DNA from: Clostridiales bacterium UBA1770
Lineage (GTDB): Bacteria; Bacillota; Clostridia; Oscillospirales; CAG-272
Assembly (NCBI GenBank): GCA_002315325.1
Contig: DCGU01000054.1
Coordinates: forward strand, 24,078-88,077
Direction: 5' to 3'
Length of the DNA stretch: 64,000 nucleotides
Shown here in pieces: positions 1 to 64,000 of the stretch. Under the pieces are notes generated by a model that searched no databases, had not been told where the DNA came from, and saw only the letters and a list, made by a program, of their open reading frames with translations. The translations under genes were made by a program, and so were the position numbers. Numbering within the stretch: position 1 is the first letter of the stretch; each line of letters begins with the position of its first letter.

Positions 1-85
1 GCATATCCATCGACGCTGCAAACGCATCGTATTCATCGCCGAGCAGTGCCTTCATACGAACGCTGAAAGAATCGGGAAGAAACAT
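1..85 (-). CDS. N-terminal fragment of a putative NOL1/NOP2/Sun (RsmF-like) rRNA methyltransferase; continues past the left edge
   Basis: Minus-strand ATG at 85 translates MFLPDSFSVRMKALLGDEYDAFAASMDM, which resembles RsmF/YebU-type N-termini. Only 28 codons are visible. Confidence 0.45.
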   Translation of the reverse strand, partial: MFLPDSFSVRMKALLGDEYDAFAASMDM

Positions 86-96
86 CACGTCGTCCT

Positions 97-558
97 TTAT
101 TTAAGCAGCGTATCGGGAATACGCGTTATTTCCGTTTTCATATGCTGCAAAATGAAATAGGTCTTGGTCGTGCTGACGCCTTCCATATTCTTGATTTCCA
201 TATACAGCCGCTCCAAGCTTTCGGTGGAGTCGGTCACGATGCGCAGCATAAAGTCGACGTCGCCCGTCAGGCTGTAACAGGAAATGATGGAGGGCTCGGA
301 CGCCACCTTGGCAGCAAAACTGTCGTAAAAGCGCAGGTGCTCCAGGTCAACCTCGATCATGGTTTCAATCCCGTAGCCGAGGCGGCGCTCATCCAACTGC
401 ACCGTATAGTTTTGGATAACACCGCTTTTTTCCATACGGCGGATCCGTTCCGTCACGGCGGAAACAGACAGATTCACCTGTTTACTGATGACGCAGGCGC
501 GCTCCCGCGCGTTTTTCTTCAAGCACCGTAATATGGCAAGATCGACGTCGTCAAGCAT
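97..558 (-). CDS. Lrp/AsnC family transcriptional regulator
   Basis: MLDDVDLAILRCLKKNARE... shows an HTH plus a RAM/AsnC_trans_reg-like C-terminus. I moved the start to the ATG at 558, which follows AGGAGG; the longer track ORF (to 768) is an upstream extension. Confidence 0.85.
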   Translation of the reverse strand: MLDDVDLAILRCLKKNARERACVISKQVNLSVSAVTERIRRMEKSGVIQNYTVQLDERRLGYGIETMIEVDLEHLRFYDSFAAKVASEPSIISCYSLTGDVDFMLRIVTDSTESLERLYMEIKNMEGVSTTKTYFILQHMKTEITRIPDTLLK

Positions 559-652
559 GGTATAAAACCTCCTGATGATTGTTTTTGTTTTGGGGCATTT
601 ATTCATTGCACCGCCGGCGGCACAATGATAACTTATATATAACTTATATGGT

Positions 653-681
653 ATTATAGTCCCCCCTGCGGGCAGTGTCAA
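653..681 (-). promoter_or_regulatory. sigma-70-type promoter for the Lrp gene
   Basis: Minus strand reads TTGACA, 17 nt, TATAAT. Confidence 0.6.
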
Positions 682-732
682 TAAAAAATACGGAGAAAAC
701 CGAATTTTTTTCGGTTTCTCCGTATTATTTTT
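681..732 (-). terminator. Intrinsic terminator after the Cys-rich repeat protein gene (bidirectional shape)
   Basis: Hairpin ATACGGAGAAAACCGA/TCGGTTTCTCCGTAT with A/T runs on both sides. Confidence 0.7.
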
Positions 733-745
733 GGTTTGTCTTTGT

Positions 746-2761
746 TTACGGCTTGTTTGCCGGTGCACGGCGATTGGTCAAGGCGGACAGCAAAATGCCG
801 GCAGCTAACAACAAGACAAGAATGCCGCCGAAAATCAGCGTCCATTTTTTGGAGGCATTCAGCGGTTCCCTGCCCGTTTTTTGGTCGGTTTTCGTGGGAA
901 CATCCGCCGTGTCGGGCACGTCTGTCGGCGTCACTGCGTCGGTGTCGGTGGCGGTAACGTCGTCGGGCAACGACGGGATATCGGTCCCCGTTACTGTTTC
1001 GTCAAATTCGGTCGGGCCGTCCGGTTGCGTCGGCACGTCCGGCGGCGTCTCATCTTCCGGGAGTGCGGGAATTTCGTATTCTTCCGTATACCCACAAATC
1101 AAACATTCGTTCCACGCCACCCCCGCAATCCCGGGCAACGGTTCACACAATACGGTCGGCGTCCCAAAGACGTGTCCCGCCGGGGGGATGACCGTCGGTG
1201 CAAGAATGACCGCACCGCAAACGGCGCAATGGGATCCTGATGACAATCCTGTTTCTTCACAGGTTGCGGGAACAGCTGCGTCTTTCACTGCCGAATGCCC
1301 GGCTGCAGGCACCGTTTTTTGTGCCGTCAACACCTTTCCGCAATAACCGCAGTGCGTTCCCTCGCCAAGACCCGTATCCACACACGAGGGGGAAACAGCC
1401 GTATCCGTCACCGGCACGTGGCTCAGCGCCGGCACCGATTTTTGTGCGGACAACGTGTTGCCGCAAACCGTACAGCGCGTTCCTTCGGTTAATCCCGCCC
1501 CCAGGCACGTCGGCGAAACTGCCGGCAATATCACGTAGGTATGGGGTATTTTATCCAAAACAACCTGTTTTTTGATGATGGTGCCGCAAACCGAACAGTG
1601 TACACCCTCCGAGAGCCCCGTACCGAAGCAGGTCGGTGTGACCGACGTATCGGTAACAAGCGTATGCCCGGCCATCGGCACGACAACCTGCGACACTGTA
1701 ATTTGTTTACAAACGGCGCAATGGTACCCCTCGGTAAGCCCCGTTTTCAGGCAGGTCGGTTGGAGTGCGGTATCCGTCACGAGTGAATGAACCCCCGTGG
1801 CTTCGACTGTTTGTTGAACAATGAGAATGGCTTTACATACGCTGCAGTGGGCGCCTTCCGTTGCCCCCGCTTCAACACAGGTGGGTTCGACGGCGGAATC
1901 GGTCACTGTCGCGTGTGCCGCCATAGCAACGGTTTGCTGCACGACCAGTACTGCTTTACAAACGCCGCAATGCGAGCCTTCGGTCAGTCCGGTTTTCTTA
2001 CACGTCGGTGCCACGGCGGCGTCAACCACAGGCGTATGCGCCGTCACGTCCACGGTTTGTTGCACGACCAGCACCGCATTGCAAACGCCGCAATGGGAGC
2101 CTTCGGTCAGCCCCGTTTTTTTACACGTCGGTTGAACGGCGGCGTCTGTCACCGTCGTATGAATGCCGGTGGCGGGGAGCACTTCCTGCGGGACGGTCAC
2201 CAACGTACAGGAAGAACAGTGCTGCCCTGCCGTTTTGCCGGATTTGACACAGGTGGGTGCCGCGGCGGCATCGTTTACCATATGATGAACGCCGGTGGCA
2301 AGAATTTCCTGCTGTGCGACAAGGATTGCCCCGCAAACGCGGCAATGACTGCCGGCGGTCAAACCGGGGCTGACACACGTCGGGGAGACAGCGGGGTCGT
2401 CCACGGGGACGTGAATGGTTTTTTTATCGGAACACGGACAATCTGCGCATTTATAGATTACGTAACCGTCCGAGTCCTCCGTTGCGGCAACGGAAGACTG
2501 CACGCCCCAATGATGTTCTTCCCTTTGCGTTGCATTACAGTCCGGGATTTCACAGGCGCGTTCGTGGAGCACGTAAACGTTTTGCTCGTCATTACTTATT
2601 TTATACCAGTCGCTCCATTGATGCGTACCGTCCGGGCAATCTGCCGAAACGGACAACGGCAAACAGACCGCAAAGAACAGCACGGCACAGAAAAAAGAGA
2701 TAAACCACAGTACTTTGCGCAATTGAGTGGCATTTTGATTGTTTTTTCTTATGGGAAGCAC
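746..2761 (-). CDS. Cysteine-rich tandem-repeat surface protein (signal peptide, ~11 x 41-aa H/C3 repeats, acidic P/T/D-rich stalk, C-terminal TM anchor)
   Basis: GTG start after an AAGGGGGA RBS and a signal-like N-terminus. The repeat is (A)GH-x8-PTC-x2-TGLTEG-x-HC-x-VC-x9-V. The C-terminus is WTLIFGGILVLLLAAGILLSAL followed by basic residues. No enzymatic motif recognised. Confidence 0.8.
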   Translation of the reverse strand: MLPIRKNNQNATQLRKVLWFISFFCAVLFFAVCLPLSVSADCPDGTHQWSDWYKISNDEQNVYVLHERACEIPDCNATQREEHHWGVQSSVAATEDSDGYVIYKCADCPCSDKKTIHVPVDDPAVSPTCVSPGLTAGSHCRVCGAILVAQQEILATGVHHMVNDAAAAPTCVKSGKTAGQHCSSCTLVTVPQEVLPATGIHTTVTDAAVQPTCKKTGLTEGSHCGVCNAVLVVQQTVDVTAHTPVVDAAVAPTCKKTGLTEGSHCGVCKAVLVVQQTVAMAAHATVTDSAVEPTCVEAGATEGAHCSVCKAILIVQQTVEATGVHSLVTDTALQPTCLKTGLTEGYHCAVCKQITVSQVVVPMAGHTLVTDTSVTPTCFGTGLSEGVHCSVCGTIIKKQVVLDKIPHTYVILPAVSPTCLGAGLTEGTRCTVCGNTLSAQKSVPALSHVPVTDTAVSPSCVDTGLGEGTHCGYCGKVLTAQKTVPAAGHSAVKDAAVPATCEETGLSSGSHCAVCGAVILAPTVIPPAGHVFGTPTVLCEPLPGIAGVAWNECLICGYTEEYEIPALPEDETPPDVPTQPDGPTEFDETVTGTDIPSLPDDVTATDTDAVTPTDVPDTADVPTKTDQKTGREPLNASKKWTLIFGGILVLLLAAGILLSALTNRRAPANKP
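1058..2413 (-). repeat. Coding tandem repeat, period 123 bp (41 codons), ~11 units
   Basis: Adjacent units reach near identity, e.g. 1932-2007 versus 2055-2130. Boundaries are approximate. Confidence 0.75.
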
Positions 2762-2867
2762 CGTTTTTATCCCCCTTTCCGTTATTTTTGTTAATTATAG
2801 CATTGCCGTGACAATAAGTCAAACACATTTCCCCGTGTGAAGATTTGGTGAAACCGCCCCCGATATG

Positions 2868-2896
2868 TTGACAAAAACCCCGTTTCGTTGTACAAT
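2868..2896 (+). promoter_or_regulatory. sigma-70-type promoter for rny
   Basis: TTGACA, 17 nt, TACAAT, about 60 nt upstream of the rny start. Confidence 0.6.
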
Positions 2897-2957
2897 TACA
2901 ATGTGTTTATATCGCCATATAAACATACTATTATATTTATATAAAAGGAGGTGTAAT

Positions 2958-4499
2958 ATGGATATCATCATCCCGATTATTGTCGGGGTCGTCGCATTGA
3001 TCGGCGGTGCTGCCGGTATGTGGTACTATTGTGCCAAGGCAGCGAACGGTAAGCTCAAGACGGCGGAAACACAGGCAAATCAGATTGTGCAGGACGGTCA
3101 GAAAAAGGCCGAAACCGCCAAGAAAGAAGCCCTGCTGGAAGCCAAGGAAGACATTATCCGTCAGCGGAACGAAGCTGAACGCGAAATGAAAGAACGCCGT
3201 GCCGAAATCACGCGCCAGGAACGTTGGATTACCCAGAAAGAAGAAAATCTGGATAAGAAGACCGAAGCGCTGGAGCACAAGAACGACACCCTGGACAAAA
3301 AAATCAAAGAAAACGAAGAACTGCAGGAAAAGATCCAAGAGGAACTGCAGAAACAGACAGACAAACTGGAAGAAATTTCCGGTTATACTGCCGAAGAAGC
3401 CAAGAACGAACTGATTGCGGAAATGGAATCGCAGTGCCGTCACGAAATGGCGCAGCGGTTGGATGAATTGGAACAGGAATTCAAGGATGAAGCCGACACG
3501 AAGGCCAAAAACATTCTGTCGCTTGCCATCCAAAGATGCGCTGCCGACCAGGTATCCGAAACGGCTGTTTCCGTCGTTACGATCCCCAGCGATGAAATGA
3601 AGGGACGCATTATCGGTCGTGAAGGCCGTAACATCCAGAAGTTGGAACAGCTGACCGGTGTGGAACTCATTATTGACGACACGCCCGAGGCCATCACCAT
3701 TTCCGGATTTGATCCCGTCCGCCGCGAAGTTGCGAGAATGGCATTGGAAAAGTTAATTTCCGACGGCCGTATCCACCCTGCCCGCATTGAGGAAATGGTG
3801 GAAAAAGCACAGCGTGAGGTTGACGCCGAGGTCAAACAGGCCGGCGAACGCGCCACCTTTGAAACCGGTGTACACGGCATCCATCCCGATCTGATTAAGA
3901 TGCTGGGTCGGTTGCGTTACCGCACCAGTTACGGACAGAACGTCCTGCAGCACTCCATTGAGGTTGCTTTCCTTGCCGGCATGATGGCCGACGAACTCGG
4001 CGTTGATACCGCCACTGCAAAACGTGCAGGTCTTTTGCACGATATCGGTAAATCCGCTCCCCACGACGTGGAAGGTTCCCACGTGGAAATCGGTGTGACC
4101 GCTGCCAAGAAGTACAAGGAAAGACCCGAAGTTATTCACGCGATTGAGGCGCACCACAACGACGTGGAACCCCAGACCATTATCGCCATCTTGGTACAGG
4201 CCGCCGATGCGATTTCCGCAGCGAGACCCGGTGCCAGACGCGCAGACCTGGAAAACTACATCAAGCGTCTTGAAAAATTGGAAGAAATTGCAACCGGATT
4301 CGAGGGCGTTGAAAAAGCGTTCGCCATTCAGGCCGGTCGTGAAATCCGCGTTATGGTCAAGCCGGAAGACGTCAACGATGACGGCATGAAGCTGATCGCA
4401 CGCGAGATGGCACAAAAAATCCAGGATGAAGTCAAATATCCCGGACAGATTAAGATTAACGTCATTCGGGAAAGCAGAGCCGTTGACTACGCGAAATAA
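2958..4499 (+). CDS. rny: Ribonuclease Y
   Basis: N-terminal TM helix, coiled-coil, KH motif [11 protein letters not shown] and HD motif LLHDIGK. ATG at 2958 follows AAAGGAGG. Confidence 0.95.
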
Positions 4500-4636
4500 T
4501 CGAATTGATTCGCCTGCAGCATAACGCTCATCATCCGAACACTCATTTCCCATTACGGGTTTATATAGTATAACATACAACCCCGCAGGATATTGGTCGG
4601 CACAGCCCGTGCCGCTTCATTATACATATGAGTAAA

Positions 4637-4675
4637 GGCCCCACGGAATTTTCATTCCGCGGGGCCTGTTTTATT
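4637..4675 (+). terminator. Intrinsic terminator after rny
   Basis: GGCCCCACGGAAT/ATTCCGCGGGGCC hairpin followed by TGTTTTATT. Confidence 0.75.
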
Positions 4676-4689
4676 GGTTTTCAGAAGAA

Positions 4690-5574
4690 TCAGTCCACGT
4701 CGTAGTTACCGCCGAAGAGACTGTCTGCGGGGGCTTCGGTCGGGTGGTAGGTGCTGTAGCCGACGGGGGGCATGGTGCGGATGGCGAGCATATCGGCGTC
4801 GGACAGTTCAAAGTCGAAGACGTCGGCGTTCTGGGCGATACGCTCGGCGTGGGTGGACTTGGGCATGGGCAGCACGTCGGACTGCAGGGCGAAGCGCACG
4901 CAAACCTGTGCAACGCTCTTGTTGTACTTGGCGGCAATCTTACCCAGCGTTACGTCCTGTAAAACGGCACCGCAGCCGAGAGGCGACCAGCCCTCGACCA
5001 GCATACCGTGGTTTTGGCACCATTCTACGAGTGCCGGCTGATAGTAACCGGGGTGGAACTCGATCTGGTTGACCATGGGCTTTACGGTTGCGGTTTCTTC
5101 CAGGGCCAAAATCTGTTCGGGCAGGTAGTTTGACACGCCGATGGCGCGAATCTTGCCCTCTTTGTACATCTTTTCAAAGCCGGCCCAGGTGGCGGCGTTG
5201 ATTTCCTTCCAGTTGGGGTTGGACTTTTCCACGCAGGGCCAGTGCACCAGGTACAGGTCCAGGTAGTCGGTGCCGAGGTTCTTGAGCGATGCCTCTACGG
5301 CGGCCACAGTCTTTGTATAACCGCGTTCCATAATCCAATGCTTGGTTGTTAAGAAAATATCGCTGCGGGCAACACCGGACAAACGAATGCCCTCTCCGAC
5401 GCTCGCTTCGTTGCCGTAGGCGGCGGCTGTATCGATATGACGGTAGCCGGCCTTGAGTGCAGCCACAACGCTGTCGCGCGCCACGTCACCGTTGGGAGTC
5501 TGCCACGTGCCGTACCCAACACAGGGAATCTGCACACCGTTCGACAGTGTAAAAACGTCCGTTAATGATTTCAT
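4690..5574 (-). CDS. Aldo/keto reductase (2,5-diketo-D-gluconate reductase-like)
   Basis: GYGTWQ and GYRHIDTA motifs. The second ATG (5574) has better spacing to GGAGGA than the track start at 5580. Confidence 0.85.
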   Translation of the reverse strand: MKSLTDVFTLSNGVQIPCVGYGTWQTPNGDVARDSVVAALKAGYRHIDTAAAYGNEASVGEGIRLSGVARSDIFLTTKHWIMERGYTKTVAAVEASLKNLGTDYLDLYLVHWPCVEKSNPNWKEINAATWAGFEKMYKEGKIRAIGVSNYLPEQILALEETATVKPMVNQIEFHPGYYQPALVEWCQNHGMLVEGWSPLGCGAVLQDVTLGKIAAKYNKSVAQVCVRFALQSDVLPMPKSTHAERIAQNADVFDFELSDADMLAIRTMPPVGYSTYHPTEAPADSLFGGNYDVD

Positions 5575-5614
5575 GTTCATTTCCTCCGTTTATATGATAA
5601 AAATAAGTGCAGGA

Positions 5615-6784
5615 TTATTGGCCGTCCGGCACGCGCTGTGCCAGAATCACGCGGTACTTTTGATAGAAGCTTTCAAAATAACCGCCGTCAAGTGCCTCGC
5701 GGATTTTCGCCATGAGTTCGTTATAGAAGAACAAATTATGGGCGACAGCCAAACGCATACCGAGCGCCTCCTGCGAATGCACCAGATGGCGCAGGTAGGA
5801 GCGGCTGTAATGGCGGCAGGCGGGGCAATTGCAGACGTCGCTGATGGGGCGGTCGTCGGCAATATATTTTTCATTTTGCAGGTTCATTTTGCCGTTCCAG
5901 GTAAAGAGGTTACCGTGGCGGGCATTGCGGCTGGGCATCACGCAGTCGAAGAAATCGACACCGCGGTGCACGGCCTCCAGAATATTGACGGGCGTACCGA
6001 CACCCATTAAATAACGGGGCTTTTCCACCGGCATATGGGGTTCCACGACGTCGATGATATGGTACATCGTCTCGGCGTCCTCACCCACGGCCAAACCGCC
6101 GATGGCGTAACCGTCGCAGTCCAGTTTGGCAATTTCATCCATGTGCCACACGCGCAAATCGTCGTAGGTACCGCCCTGGTTGATACCGAAGAGCAGCTGG
6201 TTGGGGTTGAGCGTATCGGGCAGGCTGTTCAGCCGTTCCATTTCGGCCTTGCAGCGCACCAGCCAGCGCGCCGTGCGTTCGCAGGACTGTTTGACGTAGG
6301 GGTACGGGCTGGGGTTTTCCACGCATTCGTCGAAGGCCATGGCAATGGTGGATGCCAGGTTGGACTGAATCTGCATACTTTCCTCGGGGCCCATAAAAAT
6401 ACGGCGGCCGTCAATGTGGGAGGCGAAATACACGCCTTCTTCCTTAATTTTACGCAGCGATGCCAGGGAGAACACCTGGAATCCGCCGCTGTCGGTGAGC
6501 ACGGGGCCCTTCCACGACATAAACTTGCGGATACCGCCCATTTGTTTAATCAAACCGTCACCGGGGCGCAGATGCAGGTGATAGGTGTTGGACAGCTCGA
6601 CCTGGCAGCCGATGTCCACCAGTTCTGTCGGGGAGACACCGCCCTTAATGGCGGCGCAGGTGCCGACGTTCATAAAAACGGGCGTCTGGATATCGCCGTG
6701 CACGGTATGCAGAATACCGCGGCGTGCCTTGCCGTCCTGTGTCAGCAAGGTAAACTTGCCCATCTTTTCGTCTTTTTCACACAT
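5615..6784 (-). CDS. tgt: Queuine tRNA-ribosyltransferase (tRNA-guanine transglycosylase)
   Basis: LTDSGGFQV motif and zinc site CNCPACRHYSRSYLRHL. Confidence 0.95.
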   Translation of the reverse strand: MCEKDEKMGKFTLLTQDGKARRGILHTVHGDIQTPVFMNVGTCAAIKGGVSPTELVDIGCQVELSNTYHLHLRPGDGLIKQMGGIRKFMSWKGPVLTDSGGFQVFSLASLRKIKEEGVYFASHIDGRRIFMGPEESMQIQSNLASTIAMAFDECVENPSPYPYVKQSCERTARWLVRCKAEMERLNSLPDTLNPNQLLFGINQGGTYDDLRVWHMDEIAKLDCDGYAIGGLAVGEDAETMYHIIDVVEPHMPVEKPRYLMGVGTPVNILEAVHRGVDFFDCVMPSRNARHGNLFTWNGKMNLQNEKYIADDRPISDVCNCPACRHYSRSYLRHLVHSQEALGMRLAVAHNLFFYNELMAKIREALDGGYFESFYQKYRVILAQRVPDGQ

Positions 6785-6789
6785 GAAGA

Positions 6790-8898
6790 TTACGTCCTTT
6801 CAAACTGTTTGTCAAGTTCCTTTTTGGAAAGCGTCATGGCCACCGGTCTGCCGTGCGGGCAGAAGGTGATATCCGGCAGTTCCATTAATTTGCCGACCAC
6901 CCATTCCAGGTGCCCCGCAACGTATTCCCTGCCGGCCTTGATGGCCGCTTTGCAGGAGGCCTGATACAAGGCCTTTTCAAATAAAATGTCACGCGTCAGT
7001 TCGGGGTGCCCCGTACCGTCTGTGATTTGTGCGGCCATCGCCTGCAGCATGGCGGGCACGGCGGCGGCTTCAATACCGCACGGAATGGCCGTGACGTACA
7101 GTACGTGGCGTCCGGCATCCATTTCAAATCCGATTTTTTCCAGTTCATCGCGGTATTCGGTCAACGCCTGAATTTCGGCGTCGTCGGCCGGTGCCTCGAT
7201 GGGCAGCATCAGCATTTGCGACGAGGGCACCGTTGCGTGCAGCCGTTCCTTCAGCGTCTCGAACAAAATGCGTTCGTGGGCGGCGTGCTGGTCGATGAGC
7301 AGCATTTCGCTGCCGCGCTCCACGATAATATATGCGTTAAATACCCAGCCGACAATACGCCAGGGCAGCAGTTCTTTTTCCTGTGCTGCGTCGGCCTGTG
7401 ACGGTGCAGACACAGGCATACGAATGGCTGCGTCGTTGTCGGGCGTCGGCTTTTGTGATACGGTCGGCACGGCGGGATTGACGCCCTCGTACGGGACGTC
7501 GCAAACACTGTGTGCTGTCGGCGCTGCCGGTGCGGGAGCTGTTTGTACTGTTTGAGCGGTTTGTGCCGTCTGCTCTGTCTGCTTGCATCCATTATCGGCT
7601 GCCGACGGTACGTGCGGCAGCGGCACGGATGAAGATGAAGGTAAAGGTGCATCGGCATAGGATTGCGGGGCCTGCGGTGCCGGCCGCACCGCTGTGGGAA
7701 CGGCGGGCGTAACCGACGGCCGGTCAAATGCGGGTGCGGATGACGTCGTGTTGCCCGCGGGGGTACTCATGGCAATCTGCCGTGCCTTGACGGAGTCACC
7801 GCGTTCGGGGATGGGGGCAAAAGCCTGCGCACCCGTGCGGCGCCATTCGTCGGCCGTCATATGGCCGAACGAACCCTGATTGCCATTGACTTTGACGTCG
7901 GGACGGCTCTTATCGTCCTCCAGCGCCTGTTTTACGGCGTAATAAATGGCCTCAAAAACCACCTTTTCGTTGGAGAAATGCACCTCCAGCTTGGCGGGAT
8001 GCACGTTGACGTCAACGAGCCCCGGGTGGATGCCGATATTCAAAATACAGCACGGAAACTTTTCCGGCGGCAGATAAGAAACGAATGCCTGTTCCAGTGC
8101 GGCCATGGCCGTCTTGCTTTTGACGGTACGATTGTTGATGAAGAAATCCTGGCGGTTACGGCTGCCGCAAACGTTATCGGATCGGCCGATGAAACCGGTG
8201 ACCGTAATGCCCTCCAGTTCCCCCTTGACCTCAATCAAACGACTCGTGAAGTCGCGGCCGTACACGGCGTACACGGTGCTCTTGAGGCTGCCGTCGCCGG
8301 CGGTTTCCAGCCGTCGGGCGCCGTCCACGATTAAATTGAAGGCGATTTCGGGATGGGAGAGGGCCACGTGCGTGACGTTGACGGTCACTGCCATGGACTC
8401 GGTCACGTCCTTTTTTAGGAACTTGCGGCGGGCGGGCACGTTGGCAAACAAATCCTCCACGATGACGGACGTCCCGGCGGGACAACCCGTCTCCGTCAGT
8501 TCGTACTCTTCCCCGCCGACGGTTTCCAGCACGGTGCCCACGGGGCAATCGGCCGGGCGGGAGATGATACGCAGGTGCGAAACCGAGGCGGTCGCTGCCA
8601 GTGCTTCCCCGCGGAAGCCCAGCGTCATAATGGTTTCCAAGTCGGTTGCGTCCTTGATTTTACTGGTGGCATGGCGGCGAATGGTCAGGGGCAAATCCTC
8701 GGCACTGATGCCGCAGCCGTTGTCGGTCACGCGCATATACGTGACGCCGCCGTTCTGAATTTCAACGGTGATACGGGTGGCGCCGGCATCAATGGCGTTC
8801 TCCAGCAGTTCCTTGATGACAGAGGCAGGGCGGTCCACCACCTCACCTGCTGCGATTAAGTTCGCCACCGAAAACGGTAATACGTTAATCACGCCCAT
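6790..8898 (-). CDS. mutL: DNA mismatch repair protein MutL
   Basis: IAAGEVVDRPASVIKELLENAIDAG and GFRGEAL motifs, with a long P/A/Q/T-rich linker. AGGAGG RBS. Confidence 0.95.
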   Translation of the reverse strand: MGVINVLPFSVANLIAAGEVVDRPASVIKELLENAIDAGATRITVEIQNGGVTYMRVTDNGCGISAEDLPLTIRRHATSKIKDATDLETIMTLGFRGEALAATASVSHLRIISRPADCPVGTVLETVGGEEYELTETGCPAGTSVIVEDLFANVPARRKFLKKDVTESMAVTVNVTHVALSHPEIAFNLIVDGARRLETAGDGSLKSTVYAVYGRDFTSRLIEVKGELEGITVTGFIGRSDNVCGSRNRQDFFINNRTVKSKTAMAALEQAFVSYLPPEKFPCCILNIGIHPGLVDVNVHPAKLEVHFSNEKVVFEAIYYAVKQALEDDKSRPDVKVNGNQGSFGHMTADEWRRTGAQAFAPIPERGDSVKARQIAMSTPAGNTTSSAPAFDRPSVTPAVPTAVRPAPQAPQSYADAPLPSSSSVPLPHVPSAADNGCKQTEQTAQTAQTVQTAPAPAAPTAHSVCDVPYEGVNPAVPTVSQKPTPDNDAAIRMPVSAPSQADAAQEKELLPWRIVGWVFNAYIIVERGSEMLLIDQHAAHERILFETLKERLHATVPSSQMLMLPIEAPADDAEIQALTEYRDELEKIGFEMDAGRHVLYVTAIPCGIEAAAVPAMLQAMAAQITDGTGHPELTRDILFEKALYQASCKAAIKAGREYVAGHLEWVVGKLMELPDITFCPHGRPVAMTLSKKELDKQFERT

Positions 8899-8932
8899 AT
8901 TGTCAGCACCTCCTTCTCATTCATTGATACGT

Positions 8933-11527
8933 TTATCCAAGGTCTTTTTTTATTTCAAACAATAACGTCATCGCCTCGTACGGAGACAAGGTGTTAACGT
9001 CGGTGGACCGAAGTTTTTCAATGACGCGGTCCTGCATCATATCGTCCATACTGATAACGGATTCATCCAATAGCGGCTTATCGTTGCCGGTATCTGCCGC
9101 AGCGATGGCCATGGCCGTGGTTTCCACGGACTTGAGCACCTCTTTGGCGCGCTTGATGACCTCGTTCGGCAGACCCGCCAGTTTGGCGACCTCGATACCG
9201 TAGCTGTCGTCGGTGGAACCGCGCACAATCTTACGTAGGAAGATGATATCGTCACCGCGCTTTTTGGCGGCAATGTTATAGTTCACAATGCCCTCGAACT
9301 CGTCCTCCATGGACGTCAGCTCGTGGTAATGCGTGGCAAACAGCGTCTTGGCACCGATTTTTTTGCTGTGCGTGTATTCGACGATGGCGCGGGCAATGCT
9401 CATGCCGTCGAACGTGGACGTGCCGCGGCCGACCTCGTCGTAAACGATAAGACTGCGTTTGGTCGCATTTTTCAGGATATAGGCGACCTCGTTCATTTCC
9501 AACATAAACGTGGACTGTCCCGACGCTAAATCGTCGGAGGCACCGACACGTGTAAAAATGAAATCCACGACACCGATGCGGGCGTCGGCAGCAGGGACGA
9601 AGGAGCCGATTTGCGCCATCAGCACAATCAGCGCCACCTGCCGCATATAGGTGGATTTACCCGCCATATTGGGGCCGGTAATCAGGGCCAGGCGGTTACG
9701 GTCGGTATCCAAATAGGTGTCGTTGGGCACAAAATAGGATTCCTTAACAAACTGCTCGACAACGGGATGACGGCCGTCCTTGATATCGATGACGGGGCAT
9801 TCGTCCACTTCGGGGCAGACGTATTTATTGCGTGCGGCCACCGACGCCAAGCTTTCGTACACGTCGAGTTGGGCCAACAGGAACGCAGCCTTTTGAATGC
9901 GTTCCGAAGCGGCGGAAACACGGCCGAGGATTTCCACGAAAAGCTCGTATTCCAGGCCGCGGATTTTTTCCTCGGCGCCGAGAATCGTCGCCTCCATATC
10001 TTTGAGTTCCTGCGTGATAAAGCGCTCGGCACCCGTCAGCGTCTGTTTGCGGACGTAACGGTCGGGCACCTGATCGAGCAGGGAGCGGGTCACTTCAATG
10101 TAATAGCCGAAAACCTTATTGTAACCGATTTTCAGCGTTTTGATGCCGGTTTTTTCGCGTTCTTCCTCGGTCATGCGGTCAATCCAGCCCTTACCGTCGT
10201 TCATAACGGAACGCAGATAATCGACCTGTTCGTCGTAGCCGTCAGCGATAAAACCGCCCTCACGCAGTGAAAACGGCGGCTCGATTTTAATGGCGCTGTT
10301 GATATCGGCGCAAACGTCCTCGAGCAAATCCATGTCTTCGCGAATGCGGCAAAGTTCCGCCGAGGTGCAGCCCTCCAACTGTTTTTTGACGTCGGGCAGT
10401 ATGGCGAGCGTGGCGGAAATGGCGCGCAAATCCTTGGCGTTGGCGGAGCCGTATACGACACGGGTAACCAAGCGTTCCATATCCAGTACGTTTGCAAGCA
10501 GCGTGCCGAGTTCGTGCCGCAGGATATAATTGCCGAACAGCTCGTTCACGGCGCCCTGGCGTGCGGTGATGGCCTTGACGTTCAACAGGGGCCGGTCAAT
10601 CCAGCGGCGCAAAAGGCGCGCGCCGGCGGCCGTATGGGTCTTATCCAACACCCACAAAAGCGTCCCCTTCTTTTCCTTGGTCCGCAGCGTTTCGGTGAGT
10701 TCCAGGTTGCGGCGCGTGTTGATATCCATATTCAGATACTGCCCGCCGGTATACAGCTGCAGTTCGCGGATATAGGACACGTCGCCCTTTTCCATTTCAC
10801 GGATGTATTGCAGCAGCGCACCGACGGCGGGACACAGCAGCGTATCCTCCAAAACCGATTCGCGGACGTTGCCGCCGAACTGTTCGGTGACGAGTTCGCG
10901 CGCATGCTTGGTATCGTAGCGGGTCCTCTGGTTATCGGCGAGCATGGCGCCGAGGCGTTCACGCACCAGCGTCGTGACGTTCGGGAAAGCAGAGGCCTCC
11001 AGGTTCATGAGCACTTCGCTCGGCGCGTAGGTGCCGAGTTCGTTGCACAAACTGCCCTGCCAATCGCCGCCCTCAAAGGACGTGGCGTAGACGACCGGTG
11101 TGGACACGTCGGCAAACGCAATGCCGCAGCCGTTTTCGGTCAGATACAGGGCACACAGATAGTTGTTCTTTTGGTCGGTTAACAGATTCGATTCCAAAAT
11201 GGTGCCGGGGGTCACGACGCGAATCACTTCACGTTTGACCAGGCCCACTGCCTTGGCAGGGTCCTCGGTTTGCTCGCAAATGGCAACCTTGAAACCTTTT
11301 TCTATCAGTTTTCCGATATAGACCTCGCAGGCATGGAACGGCACGCCGCACATGGGGGCGCGTTCCTCTTCCCCGCAGTCTTTGCCGGTCAACGTCAGGT
11401 CGATGGCCTTCGACGCAATTTTGGCGTCCTCATAAAACATCTCGTAAAAGTCGCCGACACGGTAAAACAACAGATAATCTTTATATTGATTTTTGATTTC
11501 AAAATACTGCTCCATCATCGGAGTCAT
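8933..11527 (-). CDS. mutS: DNA mismatch repair protein MutS
   Basis: MTPMMEQYFEIK N-terminus, Walker A GPNMAGKST and FATHYHEL. Confidence 0.97.
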   Translation of the reverse strand: MTPMMEQYFEIKNQYKDYLLFYRVGDFYEMFYEDAKIASKAIDLTLTGKDCGEEERAPMCGVPFHACEVYIGKLIEKGFKVAICEQTEDPAKAVGLVKREVIRVVTPGTILESNLLTDQKNNYLCALYLTENGCGIAFADVSTPVVYATSFEGGDWQGSLCNELGTYAPSEVLMNLEASAFPNVTTLVRERLGAMLADNQRTRYDTKHARELVTEQFGGNVRESVLEDTLLCPAVGALLQYIREMEKGDVSYIRELQLYTGGQYLNMDINTRRNLELTETLRTKEKKGTLLWVLDKTHTAAGARLLRRWIDRPLLNVKAITARQGAVNELFGNYILRHELGTLLANVLDMERLVTRVVYGSANAKDLRAISATLAILPDVKKQLEGCTSAELCRIREDMDLLEDVCADINSAIKIEPPFSLREGGFIADGYDEQVDYLRSVMNDGKGWIDRMTEEEREKTGIKTLKIGYNKVFGYYIEVTRSLLDQVPDRYVRKQTLTGAERFITQELKDMEATILGAEEKIRGLEYELFVEILGRVSAASERIQKAAFLLAQLDVYESLASVAARNKYVCPEVDECPVIDIKDGRHPVVEQFVKESYFVPNDTYLDTDRNRLALITGPNMAGKSTYMRQVALIVLMAQIGSFVPAADARIGVVDFIFTRVGASDDLASGQSTFMLEMNEVAYILKNATKRSLIVYDEVGRGTSTFDGMSIARAIVEYTHSKKIGAKTLFATHYHELTSMEDEFEGIVNYNIAAKKRGDDIIFLRKIVRGSTDDSYGIEVAKLAGLPNEVIKRAKEVLKSVETTAMAIAAADTGNDKPLLDESVISMDDMMQDRVIEKLRSTDVNTLSPYEAMTLLFEIKKDLG

Positions 11528-11579
11528 AGCCGTGTTCCCTCCTTTTCCGTGCAGGCGTTACGCCCGGACGTATTCCCGA

Positions 11580-11990
11580 TTAACCGTGGCAGTGACCGCC
11601 GCAGGTAGAACAATCGTGGGTGCAATTGGGATCTTCCCCCGTTACGTTGAACATAATCGTAGAGTTCACGCGGTTCATGAGCTCGTTGACCTCGTTCTGT
11701 GCCTCGTTGAGTGCGACGAACGCGGGGTGCTCGGCAATCTCGCGATACAAAACGTTGATGCGGTTTTGAATCATACCGATGATATCGGAATTGCGGTCGG
11801 CCTTGGATGCCTCGGCCTGCATCGCCTTTTCCTGTACCTCGTACTCGATCATTTTGCGTTTGAGATCGGCGTCGGCCTCGTAAGCGGCCTTGGCCTGTTC
11901 CAGTTTGACCAGACTCGGTTCAGCCTTCAGCGCCTGACCGAGGGCCGTGGCCAGTTCAAATATTTTATCCTGATTCGGTGTGGTAGACAT
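11580..11990 (-). CDS. YlbF/YmcA (RicF/RicA-like) family regulator with Cys/His-rich C-terminal tail
   Basis: Helical YlbF-like body. C-terminus is NCTHDCSTCGGHCHG. Sits between miaB and mutS. Confidence 0.6.
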   Translation of the reverse strand: MSTTPNQDKIFELATALGQALKAEPSLVKLEQAKAAYEADADLKRKMIEYEVQEKAMQAEASKADRNSDIIGMIQNRINVLYREIAEHPAFVALNEAQNEVNELMNRVNSTIMFNVTGEDPNCTHDCSTCGGHCHG

Positions 11991-12016
11991 ATCTTTACAA
12001 TCCTTTCAAACAATGG

Positions 12017-13441
12017 TTATCGAATCACGTCGCCGTACAGGGCGAACGTGTCCGCACGGGTGACGTGAACATTTAAAAATTGACCGATATCCGCGGGACC
12101 GGCGTCAAAAAAGACGATTTTGTTGGTGGCGGTACGGCCCGACCATACGCCGGGGTCGTTTTTACTGGGACCGTCGCACAGCACGCGAACCGTTGTGTCG
12201 TTCAGCGGTGCATTGACTTCAAGCGAGATGGCGTTTTGCGTCTGCAGCAGACGATTGAAGCGCTCGCTCTGTACGGCAGGCGGGATTTGGTCTGGCATCT
12301 CGGCGGCAGGGGTGCCGCGGCGGGGCGAATAGATAAACGAGAAGATCATATCGAAGCGGGCGCTCTTGAGCACGTTCAGCGTTGCTTCGAAGTCCTCCTC
12401 GGTTTCCCCCGGGAACCCGACGATGATATCCGTCGTCACGGCCATATCCGGCACGGTTTGGCGGATATACGAGAGAATATCCTGATACCGCGCCAGGTCG
12501 TAGTGGCGGTTCATCAGTTTCAAAATACGGTCGCTGCCCGATTGAATCGGCAGATGGAAATGATGGGCAATATGACGGCCGTTTGCCATCACGTCCACCA
12601 ATTTCCGCGTCGCATCCTTCGGATGGCTGGTCATAAACCGCAGCCACCAATCGCCCTCGATGGCGTCGAGCATAGCGAGCAGGTCGGCAAAGTCAATGCC
12701 GTCGTCGTTATCCTTGCCGTAGGAGTTGACGTTTTGTCCCAGCAGCGTGATATCGCGGTACCCGTTTTGCACCAGCTCACGCACCTCACGCACGATATCC
12801 TCGGCACGGCGGCTGCGTTCACGGCCGCGAACGTAGGGCACGATACAGTACGAGCAAAAATTGTTGCAGCCGTACATAATGGAAACCCAGGCGTGGCGGT
12901 TGTCGCCGCGGCGGATGGGCAGGCCCTCCGCCACCATATATTTTTCCTCATCGGGGAGGAACATACGCTTATCCTTTTCCCGGCGTTCCCACAACAGCTG
13001 CGGGAAACGATGAATGGACGACGTACCGAAAACGATATCCACGTAGGGCAAGCTGCGCTTGATTTCTTCGCGCCGGTGCGCCTGCGTGACCATACAGCCG
13101 CAAACGGCGACGGTCAAATCCGGATTTTGCGCCTTTAAATGCTTGTATTGGCCGACGATGGAGAGTGCCTTTTGTTCGGCGTGCTCACGGATGGCACAGG
13201 TGTTGACCACGATGAGCTCGGCCTCTTGCGGGTTCGATACGGTTTTATACCCCATGGCCTCGGCCATACCGGCCAGCTTTTCACTGTCCGCCTCATTTTG
13301 TTGGCACCCGAACGTCAGGACAAAGACACCCGGCACGGCGGCCTTTGCCGCATTTTGCGCCTTGATTTTTTCTATATATTGTTTTTGAAGTTCGACTTCT
13401 TCGGCAGGCAGGAAATGATCCGCCCGGCTGCAGCTATCCAT
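12017..13441 (-). CDS. miaB: tRNA-2-methylthio-N6-dimethylallyladenosine synthase MiaB
   Basis: UPF0004 domain, radical-SAM CNNFCSYCIVP and a TRAM C-terminus. Start moved to ATG 13441 (MDSCS...) after GGAGGGG. Confidence 0.92.
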   Translation of the reverse strand: MDSCSRADHFLPAEEVELQKQYIEKIKAQNAAKAAVPGVFVLTFGCQQNEADSEKLAGMAEAMGYKTVSNPQEAELIVVNTCAIREHAEQKALSIVGQYKHLKAQNPDLTVAVCGCMVTQAHRREEIKRSLPYVDIVFGTSSIHRFPQLLWERREKDKRMFLPDEEKYMVAEGLPIRRGDNRHAWVSIMYGCNNFCSYCIVPYVRGRERSRRAEDIVREVRELVQNGYRDITLLGQNVNSYGKDNDDGIDFADLLAMLDAIEGDWWLRFMTSHPKDATRKLVDVMANGRHIAHHFHLPIQSGSDRILKLMNRHYDLARYQDILSYIRQTVPDMAVTTDIIVGFPGETEEDFEATLNVLKSARFDMIFSFIYSPRRGTPAAEMPDQIPPAVQSERFNRLLQTQNAISLEVNAPLNDTTVRVLCDGPSKNDPGVWSGRTATNKIVFFDAGPADIGQFLNVHVTRADTFALYGDVIR

Positions 13442-13502
13442 GGAAACTACCCCTCCGCTTTTGTGAGATAAGACATAATATGACATTATAATACAGTATA
13501 TT

Positions 13503-13532
13503 ATTATACTCTATAATGGTTATGACTGTCAA
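13503..13532 (-). promoter_or_regulatory. sigma-70-type promoter for miaB
   Basis: Minus strand reads TTGACA, 18 nt, TATAAT. Confidence 0.5.
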
Positions 13533-13583
13533 GGAAAAACGGGGAGTGATTGTCCGACTGCATCTGTGTCGGACAATCACTCC
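13531..13583 (-). terminator. Intrinsic terminator after the first fucosidase gene
   Basis: 18-bp stem GGGGAGTGATTGTCCGAC/GTCGGACAATCACTCCCC followed by GTTTTT on the minus strand. Confidence 0.75.
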
Positions 13584-13597
13584 CCGCATCGGGATCG

Positions 13598-14773
13598 TTA
13601 TTGCACGTAATAAAGTTTAATATCGGTCAATTCAAAATCTGCATCCGCATCGGTGATTTCCAAAATCAGACTTCCGAACCAATACGGCGGGATCGTAACA
13701 ATCTGCTTGTGACCGACGGTTTTGCCGTCATACAGATGCATCGTGTCGTCGCCGGCACCGATGGTGAAGGCGTGAATCTTCTCCCCCTGCAAAAGATTTT
13801 CGGACAGCACAACGGTGTTGAGCAGCTGCGGCTGCGCAAGGTGCAGAATAAAGCGGTTGCCCTTTCGTTCCAAGGTATACGGCACGGGGTTGGCAAAGCG
13901 GCGGTCCAGTTCGCGTTTCATACCCACGAGCGCGTCGCAGTCTGCCTGCGGCAGAACACCCTCCCGGTTGGGTCCGATATTCAGCAGCAGGTTATTCCCG
14001 CGGCCGACGCTGTAGTACCACAGGCCGCACAAATCCGCGACAGGGCGCACGAGGTGCTCGTCGCGATCGCTGAAAAACCAGTTGCCGCGGCGCATCTTGC
14101 AGTCGCATTCAAAAGGACGGAACACGCCGCCCGACACGTAGGACGTGCCAAAAGGCGTGATGCCCTCCTCGTTGCCGATCCAATCGGTACCCTGCCCAAA
14201 GCCGAAAATCAAAATGTCGGGCTGCAGACGATGAATTTCCCCCAAGATCCGCGGCCAATCGTATTCGTGGCCGCCGCTGCCGCAGCCGTCAAACCACAAA
14301 TAATCGATTTTGCCGTAATTCGACAACAGCTCCGTCATTTGATTGACAAAATAGTCGTCGTAGGCTTTCGCGTCGACAAAGGCAAAGCCGAACTGCGCCG
14401 GGCTGTAGTATAACCCGATACCGAGACCGTATTTACGGCAGGCGTCGGTAAACTGACGCACGACGTCGCCTTTACCGTTTTGGTACGGCGTGTTTTTGAC
14501 GCTGTAATCGGAATAGGCGGACGGCCAGTTGGCAAATCCGTCGTGGTGTTTGGCCGTCATGACGGCGTATTTTGCACCGGCCTCTTTGATGGTGCGGATC
14601 CACTGTTCACAGTCGATTTTCTCCGGGTTGAATCCGGCCGGTATCATTTCCGCCTCGTGCCCGTCCCAGTCGGTATGCCCCTCGTAAAACGTGCGAATCC
14701 CGAAATGGAAAAAGACACCGAATTCCCAATCCAGGAATTTCAGTTGGTTTTGTGTCGGTTTCGGTTGTGCCAT
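13598..14773 (-). CDS. Alpha-L-fucosidase, GH29 family
   Basis: FGVFFHFG and TAKHHDGFANWPS motifs. ATG 14773 follows GGGGAGGG. Confidence 0.85.
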   Translation of the reverse strand: MAQPKPTQNQLKFLDWEFGVFFHFGIRTFYEGHTDWDGHEAEMIPAGFNPEKIDCEQWIRTIKEAGAKYAVMTAKHHDGFANWPSAYSDYSVKNTPYQNGKGDVVRQFTDACRKYGLGIGLYYSPAQFGFAFVDAKAYDDYFVNQMTELLSNYGKIDYLWFDGCGSGGHEYDWPRILGEIHRLQPDILIFGFGQGTDWIGNEEGITPFGTSYVSGGVFRPFECDCKMRRGNWFFSDRDEHLVRPVADLCGLWYYSVGRGNNLLLNIGPNREGVLPQADCDALVGMKRELDRRFANPVPYTLERKGNRFILHLAQPQLLNTVVLSENLLQGEKIHAFTIGAGDDTMHLYDGKTVGHKQIVTIPPYWFGSLILEITDADADFELTDIKLYYVQ

Positions 14774-14859
14774 AATGCCCTCCCCTATTTGAAATATCAT
14801 TTCTATTATAAAAAAATATCATGGCGGTGTCAACCCCGCATTTTGTTTCCAATCGGATA

Positions 14860-14888
14860 TTGACAGATGACGCGCCGCGTTTTATACT
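14860..14888 (+). promoter_or_regulatory. sigma-70-type promoter for the GyrI-like/CDP-alcohol-PT pair
   Basis: TTGACA, 17 nt, TATACT. A CCCGCC/GGCGGG hairpin lies in the leader. Confidence 0.55.
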
Positions 14889-14951
14889 ATATAGGATATA
14901 ATACGCCCGCCGTGCAGGCGGGAACCACTGCCAAGAACGGAGGAATCAAAT

Positions 14952-15458
14952 ATGAATGTCAATTACGAAACCAAACCCGCGCTTACTTTTATCGGTTTCC
15001 ATACGGAAATGAAACCGGATGAAGGATACGTCAAATGCCCGGAATTTTGGGATAAAGAATACAATCAAAAATATGCGCACCTGTGGCAGACAATGACGCC
15101 GCAGACCCCCGTGGAAAAGGCACTGCTGGATAACGTCATCGGGACGTATGCCCTGTGTGTTGACCGTGAAGACGGCTTTTCCTATTGGATTGCCGGCCTG
15201 TATCAGGGCGGCGACGTACCCGCAGGCCTGGAACTGTTCACCTGCCCTGCCGGTGACTGGGCTGTTTTTCAGGCACAGGGGCCGCTGCCGGAATCTATGC
15301 AGACGTTGAACAAGGCCATATGGCAGGAATGGTTCCCGCAGGAGGGCAAAGCGCACGGCGCCGACGGCAAGATGATGGTAGAGGTCTACTCCGCCAACAA
15401 TCCGCAATCGCCCGACTATACCTGCGGCATTTGGATGCCTGTTTGCGGGCAGTCATAA
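14952..15458 (+). CDS. GyrI-like (AraC effector-binding / SOUL-like) small-molecule-binding protein
   Basis: Size and sequence are typical of the GyrI-like family (KPALTFIGFHTEM...EVYSANNPQSPDY). GGAGG RBS. Confidence 0.65.
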   Translation: MNVNYETKPALTFIGFHTEMKPDEGYVKCPEFWDKEYNQKYAHLWQTMTPQTPVEKALLDNVIGTYALCVDREDGFSYWIAGLYQGGDVPAGLELFTCPAGDWAVFQAQGPLPESMQTLNKAIWQEWFPQEGKAHGADGKMMVEVYSANNPQSPDYTCGIWMPVCGQS

Positions 15459-15979
15459 TGCCGATTTATCAAGAAACAGCGTGGCGCCGGCGCATTGCCG
15501 GCGCCATTACGTTATGCCGCATCCCCTGCGCACTGTTGTTGCTGCTGTGGGAGCCGACCGCGGTCCCGTTTCTGATTTTTTATCTTTTATGCGGCCTGTC
15601 CGACGTACTGGACGGGTTCACGGCACGGGCGCTCCGGGCGACGAGCGAACAGGGGGCCAAGCTGGACAGTATCGCCGATTTTGTCTTTGCGGTTGTCTGG
15701 GTTGTTCGAGTCGTACCGACAATGCAAATACCGCGGTGGATTTGGGCGTGGGCAGCAGCCATCGCTGCCGTGAAAGTGACGGGAGCGATTGCGTCCTACG
15801 TCAAAGAAAAGCGTCTCATTCCGCACTCCGTCGCCAATAAAGTGACGGGCGTGCTGTTGTTTCTTTTGCCGTTGACGGTACGATTTATTGACGTACGATA
15901 CGGGTCCATCGCCGTTTGTGCGGCTGCAACAGTCGCCGCCGCGGACGACGTAATACGTATGGGGAGGAACAAACGGTGA
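15458..15979 (+). CDS. CDP-alcohol phosphatidyltransferase family protein (PgsA-like, short)
   Basis: Signature D-x2-DG-x2-AR-x8-G-x3-D-x3-D (SDVLDGFTARALRATSEQGAKLDSIADF). Multi-TM. Start overlaps the upstream stop as TAATG. Confidence 0.8.
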   Translation: MPIYQETAWRRRIAGAITLCRIPCALLLLLWEPTAVPFLIFYLLCGLSDVLDGFTARALRATSEQGAKLDSIADFVFAVVWVVRVVPTMQIPRWIWAWAAAIAAVKVTGAIASYVKEKRLIPHSVANKVTGVLLFLLPLTVRFIDVRYGSIAVCAAATVAAADDVIRMGRNKR

Positions 15980-16034
15980 CGTTTGAGAAAATAAGTCAAT
16001 CATAAAAGCAACCGAAAACGTTTCATTGCAAAGA

Positions 16035-16090
16035 AAAGGGCTGTTGTTCATACGCTTTTGTATATGCGTATTGACAACAGCCCTTTATAT
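16035..16090. terminator. Convergent-gene terminator hairpin
   Basis: AAAGGGCTGTTGT/ACAACAGCCCTTT stem enclosing a second small hairpin. Confidence 0.6.
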
Positions 16091-16095
16091 TCGTA

Positions 16096-17385
16096 TCAAT
16101 AAACGGCGATATCCCGCAACGTTGCACCGTCAACCGTTTTCGTCAGTTCAATCGTGACCGCGGTAACGTTTTTGCCGACAAGCGGCAGGATGCGCTTATG
16201 CCCGATACAATGACCGGTTGCGGCTTCGACACCGTCGAACAGAACGCGGAAACCACGGATGCGGTGCCCCTGTGTCATATCCTCACGCAGCACCACGTAG
16301 GAAATATCGGCGGGGGCCGGCAGCGTGACCGTCTGCGTTAAGCAAGCCGAACCGACGGCATAGCCCCGTCGCGCACCATCGCCAAAGGTATCCTGTAAAA
16401 GTTTACCGAAAGAACGGAACTGCTCTTCGTCCTCAAAACGGCCGTCTTTTCCGATGGCCATACCGAGCAGAAGGTTGGAGTTGCGCCCGACGGAATGCAG
16501 ATAACAATCCAGCAGATGCTTTGCAGAAAAGACGTGGTCGGTCTGTCCCGGTTTCCATGCCCATCCGCCGCCGAATGCCAGATGGTCCCGGTTCGGCATA
16601 TCGGTTTCGGCCGGCGCGTAATAGATGCCGTCCGGGTCACCGCATCCCGCCTCTTCATTCGGCTTTGTTCCGTCAAACCGATTTTCCCCTGCAAAAGTCG
16701 CCGCCCAACAGTCTGCCGGTGCCAGTCCGTCCTCGTTTCCTACCCAGCGGAGATTATGCGGGTACCCCTTCGGTCCCTGGAAGCAAAGTGCATTCGGCTG
16801 ATACTTTTTCAAAATCGGCACGAGATTGGGGCCGCCTTTTTCGAGCGGGACAATGCCGCCGTCAAACCAGATTTCAAACAGGTCGCCGTATTGTGACCAA
16901 AGCTCCGTCACCTGCGCCTCTACGTGCTTCACGTAATCGTGGTACCACGCCGTTGCGAAGGTTTCATCGTTCATCTTCTCATCATTAATACCGTAATACC
17001 CGTTACACCCGGTTGAGTAGTAAAGCCCCGGTTTGAGGCCGTATTTACGGCACGAGGCAATAAAATCCCGAACGATATCGCCCTTGCCGTCCCCATAGGC
17101 ACATCCGGCCACGGAATACGGGTTATCCTTCGTCTGCCACAGTGAAAAACCGGTGCAATGGTTGGCCACCAAGACGGCATACTTGGCGCCCATCTCGTGC
17201 GCGGAACGAATCCACTGGTCGGTGTCCCATCCTTGTGGTGCAAAGCACGACGGCGGCAGCTCGTCCCGAACAGTCGATAATTTGGGGTTGGCCGTCGGGT
17301 TATAAATATCCATCAGGTAATGGATAATGACACCGAGCTCCATATCCTGCCAGATTAATTGTTCTTTGGTTGGTATCGCCGGCAT
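16096..17385 (-). CDS. Alpha-L-fucosidase, GH29 family (second copy, divergent)
   Basis: LGVIIHY and VANHCTGFSLWQT motifs, C-terminal beta-domain. CGGAGGA RBS. Confidence 0.8.
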   Translation of the reverse strand: MPAIPTKEQLIWQDMELGVIIHYLMDIYNPTANPKLSTVRDELPPSCFAPQGWDTDQWIRSAHEMGAKYAVLVANHCTGFSLWQTKDNPYSVAGCAYGDGKGDIVRDFIASCRKYGLKPGLYYSTGCNGYYGINDEKMNDETFATAWYHDYVKHVEAQVTELWSQYGDLFEIWFDGGIVPLEKGGPNLVPILKKYQPNALCFQGPKGYPHNLRWVGNEDGLAPADCWAATFAGENRFDGTKPNEEAGCGDPDGIYYAPAETDMPNRDHLAFGGGWAWKPGQTDHVFSAKHLLDCYLHSVGRNSNLLLGMAIGKDGRFEDEEQFRSFGKLLQDTFGDGARRGYAVGSACLTQTVTLPAPADISYVVLREDMTQGHRIRGFRVLFDGVEAATGHCIGHKRILPLVGKNVTAVTIELTKTVDGATLRDIAVY

Positions 17386-17420
17386 AACGTGTGTCCTCCG
17401 AATTATTCATTATTGGGATT

Positions 17421-17777
17421 TTAATTCGTTAAATTACTTTTTGACGTGTTAATGGAAGAGACGAGCATGACTCTGATGCTTGCGCAGGCAAAATCAAGTG
17501 ATTTATACTCTTCCTCGGAAATATAATTCGTTTTATGTAATAATTCAAGCCAATAACCTGTTTCGTTTGCTTCTTTCAAGGCAATTTGAAGCTTTGCAAC
17601 AAAATCTGCTTTTCCGTGGGCATATTGTGCTTCACGGATGTTCGCACCGATGGAGGTACCGCTTCTGCCGATTTGATTGGAGATGACCGATTCGTGTTTT
17701 CCTTTCAAGTATTTTACCAAATTGATAATGGAAACCGCAAAATCCATAGATTGAACAGATAGCTGATCATTACGCAT
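17421..17777 (-). CDS. Four-helix-bundle protein (23S rRNA intervening-sequence protein / Avd-like family, PF05635-type)
   Basis: QIGRSGTSIGANIREAQ...AKLQIALKEANETGYWLELL is the family signature. ATG 17777 follows AAGGTGAG. The gene is visibly AT-rich relative to its neighbours. Confidence 0.85.
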   Translation of the reverse strand: MRNDQLSVQSMDFAVSIINLVKYLKGKHESVISNQIGRSGTSIGANIREAQYAHGKADFVAKLQIALKEANETGYWLELLHKTNYISEEEYKSLDFACASIRVMLVSSINTSKSNLTN

Positions 17778-17802
17778 ACTATGCTCACCTTCTTTCATCT
17801 TA

Positions 17803-17831
17803 ATCATAGCAAAATATAACGCTATTGTCAA
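17803..17831 (-). promoter_or_regulatory. sigma-70-type promoter for the four-helix-bundle gene
   Basis: Minus strand reads TTGACA, 17 nt, TATGAT. The -35 overlaps the outermost CTTCATT repeat. Confidence 0.5.
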
Positions 17832-18075
17832 TGAAGACACTCGCTTCGCTCGTTATTCTTTCATTAGCCTATGAAAACAATATTCGAAAGTAATTGCTTC
17901 ATTAATGAAGACACTCGCTTCGCTCGTTAATGAAGACGGTGCTGCGCACCTAATGAAGACGTGCTGCGCACTAATGAAGCGAAGTCGCCCTCGTTTCTCC
18001 CGTTCTCCCATTATCATTAGCGAAGCGTCTTCATTTCTTCATTCCTTCATTAGCCCGTAAGGGCGACTTCATTCA
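17829..18075 (-). repeat. tRNA-linked cluster of AATGAAG/CTTCATT heptamers alternating with GC mini-hairpins (cluster 1)
   Basis: 5 forward and about 6 reverse heptamers. Mini-hairpins include GGTGC-TGC-GCACC, GTGC-TGC-GCAC and GCCC-GTAA-GGGC. Exact 26-bp direct repeat at 17830-17855 and 17904-17929. Confidence 0.8.
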
Positions 18076-18116
18076 CCAAAAAAGCAGGGCAGACCTTTTG
18101 GTCTGCCCTGCTTTTT
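18074..18116 (-). terminator. Intrinsic terminator after tRNA-Leu
   Basis: Perfect stem AAAAAAGCAGGGCAGACC/GGTCTGCCCTGCTTTTTT. Confidence 0.85.
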
Positions 18117-18201
18117 TGGTGCGGGAGAGGGGACTTGAACCCCTATGGTGTTACCCACATGCACCTCAAACATGCGCGTCTGCCGGTTCCGCCACTCCCG
18201 C
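18117..18201 (-). tRNA. tRNA-Leu (anticodon GAG), CCA encoded
   Basis: Manual fold: acceptor GCGGGAG/CTCCCGC, anticodon arm CATGT-TTGAGGT-GCATG, long variable arm, T-loop GGTTCAAGTCC. Confidence 0.9.
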
Positions 18202-18211
18202 AACAAGGAAT

Positions 18212-18239
18212 ATTATACACAATTTTTCGTTTTTGTCAA
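18212..18239 (-). promoter_or_regulatory. sigma-70-type promoter for tRNA-Leu
   Basis: Minus strand reads TTGACA, 16 nt, TATAAT, about 10 nt upstream of the tRNA 5' end. Confidence 0.65.
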
Positions 18240-18248
18240 GCCGTTTTC

Positions 18249-18989
18249 TTAAAAAAGCAAGGATGCGACCGCTGCGGGAAAGGTACGGAAATCATCCACG
18301 CGAATAAAGGGGATATCCGACGTGAATACTGCCTCGTCGTTGCCGCCCTGCCCGTAATCGTCACCGACGAAAACGACCTCGTCATGGGCATAACCGTGCT
18401 CACGGCAATAACGGTCCAGTGCGTAATATTTATCATAAGGAGCGGGTGCCATATCGAAGGAAGACGAGCCGCCGACGAACACCGTATACTCGGCAAACGT
18501 GTTTTTGACGTCGTCGTAGATGGCGCGGCGGCGGGAACGGTCGGGATCAAAGGCCAGTTTATCGGCAAGGACTGCCTTCGTACCGATGATGGGGAAGGTC
18601 ACGCAGCCGGACGCGTGGAACTCCACGCTGTCGCCGGCATAGGTCAAAAAACCGTATTTTTCACGCAAAACCGTGATACGGGCGGCAACGCTGTCGCGGT
18701 CCACGGGGGCACTTTCGTCCCGTACGGGCACAAGCGTGTCGGTCACGGCATCCCAACGGCCCTCCTGCATACCGTAATTACCGATGATATCCAGGGGGAA
18801 ACGTTCCATCTGCTCGTGGATGCGGGCGACGGACCCGGCACCGACCATCAACAGACGATAACGCTGCGCCAAACGGCGCAGCGTTTCTTTGTTTTCGTCC
18901 GGCAGGTGCTGCTTATGGTTGGACAGCGTACCGTCCAGGTCAAAGGCCATCAGGCGGATTTTGCCGGCATTCTGTTCGCTAAAAATCAT
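18249..18989 (-). CDS. HAD-superfamily hydrolase (Cof/HAD-IIB-like phosphatase)
   Basis: FDLDGTL motif I and C-terminal GDDYGQGGND motif. Confidence 0.8.
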   Translation of the reverse strand: MIFSEQNAGKIRLMAFDLDGTLSNHKQHLPDENKETLRRLAQRYRLLMVGAGSVARIHEQMERFPLDIIGNYGMQEGRWDAVTDTLVPVRDESAPVDRDSVAARITVLREKYGFLTYAGDSVEFHASGCVTFPIIGTKAVLADKLAFDPDRSRRRAIYDDVKNTFAEYTVFVGGSSSFDMAPAPYDKYYALDRYCREHGYAHDEVVFVGDDYGQGGNDEAVFTSDIPFIRVDDFRTFPAAVASLLF

Positions 18990-18997
18990 TTATCCAA

Positions 18998-19579
18998 TCA
19001 GTCCTTGTGACGATAGAGCATCTTATAGGGCGTGGCGTCGTCGTTGAGCATCTGCAAAGAGTCGATGCCGAGTTCATCGATGAGCGCCTGCCAGCGTTCC
19101 TCCATACCCGTATCGTATTCCACAGGGAGGAAACCGCCGTTGACGTATCCCTTAACGGCCGGTTTACGCCAGTCGTCCGTCGTCAGTTCGATGACTTTCA
19201 CTTTGCCGGCCAAATGGGTCAGCATAATTTCCGTTAAGTACTTGGACAAACCCTTACCGCGGAAATCGGTGCGGATACCCACCATATGCATATCGCCCAT
19301 ACCGTCCTCGGCATGAACAAAGGCCGTGACCGTGCCGACGTGCTCGCCGTTATAATCAATGAAGAAAACGTCGTTGTACACGTCCAGGCCGCGGCGGCCA
19401 AACATACAGCCGTCAAAAGCACCGACGCCGGCGTCGTCACCGACCAAGCCGTTGCGGCAGCAGTCGAGCCAGCCGATTTTATCCTCTTCGCTTTTATAGT
19501 TTACAATGGAATACCCCTCGGGCAAATCGTAATGCTTAATCGGGGTACCGTCCAGCCAGTACATTTTCAATTGTGCCAT
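18998..19579 (-). CDS. GNAT family N-acetyltransferase
   Basis: FRGKGLSKYL acetyl-CoA motif. Start moved to ATG 19579 (MAQLKMY) after GGAGG. Confidence 0.75.
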   Translation of the reverse strand: MAQLKMYWLDGTPIKHYDLPEGYSIVNYKSEEDKIGWLDCCRNGLVGDDAGVGAFDGCMFGRRGLDVYNDVFFIDYNGEHVGTVTAFVHAEDGMGDMHMVGIRTDFRGKGLSKYLTEIMLTHLAGKVKVIELTTDDWRKPAVKGYVNGGFLPVEYDTGMEERWQALIDELGIDSLQMLNDDATPYKMLYRHKD

Positions 19580-19683
19580 AATAACCTCCATGCCGCCAAT
19601 GCGGCAGTTATACAATAGTATCGTTTCCCGGTTCAACGGGAACCGTCAACCGTTAATCGTCAATCATTCCATTTTAAAAAAAC

Positions 19684-20514
19684 TTATTCGGCCAAACGGC
19701 TCTCGCCCGTGGCGTAATCCAACACGATACCGGGCTGCACGTTGTAGCAGAAAACGTTGAAGCAGATGCCCTCGCCGTTGTCCTCAATGGACCAGCCCTC
19801 CATCTGCACGCCGCTTGCCAGCAGGTTATCCCCCTCGAAAATGGGCGTCACACGGTAGGCGACGTGGTTGCCGGTTTCCTTGACGTAGTCGGCTACCATA
19901 TTTTCAAAGGTCAGCATACCGCCCTCGATTTTGCCGTCGTCCGGGTCGGAATCCCCTGTGACGTTGAGATAGCGGGTACCGGTAATCAAATTCAGTTCAT
20001 TATCCGCCTCGGCCGTGAGCTGCCAGCCAATGAGATGACAGCGGTTATACAACCAGCCGCCGTCGACAAGGGACGTGTCATACTTCACGTTAATCCAGCC
20101 GGACGGTTTTGTTTTCAAGGTAAAATCGCGCTTTTCCGTCGGCATGGTTTCACGGCAAACGGCAGCGTAGGCGGCCGTACAGCGGCCGAGACTGTCCAGT
20201 TCCCCGTAATGCTCCAGGTCAAACGCTTCGTAATACGCGACGGTTTTTTCCTCGTCGGTAAATGCGGGTATATTATCATTCAGGACGACACAGGCATAGC
20301 CGCTGAAGGCGGGAATATTGCCGATATCGACCGATTGCTGTTCCGTACCCTGTTCCTGTCCCTGTTCGTTGGCGCCGAAATCGAACGGCAGTTCCACCAA
20401 ACCCATTTGGTTCAGGACAAATAATACTACCAAAATGAGGACAGCGGCAAGTATCGAACCGACGGAACCCTTTTTAGACGATTTTCTGCGATAAGACGAT
20501 TTTCCTCTGCTCAT
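19684..20514 (-). CDS. Membrane-anchored DNA/RNA non-specific endonuclease (EndA/DNA-entry-nuclease-like)
   Basis: Basic N-terminus plus a TM helix. NRCHLIGWQL and ITGTRYLN core resembles Endonuclease_NS_2. ATG 20514 lies 10 nt after GGGAGG. Confidence 0.75.
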   Translation of the reverse strand: MSRGKSSYRRKSSKKGSVGSILAAVLILVVLFVLNQMGLVELPFDFGANEQGQEQGTEQQSVDIGNIPAFSGYACVVLNDNIPAFTDEEKTVAYYEAFDLEHYGELDSLGRCTAAYAAVCRETMPTEKRDFTLKTKPSGWINVKYDTSLVDGGWLYNRCHLIGWQLTAEADNELNLITGTRYLNVTGDSDPDDGKIEGGMLTFENMVADYVKETGNHVAYRVTPIFEGDNLLASGVQMEGWSIEDNGEGICFNVFCYNVQPGIVLDYATGESRLAE

Positions 20515-20927
20515 AACGCATAAACCTCCCACGTAATTTTATCGTGCGACGTGCCGGGAAAGTTTTCCTTTGACACGGGCTTTTTCCCCTGCAGTTCGTC
20601 ATCCGGGAATCGCGTATCGGACGGATAGGCGCGGTTCCACAAAACGACGTGCAATTGTTCGACGTTTTCCCACGGAATCAGGGACGGGTGCCCTTCAAAG
20701 AAGCACCACTCTCCCCTGCCCGCTTTTGTCACGGGCGCTTCATCCGTGCGAACGTCCGCAGGATTATGTTGTACGGCGGCAAACAGTGCCGCCGCAGACG
20801 CCGTCATCCACACGGGTGCCCCCTGTGCCAGCGTCAGCAGTTTTTCATACACGGCGCTGTCGCGGCTTTGCCGCCGCTTGTTGAACAGCATACCGCCGTT
20901 TTTATCGAGACATACGACAAGATTCAT
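20511..20927 (-). CDS. Hypothetical protein; N-terminus resembles the DHFR/RibD-C-like fold (uncertain)
   Basis: MNLVVCLDKNGGMLFNKRRQSRD. Both ends overlap the neighbouring genes. No firm family assignment is possible from sequence alone. Confidence 0.35.
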   Translation of the reverse strand: MNLVVCLDKNGGMLFNKRRQSRDSAVYEKLLTLAQGAPVWMTASAAALFAAVQHNPADVRTDEAPVTKAGRGEWCFFEGHPSLIPWENVEQLHVVLWNRAYPSDTRFPDDELQGKKPVSKENFPGTSHDKITWEVYAL

Positions 20928-21913
20928 TACGCATTTGCCTCCTGTGTCAGAATTTGCAGAATGCGCTGCATATTATCCGGCATCGGCGCCGTAAAATGCA
21001 TTTGTTCCCCCGTGCGCGGGTGGGTAAACGTCAGTTCCCCGGCGTGCAGGCATTGTCCGACAAATAATGATTTGTGGGCAGCCTGGAAGGGTGTCCCGTC
21101 GCCGCCATACAAAGGATCGCCCAGCAGCGGGTGGCCCAGATGCGCCATATGCACGCGAATTTGGTGCGTACGGCCCGTTTCCAATTGGCAGCGCAAATAC
21201 GTATACCGCCCCAAGTGGGCCAACACCGTATAATGTGTGACAGCCTCGCGCGCCGTTTTGTCCGATGCGGGCAATACGGCCATTTGCTGCCGTTTGACGG
21301 GATGGCGTCCGATGGGCGCGTTGACCGTGCCGGCCTCGTCGCGAAAATTGCCGACGGCAACGGCCGCATAGATGCGGTCGATATGATGCCCCTTGAGCTG
21401 CGCCGAAAGACCTGCGTGTGCGTCGTCATTCTTGGCGACGACCAAAAGGCCGCTCGTATCCTTATCGATACGGTGCACGATGCCGGGACGAATGACGCCG
21501 CCGACGCAAAGCGACGCAGAACCGGACAGTTCCCCGCGGCAATGATACAACAGGGCGTTGACCAGCGTGCCGGTTTCGTTGCCGGGCGCGGGGTGCACCA
21601 CCATGCCGACGGGTTTGTTGACGACGAGCAGGTCGCCGTCCTCATAAACGACGTCAAGCGGGATATTCTCCGGCAATGCCGCACAGGAAACGGGTTCCGG
21701 TAAAACGACGGTCACCTCGTCGCCGATATTCATTTTCAGGCTTTTGGCGGCTGCTTTTCGGTTACACAGTACACGACCGCTCTCCACCAGCTTGACGGCT
21801 GCAGAACGGCTCATATCGGTCTCGGCCGCCAAAAAGGCGTCCAGCCGCATACCGACGAGCGTCACCCCGTCAGCGTTCTGTTCCTCCACCGTCAGGTGCA
21901 GCGTTTTCTCCAT
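20927..21913 (-). CDS. rluD: RluA-family 23S rRNA pseudouridine synthase (RluD-like)
   Basis: S4 domain plus the catalytic HRIDKDTSGLL motif. Confidence 0.9.
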   Translation of the reverse strand: MEKTLHLTVEEQNADGVTLVGMRLDAFLAAETDMSRSAAVKLVESGRVLCNRKAAAKSLKMNIGDEVTVVLPEPVSCAALPENIPLDVVYEDGDLLVVNKPVGMVVHPAPGNETGTLVNALLYHCRGELSGSASLCVGGVIRPGIVHRIDKDTSGLLVVAKNDDAHAGLSAQLKGHHIDRIYAAVAVGNFRDEAGTVNAPIGRHPVKRQQMAVLPASDKTAREAVTHYTVLAHLGRYTYLRCQLETGRTHQIRVHMAHLGHPLLGDPLYGGDGTPFQAAHKSLFVGQCLHAGELTFTHPRTGEQMHFTAPMPDNMQRILQILTQEANA

Positions 21914-21991
21914 GTGAATCCCCCATGCCGCCTCGGCGGCACATAAAAATTAAGCTTCATTCAGCACGTGAACGAGCAGATACGTTGTCCG

Positions 21992-22510
21992 TTACTTCAC
22001 GCGTGATTCTTTTACGATATCCAAAATCAAATACAAAAACAAAATACCGGTTCCCACGACGACGGCGGCGTCGGCCACGTTAAAAATCCAGCGCCACAGG
22101 TTGGGAAAGGCGCAAAAATCCAAAAAGTCCACAACGGTACCGTCCCCGAACTTGTCGCCGTAAAACAAACGGTCCACCATATTGGAAATACCGCCGCCCG
22201 TAATCAGGGGGAGCGACACACCCAGCAGTATGGATTTCCCGCGCAGGCGCCACATAGCGACAAACGCGATGACAATCACCACGGTGGAAACGACAAGGAA
22301 GACCCAGCGTGCATTTTTCAACATACCAAAAGCGGCGCCCGGATTACGAATGTAAGTCAGGCGCAGCACTCCGGGAATCAGGTCAACGGATTCATCAATC
22401 GCCATGCGCGCCATTACGGCGCGCTTGGCGATCTGATCCAAAGCAATCACGGCGGCGATGATGGCCGCGCAGAGAATGCCCCAACGAGTTTCTTTTTTCA
22501 ATTGTTTCAT
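21992..22510 (-). CDS. lspA: Lipoprotein signal peptidase (signal peptidase II)
   Basis: IRNPGAAFG motif and a multi-TM profile. Start moved to ATG 22510 (MKQLKKE), just downstream of the ileS stop. Confidence 0.9.
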   Translation of the reverse strand: MKQLKKETRWGILCAAIIAAVIALDQIAKRAVMARMAIDESVDLIPGVLRLTYIRNPGAAFGMLKNARWVFLVVSTVVIVIAFVAMWRLRGKSILLGVSLPLITGGGISNMVDRLFYGDKFGDGTVVDFLDFCAFPNLWRWIFNVADAAVVVGTGILFLYLILDIVKESRVK

Positions 22511-22514
22511 TTTA

Positions 22515-25313
22515 TCACAGCGAAGCGATGACGGCAGCGCAGCGGTCGCAAAGGAAACCATCCTCTGCCTTTTGTCCTTTTTCCGCATACATCCAGCAGC
22601 GGTCGCACTTGCAGCCGTCGGCGGCTTCTACGACAACGGCCATACCGGACTCGGTCTCGGTGTAGGCACCCTCGGGCGCCTTGCCCTTTTCCAGTTTCAC
22701 ACCGGATACGATGTAAACGGTGGTCAATTCCTTGGCAAAACCGTTCAAGAGGTCATACTGGGCGTCGTCGGCAGCGTAAATCGTCACCTTGGCGTCCAGA
22801 GACTTACCGATTTTCTTATCGGCGCGCGCCTGCTCCAGCGCCTTCATCACGTCGTCACGCAGGGCAAGCTGTTTGTCCCAATGTGCCGTCAATTCGGGTG
22901 CTGCCGTTTTTTCGTCGTAGGCGGGCAGGTCGTTTAAGAAGACGCTTTCCGTCACGTCGGTGGAAACGTGCGGCATTGCCTGCCAAATTTCCTCGGCCGT
23001 GAAGGACAGCAGCGGTGCAATCAAACGGGTCAGCGAAGACAGCACGTCGTACATGGCGGTCTGTGCGCTGCGGCGGGCAAAGCTGTCGGCCTTTTCGGTG
23101 TAAAGACGGTCCTTGGTAATATCCACGTACAGTTTGGACAAATCGGTCACGCAGAAGTTGCTGACAGCGTGATAAACGGTGTGGAATTCAAAGGCGTCGT
23201 ACCCCTCGCGGGCAGTCTTTACCAGGTTATTCATACCGGCCTCAATCCAACGGTCGATTTCAATCATATCGGACAGCGGCACACGGTCGGTCTCGGGATT
23301 GAAGTCGTACAGGTCGGCCAACAGGATGCGGGCGGTGTTACGAATCTTACGGTAAGCATCGGATAACTGGGCAAAAATCGGGTCGGAAACGCGGACGTCG
23401 ACGTGGTAATCGCAGGAAGCAACCCACAGACGAACGATATCGGCGCCGTATTTGTTAATCATATCGGCGGGAGCGATAACGTTACCGAGGGACTTATGCA
23501 TGGCCTTGCCTTCCCCGTCAACCGTCCAACCGTGGGTCAGAACAGCGCGGAAAGGTGCGCGGCCGCCGTTGGCACCGATGGCGGTCAGGAGAGAAGACTG
23601 GAACCAGCCGCGGTACTGATCGGCACCCTCCAGATACATATCGGCGGGCCAGGTCAGTTCGTCGCGCTGTTCGCAAACGGCGAAGTGGCTGGAACCGGAG
23701 TCAAACCAACCGTCCAGAGTATCGTTTTCTTTGGTGAACTTTTTGCCGCCGCAGTGCGGGCAAACGGTACCGGCGGGCACCATATCGTTGGCGTCCATTT
23801 CATACCAGCAGTTGGAGCCGTGTGCGGCAAACAAATCGGATACGGCGTTAATGGTGGCGTCATTGCAAACGGGCTTACCGCAATCTGCGCAATAGAATAC
23901 GGGAATGGGCAGACCCCAGTGACGCTGACGGGAAATACACCAGTCGTTGCGTTCGCGCACCATCTGGCAGATACGCTCTTCACCCCAGTCGGGCAGCCAG
24001 GTTACGTCCTCGCAGGCGCGGCAGGCATCGTCCTTGAACGCCTCGACGGAGCAGAACCACTGCGGCGTAGCACGGAAGATAATCGGGTTCTTGCAGCGCC
24101 AGCAGTGCGGATACTCGTGCTCGATTTTCTCGGAAGCGTACAAAGCGCCGGATTCGCGGAGATCGGCCAAAATCGGCTCGTTGGAGTCGGCATAGAACAT
24201 ACCGGCAAACTTACCGGCGTCGGCCGTCTGGTAACCGCGGTCATCCACGGGAACGATAATCTCAATGTTGTAATTTTGGCAGGTACGGAAGTCGTCGGCG
24301 CCGAAACCGGGAGCGGTATGTACGCAGCCGGTACCGCTGTCCATGGTGACGTAGTCGGCATTGACCAGAATGGACTCACGGTCCAGGAAAGGATGCTGTG
24401 CCTTCATAAACTCGAAGGACTTACCGGGCATCGTCTTGATGACCTCATACTCTTCGACACCGCCGGCACGCATGGTCTTTTCCAAGAGAGCGGCAGCAAC
24501 GATATAGGTTTCGCCGGATGCGGTGCGAACGGCAACGTAGTCCTCCACGGGGTTGAGGGCGATGGCAAGGTTGCCGGGCAGCGTCCAGGTCGTAGTGGTC
24601 CAAATGATAAAATAGGTCTTATTCAGGTCGCAGACGTCGGACAAAAGGCCCTTATCGTCGGTGACACGGAATTTGACGTAGATAGAGGTGCAGGCGTCGG
24701 TCTGGTACTCGATCTCGGCCTCGGCCAGGGCGGTTTCGTCCTTGGGGCACCAATATACGGGCTTCATACCTTTGTAGATATAGCCCTTTTTGTAGATTTC
24801 ACCGAAGACCTTAACCTCACGTGCCTCGAACTTGGGGTCCATGGTCAGGTAAGGATGTTCCCAGTCGCCGTTTACACCCAAACGGATGAACTGGTCGCGC
24901 TGACGGTCAACGTAGCTCTGCGCATACTCGTGGCAGCGCGTACGGAATTCGGGGATGGACATTTTTTTGCGGTCCAGCTTATTTTCCTTAATGATGGCGG
25001 ACTCAATCGGCATACCGTGGTTATCCCAACCGGGAACGTAGGGGGCACGGAAACCCGTCATGGACTTATACTTCACGATAAAGTCCTTCAGGATTTTGTT
25101 GAGCGCGTGGCCCATATGGATGTTACCGTTGGAGAAAGGAGGGCCGTCGTGCAGCACGTAGGTGGGTTTGCCGGCAGCGTGCTCCTGCATTTTGTCGTAC
25201 AGGGAGATCTTCTTCCAGTAATCGACAGTGAGCGGTTCACGGGTAGGCAGGCCTGCCCGCATGGGGAACTCTGTCTTAGGCAGGTTCAGCGTATTCGAGT
25301 AATCTTTGGACAT
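22515..25313 (-). CDS. ileS: Isoleucine--tRNA ligase
   Basis: HIGH variant NIHMGHALNK, KMSKS variant KAMHKSLGN, C-terminal zinc CxxC pairs. GGAGG RBS. Confidence 0.97.
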   Translation of the reverse strand: MSKDYSNTLNLPKTEFPMRAGLPTREPLTVDYWKKISLYDKMQEHAAGKPTYVLHDGPPFSNGNIHMGHALNKILKDFIVKYKSMTGFRAPYVPGWDNHGMPIESAIIKENKLDRKKMSIPEFRTRCHEYAQSYVDRQRDQFIRLGVNGDWEHPYLTMDPKFEAREVKVFGEIYKKGYIYKGMKPVYWCPKDETALAEAEIEYQTDACTSIYVKFRVTDDKGLLSDVCDLNKTYFIIWTTTTWTLPGNLAIALNPVEDYVAVRTASGETYIVAAALLEKTMRAGGVEEYEVIKTMPGKSFEFMKAQHPFLDRESILVNADYVTMDSGTGCVHTAPGFGADDFRTCQNYNIEIIVPVDDRGYQTADAGKFAGMFYADSNEPILADLRESGALYASEKIEHEYPHCWRCKNPIIFRATPQWFCSVEAFKDDACRACEDVTWLPDWGEERICQMVRERNDWCISRQRHWGLPIPVFYCADCGKPVCNDATINAVSDLFAAHGSNCWYEMDANDMVPAGTVCPHCGGKKFTKENDTLDGWFDSGSSHFAVCEQRDELTWPADMYLEGADQYRGWFQSSLLTAIGANGGRAPFRAVLTHGWTVDGEGKAMHKSLGNVIAPADMINKYGADIVRLWVASCDYHVDVRVSDPIFAQLSDAYRKIRNTARILLADLYDFNPETDRVPLSDMIEIDRWIEAGMNNLVKTAREGYDAFEFHTVYHAVSNFCVTDLSKLYVDITKDRLYTEKADSFARRSAQTAMYDVLSSLTRLIAPLLSFTAEEIWQAMPHVSTDVTESVFLNDLPAYDEKTAAPELTAHWDKQLALRDDVMKALEQARADKKIGKSLDAKVTIYAADDAQYDLLNGFAKELTTVYIVSGVKLEKGKAPEGAYTETESGMAVVVEAADGCKCDRCWMYAEKGQKAEDGFLCDRCAAVIASL

Positions 25314-25374
25314 AATAACCTCCAGAATATATTACAAAACAATAAACAATGAAATGCGGTCGGCGCCATACGCG

Positions 25375-26256
25375 TTAATCGTACTTTTGCGCGCGCAGGC
25401 GCAGGCGGCCGCGGCGATTGGGATCGCCGATTTCCAGGACCTTATATTTACCGGGGCCGTGTGCCCCTTTTTCACGGGCCAGTACTCCGCCGCCGTGTAC
25501 CGTAATCGTACAGGGAACGGGGATGGTCAAATCGTTATCCGTCACGGTTTGGTAGTTGACCTCTACCCTGCCCGCCGAAACGGCCTTTTGCGCAACGTCG
25601 CGGCTGAAGCCGCAAAGCGCTGCCGTCACACAGTCAAGGCGCGGTGAAGCAACGGTATCCGCAATATCGATAAAATGCCGTATCGGCTGATAATTCGCGT
25701 CGTAGGGCAGCATAACCGTACGGACGGTATCACTGCCGGCCTGCGTCAAATTGTCGCAAATAAACCCGGCAATGCGGGCGGAACAAAACAGCACGGCCGT
25801 TTGCGTATCTTCCATCAACAGGTCACCCAGCGCATCACGCTCGAGTCCCAGGCCCAATACGGCGCCGAGCACGTCGCGGTGGGACAATTCCCTGTATCCG
25901 CTGCCGGTGATTTTCAGCATCGTAATACCGACGTCCTCGTCCTGTGCAAGCGCTGCACAAAGATCGGCGTCGCCGTCGGCAACACGCTCGAGATAATCGG
26001 GCAGGCAATACAGCCGCACCCGTTCTGCCTCGGCATACCCGCCGAACAGTATCCACGTCGATTCACCGGCACCCAGGCGATGCAGTTCCGCGGTGACAGC
26101 GGGCACCTCGCCCGGTGTCAAAAAAGAACCGGCCGCGATGCGGCCGCGGCCGGATGCTTTCAGCAAATCGGATACGCGTTCCGCCACCGAATGCCTGTCA
26201 CGGCTGACGTCGTTAACGGCAGCCACGGCATGCCTCCACGTGCGGAGCGTAATCAA
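25375..26256 (-). CDS. ylmH: YlmH-like RNA-binding S4-domain protein
   Basis: Position (after sepF, before ileS) and a C-terminal S4-like region. The true start may be GTG 26226, which follows GGAGG. Confidence 0.7.
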   Translation of the reverse strand: MITLRTWRHAVAAVNDVSRDRHSVAERVSDLLKASGRGRIAAGSFLTPGEVPAVTAELHRLGAGESTWILFGGYAEAERVRLYCLPDYLERVADGDADLCAALAQDEDVGITMLKITGSGYRELSHRDVLGAVLGLGLERDALGDLLMEDTQTAVLFCSARIAGFICDNLTQAGSDTVRTVMLPYDANYQPIRHFIDIADTVASPRLDCVTAALCGFSRDVAQKAVSAGRVEVNYQTVTDNDLTIPVPCTITVHGGGVLAREKGAHGPGKYKVLEIGDPNRRGRLRLRAQKYD

Positions 26257-26273
26257 TCCTGCTCATCGTTCAA

Positions 26274-26696
26274 TCAGTTCTTTTGTTTGTCACCGGCCAT
26301 CAGTTCGCCGATGTCAACACCGTTGGGGGCAACGATAAACGTGCCGTTATTCATGCGTTCCAACTTACCGCCCAATACGTGAACCACACCGGCCAGGAAA
26401 TCAATCAGGCGCATGGATGAATCGGAAGGCAGTTCACTGATATCCAGCACGACGATACATTTTTTCATCACCTCGTCGGCGATATCGATGGCTTCTTTAT
26501 GGCTCTTCGGGCTGAAGAGCTTCAGGTTAACGGAGGAACCTTTTCCCGTAGAATACGTGGGATACACTGTCGGTTGTGACGCCGGCACGTCGTCGGGATC
26601 GTTCAGCGCCGGCAATTCGTCACTGCCGTAGTCTATCGTTTCCTGGTCGTCCATCGGCTGGGGTTTCCCGAATTTTTTAAGTAAAGACATAGTCAT
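26274..26696 (-). CDS. sepF: Cell division protein SepF
   Basis: C-terminal SepF domain (IVVLDISELPSDSSMRLIDFLAGVVHVLGG). The start may be the ATG at 26690. Confidence 0.88.
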   Translation of the reverse strand: MTMSLLKKFGKPQPMDDQETIDYGSDELPALNDPDDVPASQPTVYPTYSTGKGSSVNLKLFSPKSHKEAIDIADEVMKKCIVVLDISELPSDSSMRLIDFLAGVVHVLGGKLERMNNGTFIVAPNGVDIGELMAGDKQKN

Positions 26697-26751
26697 TGTC
26701 CTCCGTCACGTCATTTCGTCCGTGCCGCCGTTCCGTTTCCCGCCAATACCG

Positions 26752-27456
26752 TCAGCTGACGGCATCGGGTTGCGGAGCAAACAGGCCTCTGCCGACGCGC
26801 ACCATCGTGGCGCCGCAGGCAATTGCCTCTTCAAAACTGTCTGACATTCCCATCGACAGCACAGGCTCTATATTATTATGCAGTTTTTTACACCAAATGT
26901 CAATACTTAAGTTATAAGTTTGCGTAAAATATGGGATATAATCGCGTTTTTCGGGGCATTTCGGCGCCATCGTCATAAAACCGCAAAGCCGCAAATGCGG
27001 ATATCGGGAAAGCCCCGCGCAAAAATCGGCGGCGTCCTCGGGGAGCAAACCGCCCTTATCCGCTTCCCTGCCGCAATTGATTTCCGCCAACACGTCCACG
27101 GTACGGCCGATGCGCGCCGCCTGCCGGTCGATTTCTGCGGCAAGCCGCTCCGAATCCAGGGAATGAATCATCGTGACTTTATCAATGACGTATTTCACTT
27201 TGTTGGTTTGCAAACTGCCGATAAAATGCAGGGGTTTGGCACGATAGGCAGGATCCGGCCAACGCGCCAGCAGCTGCTGGACGCGGTTTTCACCGAAGCC
27301 GTCGACGTCGGTGTTTTCCATTTCGCGCAGCGTTTCATCCGACGCGTATTTCACGGCGGCCAGCAGCGTAATATCCTGCGGATTGCGGCCCGCCGCGCGT
27401 GCCGCCGCTTCAATCCGCTGCCGTACCCCGGCAACGTTTTGCATAATTTGTGTCAT
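26752..27456 (-). CDS. yggS: YggS/YlmE family pyridoxal-phosphate homeostasis protein
   Basis: LAAVKY...GENRVQ, HFIGSLQTNKV and MGMSDSFEEAI motifs. Confidence 0.92.
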   Translation of the reverse strand: MTQIMQNVAGVRQRIEAAARAAGRNPQDITLLAAVKYASDETLREMENTDVDGFGENRVQQLLARWPDPAYRAKPLHFIGSLQTNKVKYVIDKVTMIHSLDSERLAAEIDRQAARIGRTVDVLAEINCGREADKGGLLPEDAADFCAGLSRYPHLRLCGFMTMAPKCPEKRDYIPYFTQTYNLSIDIWCKKLHNNIEPVLSMGMSDSFEEAIACGATMVRVGRGLFAPQPDAVS

Positions 27457-27500
27457 ATACGAGCCTCTTTTGCGTTTCCTTTTGCGTTTTTTTGCTATTC

Positions 27501-28760
27501 TTACGACAACACTTTACCGTTGTAGAGATTTTTACCGCACGTGATCAGCATATCCGTTGCGGCCAGATAAGAATAAACGGTTGCCTTTTCGGGTTCCGTA
27601 TCTTTGACGGAAACCAAGACGTAGTCGGGGCCATTGGCAAGCGATGCAATTCTGCGGAAGTACACCGTGCCGCCGCGCAAAATAAAGACGCCCCATTCGC
27701 CGTCATACCGAACGACGGCATCCGACGGGATGCGGTACCCCGTTTTCTCACCAACAGCCACCGAAACGGTTTGTTCCCTTTCGTAATCGAATCCGTCGGG
27801 CTGACGGCTGCAGGCAAAGACGAGCAGCGCGTCTTCTTCGGACAGGTTGATGCGCTCCAGCGTCATCGGCAGCGTGATGCCGTCCGCGGTCAGCGTCACG
27901 GCGTAAGACTTCCCGACCGTGAAAACGGATGCATCCTGCGGCGACGTCGGCAGTGCAAGATACCAAACCGTGCCGAATACCATTTTGCCGACGCAATCGG
28001 CGCCGATTGTCGTTTTTTCGTTTGTCAAAACGTCCTGCAGTGCCGCCGCCGTCATGGTTTCCAGGCGGGCGGGATACAGAACCGATTCGTAACCGTCACA
28101 GGCGGAAGCACTCCAGTAATAGCCGCTGCGTCCCTGCAGTGAAGTGCCCGTTACACAATAGCCGCAGGCAGACAGCAGTTCCCGCTTGGCGTCTTCCACC
28201 ATCTCAATTTGCTTTTCATACGTCGTGCCCGCCGTCAGTCGTTTCATACGGTTGAGCAGCGTCAGCCATTGTTTTTGCTGCGTTTGCAAAACGGCAACGT
28301 CCCCTGCCTGTTCGGCATCGACAAAGGAGGAATAGGCAAGATATACGCCCTCCCGCAAGGTCGGGAGCGTTGAAAGTGACGAGGAACCAACCGCACTGTA
28401 TAAGTCTGACAGGGCCGTGTCAAAAATGCGAAGTTGTTCGCGCACGCCGGCCGCATTGCCGACGTCGACGCTCGGATAAATGCAATAGATTTCACTGTCG
28501 GCGGCGACCTTTTCACCGTCCTCGACAAGTTCGTACAACAGCCCCGTGGCCGACGCCTGCAGAACCGTTTCCTGTCGAATGACCGTGCCGCGCCCCGTCA
28601 CGGTTGTGACAACCCTTGAGGTGACGAGCTCGTTGGTATCCACGTTGGCCGTATGGGGAATCACCATTTGAAATAAGACGGCCGCAAACACAAAAAGGAG
28701 CACGGCTGCAAAGACGTACGATGCGATATTTCGTTGTCGATTGACGGGATTATGCCGCAT
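27501..28760 (-). CDS. Membrane-anchored protein, HlyD/membrane-fusion-like (weak call)
   Basis: One N-terminal TM helix followed by a barrel-sandwich-like region. No diagnostic motif; the call is by resemblance only. Confidence 0.35.
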   Translation of the reverse strand: MRHNPVNRQRNIASYVFAAVLLFVFAAVLFQMVIPHTANVDTNELVTSRVVTTVTGRGTVIRQETVLQASATGLLYELVEDGEKVAADSEIYCIYPSVDVGNAAGVREQLRIFDTALSDLYSAVGSSSLSTLPTLREGVYLAYSSFVDAEQAGDVAVLQTQQKQWLTLLNRMKRLTAGTTYEKQIEMVEDAKRELLSACGYCVTGTSLQGRSGYYWSASACDGYESVLYPARLETMTAAALQDVLTNEKTTIGADCVGKMVFGTVWYLALPTSPQDASVFTVGKSYAVTLTADGITLPMTLERINLSEEDALLVFACSRQPDGFDYEREQTVSVAVGEKTGYRIPSDAVVRYDGEWGVFILRGGTVYFRRIASLANGPDYVLVSVKDTEPEKATVYSYLAATDMLITCGKNLYNGKVLS

Positions 28761-28806
28761 ACCGTTCTGCCCTCCCTTTTCGTTCTCGTTACCCTTATTT
28801 TTTCGT

Positions 28807-29781
28807 TTACCGTGCGGCGTTTACGATGGCAAGCGCCTGCTCCAAAAGCGCGTCGGTTGACGCCTGCGTGCCATTTTCATCCACGGTAATCCAATGCACG
28901 TAGTCCTTAGCCGAAAACCACGTCATTTGCCGCTTGGCATAACGGCGCGTGGCCTGTTTGAGTTCTTCGACAGCCTGTTCCTGCGTTTCCTGTCCGTGAA
29001 TATACCCCAGCAATTCTTTATAGCCGATGGCCTGTGCTGCCGTCGCATTGGCGGCAAAAACGCCCGCCTCGTCCAGCCGGCGCGTTTCGTCCGGCAAGCC
29101 CTGCGCCATCATGGCATCCACGCGGGCATTGATGCGCGCATACAGCAAATCCCGATTGTCATAGCGCAGCCCGATAACGGCCGTGCGGTAGGGCGACGGC
29201 ACTGTGCGTGACGCCGCATCCCATTCGGTTTTGGTTTTACCGGTCAGGCGGTATATTTCAATGGCGCGCAAAACGCGCTTGGTATTATTGGGATGAACGG
29301 CAGCAGCTGCGGCCGGATCGAGTGAAGCCAAAAGGGCGTGCAGGCCGTCCGGTCCGTGCGCCGCAAGATAGGCTTCCAATTCGTGACGCAGGGCGTCGTC
29401 CGTTTTGGTTTCTTCAAACGGGGCGCCGCGCAAAAAGGCGTCGAGATACAGCCCGGTGCCGCCGCAAAACAGCGGCAGTGCCCCGCGCGAAAGAACGTCC
29501 TGCACCGCCTTTTCCGCATCGGCAACGTAGGCCGCGCAGGAATAGGGTGCCGTCGGTTCGATACAGTCAAACAGATGGTGCGGTACGCTCCCCTGCTCCT
29601 CTTTGGTCGGTGCCGCCGTACCGATCGGCATACCGCGGTAAATCTGCATGGAATCGCAGCAGATGACCTCGGCGCCGAGCGCCCGTGCCAGGCGGACGGA
29701 CAGGGCAGTTTTGCCGCAGGCGGTAGGACCGACAACGGCAAGAATCAGCGGTTTATTGTTATCGTTTTGCAGCGTCGTCAT
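28807..29781 (-). CDS. miaA: tRNA dimethylallyltransferase
   Basis: P-loop GPTACGKT and DSMQIYRGM motif. Overlaps the queA stop by 4 nt. Confidence 0.93.
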
Positions 29782-30854
29782 ACCATCAGGGTCGCGTCGC
29801 CGAAGGAGAAGAAGCGGTACTTCATCTCAACGGCCGTCCGATAGGCGGCCAGCATGGCGTCGCGGTTATAAAAAGCGGATACCAGCATCAAAAGCGTGCT
29901 TTGCGGCAGGTGGAAGTTGGTAATGAGCGCATCGGTTGCCTTAAATTTATACCCGGGATAAATGAAGATGCCGGTATCGGCATCCATGGCGTGCACGATG
30001 CCGTTGTCATCCGAAACGGATTCCAGCGTACGGCAGGACGTCGTACCGACGCAGATGACTCTGCCGCCGGCAGCACGGCGCGCATTGATGAGGTCGGCCG
30101 TTTCCTGCGACACGGAGATATACTCGGTGTGCATCACGTGCTCGGCAATCTTATCCTCTTTGACGGGGCGGAACGTACCCAGTCCCACGTGCAGCATAAC
30201 GGGCGCCACGGCGATGCCCTTCTCCCGAATGCGGTCAAGCAGTTCGGGGGTAAAATGCAGGCCGGCCGTCGGTGCGGCAGCGGAGCCCTCGGTCTTGGCA
30301 TAGACCGTTTGGTAACGGTCCTTTTCTTTGAGCGTTTCTTTGATATACGGCGGGAGCGGCATGGTGCCGATTTCATTGAGCACCTCGAACACGTTTCTGT
30401 ATTTGCTCCTGTCATAGGAGAAATGAATGAGACGGTTGCCCTCTTCCACGATGGCAGTGACTTCCCCCTGCAGGATGCCGTTGCCGAACGTCATTTTGTT
30501 GCCGATGCGGGCGTGTTTGCCGGGTTTGACCAGCGTTTCCCACACGTCGGTTTCGTGCTGACGCAGCAGCAGCAGTTCGATTTTGGCTTCCGGCCGGTCG
30601 GTAAGGACGCCGTACAGGCGCGCCGGAATGACCTTGGAGTTATTGACGACCAACACGTCACCGGGATTGAGATAATCGATGACGTCATAAAAATGCTTAT
30701 GTTCAATCACGCCCGTGTCGCGGTGAATGACCATCAATCGCGATTCATCGCGCACCTCGGCCGGGTGCTGCGCAATCAGTTCCTCGGGCAGATTATAATC
30801 AAAATCCTGCGTCCGCAAATCGGTTTGCGGCGTTTCGTTGTGAATAACGTTCAT
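29778..30854 (-). CDS. queA: S-adenosylmethionine:tRNA ribosyltransferase-isomerase
   Basis: [15 protein letters not shown]-terminus, MPLPPYI and [17 protein letters not shown]. Confidence 0.95.
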
Positions 30855-30895
30855 ATTCGTGACCTCTGTTAAACAAAAATATCCATTATACTATA

Positions 30896-30924
30896 ATTAT
30901 ACTCTATTTATACGCAGAATTCAA
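30896..30924 (-). promoter_or_regulatory. sigma-70-type promoter for queA-miaA
   Basis: Minus strand reads TTGAAT, 17 nt, TATAAT. Confidence 0.55.
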
Positions 30925-30974
30925 CTGCGCAAAAGTGTCCCTGTGAAATTAACTGAAAAAGATTGCAAAATCAC

Positions 30975-31003
30975 TTGACAAGCGGAAACGATTGTGGTAT
31001 CAT
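30975..31003 (+). promoter_or_regulatory. sigma-70-type promoter for tRNA-Arg
   Basis: TTGACA, 17 nt, TATCAT, ending 18 nt before the tRNA. Confidence 0.65.
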
Positions 31004-31020
31004 ATTATGCGTTCGGAAAT

Positions 31021-31097
31021 GCGGCATTAGCTCAGCTGGATAGAGTGCCTGGCTACGAACCAGTAGGTCGGGGGTTCGAATCCCTTATGTCGCGCCA
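31021..31097 (+). tRNA. tRNA-Arg (anticodon ACG), CCA encoded
   Basis: Manual fold: acceptor GCGGCAT/ATGTCGC, D-arm GCTCAGCTGGATAGAGT, anticodon loop CTACGAA, T-loop GGTTCGAATCC. Collinear with E. coli tRNA-Arg(ACG). Confidence 0.9.
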
Positions 31098-31099
31098 AC

Positions 31100-31140
31100 A
31101 AAAAACACCTTTTGTCTTTTGACAAAAGGTGTTTTTTGTT
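31100..31140 (+). terminator. Intrinsic terminator after tRNA-Arg
   Basis: Perfect 17-bp stem AAAAAACACCTTTTGTC/GACAAAAGGTGTTTTTT. Confidence 0.85.
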
Positions 31141-31316
31141 GGCGAATGAAGCGCGCCTGCAGCGCATGAAAAATGAAGCAGGGCTTCGCCCCGTGAAGCG
31201 TGCCTGCGGCACACGGAGAAGTAACATTGCGCGCTTCGCTTCATAGCGGCTTTGCCGCTGCTTCATGAAAACCGTAAGGTTTTCGCTTCACGTTTGCGCA
31301 GCAAACGCTTCATTGC
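31141..31316 (+). repeat. tRNA-linked cluster of ATGAAGC/GCTTCAT motifs alternating with GC mini-hairpins (cluster 2)
   Basis: The left half carries forward AATGAAGC motifs and the right half carries GCTTCAT(T). Mini-hairpins include GTGCC-TGC-GGCAC, AGCGGC-TTT-GCCGCT, GAAAACC-GTAA-GGTTTTC and CGTTTGC-GCA-GCAAACG. Confidence 0.8.
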
Positions 31317-31390
31317 CGGTGTTGTCATGACGCAGAAAAGCATTTCGTGTATAGAATATCCCGCAACATCAAAAATAATATGCCAAACTA

Positions 31391-31419
31391 TTGACCGATT
31401 TTGTGAAAAAAGATATAAT
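31391..31419 (+). promoter_or_regulatory. sigma-70-type promoter for fba
   Basis: TTGACC, 17 nt, TATAAT. Confidence 0.65.
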
Positions 31420-31464
31420 ATATGGGATAGTTTTTATCAAATACAAAATTAGGAGATTTTTGAC

Positions 31465-32424
31465 ATGGCATTAGTTACTACCAAAGAGATGTTCAAAAAA
31501 GCCTACGACGGCCACTACGCCATCGGTGCTTTTAACATCAACAACATGGAAATCGTGCAGGCCATTACCGAGGCTGCCGGCGAACTGCGTTCCCCCGTTA
31601 TTCTGCAGGCTTCCGCAGGTGCCCGCAAGTATGCGAAACCCGCTTATCTGAAGGCATTGGCACAGGCTGCCGTTGAAGACAGCGGTATCGACCTGGCCCT
31701 CCACCTGGACCACGGCGCTGACTTCGAAGTATGCAAGGACTGCATCGACGGTGGTTTCACCTCCGTTATGATCGACGGTTCCCACCATTCCTTCGAGGAC
31801 AACATCGCCCTGACCAAGAAGGTTGTTGAATACGCTCACGCTCACGGCGTTGTCGTTGAGGGTGAACTCGGTGTGCTGGCCGGCATCGAAGACGCCGTTT
31901 CCTCCGCCACCTCCTCTTACACCAGACCCGAAGAAGTAGAAGAGTTCGTCACCAAGACCGGTGTTGACTCCCTGGCTATTTCCATCGGTACCAGCCACGG
32001 TGCATACAAGTTCACCGCTGCGCAGTGCACGAGAAACGAAAAAGGCATTTTGGTTCCTCCTCCTCTCCGCTTTGACATTCTGGAGGAAGTTTCCCGTCGT
32101 CTGCCCGGTTTCCCGATCGTTCTGCACGGTGCATCTTCCGTTCCCCAGGAATACGTTGCCGAAATCAACAAGCTCGGCGGTCAGCTGCCGGATGCCGTCG
32201 GTATTCCCGAAGAACAGCTGCGCAAGGCCGCTACTCTGGCTGTCTGCAAGATCAATATCGACTCCGATATTCGTCTGGCCATGACTGCCGGTATCCGCCG
32301 CGTATTCAGTGAGAGCCCCTCTATCTTCGACCCCCGCGAATACCTCAAGGTTGCCCGCGCAGAGGTTAAGAAGATGGTAGCACATAAGATCAGCGACGTG
32401 CTTGGCTCTACCAACACCCTGTAA
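31465..32424 (+). CDS. fba: Class II fructose-1,6-bisphosphate aldolase
   Basis: MALVTTKEMFKKAYDGHYAIGAFNINNME, LHLDHG and ISIGTSHGAYKF motifs. Confidence 0.95.
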   Translation: MALVTTKEMFKKAYDGHYAIGAFNINNMEIVQAITEAAGELRSPVILQASAGARKYAKPAYLKALAQAAVEDSGIDLALHLDHGADFEVCKDCIDGGFTSVMIDGSHHSFEDNIALTKKVVEYAHAHGVVVEGELGVLAGIEDAVSSATSSYTRPEEVEEFVTKTGVDSLAISIGTSHGAYKFTAAQCTRNEKGILVPPPLRFDILEEVSRRLPGFPIVLHGASSVPQEYVAEINKLGGQLPDAVGIPEEQLRKAATLAVCKINIDSDIRLAMTAGIRRVFSESPSIFDPREYLKVARAEVKKMVAHKISDVLGSTNTL

Positions 32425-32452
32425 TTAAAGGACTGTAAAACAGCCTTCAGCA

Positions 32453-32493
32453 AGCGCCGCTTCTATGCTAAATTGAAGCGGCGCTTTTTTTGC
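32453..32493 (+). terminator. Intrinsic terminator after fba
   Basis: AGCGCCGCTTC/GAAGCGGCGCT stem followed by TTTTTTT. Confidence 0.8.
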
Positions 32494-32551
32494 GGGAGGG
32501 GTGACCCCTTCCCTACGGTGTCCGGTGTCCGCTGTTCGTCAGCTTCATATG

Positions 32552-32590
32552 AAAAATCCGCTGTGCCGAAGCACAGCGGATTTCTTTTTG
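32552..32590 (-). terminator. Intrinsic terminator after the O-antigen-ligase-family gene (bidirectional shape)
   Basis: AAATCCGCTGTGC-CGAA-GCACAGCGGATTT with T/A runs on both sides. Confidence 0.7.
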
Positions 32591-32592
32591 TA

Positions 32593-34185
32593 TTATTGTT
32601 CTTCCTTTTGTACAGGAGGGATTTGACTGATGCATTTATCCAACAGACCTGCCATCACCCAATACAGGGGGGTTACCATTGCCAGGGAGAAGCTGAAGAA
32701 GGAGTGGCCCAGGTAGCCGACGACACCGGCGGCCAGGATAACGGCCATGGGGCAGCGCACAGCTGCCTTGAAGGCACGAATGGCCAGGGCAACGATGAAG
32801 GCCAAGTAAATCAGCAGACCCACGAAACCGACGCAAACGCCGATCTGCAGGAATTCGTTGTGGGCAAAGTCAACTTCACAATAGGAACCGACGGAGGTGC
32901 TGTAATACTCGTTGTAGGGACGGAAGAGCTCGCACAGGGAGCCGGGACCGCCGCCCAAAATGGGATGCTCGGCCATAATGTGCAATGCGCACTTCCAAAT
33001 GGCACCGCGCGCACTACCGGCACTGTCGGACAAATGCCCGTGCAGCACTTCACTGACCTGCTGCAAAAGGGTATTCGAGCCATGATAACCATACAGGAAA
33101 ATGAGTCCTGCAATCAGAATCACAACCTCGCAAAGCGCCACGATGATGCGCATCATGCGGCGGCAGGGGAACTTTTTGAAATTGAGTTTGGGCAATACGA
33201 ACCAAACGGCCAGCAAAAGCAGGCATACAACCCACAAGAAGGCCACTTTTTTACCAAAGCTTACGACCATGCCGTTCGCCGTGTTGTGGAACCAGTAGCT
33301 CAACGCAGCCGTACCGGTTAAAACGGCGCCGGACAGGGCGGTATTGCAAATTCTCTCTTTGGTTTCCAGCAGGAAGGGCATCGTCAGCGCAAAGGCCAGC
33401 AGGATACCGATCTTACTACTGTCGACGTCAGAGAAAATCTGAATGTAGAGCATCATGGCCATGCCGGGCAGGCAAATGACGCGATATTTGCTCTTCAGCA
33501 GTACGGAAGCACAGAACAACGTGGGCACCGTCATCGCAAGGATGGCGGCGATCATATCGATGTTGCCGACGGTTCCCAAGAACATGGTGTTCCAATAGTT
33601 ACTGCCGGACGGATACATCAAATTGACACCCCAGGACTGCAGGGCACAAATAAAGCCGAACAGCAGCGCCATAATACCGAAGGCGTAAATCAAGCTGTCG
33701 GAGGCCTCACCGTACCGTGCGACCAGTAAAAAGACGAAGCCGTACATCAAAATGGAAAAGAGCCCTTCAAAACGGCTGCCGGTCCCCATCCAAATCTGTC
33801 CCCCGAATTCCGAGAAGATACCCGAAATGCAGGCCCAGGCCATATAGCCGAACAGCAAATACTGCGGCCAGGTGGGTTTTTCCGGTTTTTCCAAAAAGCG
33901 GATGCGGCGCCATTCCTTATTGAACAGGAACAGAGCGCAAACGGCCATTACGAACATGAAGATGGCGGCGGTTGACCAGAACCAGTTGAACTTGGCCGCC
34001 GTGATTTTATAATACTTGTTGCTGTCGTAAAGGAAGGGGAAAATCACCAGTACGAAGAATGCGTACCAACACGTGATCTTTTCAAAAATCGGTTTCTTTT
34101 TACGGCGCAGCAAAAGGTCGGTCGTGACCACGGCATCCGCAGGGAGTGCGGTCACAACGCCCGGAGTCGTCACTTTTTGTTTCAT
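32593..34185 (-). CDS. O-antigen ligase / Wzy_C family polytopic membrane protein
   Basis: More than 10 TM segments and the Wzy_C-type motif FAHNEFLQIGVCVGFVGLLIY. Confidence 0.75.
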   Translation of the reverse strand: MKQKVTTPGVVTALPADAVVTTDLLLRRKKKPIFEKITCWYAFFVLVIFPFLYDSNKYYKITAAKFNWFWSTAAIFMFVMAVCALFLFNKEWRRIRFLEKPEKPTWPQYLLFGYMAWACISGIFSEFGGQIWMGTGSRFEGLFSILMYGFVFLLVARYGEASDSLIYAFGIMALLFGFICALQSWGVNLMYPSGSNYWNTMFLGTVGNIDMIAAILAMTVPTLFCASVLLKSKYRVICLPGMAMMLYIQIFSDVDSSKIGILLAFALTMPFLLETKERICNTALSGAVLTGTAALSYWFHNTANGMVVSFGKKVAFLWVVCLLLLAVWFVLPKLNFKKFPCRRMMRIIVALCEVVILIAGLIFLYGYHGSNTLLQQVSEVLHGHLSDSAGSARGAIWKCALHIMAEHPILGGGPGSLCELFRPYNEYYSTSVGSYCEVDFAHNEFLQIGVCVGFVGLLIYLAFIVALAIRAFKAAVRCPMAVILAAGVVGYLGHSFFSFSLAMVTPLYWVMAGLLDKCISQIPPVQKEEQ

Positions 34186-34232
34186 TTTATCTTGTTATCC
34201 TATCGTTCGTGATATCTGTTTGTGTCTGACAA

Positions 34233-34580
34233 TTACAGATCGAAATACTCGGTATTGCTCCTGTCGGTGTCGCTGTTTTCAGCAATCAGCACGCTGGCGT
34301 CCTCGGAGCAAATGATGTTGTGCCAAGTGCCGACCTGCACGTTATAAATCTTGTGCAGTTCCATTTCAACGGGCGTTCTGTCGCGGCCGATGAACAACGT
34401 AGCGGTTCCCTTGAGCAGTACGAAAACCTCATCGGTTTTCATGTGGCGTTCCATCATGGTATTTTTTGTGTACTCGGGGCAATTATTTAAATAGGCGACG
34501 CACCAAGTGCCGCAAATGTGGGTGCGGTCGTAACCGGGACCCGTATACTGTTTTACTTCCAAACCTTCAACCTGTGCCAT
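34233..34580 (-). CDS. Small cupin-fold protein (function unknown)
   Basis: 115 aa with a beta-barrel-like pattern (HMKTDEVFVLLKGTATLFIG...VGTWHNI). Confidence 0.5.
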   Translation of the reverse strand: MAQVEGLEVKQYTGPGYDRTHICGTWCVAYLNNCPEYTKNTMMERHMKTDEVFVLLKGTATLFIGRDRTPVEMELHKIYNVQVGTWHNIICSEDASVLIAENSDTDRSNTEYFDL

Positions 34581-34625
34581 AATATAATCCTATCCTTTCA
34601 AAAATCTTACGTATAAAAATCAAAA

Positions 34626-35480
34626 TCAGGAGCGGCCGAGTTCACCGGCAACGTCGCCGTCGCTGCAGTGAATGACGGGGGCACCGGTATTAAAGAGGGC
34701 ACCGTCGCAAATCTTATTCCACTGTTTCTGTGTGCCGGCGTAGTTGACGGCGGTCAGTGCGGAGCAACCGTGGAATGCCATCCAGCCGATGCTCTTCACC
34801 GAGTCGGGAATCGTAACCGAGGTCAGCGAAGTATCCTTACCAAAGGCACAGTCGCCGATTTCCTTGACACTGCCGGGAATCGTGACGGACGTCAGACTGA
34901 TGCAATCCTGGAAAGCACCGGGGCCAATATAGGTCACGGAATCGGGAATGACAATCGAGGTCAGGCAGCAGCAGTTCCAAAATGTGCTTGCTTCAATGCG
35001 TTCCACGCCCTGCGGAATGCTTACGGTCTGCAGGTAAACGCACAAATAGAACGCTTCTTTGCCGATGCTTTGCACGGCATCGGGAATATTGATATAGTAG
35101 AGATAACTGCTGCCGTAGAAGGCACGTGCCCCAATAAACGTAATCGTTTCGGGCAGCTGCATCGCGTACAGTTTCCCGCTGGAAACGTCACCGTTGGCAA
35201 AATGACCGTTGAACGCGTCGTCATCAATACCGATAACGGTTTTCCCGTCGGGCGCCGTTGAGGGAACGACAACCGTTTCAGGATCCTCCGACGTAACCAA
35301 GGACGCCACACGGCAGGTGTTGTCCGGGTCGGAACGGTAGGAACGGTAGAGAAGCGTGCCGTCGTTCGTCTCGGTGTACCCGCTGCAGGAAACCAATGAC
35401 AACGGAATCACCGACAGCAGCGTCAGCATCAAAAGGCAGGAGAGCGTCCGCCGCCAAATACTTGTTTTGTTTCTTTTCAT
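34626..35480 (-). CDS. Leucine-rich-repeat (BspA-type LRR_5) lipoprotein
   Basis: Lipobox LSLVSCSG. Repeats follow IPDSVxxIGxxAFxxCxSLTSVTIP. Start moved to ATG 35480 (MKRNKTS). Confidence 0.8.
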   Translation of the reverse strand: MKRNKTSIWRRTLSCLLMLTLLSVIPLSLVSCSGYTETNDGTLLYRSYRSDPDNTCRVASLVTSEDPETVVVPSTAPDGKTVIGIDDDAFNGHFANGDVSSGKLYAMQLPETITFIGARAFYGSSYLYYINIPDAVQSIGKEAFYLCVYLQTVSIPQGVERIEASTFWNCCCLTSIVIPDSVTYIGPGAFQDCISLTSVTIPGSVKEIGDCAFGKDTSLTSVTIPDSVKSIGWMAFHGCSALTAVNYAGTQKQWNKICDGALFNTGAPVIHCSDGDVAGELGRS

Positions 35481-35564
35481 TGTAACCAGTCTACTTTCTA
35501 TTATTATGAGAATAACGTTTTTCAATTATAACAAGAAGCGGATAAAAAGTCAAGGAAAAGCCGC

Positions 35565-37160
35565 TTATCCACGGCGTACGGGCAAAGACAAAACGCTGTT
35601 GCCGAACCAAACGGTATTATCGGCGACCACGGTTTCTACCGCCGTCAGCCACTCGGCACGGGTGTTGGTGTGGGGACGGTAGGAGTGCGCGTCGCTCGAC
35701 ATCACGTCCACGCGCAGGCGCTCCCCTTTGTGCAGCGTCCAGCAAAGCGGATCCGTTTCAAACGTAATCGTCGTTTTTTCACCGGCCGCAGCGGGATTGA
35801 GTTCAGTCGGACAGTCGCCCATGGGCGTTGCAACACCGTTTTCCTGCACGCAGCAAACGCGGATTAAGAACATCGTGGCCTGCGCCGTCGTGGAAACCTC
35901 GAAGGACGCCGCAATTTTACCGGCGAGCGTCAAATCTTGTGTCAGGGGCGCCGTCATAAAGGTTTTAACGTCGGGACGGAAATTCGGTTCGGGCTGGTCG
36001 GCAAAACCGTTGGGGGTATGGTCGAACGAGTTGGGACCGCCGGGGAAACGGGCGGGATCCAGGGGGTCGTAGCGGTAGGTGACACTGCCGTCGGCAGGCG
36101 CGCAATCCGTCAGTTTGCCGCCGTCTACCAAATACAGTTTTTTCGTCTGTGCTTCGTCCGGGAAGGCGTCGGCACATTCCCACGCGGCTTTCCCAACGTG
36201 GTAGTAGTTGACGGCACCGAGTCGGACGCCGTTGTCCATCGGTTTGCCGTCGCGCAGATATAGGAACCATTGCATTTCCAGGTCGCGCGGTTGATTGCCG
36301 TTTTCAAAGGGGTACGACCAGGTCGGGTCCACCGCGCAGCCGTGGCTCCAGGGACCGACGACGAAGGCGCAGGACGACTTAATCCCGGCGGGAATCTTAT
36401 CCCACATGCGCCAGGTGCCGCTGAAGAAAGGTTCCGACCATCCCGTCACCATCAGCATGGGCGTATGCAGTTTGGTCATACAGTTGAACGCCTGTGAAAA
36501 ATAGTCCGGCATGGCCATGGGGTCATTGCGCAAATACCAAATGTTATTGAATGCGGGCACGTCGTAGCCGTATATGCGGCGCATATACGTGCTCATGGGA
36601 TTTTTATCCCATTCGGCGTCGTAACTGCCGTGCGCGCTGCCGTAAATCAAATCCTGATAGTGGTAGACACCGGGGAACCAAATGGGCCCCAAGTCAGCCT
36701 TAAAAACGCCGTTGCGGAAGAACGTATATCTGCCGTCGTCCGCCATGACTGCCGTAAACGCGCCCTTGACGCTGGGGGGCAGCACCTCGTACATCGCCAG
36801 CTGCACAAATCCCAGGTAGCTGCCGCCGGTTAAGTAAATGCGGCCGTCGAACCAGGGCTGCTGCTCGATCCAGGCAATGGTATCCAACCCGTCGGCACGT
36901 TCGTCGTGGAAGGGCACGAAGTCCCCTTCACTGCCGCCCTTGCCGCGGCAGTTCTGATCGACGCGGGCAAATCCGTTTTGTGCTGCGTAACTTTCCGGCA
37001 GATTTTCCTGTACTTCCGGTACGTCGGCAGCGGGGGCCGGGGCATAGGGGTTACGGGAAAGAATGGCCGGGTATTTGCCCGTGCCGTCACCCGGCAGTTC
37101 CACCCAGGTCAGCAGTTTAACGCCGTCACGCATGGCCGGACGGCAAATCATTTTCTTCAT
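35565..37160 (-). CDS. CocE/NonD family hydrolase (S15 X-Pro dipeptidyl-peptidase-like)
   Basis: N-terminus MRDGVKLLTWVELPGDG...AILSRNPY, a GGSYLG nucleophile elbow and a C-terminal beta-sandwich. Confidence 0.8.
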   Translation of the reverse strand: MKKMICRPAMRDGVKLLTWVELPGDGTGKYPAILSRNPYAPAPAADVPEVQENLPESYAAQNGFARVDQNCRGKGGSEGDFVPFHDERADGLDTIAWIEQQPWFDGRIYLTGGSYLGFVQLAMYEVLPPSVKGAFTAVMADDGRYTFFRNGVFKADLGPIWFPGVYHYQDLIYGSAHGSYDAEWDKNPMSTYMRRIYGYDVPAFNNIWYLRNDPMAMPDYFSQAFNCMTKLHTPMLMVTGWSEPFFSGTWRMWDKIPAGIKSSCAFVVGPWSHGCAVDPTWSYPFENGNQPRDLEMQWFLYLRDGKPMDNGVRLGAVNYYHVGKAAWECADAFPDEAQTKKLYLVDGGKLTDCAPADGSVTYRYDPLDPARFPGGPNSFDHTPNGFADQPEPNFRPDVKTFMTAPLTQDLTLAGKIAASFEVSTTAQATMFLIRVCCVQENGVATPMGDCPTELNPAAAGEKTTITFETDPLCWTLHKGERLRVDVMSSDAHSYRPHTNTRAEWLTAVETVVADNTVWFGNSVLSLPVRRG

Positions 37161-37275
37161 AAAGGCGTCTCCTTACGTTTTTTACGATATTTCATTTCTC
37201 AATGGAGCGTTTTTGCTTTTTTCGGGCGATTGTTCGTCGGTTCTTGATTGGCCGGTCAAGCGTATCATAGCCTCT

Positions 37276-38256
37276 TTATTTCGCATCGGCAAATATGCCT
37301 TGGTACCAATCGCGTTCATATAAATAGGCGTCGATATCGTTGAGCACCGTAATTTTGTTGCGGCTCCATATCGGGGCCAGCAAATCTGCGGCCTGCCCGT
37401 CGCCCGTCAGCCGGCATATGACAACGTCGCCGGGCAGACGCGTGAGCGCCTGTGCGGTCAGGCGCACGTAGTCGGCCCGTTCCATCGGCCGATATTCCCC
37501 TGCCTCGTACGCGGTGCCCAACCGCGTGCCGCGCAGGACGTGCAAAAGGTGAATCTTGATTTGGTCGGGGTGCAGCCGCGCAACGTCGTCAATCGTTTGC
37601 ATCATTTCCCGCTCGGTTTCCCCCGGCAGACCGAAGATGACGTGGGTACAAATTTGAATACGGGGTGCGGCTTTGCGCAAGGCCGCAAATCCGGTGCAAA
37701 ACTGCGCCATGGTATGGCCGCGATTGATGCGTGCGGCCGTGGCGTCGTTCGACGACTGCAGGCCGAGTTCCAACGTCAAAACGGTTCTTTCCGACAGCTC
37801 TGCCAGATAGGCAAGAACGTCGGGCGCCAGACAGTCGGCGCGCGTGGCGATATTCAATCCCACGACGCCGGGATAGGTCAATGCTTCTTCAAAAACGGTT
37901 TTCAGCCGCTGCAGCGGCGCATAGGTGTTGGTGTGCGCCTGGAAATAGGCGATGCAGCGCTCCCGTGCCGCCGGCCATTTTATCGTCAGCTTTTCACGCT
38001 GCTCGATATACTGTATATCAAGCGGCACGTTTGCGGACAGGGCGTTATCGCCGGACCCGCGGGGGGAACAGTAGATGCAGCCGCCGCGGCCGCAGGTGCC
38101 GTCGATATTGGGACAGGTCATACCGGCGTCCAGCGGCACCTTAATACATTTGCCGCCGAACGTCCGCTTCAGATAAAAATCGTAGGTATAATACCGCTTG
38201 TTGCTGTCGGAGAGCGGAAACGGGTTATTCATACTTTGCGTTGGCCGTTTTTCCAC
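37276..38256 (-). CDS. TIGR01212-family radical SAM protein (YtqA-like)
   Basis: KVPLDAGMTCPNIDGTCGRGGCIYCS cluster motif. GTG start after AAGGGGAG. Confidence 0.85.
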   Translation of the reverse strand: MEKRPTQSMNNPFPLSDSNKRYYTYDFYLKRTFGGKCIKVPLDAGMTCPNIDGTCGRGGCIYCSPRGSGDNALSANVPLDIQYIEQREKLTIKWPAARERCIAYFQAHTNTYAPLQRLKTVFEEALTYPGVVGLNIATRADCLAPDVLAYLAELSERTVLTLELGLQSSNDATAARINRGHTMAQFCTGFAALRKAAPRIQICTHVIFGLPGETEREMMQTIDDVARLHPDQIKIHLLHVLRGTRLGTAYEAGEYRPMERADYVRLTAQALTRLPGDVVICRLTGDGQAADLLAPIWSRNKITVLNDIDAYLYERDWYQGIFADAK

Positions 38257-38286
38257 GTTTTTCTCCCCTTCCCCAAACGGTTACGT

Positions 38287-39798
38287 TTATTTCAAATCGT
38301 ACAGTTTTGTATACTTTTCTTCCAAATAATCCAGGAAATAGTTCGGATTGAGGTCCTCGCCGGTGATTTCACGAATCCAGGCGTCGGGGGTTTGCGAGGA
38401 GGCGCAACTGAAGACGTGTTCCGTCATCCAGTTTGTCACCTGTTTCAGATTGCCTGCCGCCACGGCGGCATCCACGTCGAACGCCTTCTTCATCGTGTGC
38501 AGAATCTGTGCGCCGTAGGCGTTGCCCAGTGCGTAGGACGGGAAATAGCCGTAGGAACCGGTCCAGTGCACGTCCTGCAAACATCCCTGTGCGTCATCCG
38601 GCACGTCAATGCCGAGATACTCTTTGTATTTGGCGTTCCACAGTGCCGGCACCTCGTCCACGGTGATATCCCCGTTGACAAACGCCCGCTCAATTTCGTA
38701 CCGAATCATAATATGCAGGCTGTAGGTCAGCTCGTCGGCCTCCATACGGATGAGCGAGGGCTCGGCAATATTGACGGCCTCGTAGAGTTCCTGCTCCGTC
38801 ACGTCGGCAAACGTCTCCCCGCCGATTTCACGGAACTTGGGGTAGAAGCTGTGGATAAACGCGGGGGAACGGCCGATGAGATTTTCGTAAAAACGGGAAA
38901 CGGTTTCGTGCATAGCGTTGGTCATTTCCCCATAGATATGGTTGTCGCAAAATGCCTGCGGCTCGTTCTGCATAAACAGGGCGTGACCGCCTTCGTGCAG
39001 GACGGAGAAAATATTGGAAACGAAAGCGTCCTCGTAGTAGTGTGTGGTCACACGTACGTCGTGCGGGCCGTAGTTGTCGGTAAAGGGGTGCTCCGTCGTC
39101 ATGAGCGTCAGCGCCTCTTCCCGCAGGCCCTCTTCCTGTAAAATAACGCGCGACATTTGTTCCTGTTTGGCAATGGGGCACGGCCGCGTTAAAAAGTCGC
39201 GGCGAATCGGCTTGCCTTCCGCCACAATGCGGCGCATCAGCGGCACAACGCGCGCCTTGACGGCACCGAAGAATGCGTCGAGTTTTGCCTCGGTCATGCC
39301 TTTTTCCAGCACGTCGAGGCAGGCGTTATAATACGTGTCCGGTTTTTCGTCCAACAAATCGACGTTTTGGCGTGCATAGGCAATCAATTCTGCCAAACTG
39401 TCGCGGAAAATGCCGAAATCGTTTTTCTTTTTGGCCTCCAGCCATTTGGCATACGCGTTGTTGCCGGCCAGGTCTTCTTTGTAGGCCAACTCGGCGGAAA
39501 TATTTTTCGTCTGTTTGTAGTTATCCCACAACAGATCGATCAAGCGATTTTGCAGGGGAGATAAATCCGTGCGGTCGTTGTGCAGCGCCGTAACCAAATT
39601 CACAAACCGTTCGGCGTGCATCAGGTCGTGCACATGCGCGCCCAGCAGTGCCATATCCTGCCCTGCCTGCTCCATACCCTCGACGGGGGCACAGCATTCC
39701 AGGTCGAAATTCATTTTGCCGATAATACGGCCGTAAGCCTCGATTTCATCGAGCAGTCCGTACAGTTCTTTGATTCGTTCCTGATTCGTCATCGTCAT
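38287..39798 (-). CDS. Carboxypeptidase, M32 family (Taq-type)
   Basis: HEGGHALF (HEXXH), HPF and IRMEADE motifs. Start uncertain; the track ORF begins at 39813. Confidence 0.88.
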   Translation of the reverse strand: MTMTNQERIKELYGLLDEIEAYGRIIGKMNFDLECCAPVEGMEQAGQDMALLGAHVHDLMHAERFVNLVTALHNDRTDLSPLQNRLIDLLWDNYKQTKNISAELAYKEDLAGNNAYAKWLEAKKKNDFGIFRDSLAELIAYARQNVDLLDEKPDTYYNACLDVLEKGMTEAKLDAFFGAVKARVVPLMRRIVAEGKPIRRDFLTRPCPIAKQEQMSRVILQEEGLREEALTLMTTEHPFTDNYGPHDVRVTTHYYEDAFVSNIFSVLHEGGHALFMQNEPQAFCDNHIYGEMTNAMHETVSRFYENLIGRSPAFIHSFYPKFREIGGETFADVTEQELYEAVNIAEPSLIRMEADELTYSLHIMIRYEIERAFVNGDITVDEVPALWNAKYKEYLGIDVPDDAQGCLQDVHWTGSYGYFPSYALGNAYGAQILHTMKKAFDVDAAVAAGNLKQVTNWMTEHVFSCASSQTPDAWIREITGEDLNPNYFLDYLEEKYTKLYDLK

Positions 39799-39883
39799 TT
39801 TTCTGCCTTTCATAAAACCATTATTGTTCTACATTATTATACAACATTATTTTATTCCTGCAACCCGTTTTTGCCTTCTTGTC

Positions 39884-39912
39884 TTGACAAGCGTACCGAA
39901 TTCATCTACAAT
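39884..39912 (+). promoter_or_regulatory. sigma-70-type promoter for the M18 aminopeptidase gene
   Basis: TTGACA, 17 nt, TACAAT. Confidence 0.6.
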
Positions 39913-39968
39913 GATGACGAAATGAAACGAAAATGCCGATTTGATCGGCAGGAGAAGAGGAATACACC

Positions 39969-41294
39969 ATGAGTGCAACCGCAAAAAACGGACAAGCGTT
40001 ATCCGTCGCCAAAGAATTACTGACTTTTATTCGCAACAGTCCCACGGCTTTTCAGGCAACGGACAGTATCGCCGCACTGCTTGAAAAGAACAATTTCACC
40101 CGTCTGCACGAAGGGGACAAATGGGATCTGACGCGCGGCGGCAAATACTACGTGACGCGCAATATGACCAGCATCATTGCGTTTACTCTGCCAAAGGATT
40201 TGCACGCCTTTATGATGGCGGCCGGTCACAGCGACTCGCCCACCTTTAAACTCAAGGAAAACTACGAGACGGTCACGCCGAACGGGTATATCCGTTTGGA
40301 CACCGAAAAATACGGCGGGATGATTATGTCCTCCTGGGTGGATATTCCCCTGTCGGTTGCCGGACGTGCCGTGGTACGGGACGGTGACAGACTCGTTGCC
40401 AAGTCCGTCGTCGTGGATAAAGATTTATGTCTGATCCCCAACGTTGCCATCCATTTTAACCGCACGATTAACGACGGTTATAAATACAACCCTGCCGTTG
40501 ACTTGGTACCGCTGTTTTCCGACGGCACCGGTGCGGGCGCCCTGCAAAAAGAAATCGCCGCTGCGGCAGGCGTGAAGCCCGGCGACGTGGCAGGTGCGGA
40601 TTTGTTCCTGTACAACCGCATGCCGGGCAGCATTTGGGGACCCAAGCACGAATTTTACTCGGCGCCGCGCATCGATAATCTCGGCTGTGCATTCGCAACG
40701 CTGACGGGGCTTTTGCAGGCAGACGCCAACGACAGTGCCGCACAGGTGTACGCCTGCTTTGATAACGAAGAGGTCGGTTCCTCCACCAAACAGGGTGCCG
40801 CTTCGACGTTTCTGCGCGACGTACTGACGCGCATTTGCGACTGTTACGGTGCCGACGTGCGCGCGCTCCTGTCCTCTTCCTTCCTGGTGTCCGCCGACAA
40901 CGGCCACGCCAAACACCCCAATCATCCCGAACTGTCCGACGGGCAGAACGCACCCATGATGAACGGAGGCGTCGTCATCAAGGCCAACGCCGCGCAAAAG
41001 TACGCCACGGACGCCGTGTCCGCTGCCGTCTTTACCGAAATCTGCCGCCGTGCCGGCGTGCCGGTACAGCCGTTTGCCAACCGTTCCGATATGGCGGGCG
41101 GTTCGACGCTGGGCAGCATTTCCGACACCGTCGTCCCCGTCAATACCGTGGATATCGGTATGGCGCAATTGGCCATGCACTCGGCCTACGAAACGGCCGG
41201 CACGCTGGACCCCGCGTATATGGCACAGGCCATGAAGGTCTATTACGAATCCCGTCTCGATACTGACGGGGAAACGTATTTCAACGTTCTTTGA
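39969..41294 (+). CDS. M18 family aminopeptidase (aspartyl-aminopeptidase-like)
   Basis: FIRNSPTAFQA N-terminus, GHSDSP, FDNEEVGS and MHSAYE motifs. Confidence 0.9.
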   Translation: MSATAKNGQALSVAKELLTFIRNSPTAFQATDSIAALLEKNNFTRLHEGDKWDLTRGGKYYVTRNMTSIIAFTLPKDLHAFMMAAGHSDSPTFKLKENYETVTPNGYIRLDTEKYGGMIMSSWVDIPLSVAGRAVVRDGDRLVAKSVVVDKDLCLIPNVAIHFNRTINDGYKYNPAVDLVPLFSDGTGAGALQKEIAAAAGVKPGDVAGADLFLYNRMPGSIWGPKHEFYSAPRIDNLGCAFATLTGLLQADANDSAAQVYACFDNEEVGSSTKQGAASTFLRDVLTRICDCYGADVRALLSSSFLVSADNGHAKHPNHPELSDGQNAPMMNGGVVIKANAAQKYATDAVSAAVFTEICRRAGVPVQPFANRSDMAGGSTLGSISDTVVPVNTVDIGMAQLAMHSAYETAGTLDPAYMAQAMKVYYESRLDTDGETYFNVL

Positions 41295-41309
41295 TTCCCG
41301 CTATGATAT

Positions 41310-41345
41310 AAAACAGCAGGTGCCGACCGGCACCTGCTGTTTTTG
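41310..41345. terminator. Bidirectional intrinsic terminator (M18 aminopeptidase / glmS)
   Basis: AAAACAGCAGGTGCC/GGCACCTGCTGTTTT stem. Confidence 0.8.
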
Positions 41346-41354
41346 TGCTGTATT

Positions 41355-43181
41355 TTATTCCACCGTCACGCTTTTGGCCAAATTTCGCGGTTTATCCACG
41401 TCGCACCCGCGCTGCACCGCAAGGCAATAGGCATAATACTGCAAAATAATGACCGCCAAAATCGGCAGCGTCATTTCGTTCGCCGCCGGCAATCGAATCA
41501 CCTCGTCGGCACAGTCCGCGGGAATCTCCATTCCCTGCCCGCACAAAAGAATCACGCGGGCACCGCGTGCCTTGACTTCCTTGGCATTGGACAGGGTCTT
41601 TTCCAAAAGTGCCGCCGACGTGGCAACGACGATACAGGGCACCCCGGGCGTAATCAGCGAAATCGTGCCGTGTTTGAGTTCCCCGGCAGCGTACGCTTCA
41701 CTGTGTACGTAAGAAATTTCCTTGATTTTTAACGCCCCCTCACAGCAAACGGCATAATCCTGTCCGCGGCCGATGAGAAACGCATCGGGAAGATTGCCGT
41801 GCTTTTCGGCAACCGCGGCCGCGCTGTCAAACAGGGCAAACGTTTTTTGCACGTCATCGGGCAGCGTTTCAAGCGCCCGGCAGAGTTCCTGCTCCCGTTG
41901 CGGGGACAACTGTCCGTTTTCATGCGCCAGGCGCAGCGCCAACAGCAGCAGCACGGCAACCTGCGCCGAATATGCCTTGGTGGTAGCCACGGCAATTTCG
42001 GGACCGGAATAGAGATAAATCACGTGATCCGCCTGTCTGGCAATGGACGAGCCAACCACGTTGACAACGGCATACGTCGGCACGCCTTTGGCCTTTGCCA
42101 GCCGCAGTGCCGCCAACGAATCGGCGGTTTCCCCCGATTGCGAAAGGATAAAAACGGCATCCCCCTGTGTAAAAATGGGATTGCCGTACCGGAATTCACT
42201 GGCAATCGCAACCGACACGGGAATGCGTGCCAACCCTTCGATGGCGTGTTTGCCCAAAAGCCCCGCATGCATGGCGCTGCCGCAGGCGACCAACGTCACG
42301 TGCTTGATCTTTTGCAGAGCGTCATTCGGTATTTCCCGCGACAAAATCTCACGAATACCGCCGGCAATACGCCCGCCGACGGCGCGACGGAGCGCTGCGG
42401 GCTGCTCCATAATCTCTTTTAACATAAAATGCGGATAACCGCCTTTTTCGGCACTTTCCTCGTCCCAATCGGCAACAATCACCTGTTTTTGCGCCGTAAT
42501 ATTCTTCCCGGTATCATCGTAAACCGTCACGCTGTCCCGCGTCACGCAGGCAATTTCGCCTGCTTCCGGCAGCAAATACCGCCGCGTGTGTGACAGGATG
42601 GCGGGGATATCGGAGGCAACAAGGTTTTCGCCCGTTCCCAAGCCCAAAATCAGCGGGCTGTCCCGCCGCACAGTCCATATTTCCCCCGGACGATCGGCAA
42701 ACAACACCGCCAGGGCATAGGAACCCTTTATCCGCTGCATGGCTGCCGTCAATGCGGCACGTGCGTCGCCCGTATACGCCTCATCCAGAACGTGCGCCGC
42801 AACCTCGGTATCGGTCTGCGACAAAAACGTACGTCCCTGTGCGAGCAGTTTTTCCTTCAGTTTTGCATAGTTTTCAATAATCCCGTTGTGCACCAGCGTC
42901 ACACGACCGCAGGCGTGCGGGTGTGCGTTCGCGTCAGACGGCTCGCCGTGCGTGGCCCAGCGCGTATGACCGATGCCGACGCACCCCCGTATGGGTTGCC
43001 CGCCGGCAATTTTATCCTTTAGGTTTGCCAGCCGCCCCTGCGCCTTTTCAACGCGTATTCCCTGCGCGGTTACAACGGCAATCCCGGCCGAATCGTACCC
43101 GCGATACTCCAATTTAGACAGTCCTTCCAATAAAATATCCGACGCTTCCTGTGCGCCGGTGTATCCAATGATTCCGCACAT
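41355..43181 (-). CDS. glmS: Glutamine--fructose-6-phosphate aminotransferase
   Basis: MCGIIGY N-terminus (start moved to 43181), two SIS domains and a C-terminal ...KSVTVE. Confidence 0.97.
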   Translation of the reverse strand: MCGIIGYTGAQEASDILLEGLSKLEYRGYDSAGIAVVTAQGIRVEKAQGRLANLKDKIAGGQPIRGCVGIGHTRWATHGEPSDANAHPHACGRVTLVHNGIIENYAKLKEKLLAQGRTFLSQTDTEVAAHVLDEAYTGDARAALTAAMQRIKGSYALAVLFADRPGEIWTVRRDSPLILGLGTGENLVASDIPAILSHTRRYLLPEAGEIACVTRDSVTVYDDTGKNITAQKQVIVADWDEESAEKGGYPHFMLKEIMEQPAALRRAVGGRIAGGIREILSREIPNDALQKIKHVTLVACGSAMHAGLLGKHAIEGLARIPVSVAIASEFRYGNPIFTQGDAVFILSQSGETADSLAALRLAKAKGVPTYAVVNVVGSSIARQADHVIYLYSGPEIAVATTKAYSAQVAVLLLLALRLAHENGQLSPQREQELCRALETLPDDVQKTFALFDSAAAVAEKHGNLPDAFLIGRGQDYAVCCEGALKIKEISYVHSEAYAAGELKHGTISLITPGVPCIVVATSAALLEKTLSNAKEVKARGARVILLCGQGMEIPADCADEVIRLPAANEMTLPILAVIILQYYAYCLAVQRGCDVDKPRNLAKSVTVE

Positions 43182-43279
43182 TATTTTCACCTTTGCCGTA
43201 TAAAAACGGCCCTTTGTCAAGTCAATAAAGCCTGCGGCATTTCGTCAGGGCGACGTTTGTCTGCAGACTTTTTCAATAT

Positions 43280-43426
43280 TCATCATTTCCGTTTGTGCCT
43301 TTGTTGGGCAATTACTTGCCGTTTTTCTCACAAACTCACGGTGAAATGATACCGAAGGGCACCCGCCGAATCTTTCGATAAACCCTTCCCTCGTCAACCG
43401 CGGTGAAATTACGGTCCCGGCGCTAT
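43280..43426 (-). ncRNA. glmS: glmS ribozyme (GlcN6P-responsive self-cleaving riboswitch) in the glmS leader
   Basis: Minus strand reads A/GCGCCGGGACC...GACGAGGGAAGGGUUUAUCGAAAGAUUCGGCGGGUGCCC...AUCAUUUC...GGAAAUGAU. This is collinear with the B. subtilis ribozyme core (AGCGCC, GACGAGG, UAUCGAA, UUCGGCGG, UGCC). The 3' boundary is approximate. Confidence 0.88.
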
Positions 43427-43539
43427 GCAATATCGTCCGCCTCACTTTTATTGTCCGGCAGTCCTGCATTCTTTTTTGCCGCGGCTTTCACTCCTTTCGA
43501 CCCGCGGTGAACGCAATCATTATACGAAATTTGTTCGTC

Positions 43540-43583
43540 CAAAACAAGAAAGCCGCCTTGACAATCTTTGCCAAGGCGGCTTT
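43540..43583 (-). terminator. Intrinsic terminator after the alpha/beta-hydrolase gene
   Basis: AAAGCCGCCTTG/CAAGGCGGCTTT stem followed by a T-rich tract on the minus strand. Confidence 0.65.
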
Positions 43584-43605
43584 ACATTCTTATCCAAAAG
43601 ACCGA

Positions 43606-44409
43606 TTATGCGGGCAGGAAACCGATGAGGCGGAACCATTCGGCTGCCATTTCCGACCAGCGCGCCACGTAGGGCATTTGTTTTGCCAAACCCATGCCGT
43701 GCCCGCCGTAGGGGAAGATATGCATCTCGACGGGGACGTTTTGGCGGCGCAGGCGCTCGGCGTAGCGGTAACTGTTGATGACGTTGACGCCGCCGTCCTC
43801 TGCCGTGTGCCAAATGAAGGCCTGCGGCGTTTTTTCATCGGCGATACGGTCGGGACAAAAACGGACGGCATCCCAGGGGATGTTTCTGCACCCCGTGAAG
43901 CTTTCGGCACTGCCCTCGTGCCAAATATCCGCCTCCACCAGGGAGATGACGGGATAGCACAGGATTTGCGCGTCCGGCAGATAGGACAGTTCGTCGACAG
44001 CGTCGATGCCCTCACCTTCCAGTTTTTCGCGGTAGGTGCAAAGGAATGCGGTTAAGTGACCGCCGGCAGACGAACCCATAACGCAGATTTTTTCAGGATT
44101 AATGCCGTACTCGGCGGCGTGGGCACGCAGGTACCGCACGGCGCGGCGGGCGTCCAGGGCCGGTGCTGGGAAGGCATAGGGATGAACGCGGTAATTGACA
44201 ACGAAGGCCGACATACCGAGCGCGTTGGCCCATTCGGCGTAACCCTTGCCCTCGTGATCGGAACGCCTGGTATAACCGCCGCCGGGAAAAATCACCAGGG
44301 CGGCATCGGTTTTTTTCTCTGCCGCCGGATAATAATCCATCGAGGGCACTTCCTGCCCCTCAAGCAATCCCGGTGCGTTGTCCCACAGCATAATATGATT
44401 TTGTTCCAT
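43606..44409 (-). CDS. Alpha/beta hydrolase (esterase/lipase, abhydrolase_3-like)
   Basis: FPGGGY oxyanion region and nucleophile elbow GSSAGGH. AGAGGA RBS. Confidence 0.8.
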   Translation of the reverse strand: MEQNHIMLWDNAPGLLEGQEVPSMDYYPAAEKKTDAALVIFPGGGYTRRSDHEGKGYAEWANALGMSAFVVNYRVHPYAFPAPALDARRAVRYLRAHAAEYGINPEKICVMGSSAGGHLTAFLCTYREKLEGEGIDAVDELSYLPDAQILCYPVISLVEADIWHEGSAESFTGCRNIPWDAVRFCPDRIADEKTPQAFIWHTAEDGGVNVINSYRYAERLRRQNVPVEMHIFPYGGHGMGLAKQMPYVARWSEMAAEWFRLIGFLPA

Positions 44410-44485
44410 TTTATTTCCTCTTCTCCCCTGCGTAAGCAGGCAGCATTCTGATTGACACGGTCATTGTAGCACTTTTGTGCCGCTA

Positions 44486-44521
44486 TGTCAATTGACATTT
44501 ACGCCTGTCCTATGCTACAAT
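44486..44521 (+). promoter_or_regulatory. TetR-gene promoter with an overlapping 12-bp perfect palindrome (candidate operator)
   Basis: TGTCAATTGACA (44486-44497) contains the -35 TTGACA, followed by 18 nt and TACAAT. Confidence 0.55.
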
Positions 44522-44547
44522 AAAAATAAAGAAAGGCGGTGGCACGT

Positions 44548-45135
44548 ATGCACAGAAAAGGCAATTCGGAAACAAAAATGAAAATCGTCAGTGCGGCGTG
44601 GCGCCTGTTCCACGAACAGGGATACGACGAGACGACCATCGACGATATCGTGTACGAGTCAAATACGTCCAAGGGCTCGTTCTATCATTATTTCGACAGT
44701 AAGGATGCACTGCTTTCTTCCCTTTCCGACCTGTTTGACAACAAATACGACGAATTGAAGGGGACGTTAACGGACGAAATGACCGCAACGGACAAGCTGC
44801 TGTATCTCAACCGCGAATTGTTCCGTTTGGTCGAGGACAGCGTACCGACGGAACTGCTGGCCCGTCTGCTCTCTTCCCAGTTGGTCACGCACAGTGAAAA
44901 GCATTTGCTTGACCGCAACCGTACCTATTATAAATTGTTGCGCACCATCATCAGCGAGGGCCAGGAAAAAGGACAGTTGGTGACCGCCGTTTCGGTGAGC
45001 GACATTATGAAAGCCTACGCCATGATGGAACGGGCACTGATGTACGACTGGTGTTTGTGCTCGGGCGAATACTCCCTGTCGGGCTACAGTGCCGGCATTT
45101 TATCGGCCTTTTTACAAAGTTACGTAAAAAAATAA
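44548..45135 (+). CDS. TetR/AcrR family transcriptional regulator
   Basis: HTH region TTIDDIVYESNTSKGSFYHYF. ATG at 44548; the track ORF begins at GTG 44539. Confidence 0.88.
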   Translation: MHRKGNSETKMKIVSAAWRLFHEQGYDETTIDDIVYESNTSKGSFYHYFDSKDALLSSLSDLFDNKYDELKGTLTDEMTATDKLLYLNRELFRLVEDSVPTELLARLLSSQLVTHSEKHLLDRNRTYYKLLRTIISEGQEKGQLVTAVSVSDIMKAYAMMERALMYDWCLCSGEYSLSGYSAGILSAFLQSYVKK

Positions 45136-45262
45136 GCGTATTGCCAACGGTATTGTCTGCGATTCGACCGAATACTATCCCCGCAACACGTCTTTTTTCG
45201 GCCGTGTTGCATAAAAAACCGTGTCTTTTGCTTTTTACGCGAAAATTTTATTTTTGGATTAT

Positions 45263-45394
45263 TTTTCAGTCTATAATCGATATCACAAATAATGCATTGA
45301 GTATCAACGAATATTTGATATTCAATGCATTTTTGTTTACTTTTCAGTCTATACTTCGTTCTGTATTGCAGTCTACTTTGTTTTGTGATAAAAT
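45263..45394 (+). promoter_or_regulatory. putP control region: direct repeats, a 17-bp inverted repeat and an extended -10 promoter
   Basis: TTTTCAGTCTATA occurs twice (45263-45275, 45341-45353) and GCAGTCTAC once (45368-45376). IR arms are AATGCATTGAGTATCAA / TTGATATTCAATGCATT (45291-45307, 45315-45331). Promoter is TTGCAG, 17 nt, TG-n-TAAAAT (45366-45394). Confidence 0.55.
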
Positions 45395-45437
45395 ACTGCC
45401 ATCGATTTTTTGAAAGGTACAGTACAGGTTTTTACAA

Positions 45438-46979
45438 ATGGGTTCACAAAGCATTTTAATTATGTGCGTCATCTTCGCCTACCTGGTCGGGATGATTTTA
45501 ATCGGTTTCTTCTACTCCAAGAAGAGCAAGGCCTCCGGTGACTATTTCCTGGGCGGCCGTAAGCTCGGCCCCTGGGTCACCGCCATGAGCGCCGAGGCAT
45601 CCGATATGTCCAGCTACCTTTTGATGGGTTTACCGGGCTTGGCTTACCTGTGCGGTCTGGCCGAGGTTTCCTGGACCGTCATCGGTCTGGCTGTCGGTAC
45701 GTATCTCAACTTCCTGCTGGTTTCCGGCCGTTTGCGCCGCTACACCGAGAAGTTGGGTGCCATCACGGTTCCGGATTACTTCTCCCGCCGCTTCGGTGAC
45801 GACAAGCACAGCCTGTCGCTGATTGCCGCGCTGGTGATTTTGATTTTCTTCATTCCCTACACCGCGTCCGGCTTTAAGGCCGTCGGCACGTTGTTCAACA
45901 GCCTGTTCGGTTGGAACTACCACGTCTCTATGATTGTCGGTGCCGTCGTCATCGTTTGCTACACCGTTCTGGGCGGCTTCCTGGCCGTTTCCACCACCGA
46001 CCTGATTCAAAGCATCTTCATGACCATTGCCCTGGCCGCCATCATTATCTTCGGTGTTACCAAGGTCGGCGGCATATCCGTCGTGATGGACAACGCCAAA
46101 AACGTTTCCGGTTATCTCAACGTATTCCAAGGCACAAAGAACGTCGTATCCAATGCAGCAGCCGGTTCCTTCGGCTTTTTGCCGATCGTATCCACGTTGG
46201 CATGGGGTCTGGGCTACTTCGGTATGCCCCACATTCTGCTGCGCTTTATGGCCATTCGTAAAGAAGAAGAGCTCAAGGCTTCCCGCCGTATCGCTTCCGT
46301 TTGGGTTGTCGTATCCATGGCTGTTGCCGTCTTCATCGGTATTATGGGTCTGTCCCTGTCCAAGACCGGTGCCATCGCCTGGCTGGGCACCTCCTCCGAT
46401 TCCGAAACCGTTATCATCAAGATTGCCAACCTGATGAGCCAAAACGGCATTCTGTTGACCATTTTCGCCGGCATCGTTCTGGCGGGCATCCTGGCCGCCA
46501 CCATGTCCACGGCAGACTCCCAGCTGCTGGCCGCCTCCTCCAGTGTGGCGCAGGACCTGGCGCAGACCGTTATGGGCCTAAAGCTCAAAGAAAAGACCTC
46601 CATGTGGCTGGCACGTGCGACCGTTGCCGTGATTGCCGTTATCGGTGTCGTACTGGCCTGGAACCCCAACAGTTCCGTCTTCCGTGTCGTTTCCTTTGCC
46701 TGGGCAGGCTTCGGTGCCGCCTTCGGTCCCGTCGTTCTGTTCTCCCTGTTCTGGCGCAGAATGAATAAAGCAGGGGCACTTGCCGGTATGGTATCCGGCG
46801 GTCTGATGGTCTTTTTGTGGAAGTTCGTCATCCGTCCTCTCGGTGGCGCCTGGGACATCTACGAACTGCTGCCGGCCTTCATCGTTTCCTGCATCGCCAT
46901 CGTCGTCGTCAGCCTGTTGACCAAGGCACCGGATGAAGAAATCACTTCCGTTTACGACGCCGTGAAAAACAAAGCTTAA
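45438..46979 (+). CDS. putP: Sodium:proline symporter (SSS family)
   Basis: GDYFLGGRKLGPWVTAMSAEASDMSSYLLMGLPG and 13 TM-like segments. Confidence 0.9.
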   Translation: MGSQSILIMCVIFAYLVGMILIGFFYSKKSKASGDYFLGGRKLGPWVTAMSAEASDMSSYLLMGLPGLAYLCGLAEVSWTVIGLAVGTYLNFLLVSGRLRRYTEKLGAITVPDYFSRRFGDDKHSLSLIAALVILIFFIPYTASGFKAVGTLFNSLFGWNYHVSMIVGAVVIVCYTVLGGFLAVSTTDLIQSIFMTIALAAIIIFGVTKVGGISVVMDNAKNVSGYLNVFQGTKNVVSNAAAGSFGFLPIVSTLAWGLGYFGMPHILLRFMAIRKEEELKASRRIASVWVVVSMAVAVFIGIMGLSLSKTGAIAWLGTSSDSETVIIKIANLMSQNGILLTIFAGIVLAGILAATMSTADSQLLAASSSVAQDLAQTVMGLKLKEKTSMWLARATVAVIAVIGVVLAWNPNSSVFRVVSFAWAGFGAAFGPVVLFSLFWRRMNKAGALAGMVSGGLMVFLWKFVIRPLGGAWDIYELLPAFIVSCIAIVVVSLLTKAPDEEITSVYDAVKNKA

Positions 46980-46994
46980 TCCCATCTTTATAAT

Positions 46995-47036
46995 AAAAGC
47001 CCGACAGCATCGGCAACCGTTGCTGTCGGGCTTTTC
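46995..47036. terminator. Bidirectional terminator (putP / GH63-like gene)
   Basis: AAAAGCCCGACAGC/GCTGTCGGGCTTTT stem. Confidence 0.8.
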
Positions 47037-47076
47037 ACGTAACGTTGCTTCTTACAACGAATGGGATGGATGGTTT

Positions 47077-48258
47077 TCAATCACTGCAAATGAACTCCAC
47101 GCAGAAAGCACAGGACCAGCCGAATTCCTTGGCACCCAGGCCTTCGCGCGTGATGGGATTGTAATACTCATAAATTGTCTTGGCATCGCCGTGCACGGTG
47201 GACAATACCCAGCGGCGCACGTCAGCGGCCAATTTGTCGTACCCGTAGGCACGCAGGCCCTGTGCGGCAAACCAGGCGTAATTGAGCCACACGGGACCGC
47301 GCCAATAGTCCCCTGCAGAAAAGGTCGGGTGATTCATGGCCACGCTGGGCATGGACGGGAAATATTCCTTCGGATCGGCGGCACGTTTCGCCATGGCGGC
47401 GGCGTGTTCCGGTGAAGCGGCGCCGGCAAACAGCGGCACGAAGAAGACACTTGACGTCACGTCACTGAATTGCCCCGTGAAGCGGTCGCGGTCCAGATAG
47501 GACTGCGCTTCGTCGCTCCACAGCGTCGTATCCAGTGCCTGTGCCAGCGCATCGCGTTTTTGCCGCCACGCATCGCTTTCATCCTTTTTACCCAGGCGGT
47601 CAGCCATATCGGCAAGCGCGTCGTAGAACGTCACCATAAAGCCGTTGAGATCGACGGCCAGCAGGTTATCCACGCCGTTGTCCCAGCGGGGCGAGGTATC
47701 CATACCGCTCTCCCATTTTTGATGCTTGCGCCATTCATCGCCCACGTGCAGCGCATCGTAATAAAACAAACCCGTTTTTTCGTCGCAGCGCTTATTTGCC
47801 CAGAAACCTTCGTTTTTTACAAAATGCGCGTAGGCATCCGGCAACAGGTCGGGACGAGGGGCGCGGCGGTACACCCGTGCAAATGCCCAGGCCATCACGG
47901 GCGGTTTGGAATAGGTATCCATACGGGAGCCGTCGGTACGGATGACGTCGGGGAAAATGCCGTCGTCACCTTGATTGGCAAAAAAGATGGCAAACTGCTC
48001 GTAGGCCAGGTCGGGATCGAACCGTGAAACGGCAAGGGCGTGGAAGGCAGAATCCCAGTTCCACACGCCTTTGTAGGTGCGGGGGGACGGCACGATGCCG
48101 CGATACGGGCCCCAGGCGTTGTCCGGGCTGTCGATCAAGTTGCCGATGAGCGTATTCGTGGCGCGGCGCAGCACGTCGATATCACGGTTGCCCAATTTTA
48201 ATTTTTCAATGGTTTCTTTCAGCCAGGCGTCGCGCTTGGCCGTCAAAGTCTCATTCAT
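47077..48258 (-). CDS. Trehalase-family / GH63-like (MGH1-like) six-hairpin glycoside hydrolase
   Basis: WNWDSAF, GDYWRGPVWLNYAWF and EYYNPITREGLGAKEFGWS motifs. Confidence 0.7.
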   Translation of the reverse strand: MNETLTAKRDAWLKETIEKLKLGNRDIDVLRRATNTLIGNLIDSPDNAWGPYRGIVPSPRTYKGVWNWDSAFHALAVSRFDPDLAYEQFAIFFANQGDDGIFPDVIRTDGSRMDTYSKPPVMAWAFARVYRRAPRPDLLPDAYAHFVKNEGFWANKRCDEKTGLFYYDALHVGDEWRKHQKWESGMDTSPRWDNGVDNLLAVDLNGFMVTFYDALADMADRLGKKDESDAWRQKRDALAQALDTTLWSDEAQSYLDRDRFTGQFSDVTSSVFFVPLFAGAASPEHAAAMAKRAADPKEYFPSMPSVAMNHPTFSAGDYWRGPVWLNYAWFAAQGLRAYGYDKLAADVRRWVLSTVHGDAKTIYEYYNPITREGLGAKEFGWSCAFCVEFICSD

Positions 48259-48282
48259 AGGATGGTTTCTCTCCTTTTCGGT

Positions 48283-49029
48283 TTATCCGGGGAATAACAT
48301 ATATTTGATGATTGCCAACGTTTCCCGCAGCATATTGTGCGGCAGGTACAGCGGGGATAGATCGGCGGCAATACCGCACACGTCGGTGTACCCCAGCGCC
48401 TTGGCCATTTGCAGGGCGCGGAAAACGTGGAAATTGTTGGTGACAATCCCGACGCTGACGTCCGACGGCAGCAAATCTTTGCTGTTGGTCAGATTTTGCA
48501 GCGTGGTGCGTGACGTATCTTCCAAAAGAATGCGCGACGCGTCGATGCCGTTTTGTATGAGATAGTCGGCCATACCACGCGCCTCGCTCCAGGGTTCGTT
48601 GGTTCCCTGCCCGCCCGACACGATGCAAATCGTTTCGGGATTGGCGTTCAAATAATCAATGGCAACGTTCAATCGGCGGCGCAGAATGGAGCCGGGACCG
48701 TCCGGTTTTACCTGGGCGCCCAGCACGATGACGTAATCGAGGTTTTCTTCTCCCTTGGCACCGAAGCCCGACAAAATGCAGCCCTGTACGGCCAAAAAGA
48801 ACAGTAAGCCGAGGCAGACAAATCCCAAGAGCACGCGGCGCAGTTCCTGCGGCATACGGGCAAACCAACGTTTACCGACGGCAACCGTCAAAAGTGCAAA
48901 TACGCCTGCAATGACGAACCAAATGACGTAAAACGCGCTGCCGGTATTCAGGCTTGCAATCGCAATGCCGTACAAAATGCAAAGAAGCGAAAACGCACCC
49001 AACAGGCAACAACCGATTTTTCGTTTCAC
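48283..49029 (-). CDS. YdcF/ElyC/SanA (DUF218) family membrane protein
   Basis: N-terminal TM helices plus YVIVLGAQVKPDG...CIVSGGQG. The GTG start overlaps the GH43 stop. Confidence 0.8.
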   Translation of the reverse strand: MKRKIGCCLLGAFSLLCILYGIAIASLNTGSAFYVIWFVIAGVFALLTVAVGKRWFARMPQELRRVLLGFVCLGLLFFLAVQGCILSGFGAKGEENLDYVIVLGAQVKPDGPGSILRRRLNVAIDYLNANPETICIVSGGQGTNEPWSEARGMADYLIQNGIDASRILLEDTSRTTLQNLTNSKDLLPSDVSVGIVTNNFHVFRALQMAKALGYTDVCGIAADLSPLYLPHNMLRETLAIIKYMLFPG

Positions 49030-50537
49030 GCGTCGTCCTCCATCCGCTTTGCCGACAGACCGAACACCGTGAAGTCAATCACACCGGTGCGGAGCCCACC
49101 GCGTTCGTTGATAAAGCGCAGGCGCACCTTTTCGCACGGCACTGCCGGGAACGTATCGTAGGCGATATTCATCTCCGCCGTATTATCCATCTTATCCAGT
49201 ATCGTAAACCACGCGCCATGCGCGTACCCCTGTAGTGCATAGTGAACGGGAGCGGGCAACACCCCCTTGGCATAATCCAAACCGACGTCGCGCCAAAAGA
49301 CGCGCAGGGCACCCACGGCAAAGGAACCCGACAGGTCGCATTCCAGCCACGGTTCGGCATCGTCATCGGCAGGCTGCCAGAAGGACAAATTGTTTTCATC
49401 CGTGGCATAAACGGGATCACGCCCCTCGCGGCTGCTTGACGCAGTCGGGCGGACCGCCGCGCACAGGGAAAGTGCGCCGGGCGTTGCATCCGGCGTCAGT
49501 TTTGCGGGGGAAACACCCGGCACGTATTGCGGCACGTCGCTGACGCCGATGGGACAGTACAACTCGCCGTTTTCGTCCACGTCCACACGGTCCATGCCGA
49601 TGCGGCGCTCGTAGCGATGCAGGTACGGGGCGGCAATCGTGAAAAACGCCCACAGCGTATTGCCCGACCCGTGCTCCACACAGCCGTGTCCGGCACCGGC
49701 CACAATCCCGCCGCGGTGGAAGGTCAAGGGATTGCGCTTTTGCGGTTTGAAGTCGTCCAACGGCGACACGTCGCTGACGTACACCGCCATACAGTAGGAG
49801 GCGTCACAGGTATCGGGTGCGGCGTAAATCAAATAATAGCGGCCGTTGTGCTTGAGCATATGCGGGCCCTCGCACCAACCGAAATCAATCTCTTGGCCAT
49901 ACAGCCCGTGCCGTTCCCAGGGTTTGTTGACCGGATCCATATCGATGAGCGTCACGGGGCCGCGTACAACCTGCCGCGGATTTTCCACGTCCAATTCATA
50001 CCCGATAATGCGCAGGCCGAACCCCTCGAAGGTATCGGGATTTGGGGGGCAGTCCACAGCGTACAGATACAACCGTCCGTCGTCATCGGCAAAAATACCG
50101 GGGTCGCCCGGCACGAATGGCGTGCCGTCCGGCATCATAAAATCGCCGAGTTCCGTGAAGGGGCCCAGCGGGTCGTCCGTCACGTAGAGCGGGCAGCACC
50201 AGGACGTCATCAAATATTTGTCACGCCAACGGCAAATCGTGGGGCTGTATTTGGGATTGTAGGGAGTCGTTCTTTTGTGCTCCCAGTGCTCAAAGTCCGA
50301 CGTCACCCACGCCATACCGTAACTGGGATAGAGATACCATTTGCCGTTTTCGTAAAAGACGGTGGGGTCACTGATGGAACGATAGTCGGGGCCCGTCACG
50401 TTTTCCGGCTTGCCGGTATCACCGAGTATACCGTGCGTTGCGTTCATCCAGTCATCCGTGCCGCGCGGGAGTTCCGGCAGCGACAGGGGGTTGCAATAGG
50501 TATGGAGACAAAAATCTTTTTTCTTTTTTTGATTCAT
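49026..50537 (-). CDS. GH43 family glycoside hydrolase with a C-terminal F5/8-type-C (discoidin/CBM32-like) domain
   Basis: SISDPTVFYENGKWYLYPS beta-propeller motifs and a C-terminal NLSFWQP...ALRVFW. Start moved to ATG 50537. Confidence 0.78.
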   Translation of the reverse strand: MNQKKKKDFCLHTYCNPLSLPELPRGTDDWMNATHGILGDTGKPENVTGPDYRSISDPTVFYENGKWYLYPSYGMAWVTSDFEHWEHKRTTPYNPKYSPTICRWRDKYLMTSWCCPLYVTDDPLGPFTELGDFMMPDGTPFVPGDPGIFADDDGRLYLYAVDCPPNPDTFEGFGLRIIGYELDVENPRQVVRGPVTLIDMDPVNKPWERHGLYGQEIDFGWCEGPHMLKHNGRYYLIYAAPDTCDASYCMAVYVSDVSPLDDFKPQKRNPLTFHRGGIVAGAGHGCVEHGSGNTLWAFFTIAAPYLHRYERRIGMDRVDVDENGELYCPIGVSDVPQYVPGVSPAKLTPDATPGALSLCAAVRPTASSSREGRDPVYATDENNLSFWQPADDDAEPWLECDLSGSFAVGALRVFWRDVGLDYAKGVLPAPVHYALQGYAHGAWFTILDKMDNTAEMNIAYDTFPAVPCEKVRLRFINERGGLRTGVIDFTVFGLSAKRMEDDA

Positions 50538-50675
50538 TGTGGACGTCACCGCCTTTTTGCTTGGTTGACGTCATTATACCACATTTTACGATGCGATACC
50601 ACACCCGCAACTCATTTCATTTTGTCGTCGTTATTCTGCACAAAACACACGCCCGATTTTTGTGCTTTTTATCCA

Positions 50676-50704
50676 TTGGCAGTATCACAAAAATATGATA
50701 AAAT
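50676..50704 (+). promoter_or_regulatory. Extended -10 promoter for the solute-binding protein gene
   Basis: TTGGCA, 17 nt ending in TGA, then TAAAAT. Confidence 0.55.
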
Positions 50705-50762
50705 AATATCGCTTGAAAAAGACACACAAAGCACATTTTACATCATAAACGAGGAGGAACAC

Positions 50763-52319
50763 ATGAAAACCATGCGCAAATTACTGGCTCTCATTCTGGC
50801 GCTCCTGATGGTTGCCGGGACGCTCTCACTCGTTGCCTGCGGCGGCGAAACAGATCCCGAACAAGGCAAAAAGGATGACCCCATCGATACCCCGGATACG
50901 CCGGACACACCGGATACACCGGATACCCCCGACACGCCCGACACGCCTGATACGCCGGATACGCCCGACGATCCCACCGAAACCAAAAAGTACCTGGACA
51001 ATATGCCCGAGACGATGGACTTCGGCGGTGAAACCGTTACGTTCCTCATCAGCAGCGATAACGGAGAAGCAACGTTCGTACTGATTAAAGACGAAAACAA
51101 CTATAACGACGGCGACGCGGTTGAACACGGTATTTATACCCGCCAGCAGAATCTGCAGGAACGTTTGAACGTCACCATGAGTATGGTGGAAGATGAATCC
51201 TCCGGCATCAAGGCTAAAATTCAGGCCGAAATCGACAGTGGTACCAACGATTACGATATCGTCATCGGTGACCTGAAGCAGCACGTCGGCTACTGCATCC
51301 AAAACGGCATTCTGAATATGAACAAGCTGTCGAACGTAGATCTGACGCAAAATTACTGGAACAAAACCTACTCCGATAAATGGGCCTACAAGACTTCCCA
51401 ATATTGGGCTACCGGCGACGCCTCCGGCACGCTGATTAAATTGACAATGGGTATGGTTGTCAACGACGCCCTGTTTGAAAAATACAACTCCGGCGTTGAC
51501 ATCTTTGAGGTTGTCAACAGCGGTGAATGGACCACGGAAAAATTGATTGAATATACGCAGACCTGCTTTGAAGACAAGACCGGTGACGGTGCAACCGAAG
51601 ATGACGTATACGGTCTTCGTTTTGCTAATGCATGGACCACCGGCGGTACGTTTATGCGCGGTGCCGGCTGGGCTTCCACCGTCGAAGGCAAATCCAAATG
51701 GAGCGTTGAACTGGCAGGCGAACACAACCTGGCTGTTTACGAAGCCGTTAACAAAATGCTGTTCCAAAACAACGGCGCTAAGATGGTCAACAGCACAGCC
51801 TTCGGCAATGAGCTGTGCATGATGTGTACTGAAATGCTTGGTGCATTGTCCTCCATGCGCGATTTTACGTTTGATTTCAGCTTCATTCCCTGCCCCAAGT
51901 ACAGTGCGGAAGACGATTACCGTGCCTACACCTTTGAGGGTTTGGGTATCGTCGGGTGTCTCGGCACTCTGCCTGCTGCTAAATACGAAATGGTCGGTGC
52001 AGCAATGGAATGCTATGCATCCATGGGTAAACAGTACGTGACCGAAGGTTACTACGAAATCGCTCTGCGTACCAAATACGCCCGCAACAGCGGTTCCTAC
52101 AAGGCCATCGAACTCGTCCACGACGGTATCTGGGCCGATATGGGCTTTGCATGGTGCGGTTCCCTTTCCGAAATTGACACTTGGATCACCGGTGTTATCT
52201 GTTCCCAGAGAAACTTGGCAAGCGCTGCTGCATCTGATCAAGCAGCCTACCAAAAACTGCTGGATCAGGTTTATACGAACCTGAAGAAACAGAACGACAA
52301 GGATAAAGAAGCAGGTTAA
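50763..52319 (+). CDS. ABC-transporter extracellular solute-binding lipoprotein (family 1, carbohydrate-type), orphan
   Basis: GAGGAGG RBS and lipobox LSLVACGG, then a (DTP)n linker and a large SBP body. The upstream part of the 930-aa track ORF is antisense to GH43 and I discarded it. Confidence 0.82.
   Translation: MKTMRKLLALILALLMVAGTLSLVACGGETDPEQGKKDDPIDTPDTPDTPDTPDTPDTPDTPDTPDTPDDPTETKKYLDNMPETMDFGGETVTFLISSDNGEATFVLIKDENNYNDGDAVEHGIYTRQQNLQERLNVTMSMVEDESSGIKAKIQAEIDSGTNDYDIVIGDLKQHVGYCIQNGILNMNKLSNVDLTQNYWNKTYSDKWAYKTSQYWATGDASGTLIKLTMGMVVNDALFEKYNSGVDIFEVVNSGEWTTEKLIEYTQTCFEDKTGDGATEDDVYGLRFANAWTTGGTFMRGAGWASTVEGKSKWSVELAGEHNLAVYEAVNKMLFQNNGAKMVNSTAFGNELCMMCTEMLGALSSMRDFTFDFSFIPCPKYSAEDDYRAYTFEGLGIVGCLGTLPAAKYEMVGAAMECYASMGKQYVTEGYYEIALRTKYARNSGSYKAIELVHDGIWADMGFAWCGSLSEIDTWITGVICSQRNLASAAASDQAAYQKLLDQVYTNLKKQNDKDKEAG
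50886..50966 (+). repeat. 9-bp coding tandem repeat GAYACNCCN (Asp-Thr-Pro), about 8-9 units
   Basis: Read directly. It encodes the post-lipobox linker of the SBP. Confidence 0.85.
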
Positions 52320-52471
52320 TCTACCGCTATCATTTGCAGCGGGAGACGATTTCGTCTCCCGCTGTTTTTCGTCACACGGTTGCAGTACTTATTCTTTTGG
52401 TATATAATATATCTAACGAAACGGCGTGCGTGAAGCGCACCGTATTACCATCGATAAAGAAGGGCAAAACG

Positions 52472-53110
52472 ATGAAAACAATTTTATTTATGGGCGACTC
52501 CATCACCGACGTCGGCCGCAATACCAATAACGGCAGCCAGATTTCCATAGGACAGGGATATCCCCTGCTCGTTACCGGCCGCTTGGGCGTCAAATACCCC
52601 GGGCAGTTCAACTTTGTCAACACCGGTGTCAGCGGCAACCGCGTGGTCAACATTTACGCCCGCATCAAGGCGGACGTGTGGAACTATGCCCCTGACGTAC
52701 ACAGCATCCTGATCGGTGTCAACGACGTATGGCACGAGCTCAACGGCAACGGCGTGGAAAACGACCGTTATGACGCCGTATACCGCATGTATATCAGCGA
52801 CACCTTAAAGCGCTTCCCCAATATGAAGATCATTATCATGGAGCCCTTCGTGCTGCACGGCAGCGCCACCGACGAGCATTGGGATATGTTCGAGCCGGAA
52901 GTGGCCCTGCGCGCCGCAACGGCCAAAAAGATTGCCGCCGACTTTGGCCTATCCTTCCTGCCGTTGCAGAAGATGTTTGACGATGCCTGCAAGATTTGCC
53001 CGGCAAGTTACTGGCTGGCGGACGGCGTGCATCCGACGCCGGCGGGGCATCAGTTGATTGCAGATGCGTGGCTAGATCTTTTTGAGAAAGAAATTGTGAA
53101 GGGGCTGTAA
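52472..53110 (+). CDS. SGNH/GDSL hydrolase (esterase/lipase)
   Basis: FMGDSITD (block I), GVSGN, GVND and DGVHPT blocks. Start moved to ATG 52472. Confidence 0.88.
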   Translation: MKTILFMGDSITDVGRNTNNGSQISIGQGYPLLVTGRLGVKYPGQFNFVNTGVSGNRVVNIYARIKADVWNYAPDVHSILIGVNDVWHELNGNGVENDRYDAVYRMYISDTLKRFPNMKIIIMEPFVLHGSATDEHWDMFEPEVALRAATAKKIAADFGLSFLPLQKMFDDACKICPASYWLADGVHPTPAGHQLIADAWLDLFEKEIVKGL

Positions 53111-53308
53111 AAAAAGCGCCGACCGGAAAAGCAGATTTATTATTTTGTTTTATTACGTGCAACGCTTGTTGTTTTCAAGATTTTTTCATCTCTTTAAGAG
53201 ATAGCGGTATAAGACTTGCTTTTCCTACCGCCGTTTCCCTCCCTCGCAGTACAGAGTACAGCTAACGGGAGGGAGAACGACGCTTCTGCATCTTTTTTTC
53301 CAAGCCCC
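53101..53308 (-). repeat. Structured inverted-repeat element, copy A (208 bp, inverted relative to B-D)
   Basis: Aligns end to end with copies B-D. One terminus (GGGGCTGTAAAAAAAG) overlaps the last 3 codons and stop of the GDSL gene. Confidence 0.85.
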
Positions 53309-53311
53309 TTC

Positions 53312-53341
53312 GGAGCTGTAAAAAAGCGCCGACCGAAAAAA
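53312..53341 (+). repeat. Solo copy of the element terminus (GGAGCTGTAAAAAAGCGCCGACCGAAAAAA)
   Basis: Near-duplicate of 53102-53131, located immediately after copy A. Confidence 0.7.
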
Positions 53342-53358
53342 CTCTTTTCTCAGATATT

Positions 53359-53402
53359 AAAAAGGTGTTGGTAAAACGATTGTTTTACCAACACCTTTTT
53401 TG
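53359..53402 (+). terminator. Intrinsic terminator (probably the original GDSL-gene terminator, now displaced)
   Basis: AAAAAGGTGTTGGTAAAAC/GTTTTACCAACACCTTTTT stem. Confidence 0.75.
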
Positions 53403-53415
53403 CTAACGCTTTTAT

Positions 53416-53619
53416 GGTGCTAGGGAAAAAAGTGGCAGAATCGTCGATCTTCCAACGCCAGACGTACCCAAGTACGTCAAGTGGGAAATCGGCGATAGGA
53501 AAAGCGCGTCTTTGAGCGTGATTTCTTATATTTTATAATCAAGTTGAAGACGCAACAAGCATTGAACAAGATATAAATAATCTTTTGGCTTTTCCGATCT
53601 GACCTTTTTTCACAGCACC
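53416..53619 (+). repeat. Structured inverted-repeat element, copy B (204 bp, most divergent)
   Basis: Termini are GGTGCT...AGCACC. It ends 2 nt from the stop codon of the S51 peptidase gene. Confidence 0.85.
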
Positions 53620-53621
53620 TA

Positions 53622-54371
53622 TCATTTTTTCTTGGGATAAATGTACGGCCCCTTCCCGTCAGGCATATGCAGCACCAGCGGTTCCTTCTGCAGGTCGTGG
53701 AGTGCGAAGCCCTCGTTGATGGGGAGATAGTAGGCCGTGTGGGCGGGGTTACGGTGGGAGTCGATGACTTCATAGGTACCGTCGACGAAGGCAACGGCAA
53801 TGTCGTTATCGACGCCGAGGCCGTCGTATTCCTGCATCCAAACGTCCTTGGGGAAGCCGGTCCAGTCCTCGTAGTGCGGGCACATGCAGTACGGCAGGAT
53901 ATCCAGGCCGCGCAGCAGGCAATACTGGCCGTTGTCGTAGGTGTTATCGTAGGCATACTTGAACCAGGAGTGTGCACCGGCACTCTGTCCTGCGCAAACG
54001 ACACCGTTTTCATACGCCTGTTTCAAATACACGTCGGCGTGCGTTTTGCGCCAGGTATCCAGCAGGAACTTGGTGTCTCCGCCGCCGCCGTAAATGACAG
54101 ACGCGGAGAGAATCGTTTCACGGATCTGCTCCTCGGTCAGGTTGGGATCGGTCAGGCAGAGATAGTCCACCTGCACGAAGCCGTGGCGCTTGAAATAATC
54201 CGTAACGATCGGTTCCTTATCGCGGTCGTCGCGGCCTGCCGTCGGCAGGTACACGGCACGCATGCCGTTTGCACGGCGGGTGTCGTCCACCAAGGAAATA
54301 ATATAATTTAAGATAGGATCTTCCTCATTTTCAAAAAAGATACCGCCGCTGCCGGCCACAAATTTACCCAT
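53622..54371 (-). CDS. Peptidase S51 (dipeptidase E / cyanophycinase-like) family protein
   Basis: IYGGGGDT and AGQSAGA nucleophile region. Confidence 0.75.
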   Translation of the reverse strand: MGKFVAGSGGIFFENEEDPILNYIISLVDDTRRANGMRAVYLPTAGRDDRDKEPIVTDYFKRHGFVQVDYLCLTDPNLTEEQIRETILSASVIYGGGGDTKFLLDTWRKTHADVYLKQAYENGVVCAGQSAGAHSWFKYAYDNTYDNGQYCLLRGLDILPYCMCPHYEDWTGFPKDVWMQEYDGLGVDNDIAVAFVDGTYEVIDSHRNPAHTAYYLPINEGFALHDLQKEPLVLHMPDGKGPYIYPKKK

Positions 54372-54422
54372 AGTTTTTCTCCTTTATTTTCTGCGGTTCA
54401 CGGAAATACACCGCATCCGCTT

Positions 54423-55178
54423 TTATTTCAAAATGATTTCCGCCCGAATCGGGAAATGGTCGGAGGCGATTTGCTTAACGACCTCGTAGGAGGCGACGTC
54501 AAAATCGTCCGAAACAAAAATATAATCCAAACGCAAATAGGGATTCCATGCACAGAAGGTACAGTCGGTATTGCCCGTCACCTGTGCAGCACTCGATAGG
54601 CGCGCAAACAACGGTGCAAGAATCGCGTCGTCCGGTTGTGCATTGAAATCACCGAACAGCACCGTCGGCATTTTTTCGCGGTCCAACAGGGCGACAAGGC
54701 GGTCCATCATGCGCTCCTTTTCCTGCAGGTTGAGGCCGAAGTGCGTAGCGATAAAGCGAACGGGTTTGCCCGCCACGTCAAGTTTGACACACAGAATCAC
54801 GCGGTCCTCGTACCATTCGTTCTCGTCGGGACGACGCTCGTCCCCCACGGGAGCCGGCACCGGTATGGCCTCCGCCGACAAAATCGGATAGCGTGACAAT
54901 ACGCTGTTGCCGATATCGGAACCCCACGGGAACATGGCACCGCGTGCAAACTGATAAAACGGATAGCCGCTCCGCTCCGCCAATTTCTCCGTTTGCTGTG
55001 TCCAGCTTTCCTCTCCGATAGAGTAGACCTCGTTGAGTCCCACAACGTCGGCACGCATATCGCGAATAACGCGCGCCGTTAAGTCAATATCCACTTTCTG
55101 CTCGTTTTCACGGTCGTTTGACGTCAAATAGTCAATACAATGGCTGATATTAAAAGTGGCAACCGTCATTTTGGTCAT
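54423..55178 (-). CDS. Endonuclease/exonuclease/phosphatase (EEP) family protein
   Basis: VATFNI, GLNEV, GDFN and C-terminal ASDHFPI motifs. ATG 55178 follows GGGAGG. Confidence 0.82.
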   Translation of the reverse strand: MTKMTVATFNISHCIDYLTSNDRENEQKVDIDLTARVIRDMRADVVGLNEVYSIGEESWTQQTEKLAERSGYPFYQFARGAMFPWGSDIGNSVLSRYPILSAEAIPVPAPVGDERRPDENEWYEDRVILCVKLDVAGKPVRFIATHFGLNLQEKERMMDRLVALLDREKMPTVLFGDFNAQPDDAILAPLFARLSSAAQVTGNTDCTFCAWNPYLRLDYIFVSDDFDVASYEVVKQIASDHFPIRAEIILK

Positions 55179-55209
55179 TGGCTGCACCTCCCATCATTGA
55201 ACTTAGGAT

Positions 55210-55238
55210 ATTATAATAAATATCGAGTATTATTTCAA
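55210..55238 (-). promoter_or_regulatory. sigma-70-type promoter for the EEP-S51 operon
   Basis: Minus strand reads TTGAAA, 17 nt, TATAAT. Confidence 0.6.
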
Positions 55239-55287
55239 CAAGTTTTTACAAAACTGCCTTTTTGCACGCATCATTTTTCTGCCAATA

Positions 55288-55540
55288 GGGGCTAGGAAAA
55301 AAAGATGCAGAATCGCCGTTCTCCCTCCCACTAGCTGTACTGAGTACTGCGTGGGAGGCCAGCGGAAGGGACCCCCGCAATGCACGAACGTGCGTTGTGG
55401 GGATACGCAGACGGCGGTAGGAAAAGCACGTCTTTTTACGTGATTTCGTTTGCTCAATATATTTATGAGATATGCGTATAGTGTTGCACAAGATATACTA
55501 TACTATCTATGCTTTTCCGGTCGGCGCTTTAATAAGCCCC
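55288..55540 (+). repeat. Structured inverted-repeat element, copy C (253 bp; carries a 53-nt nested hairpin insertion)
   Basis: Same architecture as A, B and D, with an extra segment at 55359-55411. Confidence 0.85.
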
Positions 55541-55541
55541 A

Positions 55542-55749
55542 GGGGCTAGGAAAAAAGGAGTCAGAATCGTCGTTCTTCACCCCGTTAGCTGTACATCCGT
55601 ACTGCGAGGGGTGAAAACGGCGATAAGGAAAGCACGTCTTTTACCTTGATTTCGTTTACTGATTTTGACATATATAATTACATTAAGTGTTGACCAAGAT
55701 AAAACAAATCATTCTTTGCTTTCCTGGTCTGGCCCTTTTTTACAGCCCC
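55542..55749 (+). repeat. Structured inverted-repeat element, copy D (208 bp)
   Basis: Abuts copy C with a 1-nt gap. Its terminus CTTTTTTACAGCCCC overlaps the last 3 codons and stop of udk. Confidence 0.85.
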
Positions 55750-56360
55750 GTTATTTTATCCTTTAGTAAAGCCCACAACATCCCAAACGCCGCCTCATTC
55801 TTCCCGCCCTGCCGGATGATGATATCCGCATACTCGCGTGAGGGTGCCACGAACAGGTCGTGCATGGGTTTGACGGTGGTTTCATATTGCAATAAAATGG
55901 ACTCCAGTGAACGCTGCCGCTCTACCATATCGCGGCGAATGCGGCGAATCAGGCGGATATCGTCGTCGGTATCCACGAATACCTTAACGTCCATATGGTC
56001 CCGCAGCCGCTCGTCGGCCAAAATCAAAATACCGTCGATAAGGATAACGGGCTTGGGCTCAATCCGCACGAATTTGTCGGAGCGGTTGTGTATTGTAAAA
56101 TCGTATACCGGGCAATCCACGGCCTCGCCCCGCTGCAGCGCCTCCAAATGCGTCAAAAGCAGTTCGGTTTCGTAAGCGTCGGGATGGTCATAATTGACCT
56201 TGGCGCGCTCGTCGTAGGTTTTACCTACCTGGTGTCGGTAATAATTGTCGTGATAAATCAGGGCAACGTCGTTGCCGAATGCGGCAACGAGACGGTCGGT
56301 CAGCGTTGATTTGCCGCTGCCGGTACCGCCGGCGACGCCGATAATCAGGGGTTTCTTCAT
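55740..56360 (-). CDS. udk: Uridine kinase
   Basis: P-loop GVAGGTGSGKST and a DHPDAYE region. Confidence 0.92.
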   Translation of the reverse strand: MKKPLIIGVAGGTGSGKSTLTDRLVAAFGNDVALIYHDNYYRHQVGKTYDERAKVNYDHPDAYETELLLTHLEALQRGEAVDCPVYDFTIHNRSDKFVRIEPKPVILIDGILILADERLRDHMDVKVFVDTDDDIRLIRRIRRDMVERQRSLESILLQYETTVKPMHDLFVAPSREYADIIIRQGGKNEAAFGMLWALLKDKITGL

Positions 56361-56418
56361 GGCAGAGTCTCTCCGATTCTTCCCTATATTTTGAATGCAA
56401 TCACGCGGCAGGCAGGAT

Positions 56419-57714
56419 TCAGAAAATCAACTGCGGTGCAGGAACGGGCCCATCCGACCACGTCAGGGCAGACGTGAAGCGTTTTGCTGCATCGGCAAAC
56501 AGGGCCTCATTTGATGCGTACAGCGTGGCAATCGGTTCGCCTGCCTGTACGGCGTCACCCGTTTTGCGCTGCAAAACGATACCGGCCGCGTAGTCAACGT
56601 CGTCTTCCTTCTTCATGCGTCCCGCGCCGAGCATAACGGAGGCAATCCCGACGGCCTCGGCGTCCATATGGGCGATATACCCGGAGCACGGTGCCGTCAC
56701 AACGTACGACAAAGGCGCCTGCGGCAATTTGGACAAATCCTCGATGGCGGATACGTCACCGCCCTGGGCGGCAATCCACTCTTTCATTTTGCCGTATGCG
56801 GTGCCGTTTGTAATGGTTTCCCGCACCAGTCCGTCGGCCTGTTCCACCGAGATGCCCTGCACCATGGCGACCATATTGGCAGCCAAAACGACGCATACCT
56901 CATATAAGTCACCCTGTTTTTCGCCGCGCAAAATACGCACGGCCTCATCAACTTCCAGGGCGTTGCCGATATTGTTGCCGAGCGGCACGTCCATATTGGT
57001 CACAATGGCGCGCACGTCACGGCCGGCAAGACGGCCGATAGACGTCATTTCGTCAGCCAGAGCCTTGGCGTCCTGCGGCGTTTTCATAAAGGCACCGCTG
57101 CCGCACTTGACGTCCAGCACAATAGAGTGGGCGCCGGCCGCCATCTTTTTACTCATAATACTGGAGGCAATCAACGGCAGACAATCCACGGTTGCCGTAA
57201 CGTCACGCAGGGCGTACAGTTTTTTGTCGGCAGGTGCCAGTTCGGCGGAGTGGCCCACGACACTCATCCCCACGCGGCGCACGACGTCCAAAAACGCCTG
57301 TTCCGACATATCGGTTCTGAACCCGGGAATGGCGCGGAGTTTGTCGATGGTCCCGCCGGTGTGGCCCAGTCCCTCACCGGACATTTTGGCCAGTTTACCG
57401 CCGAGTGCGGCAACGATGGGGGAAATAATCAGCGTCGTTTTATCGCCGACACCGCCCGTGGAATGTTTGTCCACGGAAAGGCGGCCAAATTCAGACAGGT
57501 CAATGACGTCACCGGAACGCATCATGGCATCGGTCAAATCCGCGGTTTCCTCATGGTTCATACCGCGGCAGCAAATAGCCATACACAGGGCGGATGCCTG
57601 GTAGTCCGGAATATCCCCGTGCGTGTACCCATTTACGAAGTAGGCAATTTCCTCTTTTGACAATGCCTGCCCCATTTTCTTTTTTTGAATGACGTCATAC
57701 ATTCTGTACTGCAT
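56419..57714 (-). CDS. pdp: Pyrimidine-nucleoside phosphorylase
   Basis: HSTGGVGDKT and GLGHTGGTIDKL motifs. Start moved to ATG 57714 after GGAGG. Confidence 0.92.
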   Translation of the reverse strand: MQYRMYDVIQKKKMGQALSKEEIAYFVNGYTHGDIPDYQASALCMAICCRGMNHEETADLTDAMMRSGDVIDLSEFGRLSVDKHSTGGVGDKTTLIISPIVAALGGKLAKMSGEGLGHTGGTIDKLRAIPGFRTDMSEQAFLDVVRRVGMSVVGHSAELAPADKKLYALRDVTATVDCLPLIASSIMSKKMAAGAHSIVLDVKCGSGAFMKTPQDAKALADEMTSIGRLAGRDVRAIVTNMDVPLGNNIGNALEVDEAVRILRGEKQGDLYEVCVVLAANMVAMVQGISVEQADGLVRETITNGTAYGKMKEWIAAQGGDVSAIEDLSKLPQAPLSYVVTAPCSGYIAHMDAEAVGIASVMLGAGRMKKEDDVDYAAGIVLQRKTGDAVQAGEPIATLYASNEALFADAAKRFTSALTWSDGPVPAPQLIF

Positions 57715-57799
57715 ACAGAAAACCTCCGTTATAAGTATCGGCAGGGACCGCACACGTCACGTGTCCGCTCCCTGCCCTATTTTATGTAATAATTTCGTC

Positions 57800-58960
57800 T
57801 TATTTGAGCAAACGGTAAAAACTGCGGCCGACCGTTTCAAACGGCACGTCCAGCATTTCGGCCACCGTGGCGCCGATATCGGCGAAGCAGGGCCGCGTTC
57901 CCAGGTTCGTCGGCTTGATTTTTTTGCCGAACACCATCAGGGGCACGTATTCACGGGTGTGGTCGGTGGAAACGTCACCTGGGTCGCAACCGTGATCGGC
58001 CGTCACCATAAAGACGTCGTCCTCCTGCATGCCTGCCAAAAAGGTCGGCAGCCAGGTATCAAACTCGGCAATGGCCTTTGCATAGCCGTCCACGTCGTTG
58101 CGGTGCCCGTACAGCATATCCGTGTCCACGAGATTGATAAAGCACAACCCGCGGAAGTCCTTTTTCTGCACCTGCAGCGACGTTTGCATACCCTCGGTAT
58201 TGCCGTGGGTAAACAAGGTCTCGGTAATGCCGCGGCCGGCGAAAATATCCGAAATTTTACCGACGGCAATCACGTCTTGTCCTGCCGCCTTGACGGCGTC
58301 CAGCACGGTCGTGCCGGTCGGTTCCAGGGAGAAATCGTGGCGGTTGGCCGTACGGGTAAAATTGCCGGGGGTACCGACAAACGGGCGTGCAATCACACGG
58401 CCGACGGCATATTTTCCCGTCAGGATTTTGCGTGCCATGCGGCAGTATTCGTAGAGTTGTTCGGGCGGCACGAGATCCTCGTGCGCGGCAATTTGGAACA
58501 CGCTGTCGGCACTGGTATAGACAATTAAATTACCGGTTTTGAGGTGTTCTTCCCCGTAATCGGCAATGACCTGCGTGCCGGAATAGGGTTTATTGCACAG
58601 CACGCCGCGACCGGTTGCCGCGCTGAACGCATCCAGCACTTCTTTGGGGAACCCGTCCGGGAAGGTCGGCAACGGCGAGGGAGAGACGATACCGGAAATC
58701 TCCCAGTGTCCGATGGTCGTATCCTTGCCCATGGATTTCTCCCGCAAGCGGGCAACGGCGGCCGTCGGCGTCAGCGTAATGGCGGGACAGGTCACACCAT
58801 CAATATTGCCGAAGCCTGCTTCTTTCATATTTCGCATATCGAAATAGGGGGACCTTGTGATGGAACGGAGCGTATTGGCACCAACGTCGCCGAATGCGGC
58901 GGCATCGGGCTCTTCTCCGATACCGAAACTGTCAAGTACCAATAAAAATACGCGTTTCAT
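57800..58960 (-). CDS. deoB: Phosphopentomutase
   Basis: MKRVFLLVLDSFGIG N-terminus and TADHGCDP motif. Confidence 0.95.
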   Translation of the reverse strand: MKRVFLLVLDSFGIGEEPDAAAFGDVGANTLRSITRSPYFDMRNMKEAGFGNIDGVTCPAITLTPTAAVARLREKSMGKDTTIGHWEISGIVSPSPLPTFPDGFPKEVLDAFSAATGRGVLCNKPYSGTQVIADYGEEHLKTGNLIVYTSADSVFQIAAHEDLVPPEQLYEYCRMARKILTGKYAVGRVIARPFVGTPGNFTRTANRHDFSLEPTGTTVLDAVKAAGQDVIAVGKISDIFAGRGITETLFTHGNTEGMQTSLQVQKKDFRGLCFINLVDTDMLYGHRNDVDGYAKAIAEFDTWLPTFLAGMQEDDVFMVTADHGCDPGDVSTDHTREYVPLMVFGKKIKPTNLGTRPCFADIGATVAEMLDVPFETVGRSFYRLLK

Positions 58961-58962
58961 CG

Positions 58963-59715
58963 TTATTTACCTTCTTTATCCAATTTGACTGCCGTATTCA
59001 ACGCCAATTCCATCATATCGGTGAAGGAATTCTGACGTTCCTCTGCCGTGGTGGCCTCGCCCGTGAGCAGATGGTCCGAAATGGTAAAGACACCGAGCGC
59101 GCGCTTGCCGGCACGCGCCGCGTTCATATAGAGAGCGGCGCTCTCCATCTCGACGCACAGCACGCCCATTTTAGCCCACTGCGGCGTTCCCTTCAGGGCA
59201 TCGGGCAAACCCGCCTCGTCCCCGTAAAACGTGTCACTGGACAATACGTTGCCCACGTGGTAGTGCAGATTCATCTCTTTGGCGGTTTCCACGCAGGTGG
59301 ACAGAATCGTAAAGTCGGAAATGGGGGCAAAGGTGCCCGGCAAATGATATTGGTTGACAAAATTGGAATTGGTGCAGGCCCCCTGCCCGATGACGATATC
59401 ACGCACGTGGACCTTTTCCACCATACCGCCGGCGGAGCCGACGCGGATGATATTGTCCACACCGAAGAAGTTATATAACTCGTAGGAGTAGATACCGATG
59501 GAAGGCATACCCATACCGCTGGCCATGACCGAAACGCGCGTGCCGTGATAGGTACCGGTGTACCCCTGTACACCGCGCACGTTATTCACGAGCTTGGCAT
59601 CCGTCAAAAAGTTTTCGGCAATGAATTTGGAACGTAGCGGGTCACCCGGCATCAGCACGGTTTTGGCAAAATCCGCGGGGGAAGCATTTATGTGGGGGGT
59701 AGGATAATTACTCAT
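58963..59715 (-). CDS. deoD: Purine-nucleoside phosphorylase, DeoD type
   Basis: TPHI, LMPGDPLR, GMGMPS and VEMESAALY motifs. Confidence 0.93.
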   Translation of the reverse strand: MSNYPTPHINASPADFAKTVLMPGDPLRSKFIAENFLTDAKLVNNVRGVQGYTGTYHGTRVSVMASGMGMPSIGIYSYELYNFFGVDNIIRVGSAGGMVEKVHVRDIVIGQGACTNSNFVNQYHLPGTFAPISDFTILSTCVETAKEMNLHYHVGNVLSSDTFYGDEAGLPDALKGTPQWAKMGVLCVEMESAALYMNAARAGKRALGVFTISDHLLTGEATTAEERQNSFTDMMELALNTAVKLDKEGK

Positions 59716-59764
59716 AATTTAACTTCCTTTCTTTAACCTTTGAAAAATGCTCAATCCGTTTTGT

Positions 59765-59817
59765 GCGGTCTGTGCATTTTTCATGCGGCTTGTTTTATTA
59801 AAAAATGCACAGACCGC
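59765..59817 (-). other. Perfect 17-bp-stem hairpin between deoC and deoD
   Basis: GCGGTCTGTGCATTTTT, a 19-nt loop, then AAAAATGCACAGACCGC. No U-run follows on the transcribed strand. Confidence 0.7.
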
Positions 59818-59829
59818 GCAAAAATGTCA

Positions 59830-60498
59830 TCAATATCCCGACTGTTCGGGCATATTTTTGACGATTTTGACGATGCGGCTGGTGCCCAGGCGCGAAGCGC
59901 CGAGGGAGACGAACTTTTCCGCATCCTCCAGGGAGGAGATGCCGCCCGCTGCTTTGATTTTAACGTGCGGGGCGACGTGTGCGGCAAACAGGGCCACGTC
60001 GTCAAACGTTGCGCCGGCCTTGGAAAAACCGGTGGAGGTTTTGATGAAATCGGCGCCGGAGGCAGAGACGATTTCACACATTTTGATTTTTTCCTCGTCG
60101 GTGAGCAGGCACGTCTCGATAATCACCTTGAGCACGTGCGTGCCGCAGGCGGCCTTGATTGCCTTGATTTCCCCCAGCACTTCGTCATAGCGGCCGTCCT
60201 TGAGTGCACCGATATTGATCACCATATCGATTTCATCGGCACCGTTCTGGAGGGCATCCTGCGTCTCGAATACTTTGACTGCGGTGGTGGAATACCCGTT
60301 GGGGAAGCCGATGACCGTACAGATGGTCAGTTTGTCGCCGACGTAGTCCTTGGCAAATTTAACGTAGGACGCCGGGATACAAACCGACGCCGTGTGATAT
60401 TTCATGCCGTCATCGCAAATGGCGCGGATTTCCGCCTGCGTCGCCGTCTGCGACAGCAGCGTGTGGTCGCACATACCGAGAATTTTCGTTACGTCCAT
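59830..60498 (-). CDS. deoC: Deoxyribose-phosphate aldolase
   Basis: CDHTLL, LKVIIET and FIKTSTGF (Schiff-base Lys) motifs. ATG 60498 follows AGAGGGA. Confidence 0.93.
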
Positions 60499-60527
60499 TT
60501 TAAATCCCTCTTTTGACAATCACTTTC

Positions 60528-61106
60528 TCAAACCTTTTGGTCTGCAATTTGTTTGCTCCAGCACTTGTGGCACATGGCAACGTATCTGTCGTTGCCGCCC
60601 AGCATAATTTGTGCGCCGTGGGTGATGATTTTCCCGTTGGCATCCAACCGGGCGTTGACGATCGCCTTGGACCCGCAGGCGCAAATGGTCTTGATTTCGG
60701 TGATGGAATCGGCGATTTCAAGCAGGCGCTGTGAGCCGGGGAACAGTTTGGTTCTGAAATCGGTGCGCAAACCGAAGCACAACACGGGGATATTGTCCTC
60801 GTCCACGATGGTGCGCAGGGCGTCGATCTGGGCGGGGGCCATAAACTGACACTCGTCCACAATGACAACGTCGATGCCGGGATGATCCACCAGGGCCGCG
60901 CGCACGTCGAAGTCTGCGGCGACCACCTCTGCCTCGGCAGAGAGCCCTATGCGGGAACGGATGGTACTGACACCGTCACGGGAGTCCGTGGCCGGTTTGA
61001 GAAGCCAGACCTTCATGCCCCGCTCCTCGTAATTAAACTTTGTAATCAGCGCCTGTGCCGTTTTGCTGGACCCCATTGCGCCGTATTTGAAATATAACTT
61101 TGCCAT
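60528..61106 (-). CDS. tdk: Thymidine kinase
   Basis: P-loop GAMGSSKT, VIVDECQF and zinc-ribbon cysteines (CACG...CHKC). Confidence 0.92.
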   Translation of the reverse strand: MAKLYFKYGAMGSSKTAQALITKFNYEERGMKVWLLKPATDSRDGVSTIRSRIGLSAEAEVVAADFDVRAALVDHPGIDVVIVDECQFMAPAQIDALRTIVDEDNIPVLCFGLRTDFRTKLFPGSQRLLEIADSITEIKTICACGSKAIVNARLDANGKIITHGAQIMLGGNDRYVAMCHKCWSKQIADQKV

Positions 61107-61132
61107 GATTGCCTTCTCTTACTGTGAATTCG

Positions 61133-61166
61133 TTGAAAACACGGCGGCGACGCATCGCCGCCGTGT
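61133..61166 (-). terminator. Intrinsic terminator after the ABC permease genes
   Basis: ACACGGCGGCGA/TCGCCGCCGTGT stem followed by TTTTC on the minus strand. Confidence 0.65.
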
Positions 61167-61189
61167 CATTATTTTTGCGTGGAAAATCG

Positions 61190-62143
61190 TTAACGTTGAC
61201 CCTTATCGTAAGGGATACCTTCCGCCTTCGGGCAGCCGGACTTCTTGGCAGTCAGTGCCAGAACGACCAGAACGACGAAATACGGAATAATGTTGTAGAA
61301 ATACATGGGCATACCCAGGTTTTTGAAGAAATCGATGGAGGAAGAAACGGCACCGATGCACTTTAAGAATCCGAACAGGAAGGCACCGAGTGCGATACCG
61401 AGCGGCTTCCAGTTACCGAAAATCATGATGGCCAGGGCCAGGAAGCCCATACCGGCAACGGTACTTTCAGCCGTACCGCCCGCCGTTGTGGCGACGTAGA
61501 CGTAACCGCCGACGCCGGCCAAAGCACCCGAAATGGTGGTGCCGAGATACCGCATGGCAGCGACGTTGATACCGACGCTGTCTGCTGCCTGGGGATGTTC
61601 ACCGCAGGCACGCATACGCATACCGGTTTTGGTTTTATATACCCAAATCGACATAATCACGAATACGGCGATAATGACGTAGGTAGAAATATACGCCTTG
61701 TCCGTCAGAACTGCGGCGATGCCCTTGGAACCCTCGTTGATTAAAACGAAGTTCGTGGCCTTCAGGGGCACGATCTTTTCCTGGTTGAACAACAGCAGTG
61801 CCAGCGTATTGACGATGGCGGGTGCCAGCATATTCAGTGCCGTACCGCCGATGGTCTGGTCGGCCTTGAGTTTGATGGCCGAGAAGGACAAGAGCAACGA
61901 ATAGAGGGCGCCGGCTGCGGCCGCAATCAGCATAATGATGATATACATCAGCTGCGGTTTATCCGTCAGAATATCGCCCTTTTGGAACAAATACACAACG
62001 ATGCCGCCGATAAAGGCACCGAAAATCATTTCACCTTCCAGGGCCAGGTTGATGATACCGCTGCGTTCGGCAAACATACCGGCGAGCGCCACAATCAAAA
62101 GCGGGATTGAATAAATCAGCGTTTTTTGCAGAATGAACGTCAT
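61190..62143 (-). CDS. ABC transporter permease (BMP/nucleoside-type, NupQ-like)
   Basis: BPD_transp_2-type polytopic protein. Overlaps the upstream permease stop by 4 nt. Confidence 0.82.
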   Translation of the reverse strand: MTFILQKTLIYSIPLLIVALAGMFAERSGIINLALEGEMIFGAFIGGIVVYLFQKGDILTDKPQLMYIIIMLIAAAAGALYSLLLSFSAIKLKADQTIGGTALNMLAPAIVNTLALLLFNQEKIVPLKATNFVLINEGSKGIAAVLTDKAYISTYVIIAVFVIMSIWVYKTKTGMRMRACGEHPQAADSVGINVAAMRYLGTTISGALAGVGGYVYVATTAGGTAESTVAGMGFLALAIMIFGNWKPLGIALGAFLFGFLKCIGAVSSSIDFFKNLGMPMYFYNIIPYFVVLVVLALTAKKSGCPKAEGIPYDKGQR

Positions 62144-63435
62144 GCCTGTTTACCTCCTTCCGCATTTTCGGCATCGGGTTTGGCCGCTTCGTCGTCTTTT
62201 ACCGGTTCTGCCGAGGCGGGAGCAACCGCAGGGGCGGCAGGTTTATCGGGGTTCTTTTCCGGCACGGCGTTTTTCAATTTACGTTTGATGATATCGCGAA
62301 TCAGTTTGGAGAAACCGGCGAAGTAAATAATCAGAGCAATGATGATATCCGAGATATAGCGGTTAAAACCGGCGGAAACGAGGTTGTTACCGCCCTCACC
62401 CAGGTAGCGCAGGAACAGACCCGAGAAGATAACGCCGACGGGATTGTTGGAGGCCAACAGGGCGGCGGGAATGCCGTTGAAACCGTAATCGGGGAGTTTG
62501 GAATAGGCGGACGAGAATTTGAACTCGATACCGGGGTTCAAATAGTACAAGGCACCTGCCAGGGCGGCGAGACCACCTGCAATAGCCATGGACAGGATAA
62601 TATTACGTTTTTCGTTCATACCGGCGTACTTGGAGGCGTTGCGGTTGTAACCGCAGGCCTTGAGTTCGTAGCCGAACGTCGTTTTGTTCATCATGATATA
62701 CATAGCGACGGCCACAAGTACTGCGATGAAAATACCGATATCCAAATAGGAACCGCCGAACAGTTTGCCCAGTCCCAGGGTCGGCGTACCGTTGCCGGTT
62801 TGCGCCGTCGTAATGAGATACCCGGATTTACCGTGCCCGTTGTTAATCAGAGATTCCTTACCGTTAAAGAACCAGCTGACCAGATTGGCGGCAATCCAGT
62901 TGGTCATAATGCAGACGATAACCTCGTTGACGCCGAACAGGGCCTTGAACATGCCGGGGATAGCGCCCCACAGCATACCGAGGGCAATACCGACAAGAAT
63001 CGCCAACAGCCAAACCAAAAGGCCCTTAAAACCGCCCTCGGTTTTGAACGTCAGTGCCACGTACAAGGAGCCTGCCGTACCCATAAGGTACTGGCCGGGG
63101 GCACCGATATTAAACAGACCCGTTTTGAAGGCGATGGCCACCGACAAACCGGTCAAAATCAGGGGGACGGCGTAGAAGATCATATTGCCGAGATTGGCAA
63201 TCACGTATTTGAAAATACCGCTGGAGAACGGGCCGGCCAGCAAAATGCCGATGCCCTGAAAAGCCTGACCGATGGAAATCGTGTCGGACGTTGCAGCAAT
63301 CACCAGCATCACGATAAAGCCGATGACAATACCGCCCAAAATACAAATCAAGGAAGACAGGACGGACTGCACGCTGTCTTTGCGCAGGAAATCGACAAAA
63401 CCGTTGTTGCCTGTATTATTCTGTTCACGCTTCAT
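62140..63435 (-). CDS. ABC transporter permease (BMP/nucleoside-type, NupP-like) with a ~50-aa P/A/E/K-rich C-terminal tail
   Basis: Polytopic permease. Start moved to ATG 63435 (MKREQNN), which overlaps the ATPase 3' end. Confidence 0.8.
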   Translation of the reverse strand: MKREQNNTGNNGFVDFLRKDSVQSVLSSLICILGGIVIGFIVMLVIAATSDTISIGQAFQGIGILLAGPFSSGIFKYVIANLGNMIFYAVPLILTGLSVAIAFKTGLFNIGAPGQYLMGTAGSLYVALTFKTEGGFKGLLVWLLAILVGIALGMLWGAIPGMFKALFGVNEVIVCIMTNWIAANLVSWFFNGKESLINNGHGKSGYLITTAQTGNGTPTLGLGKLFGGSYLDIGIFIAVLVAVAMYIMMNKTTFGYELKACGYNRNASKYAGMNEKRNIILSMAIAGGLAALAGALYYLNPGIEFKFSSAYSKLPDYGFNGIPAALLASNNPVGVIFSGLFLRYLGEGGNNLVSAGFNRYISDIIIALIIYFAGFSKLIRDIIKRKLKNAVPEKNPDKPAAPAVAPASAEPVKDDEAAKPDAENAEGGKQA

Positions 63436-64000
63436 GTGCGGTTCCCTCCTCTCCTTCGTTTTGGCGTTTGGCGCCGGCCATATACAGACCGAGCGTTTGC
63501 ACGTCGACTTCTTTGGGATTGAATTCGCCGACGATTTCACCGCCGTGCATCACCAGGATGCGGTCGGACAGGTTCATAACCTCGTCGAGTTCCAGGGAAA
63601 CGAGCAGGATGGCCTTACCGGCATCGCGCTCTTTGACAATTTCACGGTGAATAAATTCGATGGCGCCGACGTCAAGGCCGCGCGTGGGCTGGACGGCGAT
63701 GAGCAAATCGTGTGCACGGCACATTTCGCGGGCCACGATGGCCTTTTGCTGGTTACCGCCGGACATGGAACGCGATATCGTAATCGGTCCCTGGCCGCTG
63801 CGCACGTCAAACTTTTCAATCAGCTCGGTTGCATACTCGCGTACTTTGTCAAAACGGATAAAGCCGTTCTTTTGGAACTGCGGCTCGAAATACTGCTGCA
63901 GGACGATATTGTTTTCCAGGCTGTAATCCAGCACCAAACCGTGCTTATGACGGTCCTCCGGGATGTGGCTCATACCGGACAGGCTGCGCCGACGGATGGA
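63425..64000 (-). CDS. ABC transporter ATP-binding protein (C-terminal NBD of a two-NBD sugar/nucleoside ATPase); continues past the right edge
   Basis: HIPEDRHKHGL, signature SGGNQQK and Walker B LLIAVQPTRGLD. The frame stays open to position 64000. Confidence 0.88.
   Translation of the reverse strand, partial: SIRRRSLSGMSHIPEDRHKHGLVLDYSLENNIVLQQYFEPQFQKNGFIRFDKVREYATELIEKFDVRSGQGPITISRSMSGGNQQKAIVAREMCRAHDLLIAVQPTRGLDVGAIEFIHREIVKERDAGKAILLVSLELDEVMNLSDRILVMHGGEIVGEFNPKEVDVQTLGLYMAGAKRQNEGEEGTAHEA

Follow-up and report, generated by a model that had tools for sequence, protein, structure and literature searches.

A probably mobile, MITE-like repeat with maintained base-pairing next to stop codons in uncultured Clostridia

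Four copies of an element of ~205 nt lie inside 2.7 kb of the window, that is, the whole 64-kb stretch of DNA analysed here. The original prediction had described the differences between these copies as paired substitutions that keep the stems intact, and had argued from them for a functional RNA or single-stranded-DNA fold. The locus thus raises the question of whether base-pairing is indeed maintained in the element and, if so, which process maintains it. The set of four copies was agreed upon by a repeat finder, a four-way alignment and an nhmmer profile, with no further copies in the window, and a 20-nt core pattern matched exactly the four copy positions, against 0.04 matches expected.

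The window is otherwise ordinary core chromosome, encoding RNase Y, mutS, mutL, tgt, miaB, ileS, queA, miaA and glmS. It also contains a glmS ribozyme (Rfam RF00234, 86.7 bits) at 43281-43435 (minus strand), upstream of glmS (41355-43220), and a 930-aa ORF with no Pfam match (49527-52319, plus strand) located directly upstream of the GDSL-lipase gene. Furthermore, seven copies of a 123/126-nt periodic repeat (1350-2278) are found within a 671-aa ORF (746-2761, minus strand), again with no Pfam match, whose product looks like a candidate repeat-domain protein outside the Pfam families.

When each intact copy of the element was folded separately, the same three-way junction was obtained. The unit ends are inverted repeats (GGGGCT..A-run / T-run..AGCCCC, and likewise GGGGAGAGATAAAAAAG / CTTTTTTAGCCTCCCC in the copies from human-gut-type contigs described below), and they pair to form P1, which comprises a terminal 6 bp, a bulge, the A-run/T-run and, innermost, a GC-rich segment. 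The hairpin P2, 25-30 bp long, starts CGTCG...CGGCG and carries the tip G..GTAC-loop-GTAC..C, and P3 (GGAAAAGC/GCTTTTCC) encloses ~80-100 nt of AT-rich variable sequence. Fold z-scores relative to dinucleotide shuffles were -7.3 for copy B, -8.2 for copy D and -4.3 for copy C; the reverse complement of copy B reached -5.4, both strands therefore folding strongly. The copies, their parts and the neighbouring features are listed below by window position.

53101..53308, minus strand: copy C, a complete 208-nt unit, with the GDSL-lipase TAA (53108-53110, plus strand) inside its 3' end
53312..53344, minus strand: 'solo' 3' module (GAGTTTTTTCGGTCGGCGCTTTTTTACAGCTCC), 33 nt, immediately 5' of copy C
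53359..53401, no strand assigned: bidirectional terminator hairpin common to the convergent GDSL and S51 genes, given as context and lying outside the repeat
53416..53619, plus strand: the flagged element (copy B), complete at 204 nt, with its 3' end 2 nt from the S51 peptidase stop codon
53416..53439, plus strand: 5' strand of P1 in copy B (terminal GGTGCT, A-run, GGCAGA), with its partner at 53598-53619
53440..53496, plus strand: hairpin P2 of copy B, with closing pairs ATCGTCG/CGGCGAT, the bulged C and the tip GACGTAC-CCAA-GTACGTC
53498..53506, plus strand: 5' strand of P3 in copy B (GGAAAAGCG), with its partner at 53587-53595
53507..53586, plus strand: interior of copy B within P3, AT-rich and variable, with a TTGAAC box and the promoter-like hexamers TTGAGC-16-TATAAT
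53587..53595, plus strand: 3' strand of P3 in copy B (GGCTTTTCC)
53598..53619, plus strand: 3' strand of P1 in copy B (TCTGACC, T-run, then CACAGCACC)
55288..55540, plus strand: copy A, 253 nt, in tandem with D, with an insert that breaks P2 and a degenerate 3' T-run (TTTAATA)
55359..55410, plus strand: 52-nt hairpin-forming insert in the P2 3' arm of copy A, unique in the window
55542..55749, plus strand: copy D, a complete 208-nt unit, with the uridine kinase TAA (55740-55742, minus strand) inside its 3' end

The solo module at 53312..53344 looks like a unit with a heavy internal deletion, and the core of the insert in copy A, CCCCGCAATGCACGAACGTGCGTTGTGGGG, is itself a hairpin. The terminator hairpin at 53359-53401 is flanked by copies C and B, the 5' end of each facing it. 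The AT-rich interiors (53507-53586, 55428-55512 and 55634-55717; in gut copies, for example, L119:2130-2230) vary but retain small boxes. In the window copies the box is TTG(C/A)(A/C)C, and the interiors of the gut copies hold a GGAATCCGnnAGGATTCC hairpin and TATACTAAAG, which corresponds to TATAAT on the gene-sense strand, without a complete promoter.

Inspection of the stems bore out the paired changes. The terminal stem reads GGGGCT/AGCCCC in three copies and GGTGCT/AGCACC in copy B, as had been described. The long hairpin CGTTCTCCCTCCC/GGGAGGGAAACG is also present, but it belongs to the minus-strand copy at 53101-53308 and not, as its label 'A' had implied, to the copy at 55288; the latter has the same 5' arm, and its 3' arm is split by the insert at 55359-55410. 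Copy D carries CGTTCTTCACCCC/GGGGTGAAAACG with the three double substitutions that had been reported and with the bulged C retained, the position of this C being kept among the window copies. Copy B shows the T-A to A-T swap and a fully paired tip (GACGTAC/GTACGTC), whereas GCTGTAC/GTACTGC, with its T.T mismatch, forms the tip in the remaining copies. The figure of at least six compensatory events turned out to be conservative, since our recount yields at least ten; extra double changes are found in P1 (alignment columns 10, 16, 19 and 20) and in the stem GGAAAAGC/GCTTTTCC, which is AGGAAAGC/GCTTTCCT in copy D. Moreover, end changes are mirrored inside single copies (GGTGCT/AGCACC, GGGGAG/CTCCCC and GTGAAG/CTTCAC), a pattern that would not be expected were each end just an independent protein-binding site.

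Relatives of the element were found by searching translated spurious ORFs, one reverse-complement frame of the element being often open. A profile of these ORFs gathered 89 protein clusters from ENA and JGI metagenomes (P0189-P0277; 49-125 aa; motif FSLFLPPKIASAVRLYGDVTIFDASASFLSLP), all of which are translations of the element. Three of the 89 clusters, together with the neighbours of locus L119, were followed to DNA; all the relatives come from metagenome assemblies, which are error-prone at repeats, and their hosts are 'Clostridia bacterium' MAGs. A pattern scan of metagenome DNA retrieved one true relative, L119, on a 391-kb human-gut contig. The scan of the genome collection used a 20-nt degenerate pattern that was too loose and gave at least 115 chance matches, and nhmmer detected no true copy among the matches listed. 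Viral contigs scanned with three patterns gave 0 matches, and BLAST against plasmids and phages gave no match either; thus, the element is not obviously phage- or plasmid-borne. Four further chromosomal sites were identified in human-gut-type metagenome contigs.

L119, L127 and L148-L157: array after a PucR-like regulator gene
L158-L167: array after purA
L168: array after a flavodoxin gene
L169: array after atpC

The surroundings of two of these arrays hold other features: an rRNA operon (16S, two tRNAs, 23S; L168:10885-15820) lies ~580 nt beyond the array after the flavodoxin gene, and a ZTP riboswitch (L169:11917-11997) is located upstream of a formate-tetrahydrofolate ligase gene. At tandem-unit junctions (L119:2325-2345; L158:9917-9921 and 10142-10146; L168:10043-10084), a local hairpin could form in which the 3' terminal strand (..CTCCCC) of the preceding unit pairs with the 5' terminal strand (GGGGAG..) of the following one across a linker of 4-5 nt (GCAA, GCAAA, GAAAC, GAATC or GAGTC). 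Such a hairpin would be a rival to long-range P1.

Across the family the unit measures ~204-220 nt. Gut and window copies have three blocks in common (AAAAAAGATGCAGAAGCGTCG, CGGCGGTAGGAAAAGC and GCTTTTnCGGTCGGCGCTTTTTT) as well as the GTAC tip, and their stem sequences differ. In a second subfamily (L158:9699-9916 and others), AAAATCG/CGATTTT takes the place of the A-run/T-run and almost all of P2 is replaced, the architecture being retained between subfamilies with an almost wholly different stem sequence. None of the 17 copies departs from the P2 tip (G..GTAC-loop-GTAC..C) or from the common junction nucleotides, which points to a putative sequence-specific recognition added to that of shape. 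A protein-coding reading was considered and rejected: the reverse-complement frame is often open (..LFLPP..DASASF..KKRRPK), but its stops vary by copy and the variation runs pair-wise, not codon-wise. The ORFs over the copies are short and lie in differing frames.

Covariation was assessed in three alignments. In a hand-registered alignment of seven rows, consisting of the window copies and three gut copies, 93.2% of the cells were paired, compared with 40-49% when partners were slid, and 20 of 57 pairs showed two-sided change, compared with a shuffle mean of 10.4; the observed value was reached by 0 of 500 shuffles. A hand-registered alignment of 17 copies from five genome backgrounds had 94.6% of its cells paired and 31 of 57 pairs covarying (11 in P1, 15 in lower P2, one in the tip and four in P3), with a covariation score of 0.312 against 0.106 for shuffles, these counts including copies from one background, which are non-independent. 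Because the first two alignments had been fitted by hand, a third, structure-blind test used 11 natural full-length copies as aligned by MAFFT, with no manual adjustment. From this alignment RNAalifold recovered P1, P2, P3 and an interior hairpin (64 pairs, 34 of them compensatory). The paired fraction was 91.5%, compared with 40-50% for slid partners, and 34 pairs covaried, compared with 9-18 when slid, a result matched by 0 of 500 shuffles. Covariation therefore stands above the shuffle and slid-partner controls in all three alignments, and on this basis the claim that base-pairing is maintained in the element holds; given maintained pairing, the element would exist as a folded single strand. 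This part of the original prediction was strengthened by the added copies, whereas its 'functional RNA' part was not, neither a promoter nor a discrete transcript being inferable.

The position of the element relative to genes is equally regular. Its 3' end points towards the upstream gene's stop codon at every one of the seven sites. The distance to the stop is 4 nt at most at six sites, overlaps included, as detailed below.

GDSL lipase gene (window): stop falls within the element
udk (window): stop again falls within the element
S51 peptidase gene (window): element 3' end 2 nt from the stop
purA: element 3' end 4 nt from the stop
Flavodoxin gene: element 3' end 1 nt from the stop
atpC: 1-nt overlap of the element 3' end with the stop
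PucR gene: element 3' end ~52 nt from the stop

The stops of the GDSL-lipase (52334-53110, plus strand) and uridine-kinase (55740-56360, minus strand) genes fall inside the repeat 3' end (GGGGCTGTAA), and consequently the element encodes the ...GL with which both proteins terminate. A canonical terminator hairpin was located beyond the array at all five sites searched, namely the two flanking 53359-53401, L158/L162, L168 and L169. Thus, the units fill the interval between stop and terminator and are co-transcribed as the reverse complement, and the terminators are not replaced. Furthermore, copies C and B are mirror-oriented around their common terminator, which indicates that orientation follows the local gene and not replication.

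The element has the properties of an insertion, and its arrays differ between strains. The PucR-to-ftsE spacer measures 595, 453 or 303 nt, with differing unit content, among strains whose PucR is ~99% identical, and it measures 94 and 25 nt, free of the element, in species at 82% and 69% identity. The purA array holds two or three units depending on the sample, and its two-unit form would be best read as a deletion between direct 3' modules. For L158, two other readings were discarded, namely a target duplication of 25 nt and integration of the Campbell type at the 3' module, the difference between L158 and L162 being better read as a deletion between direct repeats. Many contigs break off within arrays, and part of the strain 'polymorphism' could be metagenome assembly error.

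Degenerate forms are also found, comprising short forms without the P3 module, 5' halves, solos, the insert-bearing window copy A and a chimera. This chimera (L168:10085-10304, minus strand) joins a main-subfamily 5' half to a subfamily 2 3' half inside the GTAC-loop-GTAC tip; P1b and P2 are lost, and it folds at -69.9 kcal/mol, compared with -80 to -98 for intact units. It could be a product of recombination or an assembly artefact. As to the insertion site, no consistent direct repeat that would represent a target-site duplication was found at the element boundaries, and 7 of the 14 outer boundaries carry TA, for a background of 4-8%, which may be taken as a weak hint of a TA target. No empty site was found for the three insertions of the window, the nearest S51 peptidase orthologue being 79% identical and non-syntenic. 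Neither a transposase nor a recombinase gene was found in the 64-kb window, and no transposase was found in the relatives' loci that were read.

We favour, with a probability of about 0.58, the reading that the element is a non-coding, non-autonomous, MITE-like mobile repeat of uncultured Clostridia, of which the folded single strand and the fixed nucleotides are recognised by a trans-acting enzyme, lineages that lose pairing ceasing to spread. It shares with MITEs its small non-coding unit, its terminal inverted repeats and its dispersed copies with presence/absence polymorphism (seven independent sites). According to this model, the element would pass through, or act as, a folded single strand, and a trans-acting protein would recognise its shape together with a few fixed nucleotides. 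The recogniser would most probably be the mobilising enzyme, encoded elsewhere in the genome. Copies with unpaired ends or stems would stop spreading, so that the lineages that survive would display mirrored changes. By landing in the stop-to-terminator interval, the element would be co-transcribed as its reverse complement in the upstream 3' UTR, and it would be tolerated there. Since the family is dispersed, insertion-polymorphic and decaying, a host function is no more likely than either the repair of a folded intermediate or a folded form on which mobilisation depends. The strict stop-ward orientation, however, would not be expected of a simple cut-and-paste MITE.

The fold could instead serve a role at the RNA level. 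In this alternative, the co-transcribed reverse complement would be a cis-acting 3'-UTR RNA, either a stabiliser of the mRNA 3' end or an auxiliary terminator, and selection on the host mRNA would keep the pairing; the proposal is compatible with the main account, spread by transposition being possible under both. The element starts 0-52 nt past the stop at all seven sites, always in the same orientation, and it is therefore certainly within the upstream transcript. P1, whose GC stem has an A-run on one side and a U-run on the other, fits such a role, as do the strong folds on both strands and a loose terminator scan, which flags a hairpin with a T-rich tail at the distal unit end on the gene-sense strand. 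The same CDS 3'-end preference is seen in SPRITE of S. pneumoniae (PMC3049150). Nevertheless, the canonical terminators have not been replaced, the orthologous genes of related species do without the element, and disrupted, truncated and chimeric copies persist. Moreover, G.U exceeds A.C (55 vs 13 cells; 17 vs 7 positions) on the strand that runs antisense to the upstream gene and is absent from the mRNA, and that strand folds better in 10 of 13 intact copies, the reverse complement folding better in the other three. A clean strand assignment from the 55-to-13 ratio was not retained, given these three copies. On balance, we consider a 3'-UTR function of this kind unlikely.

More doubtful still is the proposal that the mobile element is specified by its structure, with a three-way-junction single strand (DNA or RNA) as the enzyme substrate, the shape and the GTAC tip/junction being read, and with polar insertion just after the stop and upstream of the terminator. 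If this were true, insertion would be coupled to transcription or translation termination, and the 3'-end fragments and 'solos' would represent abortive copies made from the 3' end.

The paired changes might also have arisen with no structural selection at all, if template switching or mismatch repair in quasi-palindromic DNA homogenised the arms of a neutral repeat. Quasi-palindrome correction acts at short arm spacing; the arms of P2 are just 3-60 nt apart and so within its range, and many copies are visibly decaying. Nonetheless, P1 and P3 covary equally strongly although their arms lie 100-200 nt apart, and the architecture is shared by subfamilies with nearly no common stem sequence. In addition, imperfections are fixed in position across diverged copies rather than corrected, among them the A18 bulge, U.G at two positions, the T.T mismatch and a U.G/C.A exchange. 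These position-conserved imperfections and the distance between the P1 and P3 arms also speak against simple arm-to-arm gene conversion, which the original prediction had itself raised as an alternative. Mechanical homogenisation is thus highly improbable.

The weakest alternative, a multicopy gene for an independently transcribed structured sRNA on the '+' strand, antisense to the 3' end of the upstream gene, agrees with the better folding of that strand, the G.U excess, the conservation of two U.G pairs and of junction nucleotides, and a weak promoter-like site (TTTACA-18-CATCAT) ending 14 nt before copy A, but it is scarcely credible in view of the absence of a consistent promoter upstream of copies B, C, D and the gut copies, the head-to-tail abutting units, the deletion forms that miss whole domains, the lack of an Rfam relative, and a copy number and position that vary between strains. 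An internal promoter was considered as well and found no support: the hexamers seen in copies A and B do not recur in C, D and the gut copies, and the TATACT/TATAAT box of the gut copies comes without a -35 element.

The tight, oriented placement 0-4 nt past stops is a regularity that could lead to the mobilising enzyme or to a role at the mRNA 3' end. In housekeeping genes, the units alter the final codons as well as the 3' UTRs. They also interrupt metagenome assemblies and give rise to spurious ORF calls, translations of the element making up at least 89 public protein clusters. The translated-ORF search provides a cheap route to non-coding repeats that are invisible to DNA pattern scans.

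Comparison with known families returned likenesses but no membership. A search of the window and six loci against Rfam (release 15) gave no match to the elements at the gathering score, and at E<=10 it gave just chance miRNA-like matches, on the neighbouring terminator. Among described repeats, bcr1 of the Bacillus cereus group is ~155 bp long, with a cruciform-like fold of two stem-loops and 5-bp direct repeats; its distribution varies between strains, compensatory changes keep the fold, and some copies are destabilised (Okstad 2004 and Klevan 2007, as reviewed in PMC3184786). Like bcr1, the element is a small, non-coding, dispersed Firmicute repeat with a multi-branched predicted fold, compensatory changes and decayed copies. 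Compared by published description, it differs in its length of ~205-220 nt, its end-closed three-way junction, the lack of a clear target duplication, its strict stop-proximal orientation and its host group.

The SPRITE, BOX and RUP repeats of S. pneumoniae are MITE-like, structured and shorter than ~200 bp, and they are enriched downstream of CDSs and between convergent genes (PMC3049150). SPRITE has A-run/T-run ends, lies near CDS 3' termini and consists of a single 18-bp duplex with a U-rich tract, BOX is modular with optional internal modules, and all three are AT-rich and confined to pneumococcus and S. mitis (PMC3049150). The element resembles SPRITE in its A-run/T-run ends and its CDS 3'-end preference, and BOX in its short and full modular forms. 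Its hosts, however, are Clostridia and its stems are GC-rich, which set it apart from the three families as judged from their published descriptions. To our knowledge, a covariation-supported three-way junction has not been reported for SPRITE, BOX or RUP.

REP/BIME sequences are single hairpins of 20-40 bp, one end of which bears an unpaired tag (GTAG or CGTC); they are extragenic, mostly downstream of genes and clustered, and they form sub-families with complementary stem changes and G.T pairs (PMC3733652). The element shares with them a P2 that starts CGTCG and the GGTAG that follows P2. Membership was rejected, as the element is ~205 nt long with three helices, its CGTC is paired within P2 and no RAYT gene was seen. 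In the Correia (NEMIS) and ERIC repeats of Proteobacteria, the terminal inverted repeats pair in co-transcribed RNA and affect mRNA processing (PMC3184786, PMC3049150). Paired terminal inverted repeats, insertion beside genes and a possible TA target are common to these repeats and the element, but Correia and ERIC are simple long hairpins from another phylum. We know of no orientation rule relative to stop codons for either of them.

The PATEs derived from IS200/IS605 carry subterminal hairpins at both ends, have no terminal inverted repeats and require a fixed 4-5-nt target 5' of the left end. The element was not assigned to them, since it has terminal inverted repeats and one off-centre hairpin, and its left flanks have no common tetranucleotide. 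The integron attC site is a recombination site conserved in structure and variable in sequence, its recognised form being a folded single strand in which extrahelical bases are conserved. Membership in this class was also rejected: the ends show no R''/R' core (RYYYAAC/GTTRRRY), and there are no cassette ORFs between units. Unlike attC sites, the units abut or are inverted, with both orientations within 300 nt in the window, and no integrase is encoded nearby. By analogy, attC would nevertheless be the best precedent for a protein that selects shape over sequence. In summary, the repeat family is previously uncatalogued, and its kind is already known from bcr1, REP, BOX, RUP and SPRITE; with it, uncultured Clostridia associated with the gut and with animals contribute a well-supported, covariation-rich family to the few bacterial dispersed repeats with a demonstrably conserved fold (bcr1, REP and BOX among them).

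Follow-up and report, generated by a model that had tools for sequence, protein, structure and literature searches.

A palindromic repeat at gene 3' ends whose terminus provides the last codons and the stop of two genes in an uncultured gut bacterium

Genes and repeat copies at the locus

The window, i.e., the whole stretch of DNA analysed (64 kb), contains four full copies of a repeat (A to D) and one solo end (A'), all inside 2.7 kb (Table 1). They cluster around the genes for an S51 peptidase and an endonuclease/exonuclease/phosphatase-family (EEP) protein, which form a unit bounded by copies C/D and B. A promoter-like site was found upstream of the EEP gene (55238-55210). Two motifs internal to the repeat occur exactly four times each in the 64 kb, and an nhmmer profile search with the filters switched off gave no further copies in the rest of the window or in the 8.1 kb past its right edge. 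The copies of the element are 199-253 nt long and no conserved small ORF was found inside them. The gene-side end of copy C is degenerate (GGGGCTTATTAAAG), and this copy carries an extra GC-rich hairpin of 49 nt at 55358-55406, which is inserted in a conserved arm. Copies D and C are the sole strong structures between the udk stop codon and the promoter-like site of the next unit.

The remainder of the window has an ordinary chromosomal content, with genes for RNase Y, MutS/L and IleRS, glmS with its ribozyme, and nucleoside salvage genes. Upstream of glmS (41355-43220, minus strand) sits its ribozyme (43281-43435, minus strand; Rfam, 86.7 bits), which is ordinary and places the host among the Firmicutes-type lineages using it. 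The gene udk is the last of a nucleoside uptake and salvage cluster, which was read from 55740-63540 of the window and from contig L032. The order in this cluster is Bmp lipoprotein, ABC ATPase, two permeases, thymidine kinase, DeoC, purine/uridine phosphorylase, phosphopentomutase, pyrimidine-nucleoside phosphorylase and udk. A gene of the 23S rRNA intervening-sequence protein family (17421-17840, minus strand) adjoins a tRNA gene (18120-18201, minus strand).

Table 1. Positions of the repeat copies, their parts and the adjacent genes. Window positions are given without prefix; an L number denotes a contig outside the window.
Feature	Position	Strand	Junction in gene frame	Remarks
GDSL-family hydrolase gene	52472..53110	+		Pfam Lipase_GDSL_2; last 10 nt (53101-53110) within copy A
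Copy A (GDSL)	53101..53308	+ (direction of GDSL)	AAG GGG CTG TAA	nhmmer 167.7 bits; reads GGGGCTGTAAAAAAAG...CTTTTTTTCCAAGCCCC
Solo gene-side terminus A'	53312..53340	+		29 nt, GGAGCTGTAAAAAAGCGCCGACCGAAAAA; 3 nt past copy A
Bidirectional terminator hairpin	53359..53400	.		perfect 19 bp, A and T runs either side
Copy B (S51)	53416..53619	-	TGA TAG GTG CTG TGA	nhmmer 162.8 bits; gene-side end GGTGCTGTGAAAAAAG starts 2 nt past S51 stop
Peptidase S51 gene	53622..54371	-		Pfam Peptidase_S51; TGA stop 53622-53624
EEP gene	54423..55187	-		Pfam Exo_endo_phos
Copy C	55288..55540	-		nhmmer 152.6 bits; tandem behind D
Copy D (udk)	55542..55749	-	ACG GGG CTG TAA	reads GGGGCTGTAAAAAAGG...CCTTTTTTCCTAGCCCC
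Copy D, outer helix	55542-55547 with 55744-55749			+ coordinates
Copy D, A-run/GC clamp helix	55551-55565 with 55728-55741			+ coordinates
Copy D, arm 1	55566-55624			+ coordinates; invariant GTAC..GTAC apical hairpin
Copy D, arm 2	55626-55725			+ coordinates; variable, AT-rich
udk, uridine kinase gene	55740..56360	-		Pfam PRK; last 10 nt within copy D
Ca. Apopatosoma intestinale copy (rnfB)	L014:3178-3390		AGA TAG GGG CTG TAA	213 nt, at rnfB
Ca. Apopatosoma intestinale copy (lipoprotein gene)	L008:1849-2047		GAC TAA AAT GGA CTG TAA (L008b)	plus truncated tandem copy
Horse-faeces MAG copy (SipL-like gene)	L013:3163-3379		AAA TAA AAG GGG ATG TTA
Horse-faeces MAG partial copy	L010

A previous sequence-only reading of this DNA had reported that udk and the GDSL hydrolase gene, which are unrelated, both close in GGG CTG TAA and that a third copy ends 2 nt past the S51 stop. 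Both statements were confirmed by direct reading. The GDSL gene ends in GTG AAG GGG CTG TAA (AAG to TAA, 53099-53110; stop codon 53108-53110) and udk in ATA ACG GGG CTG TAA (ACG to TAA, 55740-55751; stop codon 55740-55742), where the plus strand of 55740-55749 reads TTACAGCCCC. Bases 1-10 of copy A finish the GDSL Lys codon and then encode Gly, Leu and stop; similarly, bases 1-10 of copy D (55740-55749) finish the udk Thr codon and encode the same Gly, Leu and stop. The edge of copy B (53619) is separated by a gap of 2 nt from the S51 stop TGA (53622-53624).

The ten shared bases, GGGGCTGTAA, form one strand of the outer helix of an element of about 208 nt. Because every copy pairs its GGGGCT with an AGCCCC at a distance of about 200 nt, with compensatory changes, these bases are part of the repeat and not a chance likeness. 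Thus, the earlier proposal that the common Gly-Leu-stop is encoded by the element holds. The terminus GGGGCTGTAAAAAA has two exact occurrences and four with at most two mismatches, against 0.51 expected, and none of 100 shuffles gave four.

Proteins ending in GL were absent among 119 udk homologues and rare among the GDSL homologues (3/150). The databases contained no close relative of the window organism: the nearest homologues are 63% (udk) and 56% (GDSL) identical, and the contigs from its own species match the window at 100%. As judged from the homologues, Gly-Leu does not appear to be the ancestral ending of either protein. Both proteins are of typical length and their tails lie outside the Pfam domains; the length of the C-terminal tail varies among the homologues of each.

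The hairpin at 53359-53400 is common to the convergent GDSL and S51 genes. It is pre-existing and lies outside the repeat, and copies A and B each sit between a stop codon and this hairpin. An insertion aimed at terminators, which had also been considered, is not borne out, the hairpin being intact in both convergent-gene cases with the element between stop and hairpin. The solo terminus A' is a remnant of an older copy. With copy A precisely removed, the GDSL gene would end in frame at the TAA of A' (GTG AAT TCG GAG CTG TAA).

Fold, strand preference and reading-frame register

The predicted fold of each copy is much stronger than that of shuffled controls (z = -4.8 to -7.8), and the seven full copies from three genomes share one Y-shaped consensus. 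Its outer helix, GGGGCT/AGCCCC, is followed by a conserved 2x3 internal loop, which is an unpaired spacer with GT opposite CCT. Next comes an A6-7/T6-7 helix, which runs into a GC clamp, and then a tight three-way junction. Arm 1 is conserved and capped by an invariant GTAC-N3-4-GTAC hairpin; the interior of arm 2 is hypervariable. The termini thereby form an imperfect inverted repeat of about 20 nt (GGGGCT-nn-A6-7-G... / ...C-T6-7-nnn-AGCCCC), and the gene-side terminus has TAA at its bases 8-10.

In the alignment, 93.4% of the cells were in standard pairs, compared to 86.5% for shuffles and 43-50% when the partners were slid. Both sides had changed in 15 of the 48 pairs, with 6.7 expected. 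The outer helix alone has three independent compensatory variants, including GGTGCT/AGCACC in copy B and GGGGAT/ATCCCC in the horse-MAG copy; hence the ten bases common to udk and GDSL belong to the fold. Core identity is 66-85% among the copies of the window genome (74-85% among A, C and D), 81% within Apopatosoma and 61-73% between genomes. That copies this old have kept their pairing indicates that their structure has been selected, beyond any effect of recent copying.

Flanks of 3 bases are complementary at copy A (53098-53100 and 53309-53311, GAA and TTC) and at the L013 and L008b copies (AAA and TTT each), where they lengthen the terminal helix; this was not seen at the other copies. Such flanks would reflect either a small AT-rich palindromic target or selection for a longer stem. 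A run of U6-7 follows the closing stem on both strands, with an enclosed structure of about 170 nt. A consensus scan found no canonical terminator at the ends of the element.

For all seven full copies, the antisense strand (relative to the adjacent gene) had the stronger predicted fold, by 3-13 kcal/mol. Folding of the alignment gave -39.4 kcal/mol for the antisense strand versus -24.9 for the sense strand, and the ratio of G·U to A·C cells on the antisense strand was 17:2, at about 8 positions versus 1. By this measure, the strand under selection appears to be the antisense one; the sense RNA, which is certain to be present as 3' sequence of an mRNA, would still fold strongly. The earlier idea that the element serves as a 3'-UTR or terminator module is weakened, since 7/7 copies fold better antisense to the mRNA. 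Replication strand, as in IS200/IS605, was ruled out as explanation of the asymmetry, because A and B are about 100 nt apart in opposite orientations, each behind its own gene.

Promoter-like sites on the plus strand are present in copy B (53512-53539, TTGAGC-16-TATAAT) and copy C (55435-55463, TTTACG-17-TATATT). They aim at the 3' end of the adjacent gene and would drive antisense transcription. In the promoter scan, they were not conserved in copies A and D, and no conserved promoter for an antisense RNA was found.

[quoted passage not shown] The tie to gene 3' ends noticed in the window is thus general among these copies. In 6/6 the first G of the element is a third codon position, which places CTG-TAA in the frame of the gene. 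Chance estimates are roughly (1/2)^5 for the polarity and roughly (1/3)^4 to (1/3)^6 for the register, for a small sample of seven full copies from three genomes. In the remaining two frames of the element, an ORF would gain about 33 to 70 residues. For this reason, selection may explain the register inside ORFs, not after intact stops. The register matches no known transposition chemistry.

Relatives and orthologous sites

A degenerate pattern scan found family members outside the window only in Ca. Apopatosoma intestinale and a horse-faeces MAG, both uncultured Clostridia. A first, exact pattern gave zero hits in genome contigs and only chance coding matches in metagenome contigs; the second pattern gave four true and four chance loci in genome contigs. 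Both scans were empty for viral contigs. BLAST of whole elements and of the terminus gave no match in plasmids and phages, and no Rfam covariance model matched the elements at gathering score or at E-values up to 10. No copy was found in about 122-130 kb of relatives' sequence, around rnfB and a lipoprotein gene, or elsewhere (~69 kb) in the ~72 kb read from the window genome. In the sequence covered, the family thus appears rare, patchy and locally clustered, which would be unlike a dispersed MITE burst. In the three tandem arrays (D-C, A-A' and L008 b-a), the gene-distal copy is always degenerate or truncated, which suggests that newer copies arrive gene-side.

The site between rnfB and apbE allowed a comparison of orthologues. 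In six related lineages the spacer is 12, 12, 32 or 44 nt long, compared to 268 nt on L014, which includes the 213-nt element. In an Apopatosoma sister strain (94.7-96.5% nucleotide identity), rnfB ends identically in ...AACAGATAGG, and 104 nt of unrelated sequence come next; the native rnfB stop TAG is unchanged in this strain without the element. The element lies inside the operon, with a G microhomology of 1-2 nt at the junction, and carries no ORF. It follows from this comparison, which involves two different fillings and no clean empty site, that the element is a lineage-specific gain directly after an intact native stop. The origin by insertion proposed before is thereby shown at one orthologous site.

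The L008 lipoprotein ends in MIAFD*, its orthologues in MIAFDQ* or MIAFE*. Remodelling of C-termini had been put forward as a possible effect; as rnfB keeps its native TAG and the L008 lipoprotein ends like its orthologues, it is the exception. To judge from these sites, the element would usually land just past an intact stop.

Two observations were made during these searches. A metagenomic RnfB homologue (P0122, 404 aa) has an internal duplication of about 140 residues, which is probably an assembly artefact. At L017:7727-7834 and L019:6520-6600, two unrelated genes of different organisms end in TAG followed directly by GATCGG and hairpin-rich sequence. The terminator hairpin on L019, CCAGACCGGAAAAGCG-GTTT-CGCCTTTCCGGTCT, has 15 nt in common with the junction region of the element. 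The presence of TAGGATCGG past these two unrelated stops was considered as a second stop-adjacent element, and a wider motif search suggests coincidence.

Known systems, rival explanations and meaning

No consistent direct repeat, i.e., target-site duplication, was found in the flanks of the seven copies. A Pfam search of all 53 window ORFs with a length of 100 aa or more gave no transposase, integrase, reverse transcriptase or Y1 transposase. A full-length parent element was not found. Within the ~72 kb read, a single recombinase gene was found, which encodes a serine recombinase (L032:1366-2358) and lies about 6-7 kb past the right edge of the window.

Among MITEs, the Correia/NEMIS elements of Neisseria and the enterobacterial ERIC elements overlap gene 3' ends. 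The QMITE1 and QMITE2 elements of Coxiella burnetii reach 1-50 bp into the 3' ends of functional genes, and one strain has a QMITE that supplies a C-terminal tail and stop, extending enhC (PMC5896051). Like these MITEs, the element is small and non-coding, has inverted repeats at its ends and is predicted to fold very stably; it lies at or over the last 1-50 bp of functional genes, can give C-terminal residues and stop, and shows presence/absence between strains (here between rnfB and apbE). Unlike MITEs, it has no target-site duplication and no known parent insertion sequence, is very low in copy number and locally clustered in the sequence covered, has a three-way junction with internal covariation and a one-strand folding preference, and keeps a fixed polarity and frame register relative to the gene.

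REP sequences and REPINs are compensated palindromic repeats at gene ends (PMC3116915). The likeness to these RAYT/TnpA-REP mobilised repeats (PMC3116915) lies in extragenic palindromes whose hairpins are held by compensatory change, in common doublets or tandems, in long persistence in lineages, in a frequent position just past stop codons and in an implied single-strand folding. However, REPINs are doublets of REPs of ~20-40 nt with tens to hundreds of copies, a GTAG-type motif and a RAYT gene. None of the four was found here: the element is a three-way junction and not a REP doublet, it has no GTAG-type motif, its copy number in the sequence covered is low, and no Y1 transposase is encoded in the window.

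With bidirectional intrinsic terminators, the element shares A6-7, a GC-rich stem and T6-7 on both strands directly downstream of genes. In contrast to these, its 'loop' is a branched structure of ~170 nt and the GGGGCT/AGCCCC helix lies outside the A/T runs. Ordinary terminators coexist beside copies A and B and the L013 copy. A retron msr-msd RNA, which has a similar antisense topology, was rejected, because a convergent host gene lies downstream and the window has no reverse transcriptase.

We give about an even chance to the best explanation, in which the repeat is palindromic and non-autonomous, akin to MITEs and REPINs, was gained at stop codons, and through its terminal TAA came to provide the working stop of two genes. 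The element would be gained at, or duplicated beside, AT-rich bases at or after stop codons, with the same end gene-ward. [quoted passage not shown] For udk and GDSL, the original stop would have been removed by the insertion or lost later, and a change of the GDSL junction codon from TAG to AAG is one possible route to stop loss. Translation would then enter the element for two or three codons and halt at TAA, leaving the -Gly-Leu tails. New copies would land gene-side of older ones and so form the three arrays. Transcribed within the mRNA 3' end, the element would fold there (about -65 to -86 kcal/mol) and would probably act as a 3' barrier or terminator as a side effect. As the sequence seems optimised for the opposite strand to fold, propagation may involve an intermediate of single-stranded DNA or of antisense RNA.

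Several findings fit a different origin, in which the repeat is not mobile and is a structured RNA under selection, either an antisense small RNA gene or a cis-acting 3'-end element. The overlap with stop codons would then come from convergent placement, with the RNA 3' end abutting the gene 3' end. Covariation in all helices, the better antisense folding throughout and the G·U excess of 17:2 would be expected of such an RNA, and tandem paralogues are known among bacterial small RNAs. In addition, the antisense variable arm of the Apopatosoma and horse copies closes in a hairpin of variable sequence with a T-rich run, and a GC clamp is followed by T6-7 at the 3' end; both are terminator-like. 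We nevertheless consider this origin unlikely, because the antisense 5' end is not preceded by a conserved promoter, the promoter-like sites of B and C are missing in A and D, two copies lie directly behind the terminator of another gene, and the outermost helix covaries even though it lies beyond the T-run and would be outside a terminated RNA. The strain-level presence/absence within the rnfB-apbE operon and the lack of an Rfam match even at an E-value of 10 point in the same direction. Far less probable is an attC-type recombination site, with a folded bottom strand and a recombinase which shuffles adjacent genes, the S51/EEP pair being one unit. Like integron attC, the element is an imperfect palindrome at the ORF 3' end which often includes the stop codon, its conserved termini are set apart by the unpaired GT/CCT spacer, its centre is variable in length and its preferred folding strand is antisense to the gene; B and C/D also bracket a two-gene unit in direct orientation. 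On defining features, however, an identity with attC was rejected. The element ends, GGGGCTGTAAAAAA and TTTTTTCCTAGCCCC, contain none of the RYYYAAC/GTTRRRY core sites (R''/R'), the element is larger (200-250 nt with a three-way junction) than the simple attC hairpins of 57-141 nt, and the window holds neither integrase nor cassette array, the only recombinase found being the serine recombinase past its right edge. Furthermore, the adjacent genes are core housekeeping genes and the insertion in the rnfB-apbE operon carries no ORF as cargo.

Coincidence or target-site similarity, i.e., that GGGGCTGTAA belongs to the genes and the repeat begins past the stop, is effectively refuted. Just ten bases are common to element and coding sequence, and the variable tail length of the udk and GDSL homologues would make these tails unremarkable. 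Against this, the outermost six bases are paired to the opposite end of their own copy in 7/7 copies, with compensatory changes, the same terminus is present in copies past intact stops, the four matches exceed the 0.51 expected, and not one udk homologue of the 119 ends in GL. A further reading takes the polarity and register at face value. The element would then represent a new class of DNA, mobile or recombining, which integrates in register with the stop codon, at a fixed phase and polarity on the ORF 3' boundary. We regard this as improbable, if less so than an attC-type site. If true, the element would spread via a folded single strand antisense to the gene, by a chemistry resembling that of attC or HUH transposons with its own site and enzyme, and could be appended to any gene without disruption, as an in-frame stop would always be left or supplied.

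The principle is known, in that MITE overlaps with gene 3' ends, including supplied C-terminal residues and stops, are documented. New here is the family itself, with its branched covarying fold, strand-biased pairing, and constant polarity and codon phase. It is undescribed (no Rfam, plasmid, phage or viral match) and joins features which are normally found apart. The locus is a clear case of core metabolic genes, here of an uncultured gut bacterium, whose final codons and stop are set by a repeat; this bears on the annotation of gene ends and on the evolution of C-termini. Should phase and polarity fail genome-wide, the family would count as another MITE-like one that affects its neighbours in the usual ways. 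If they hold genome-wide, this would imply a currently unknown targeting of ORF 3' boundaries.
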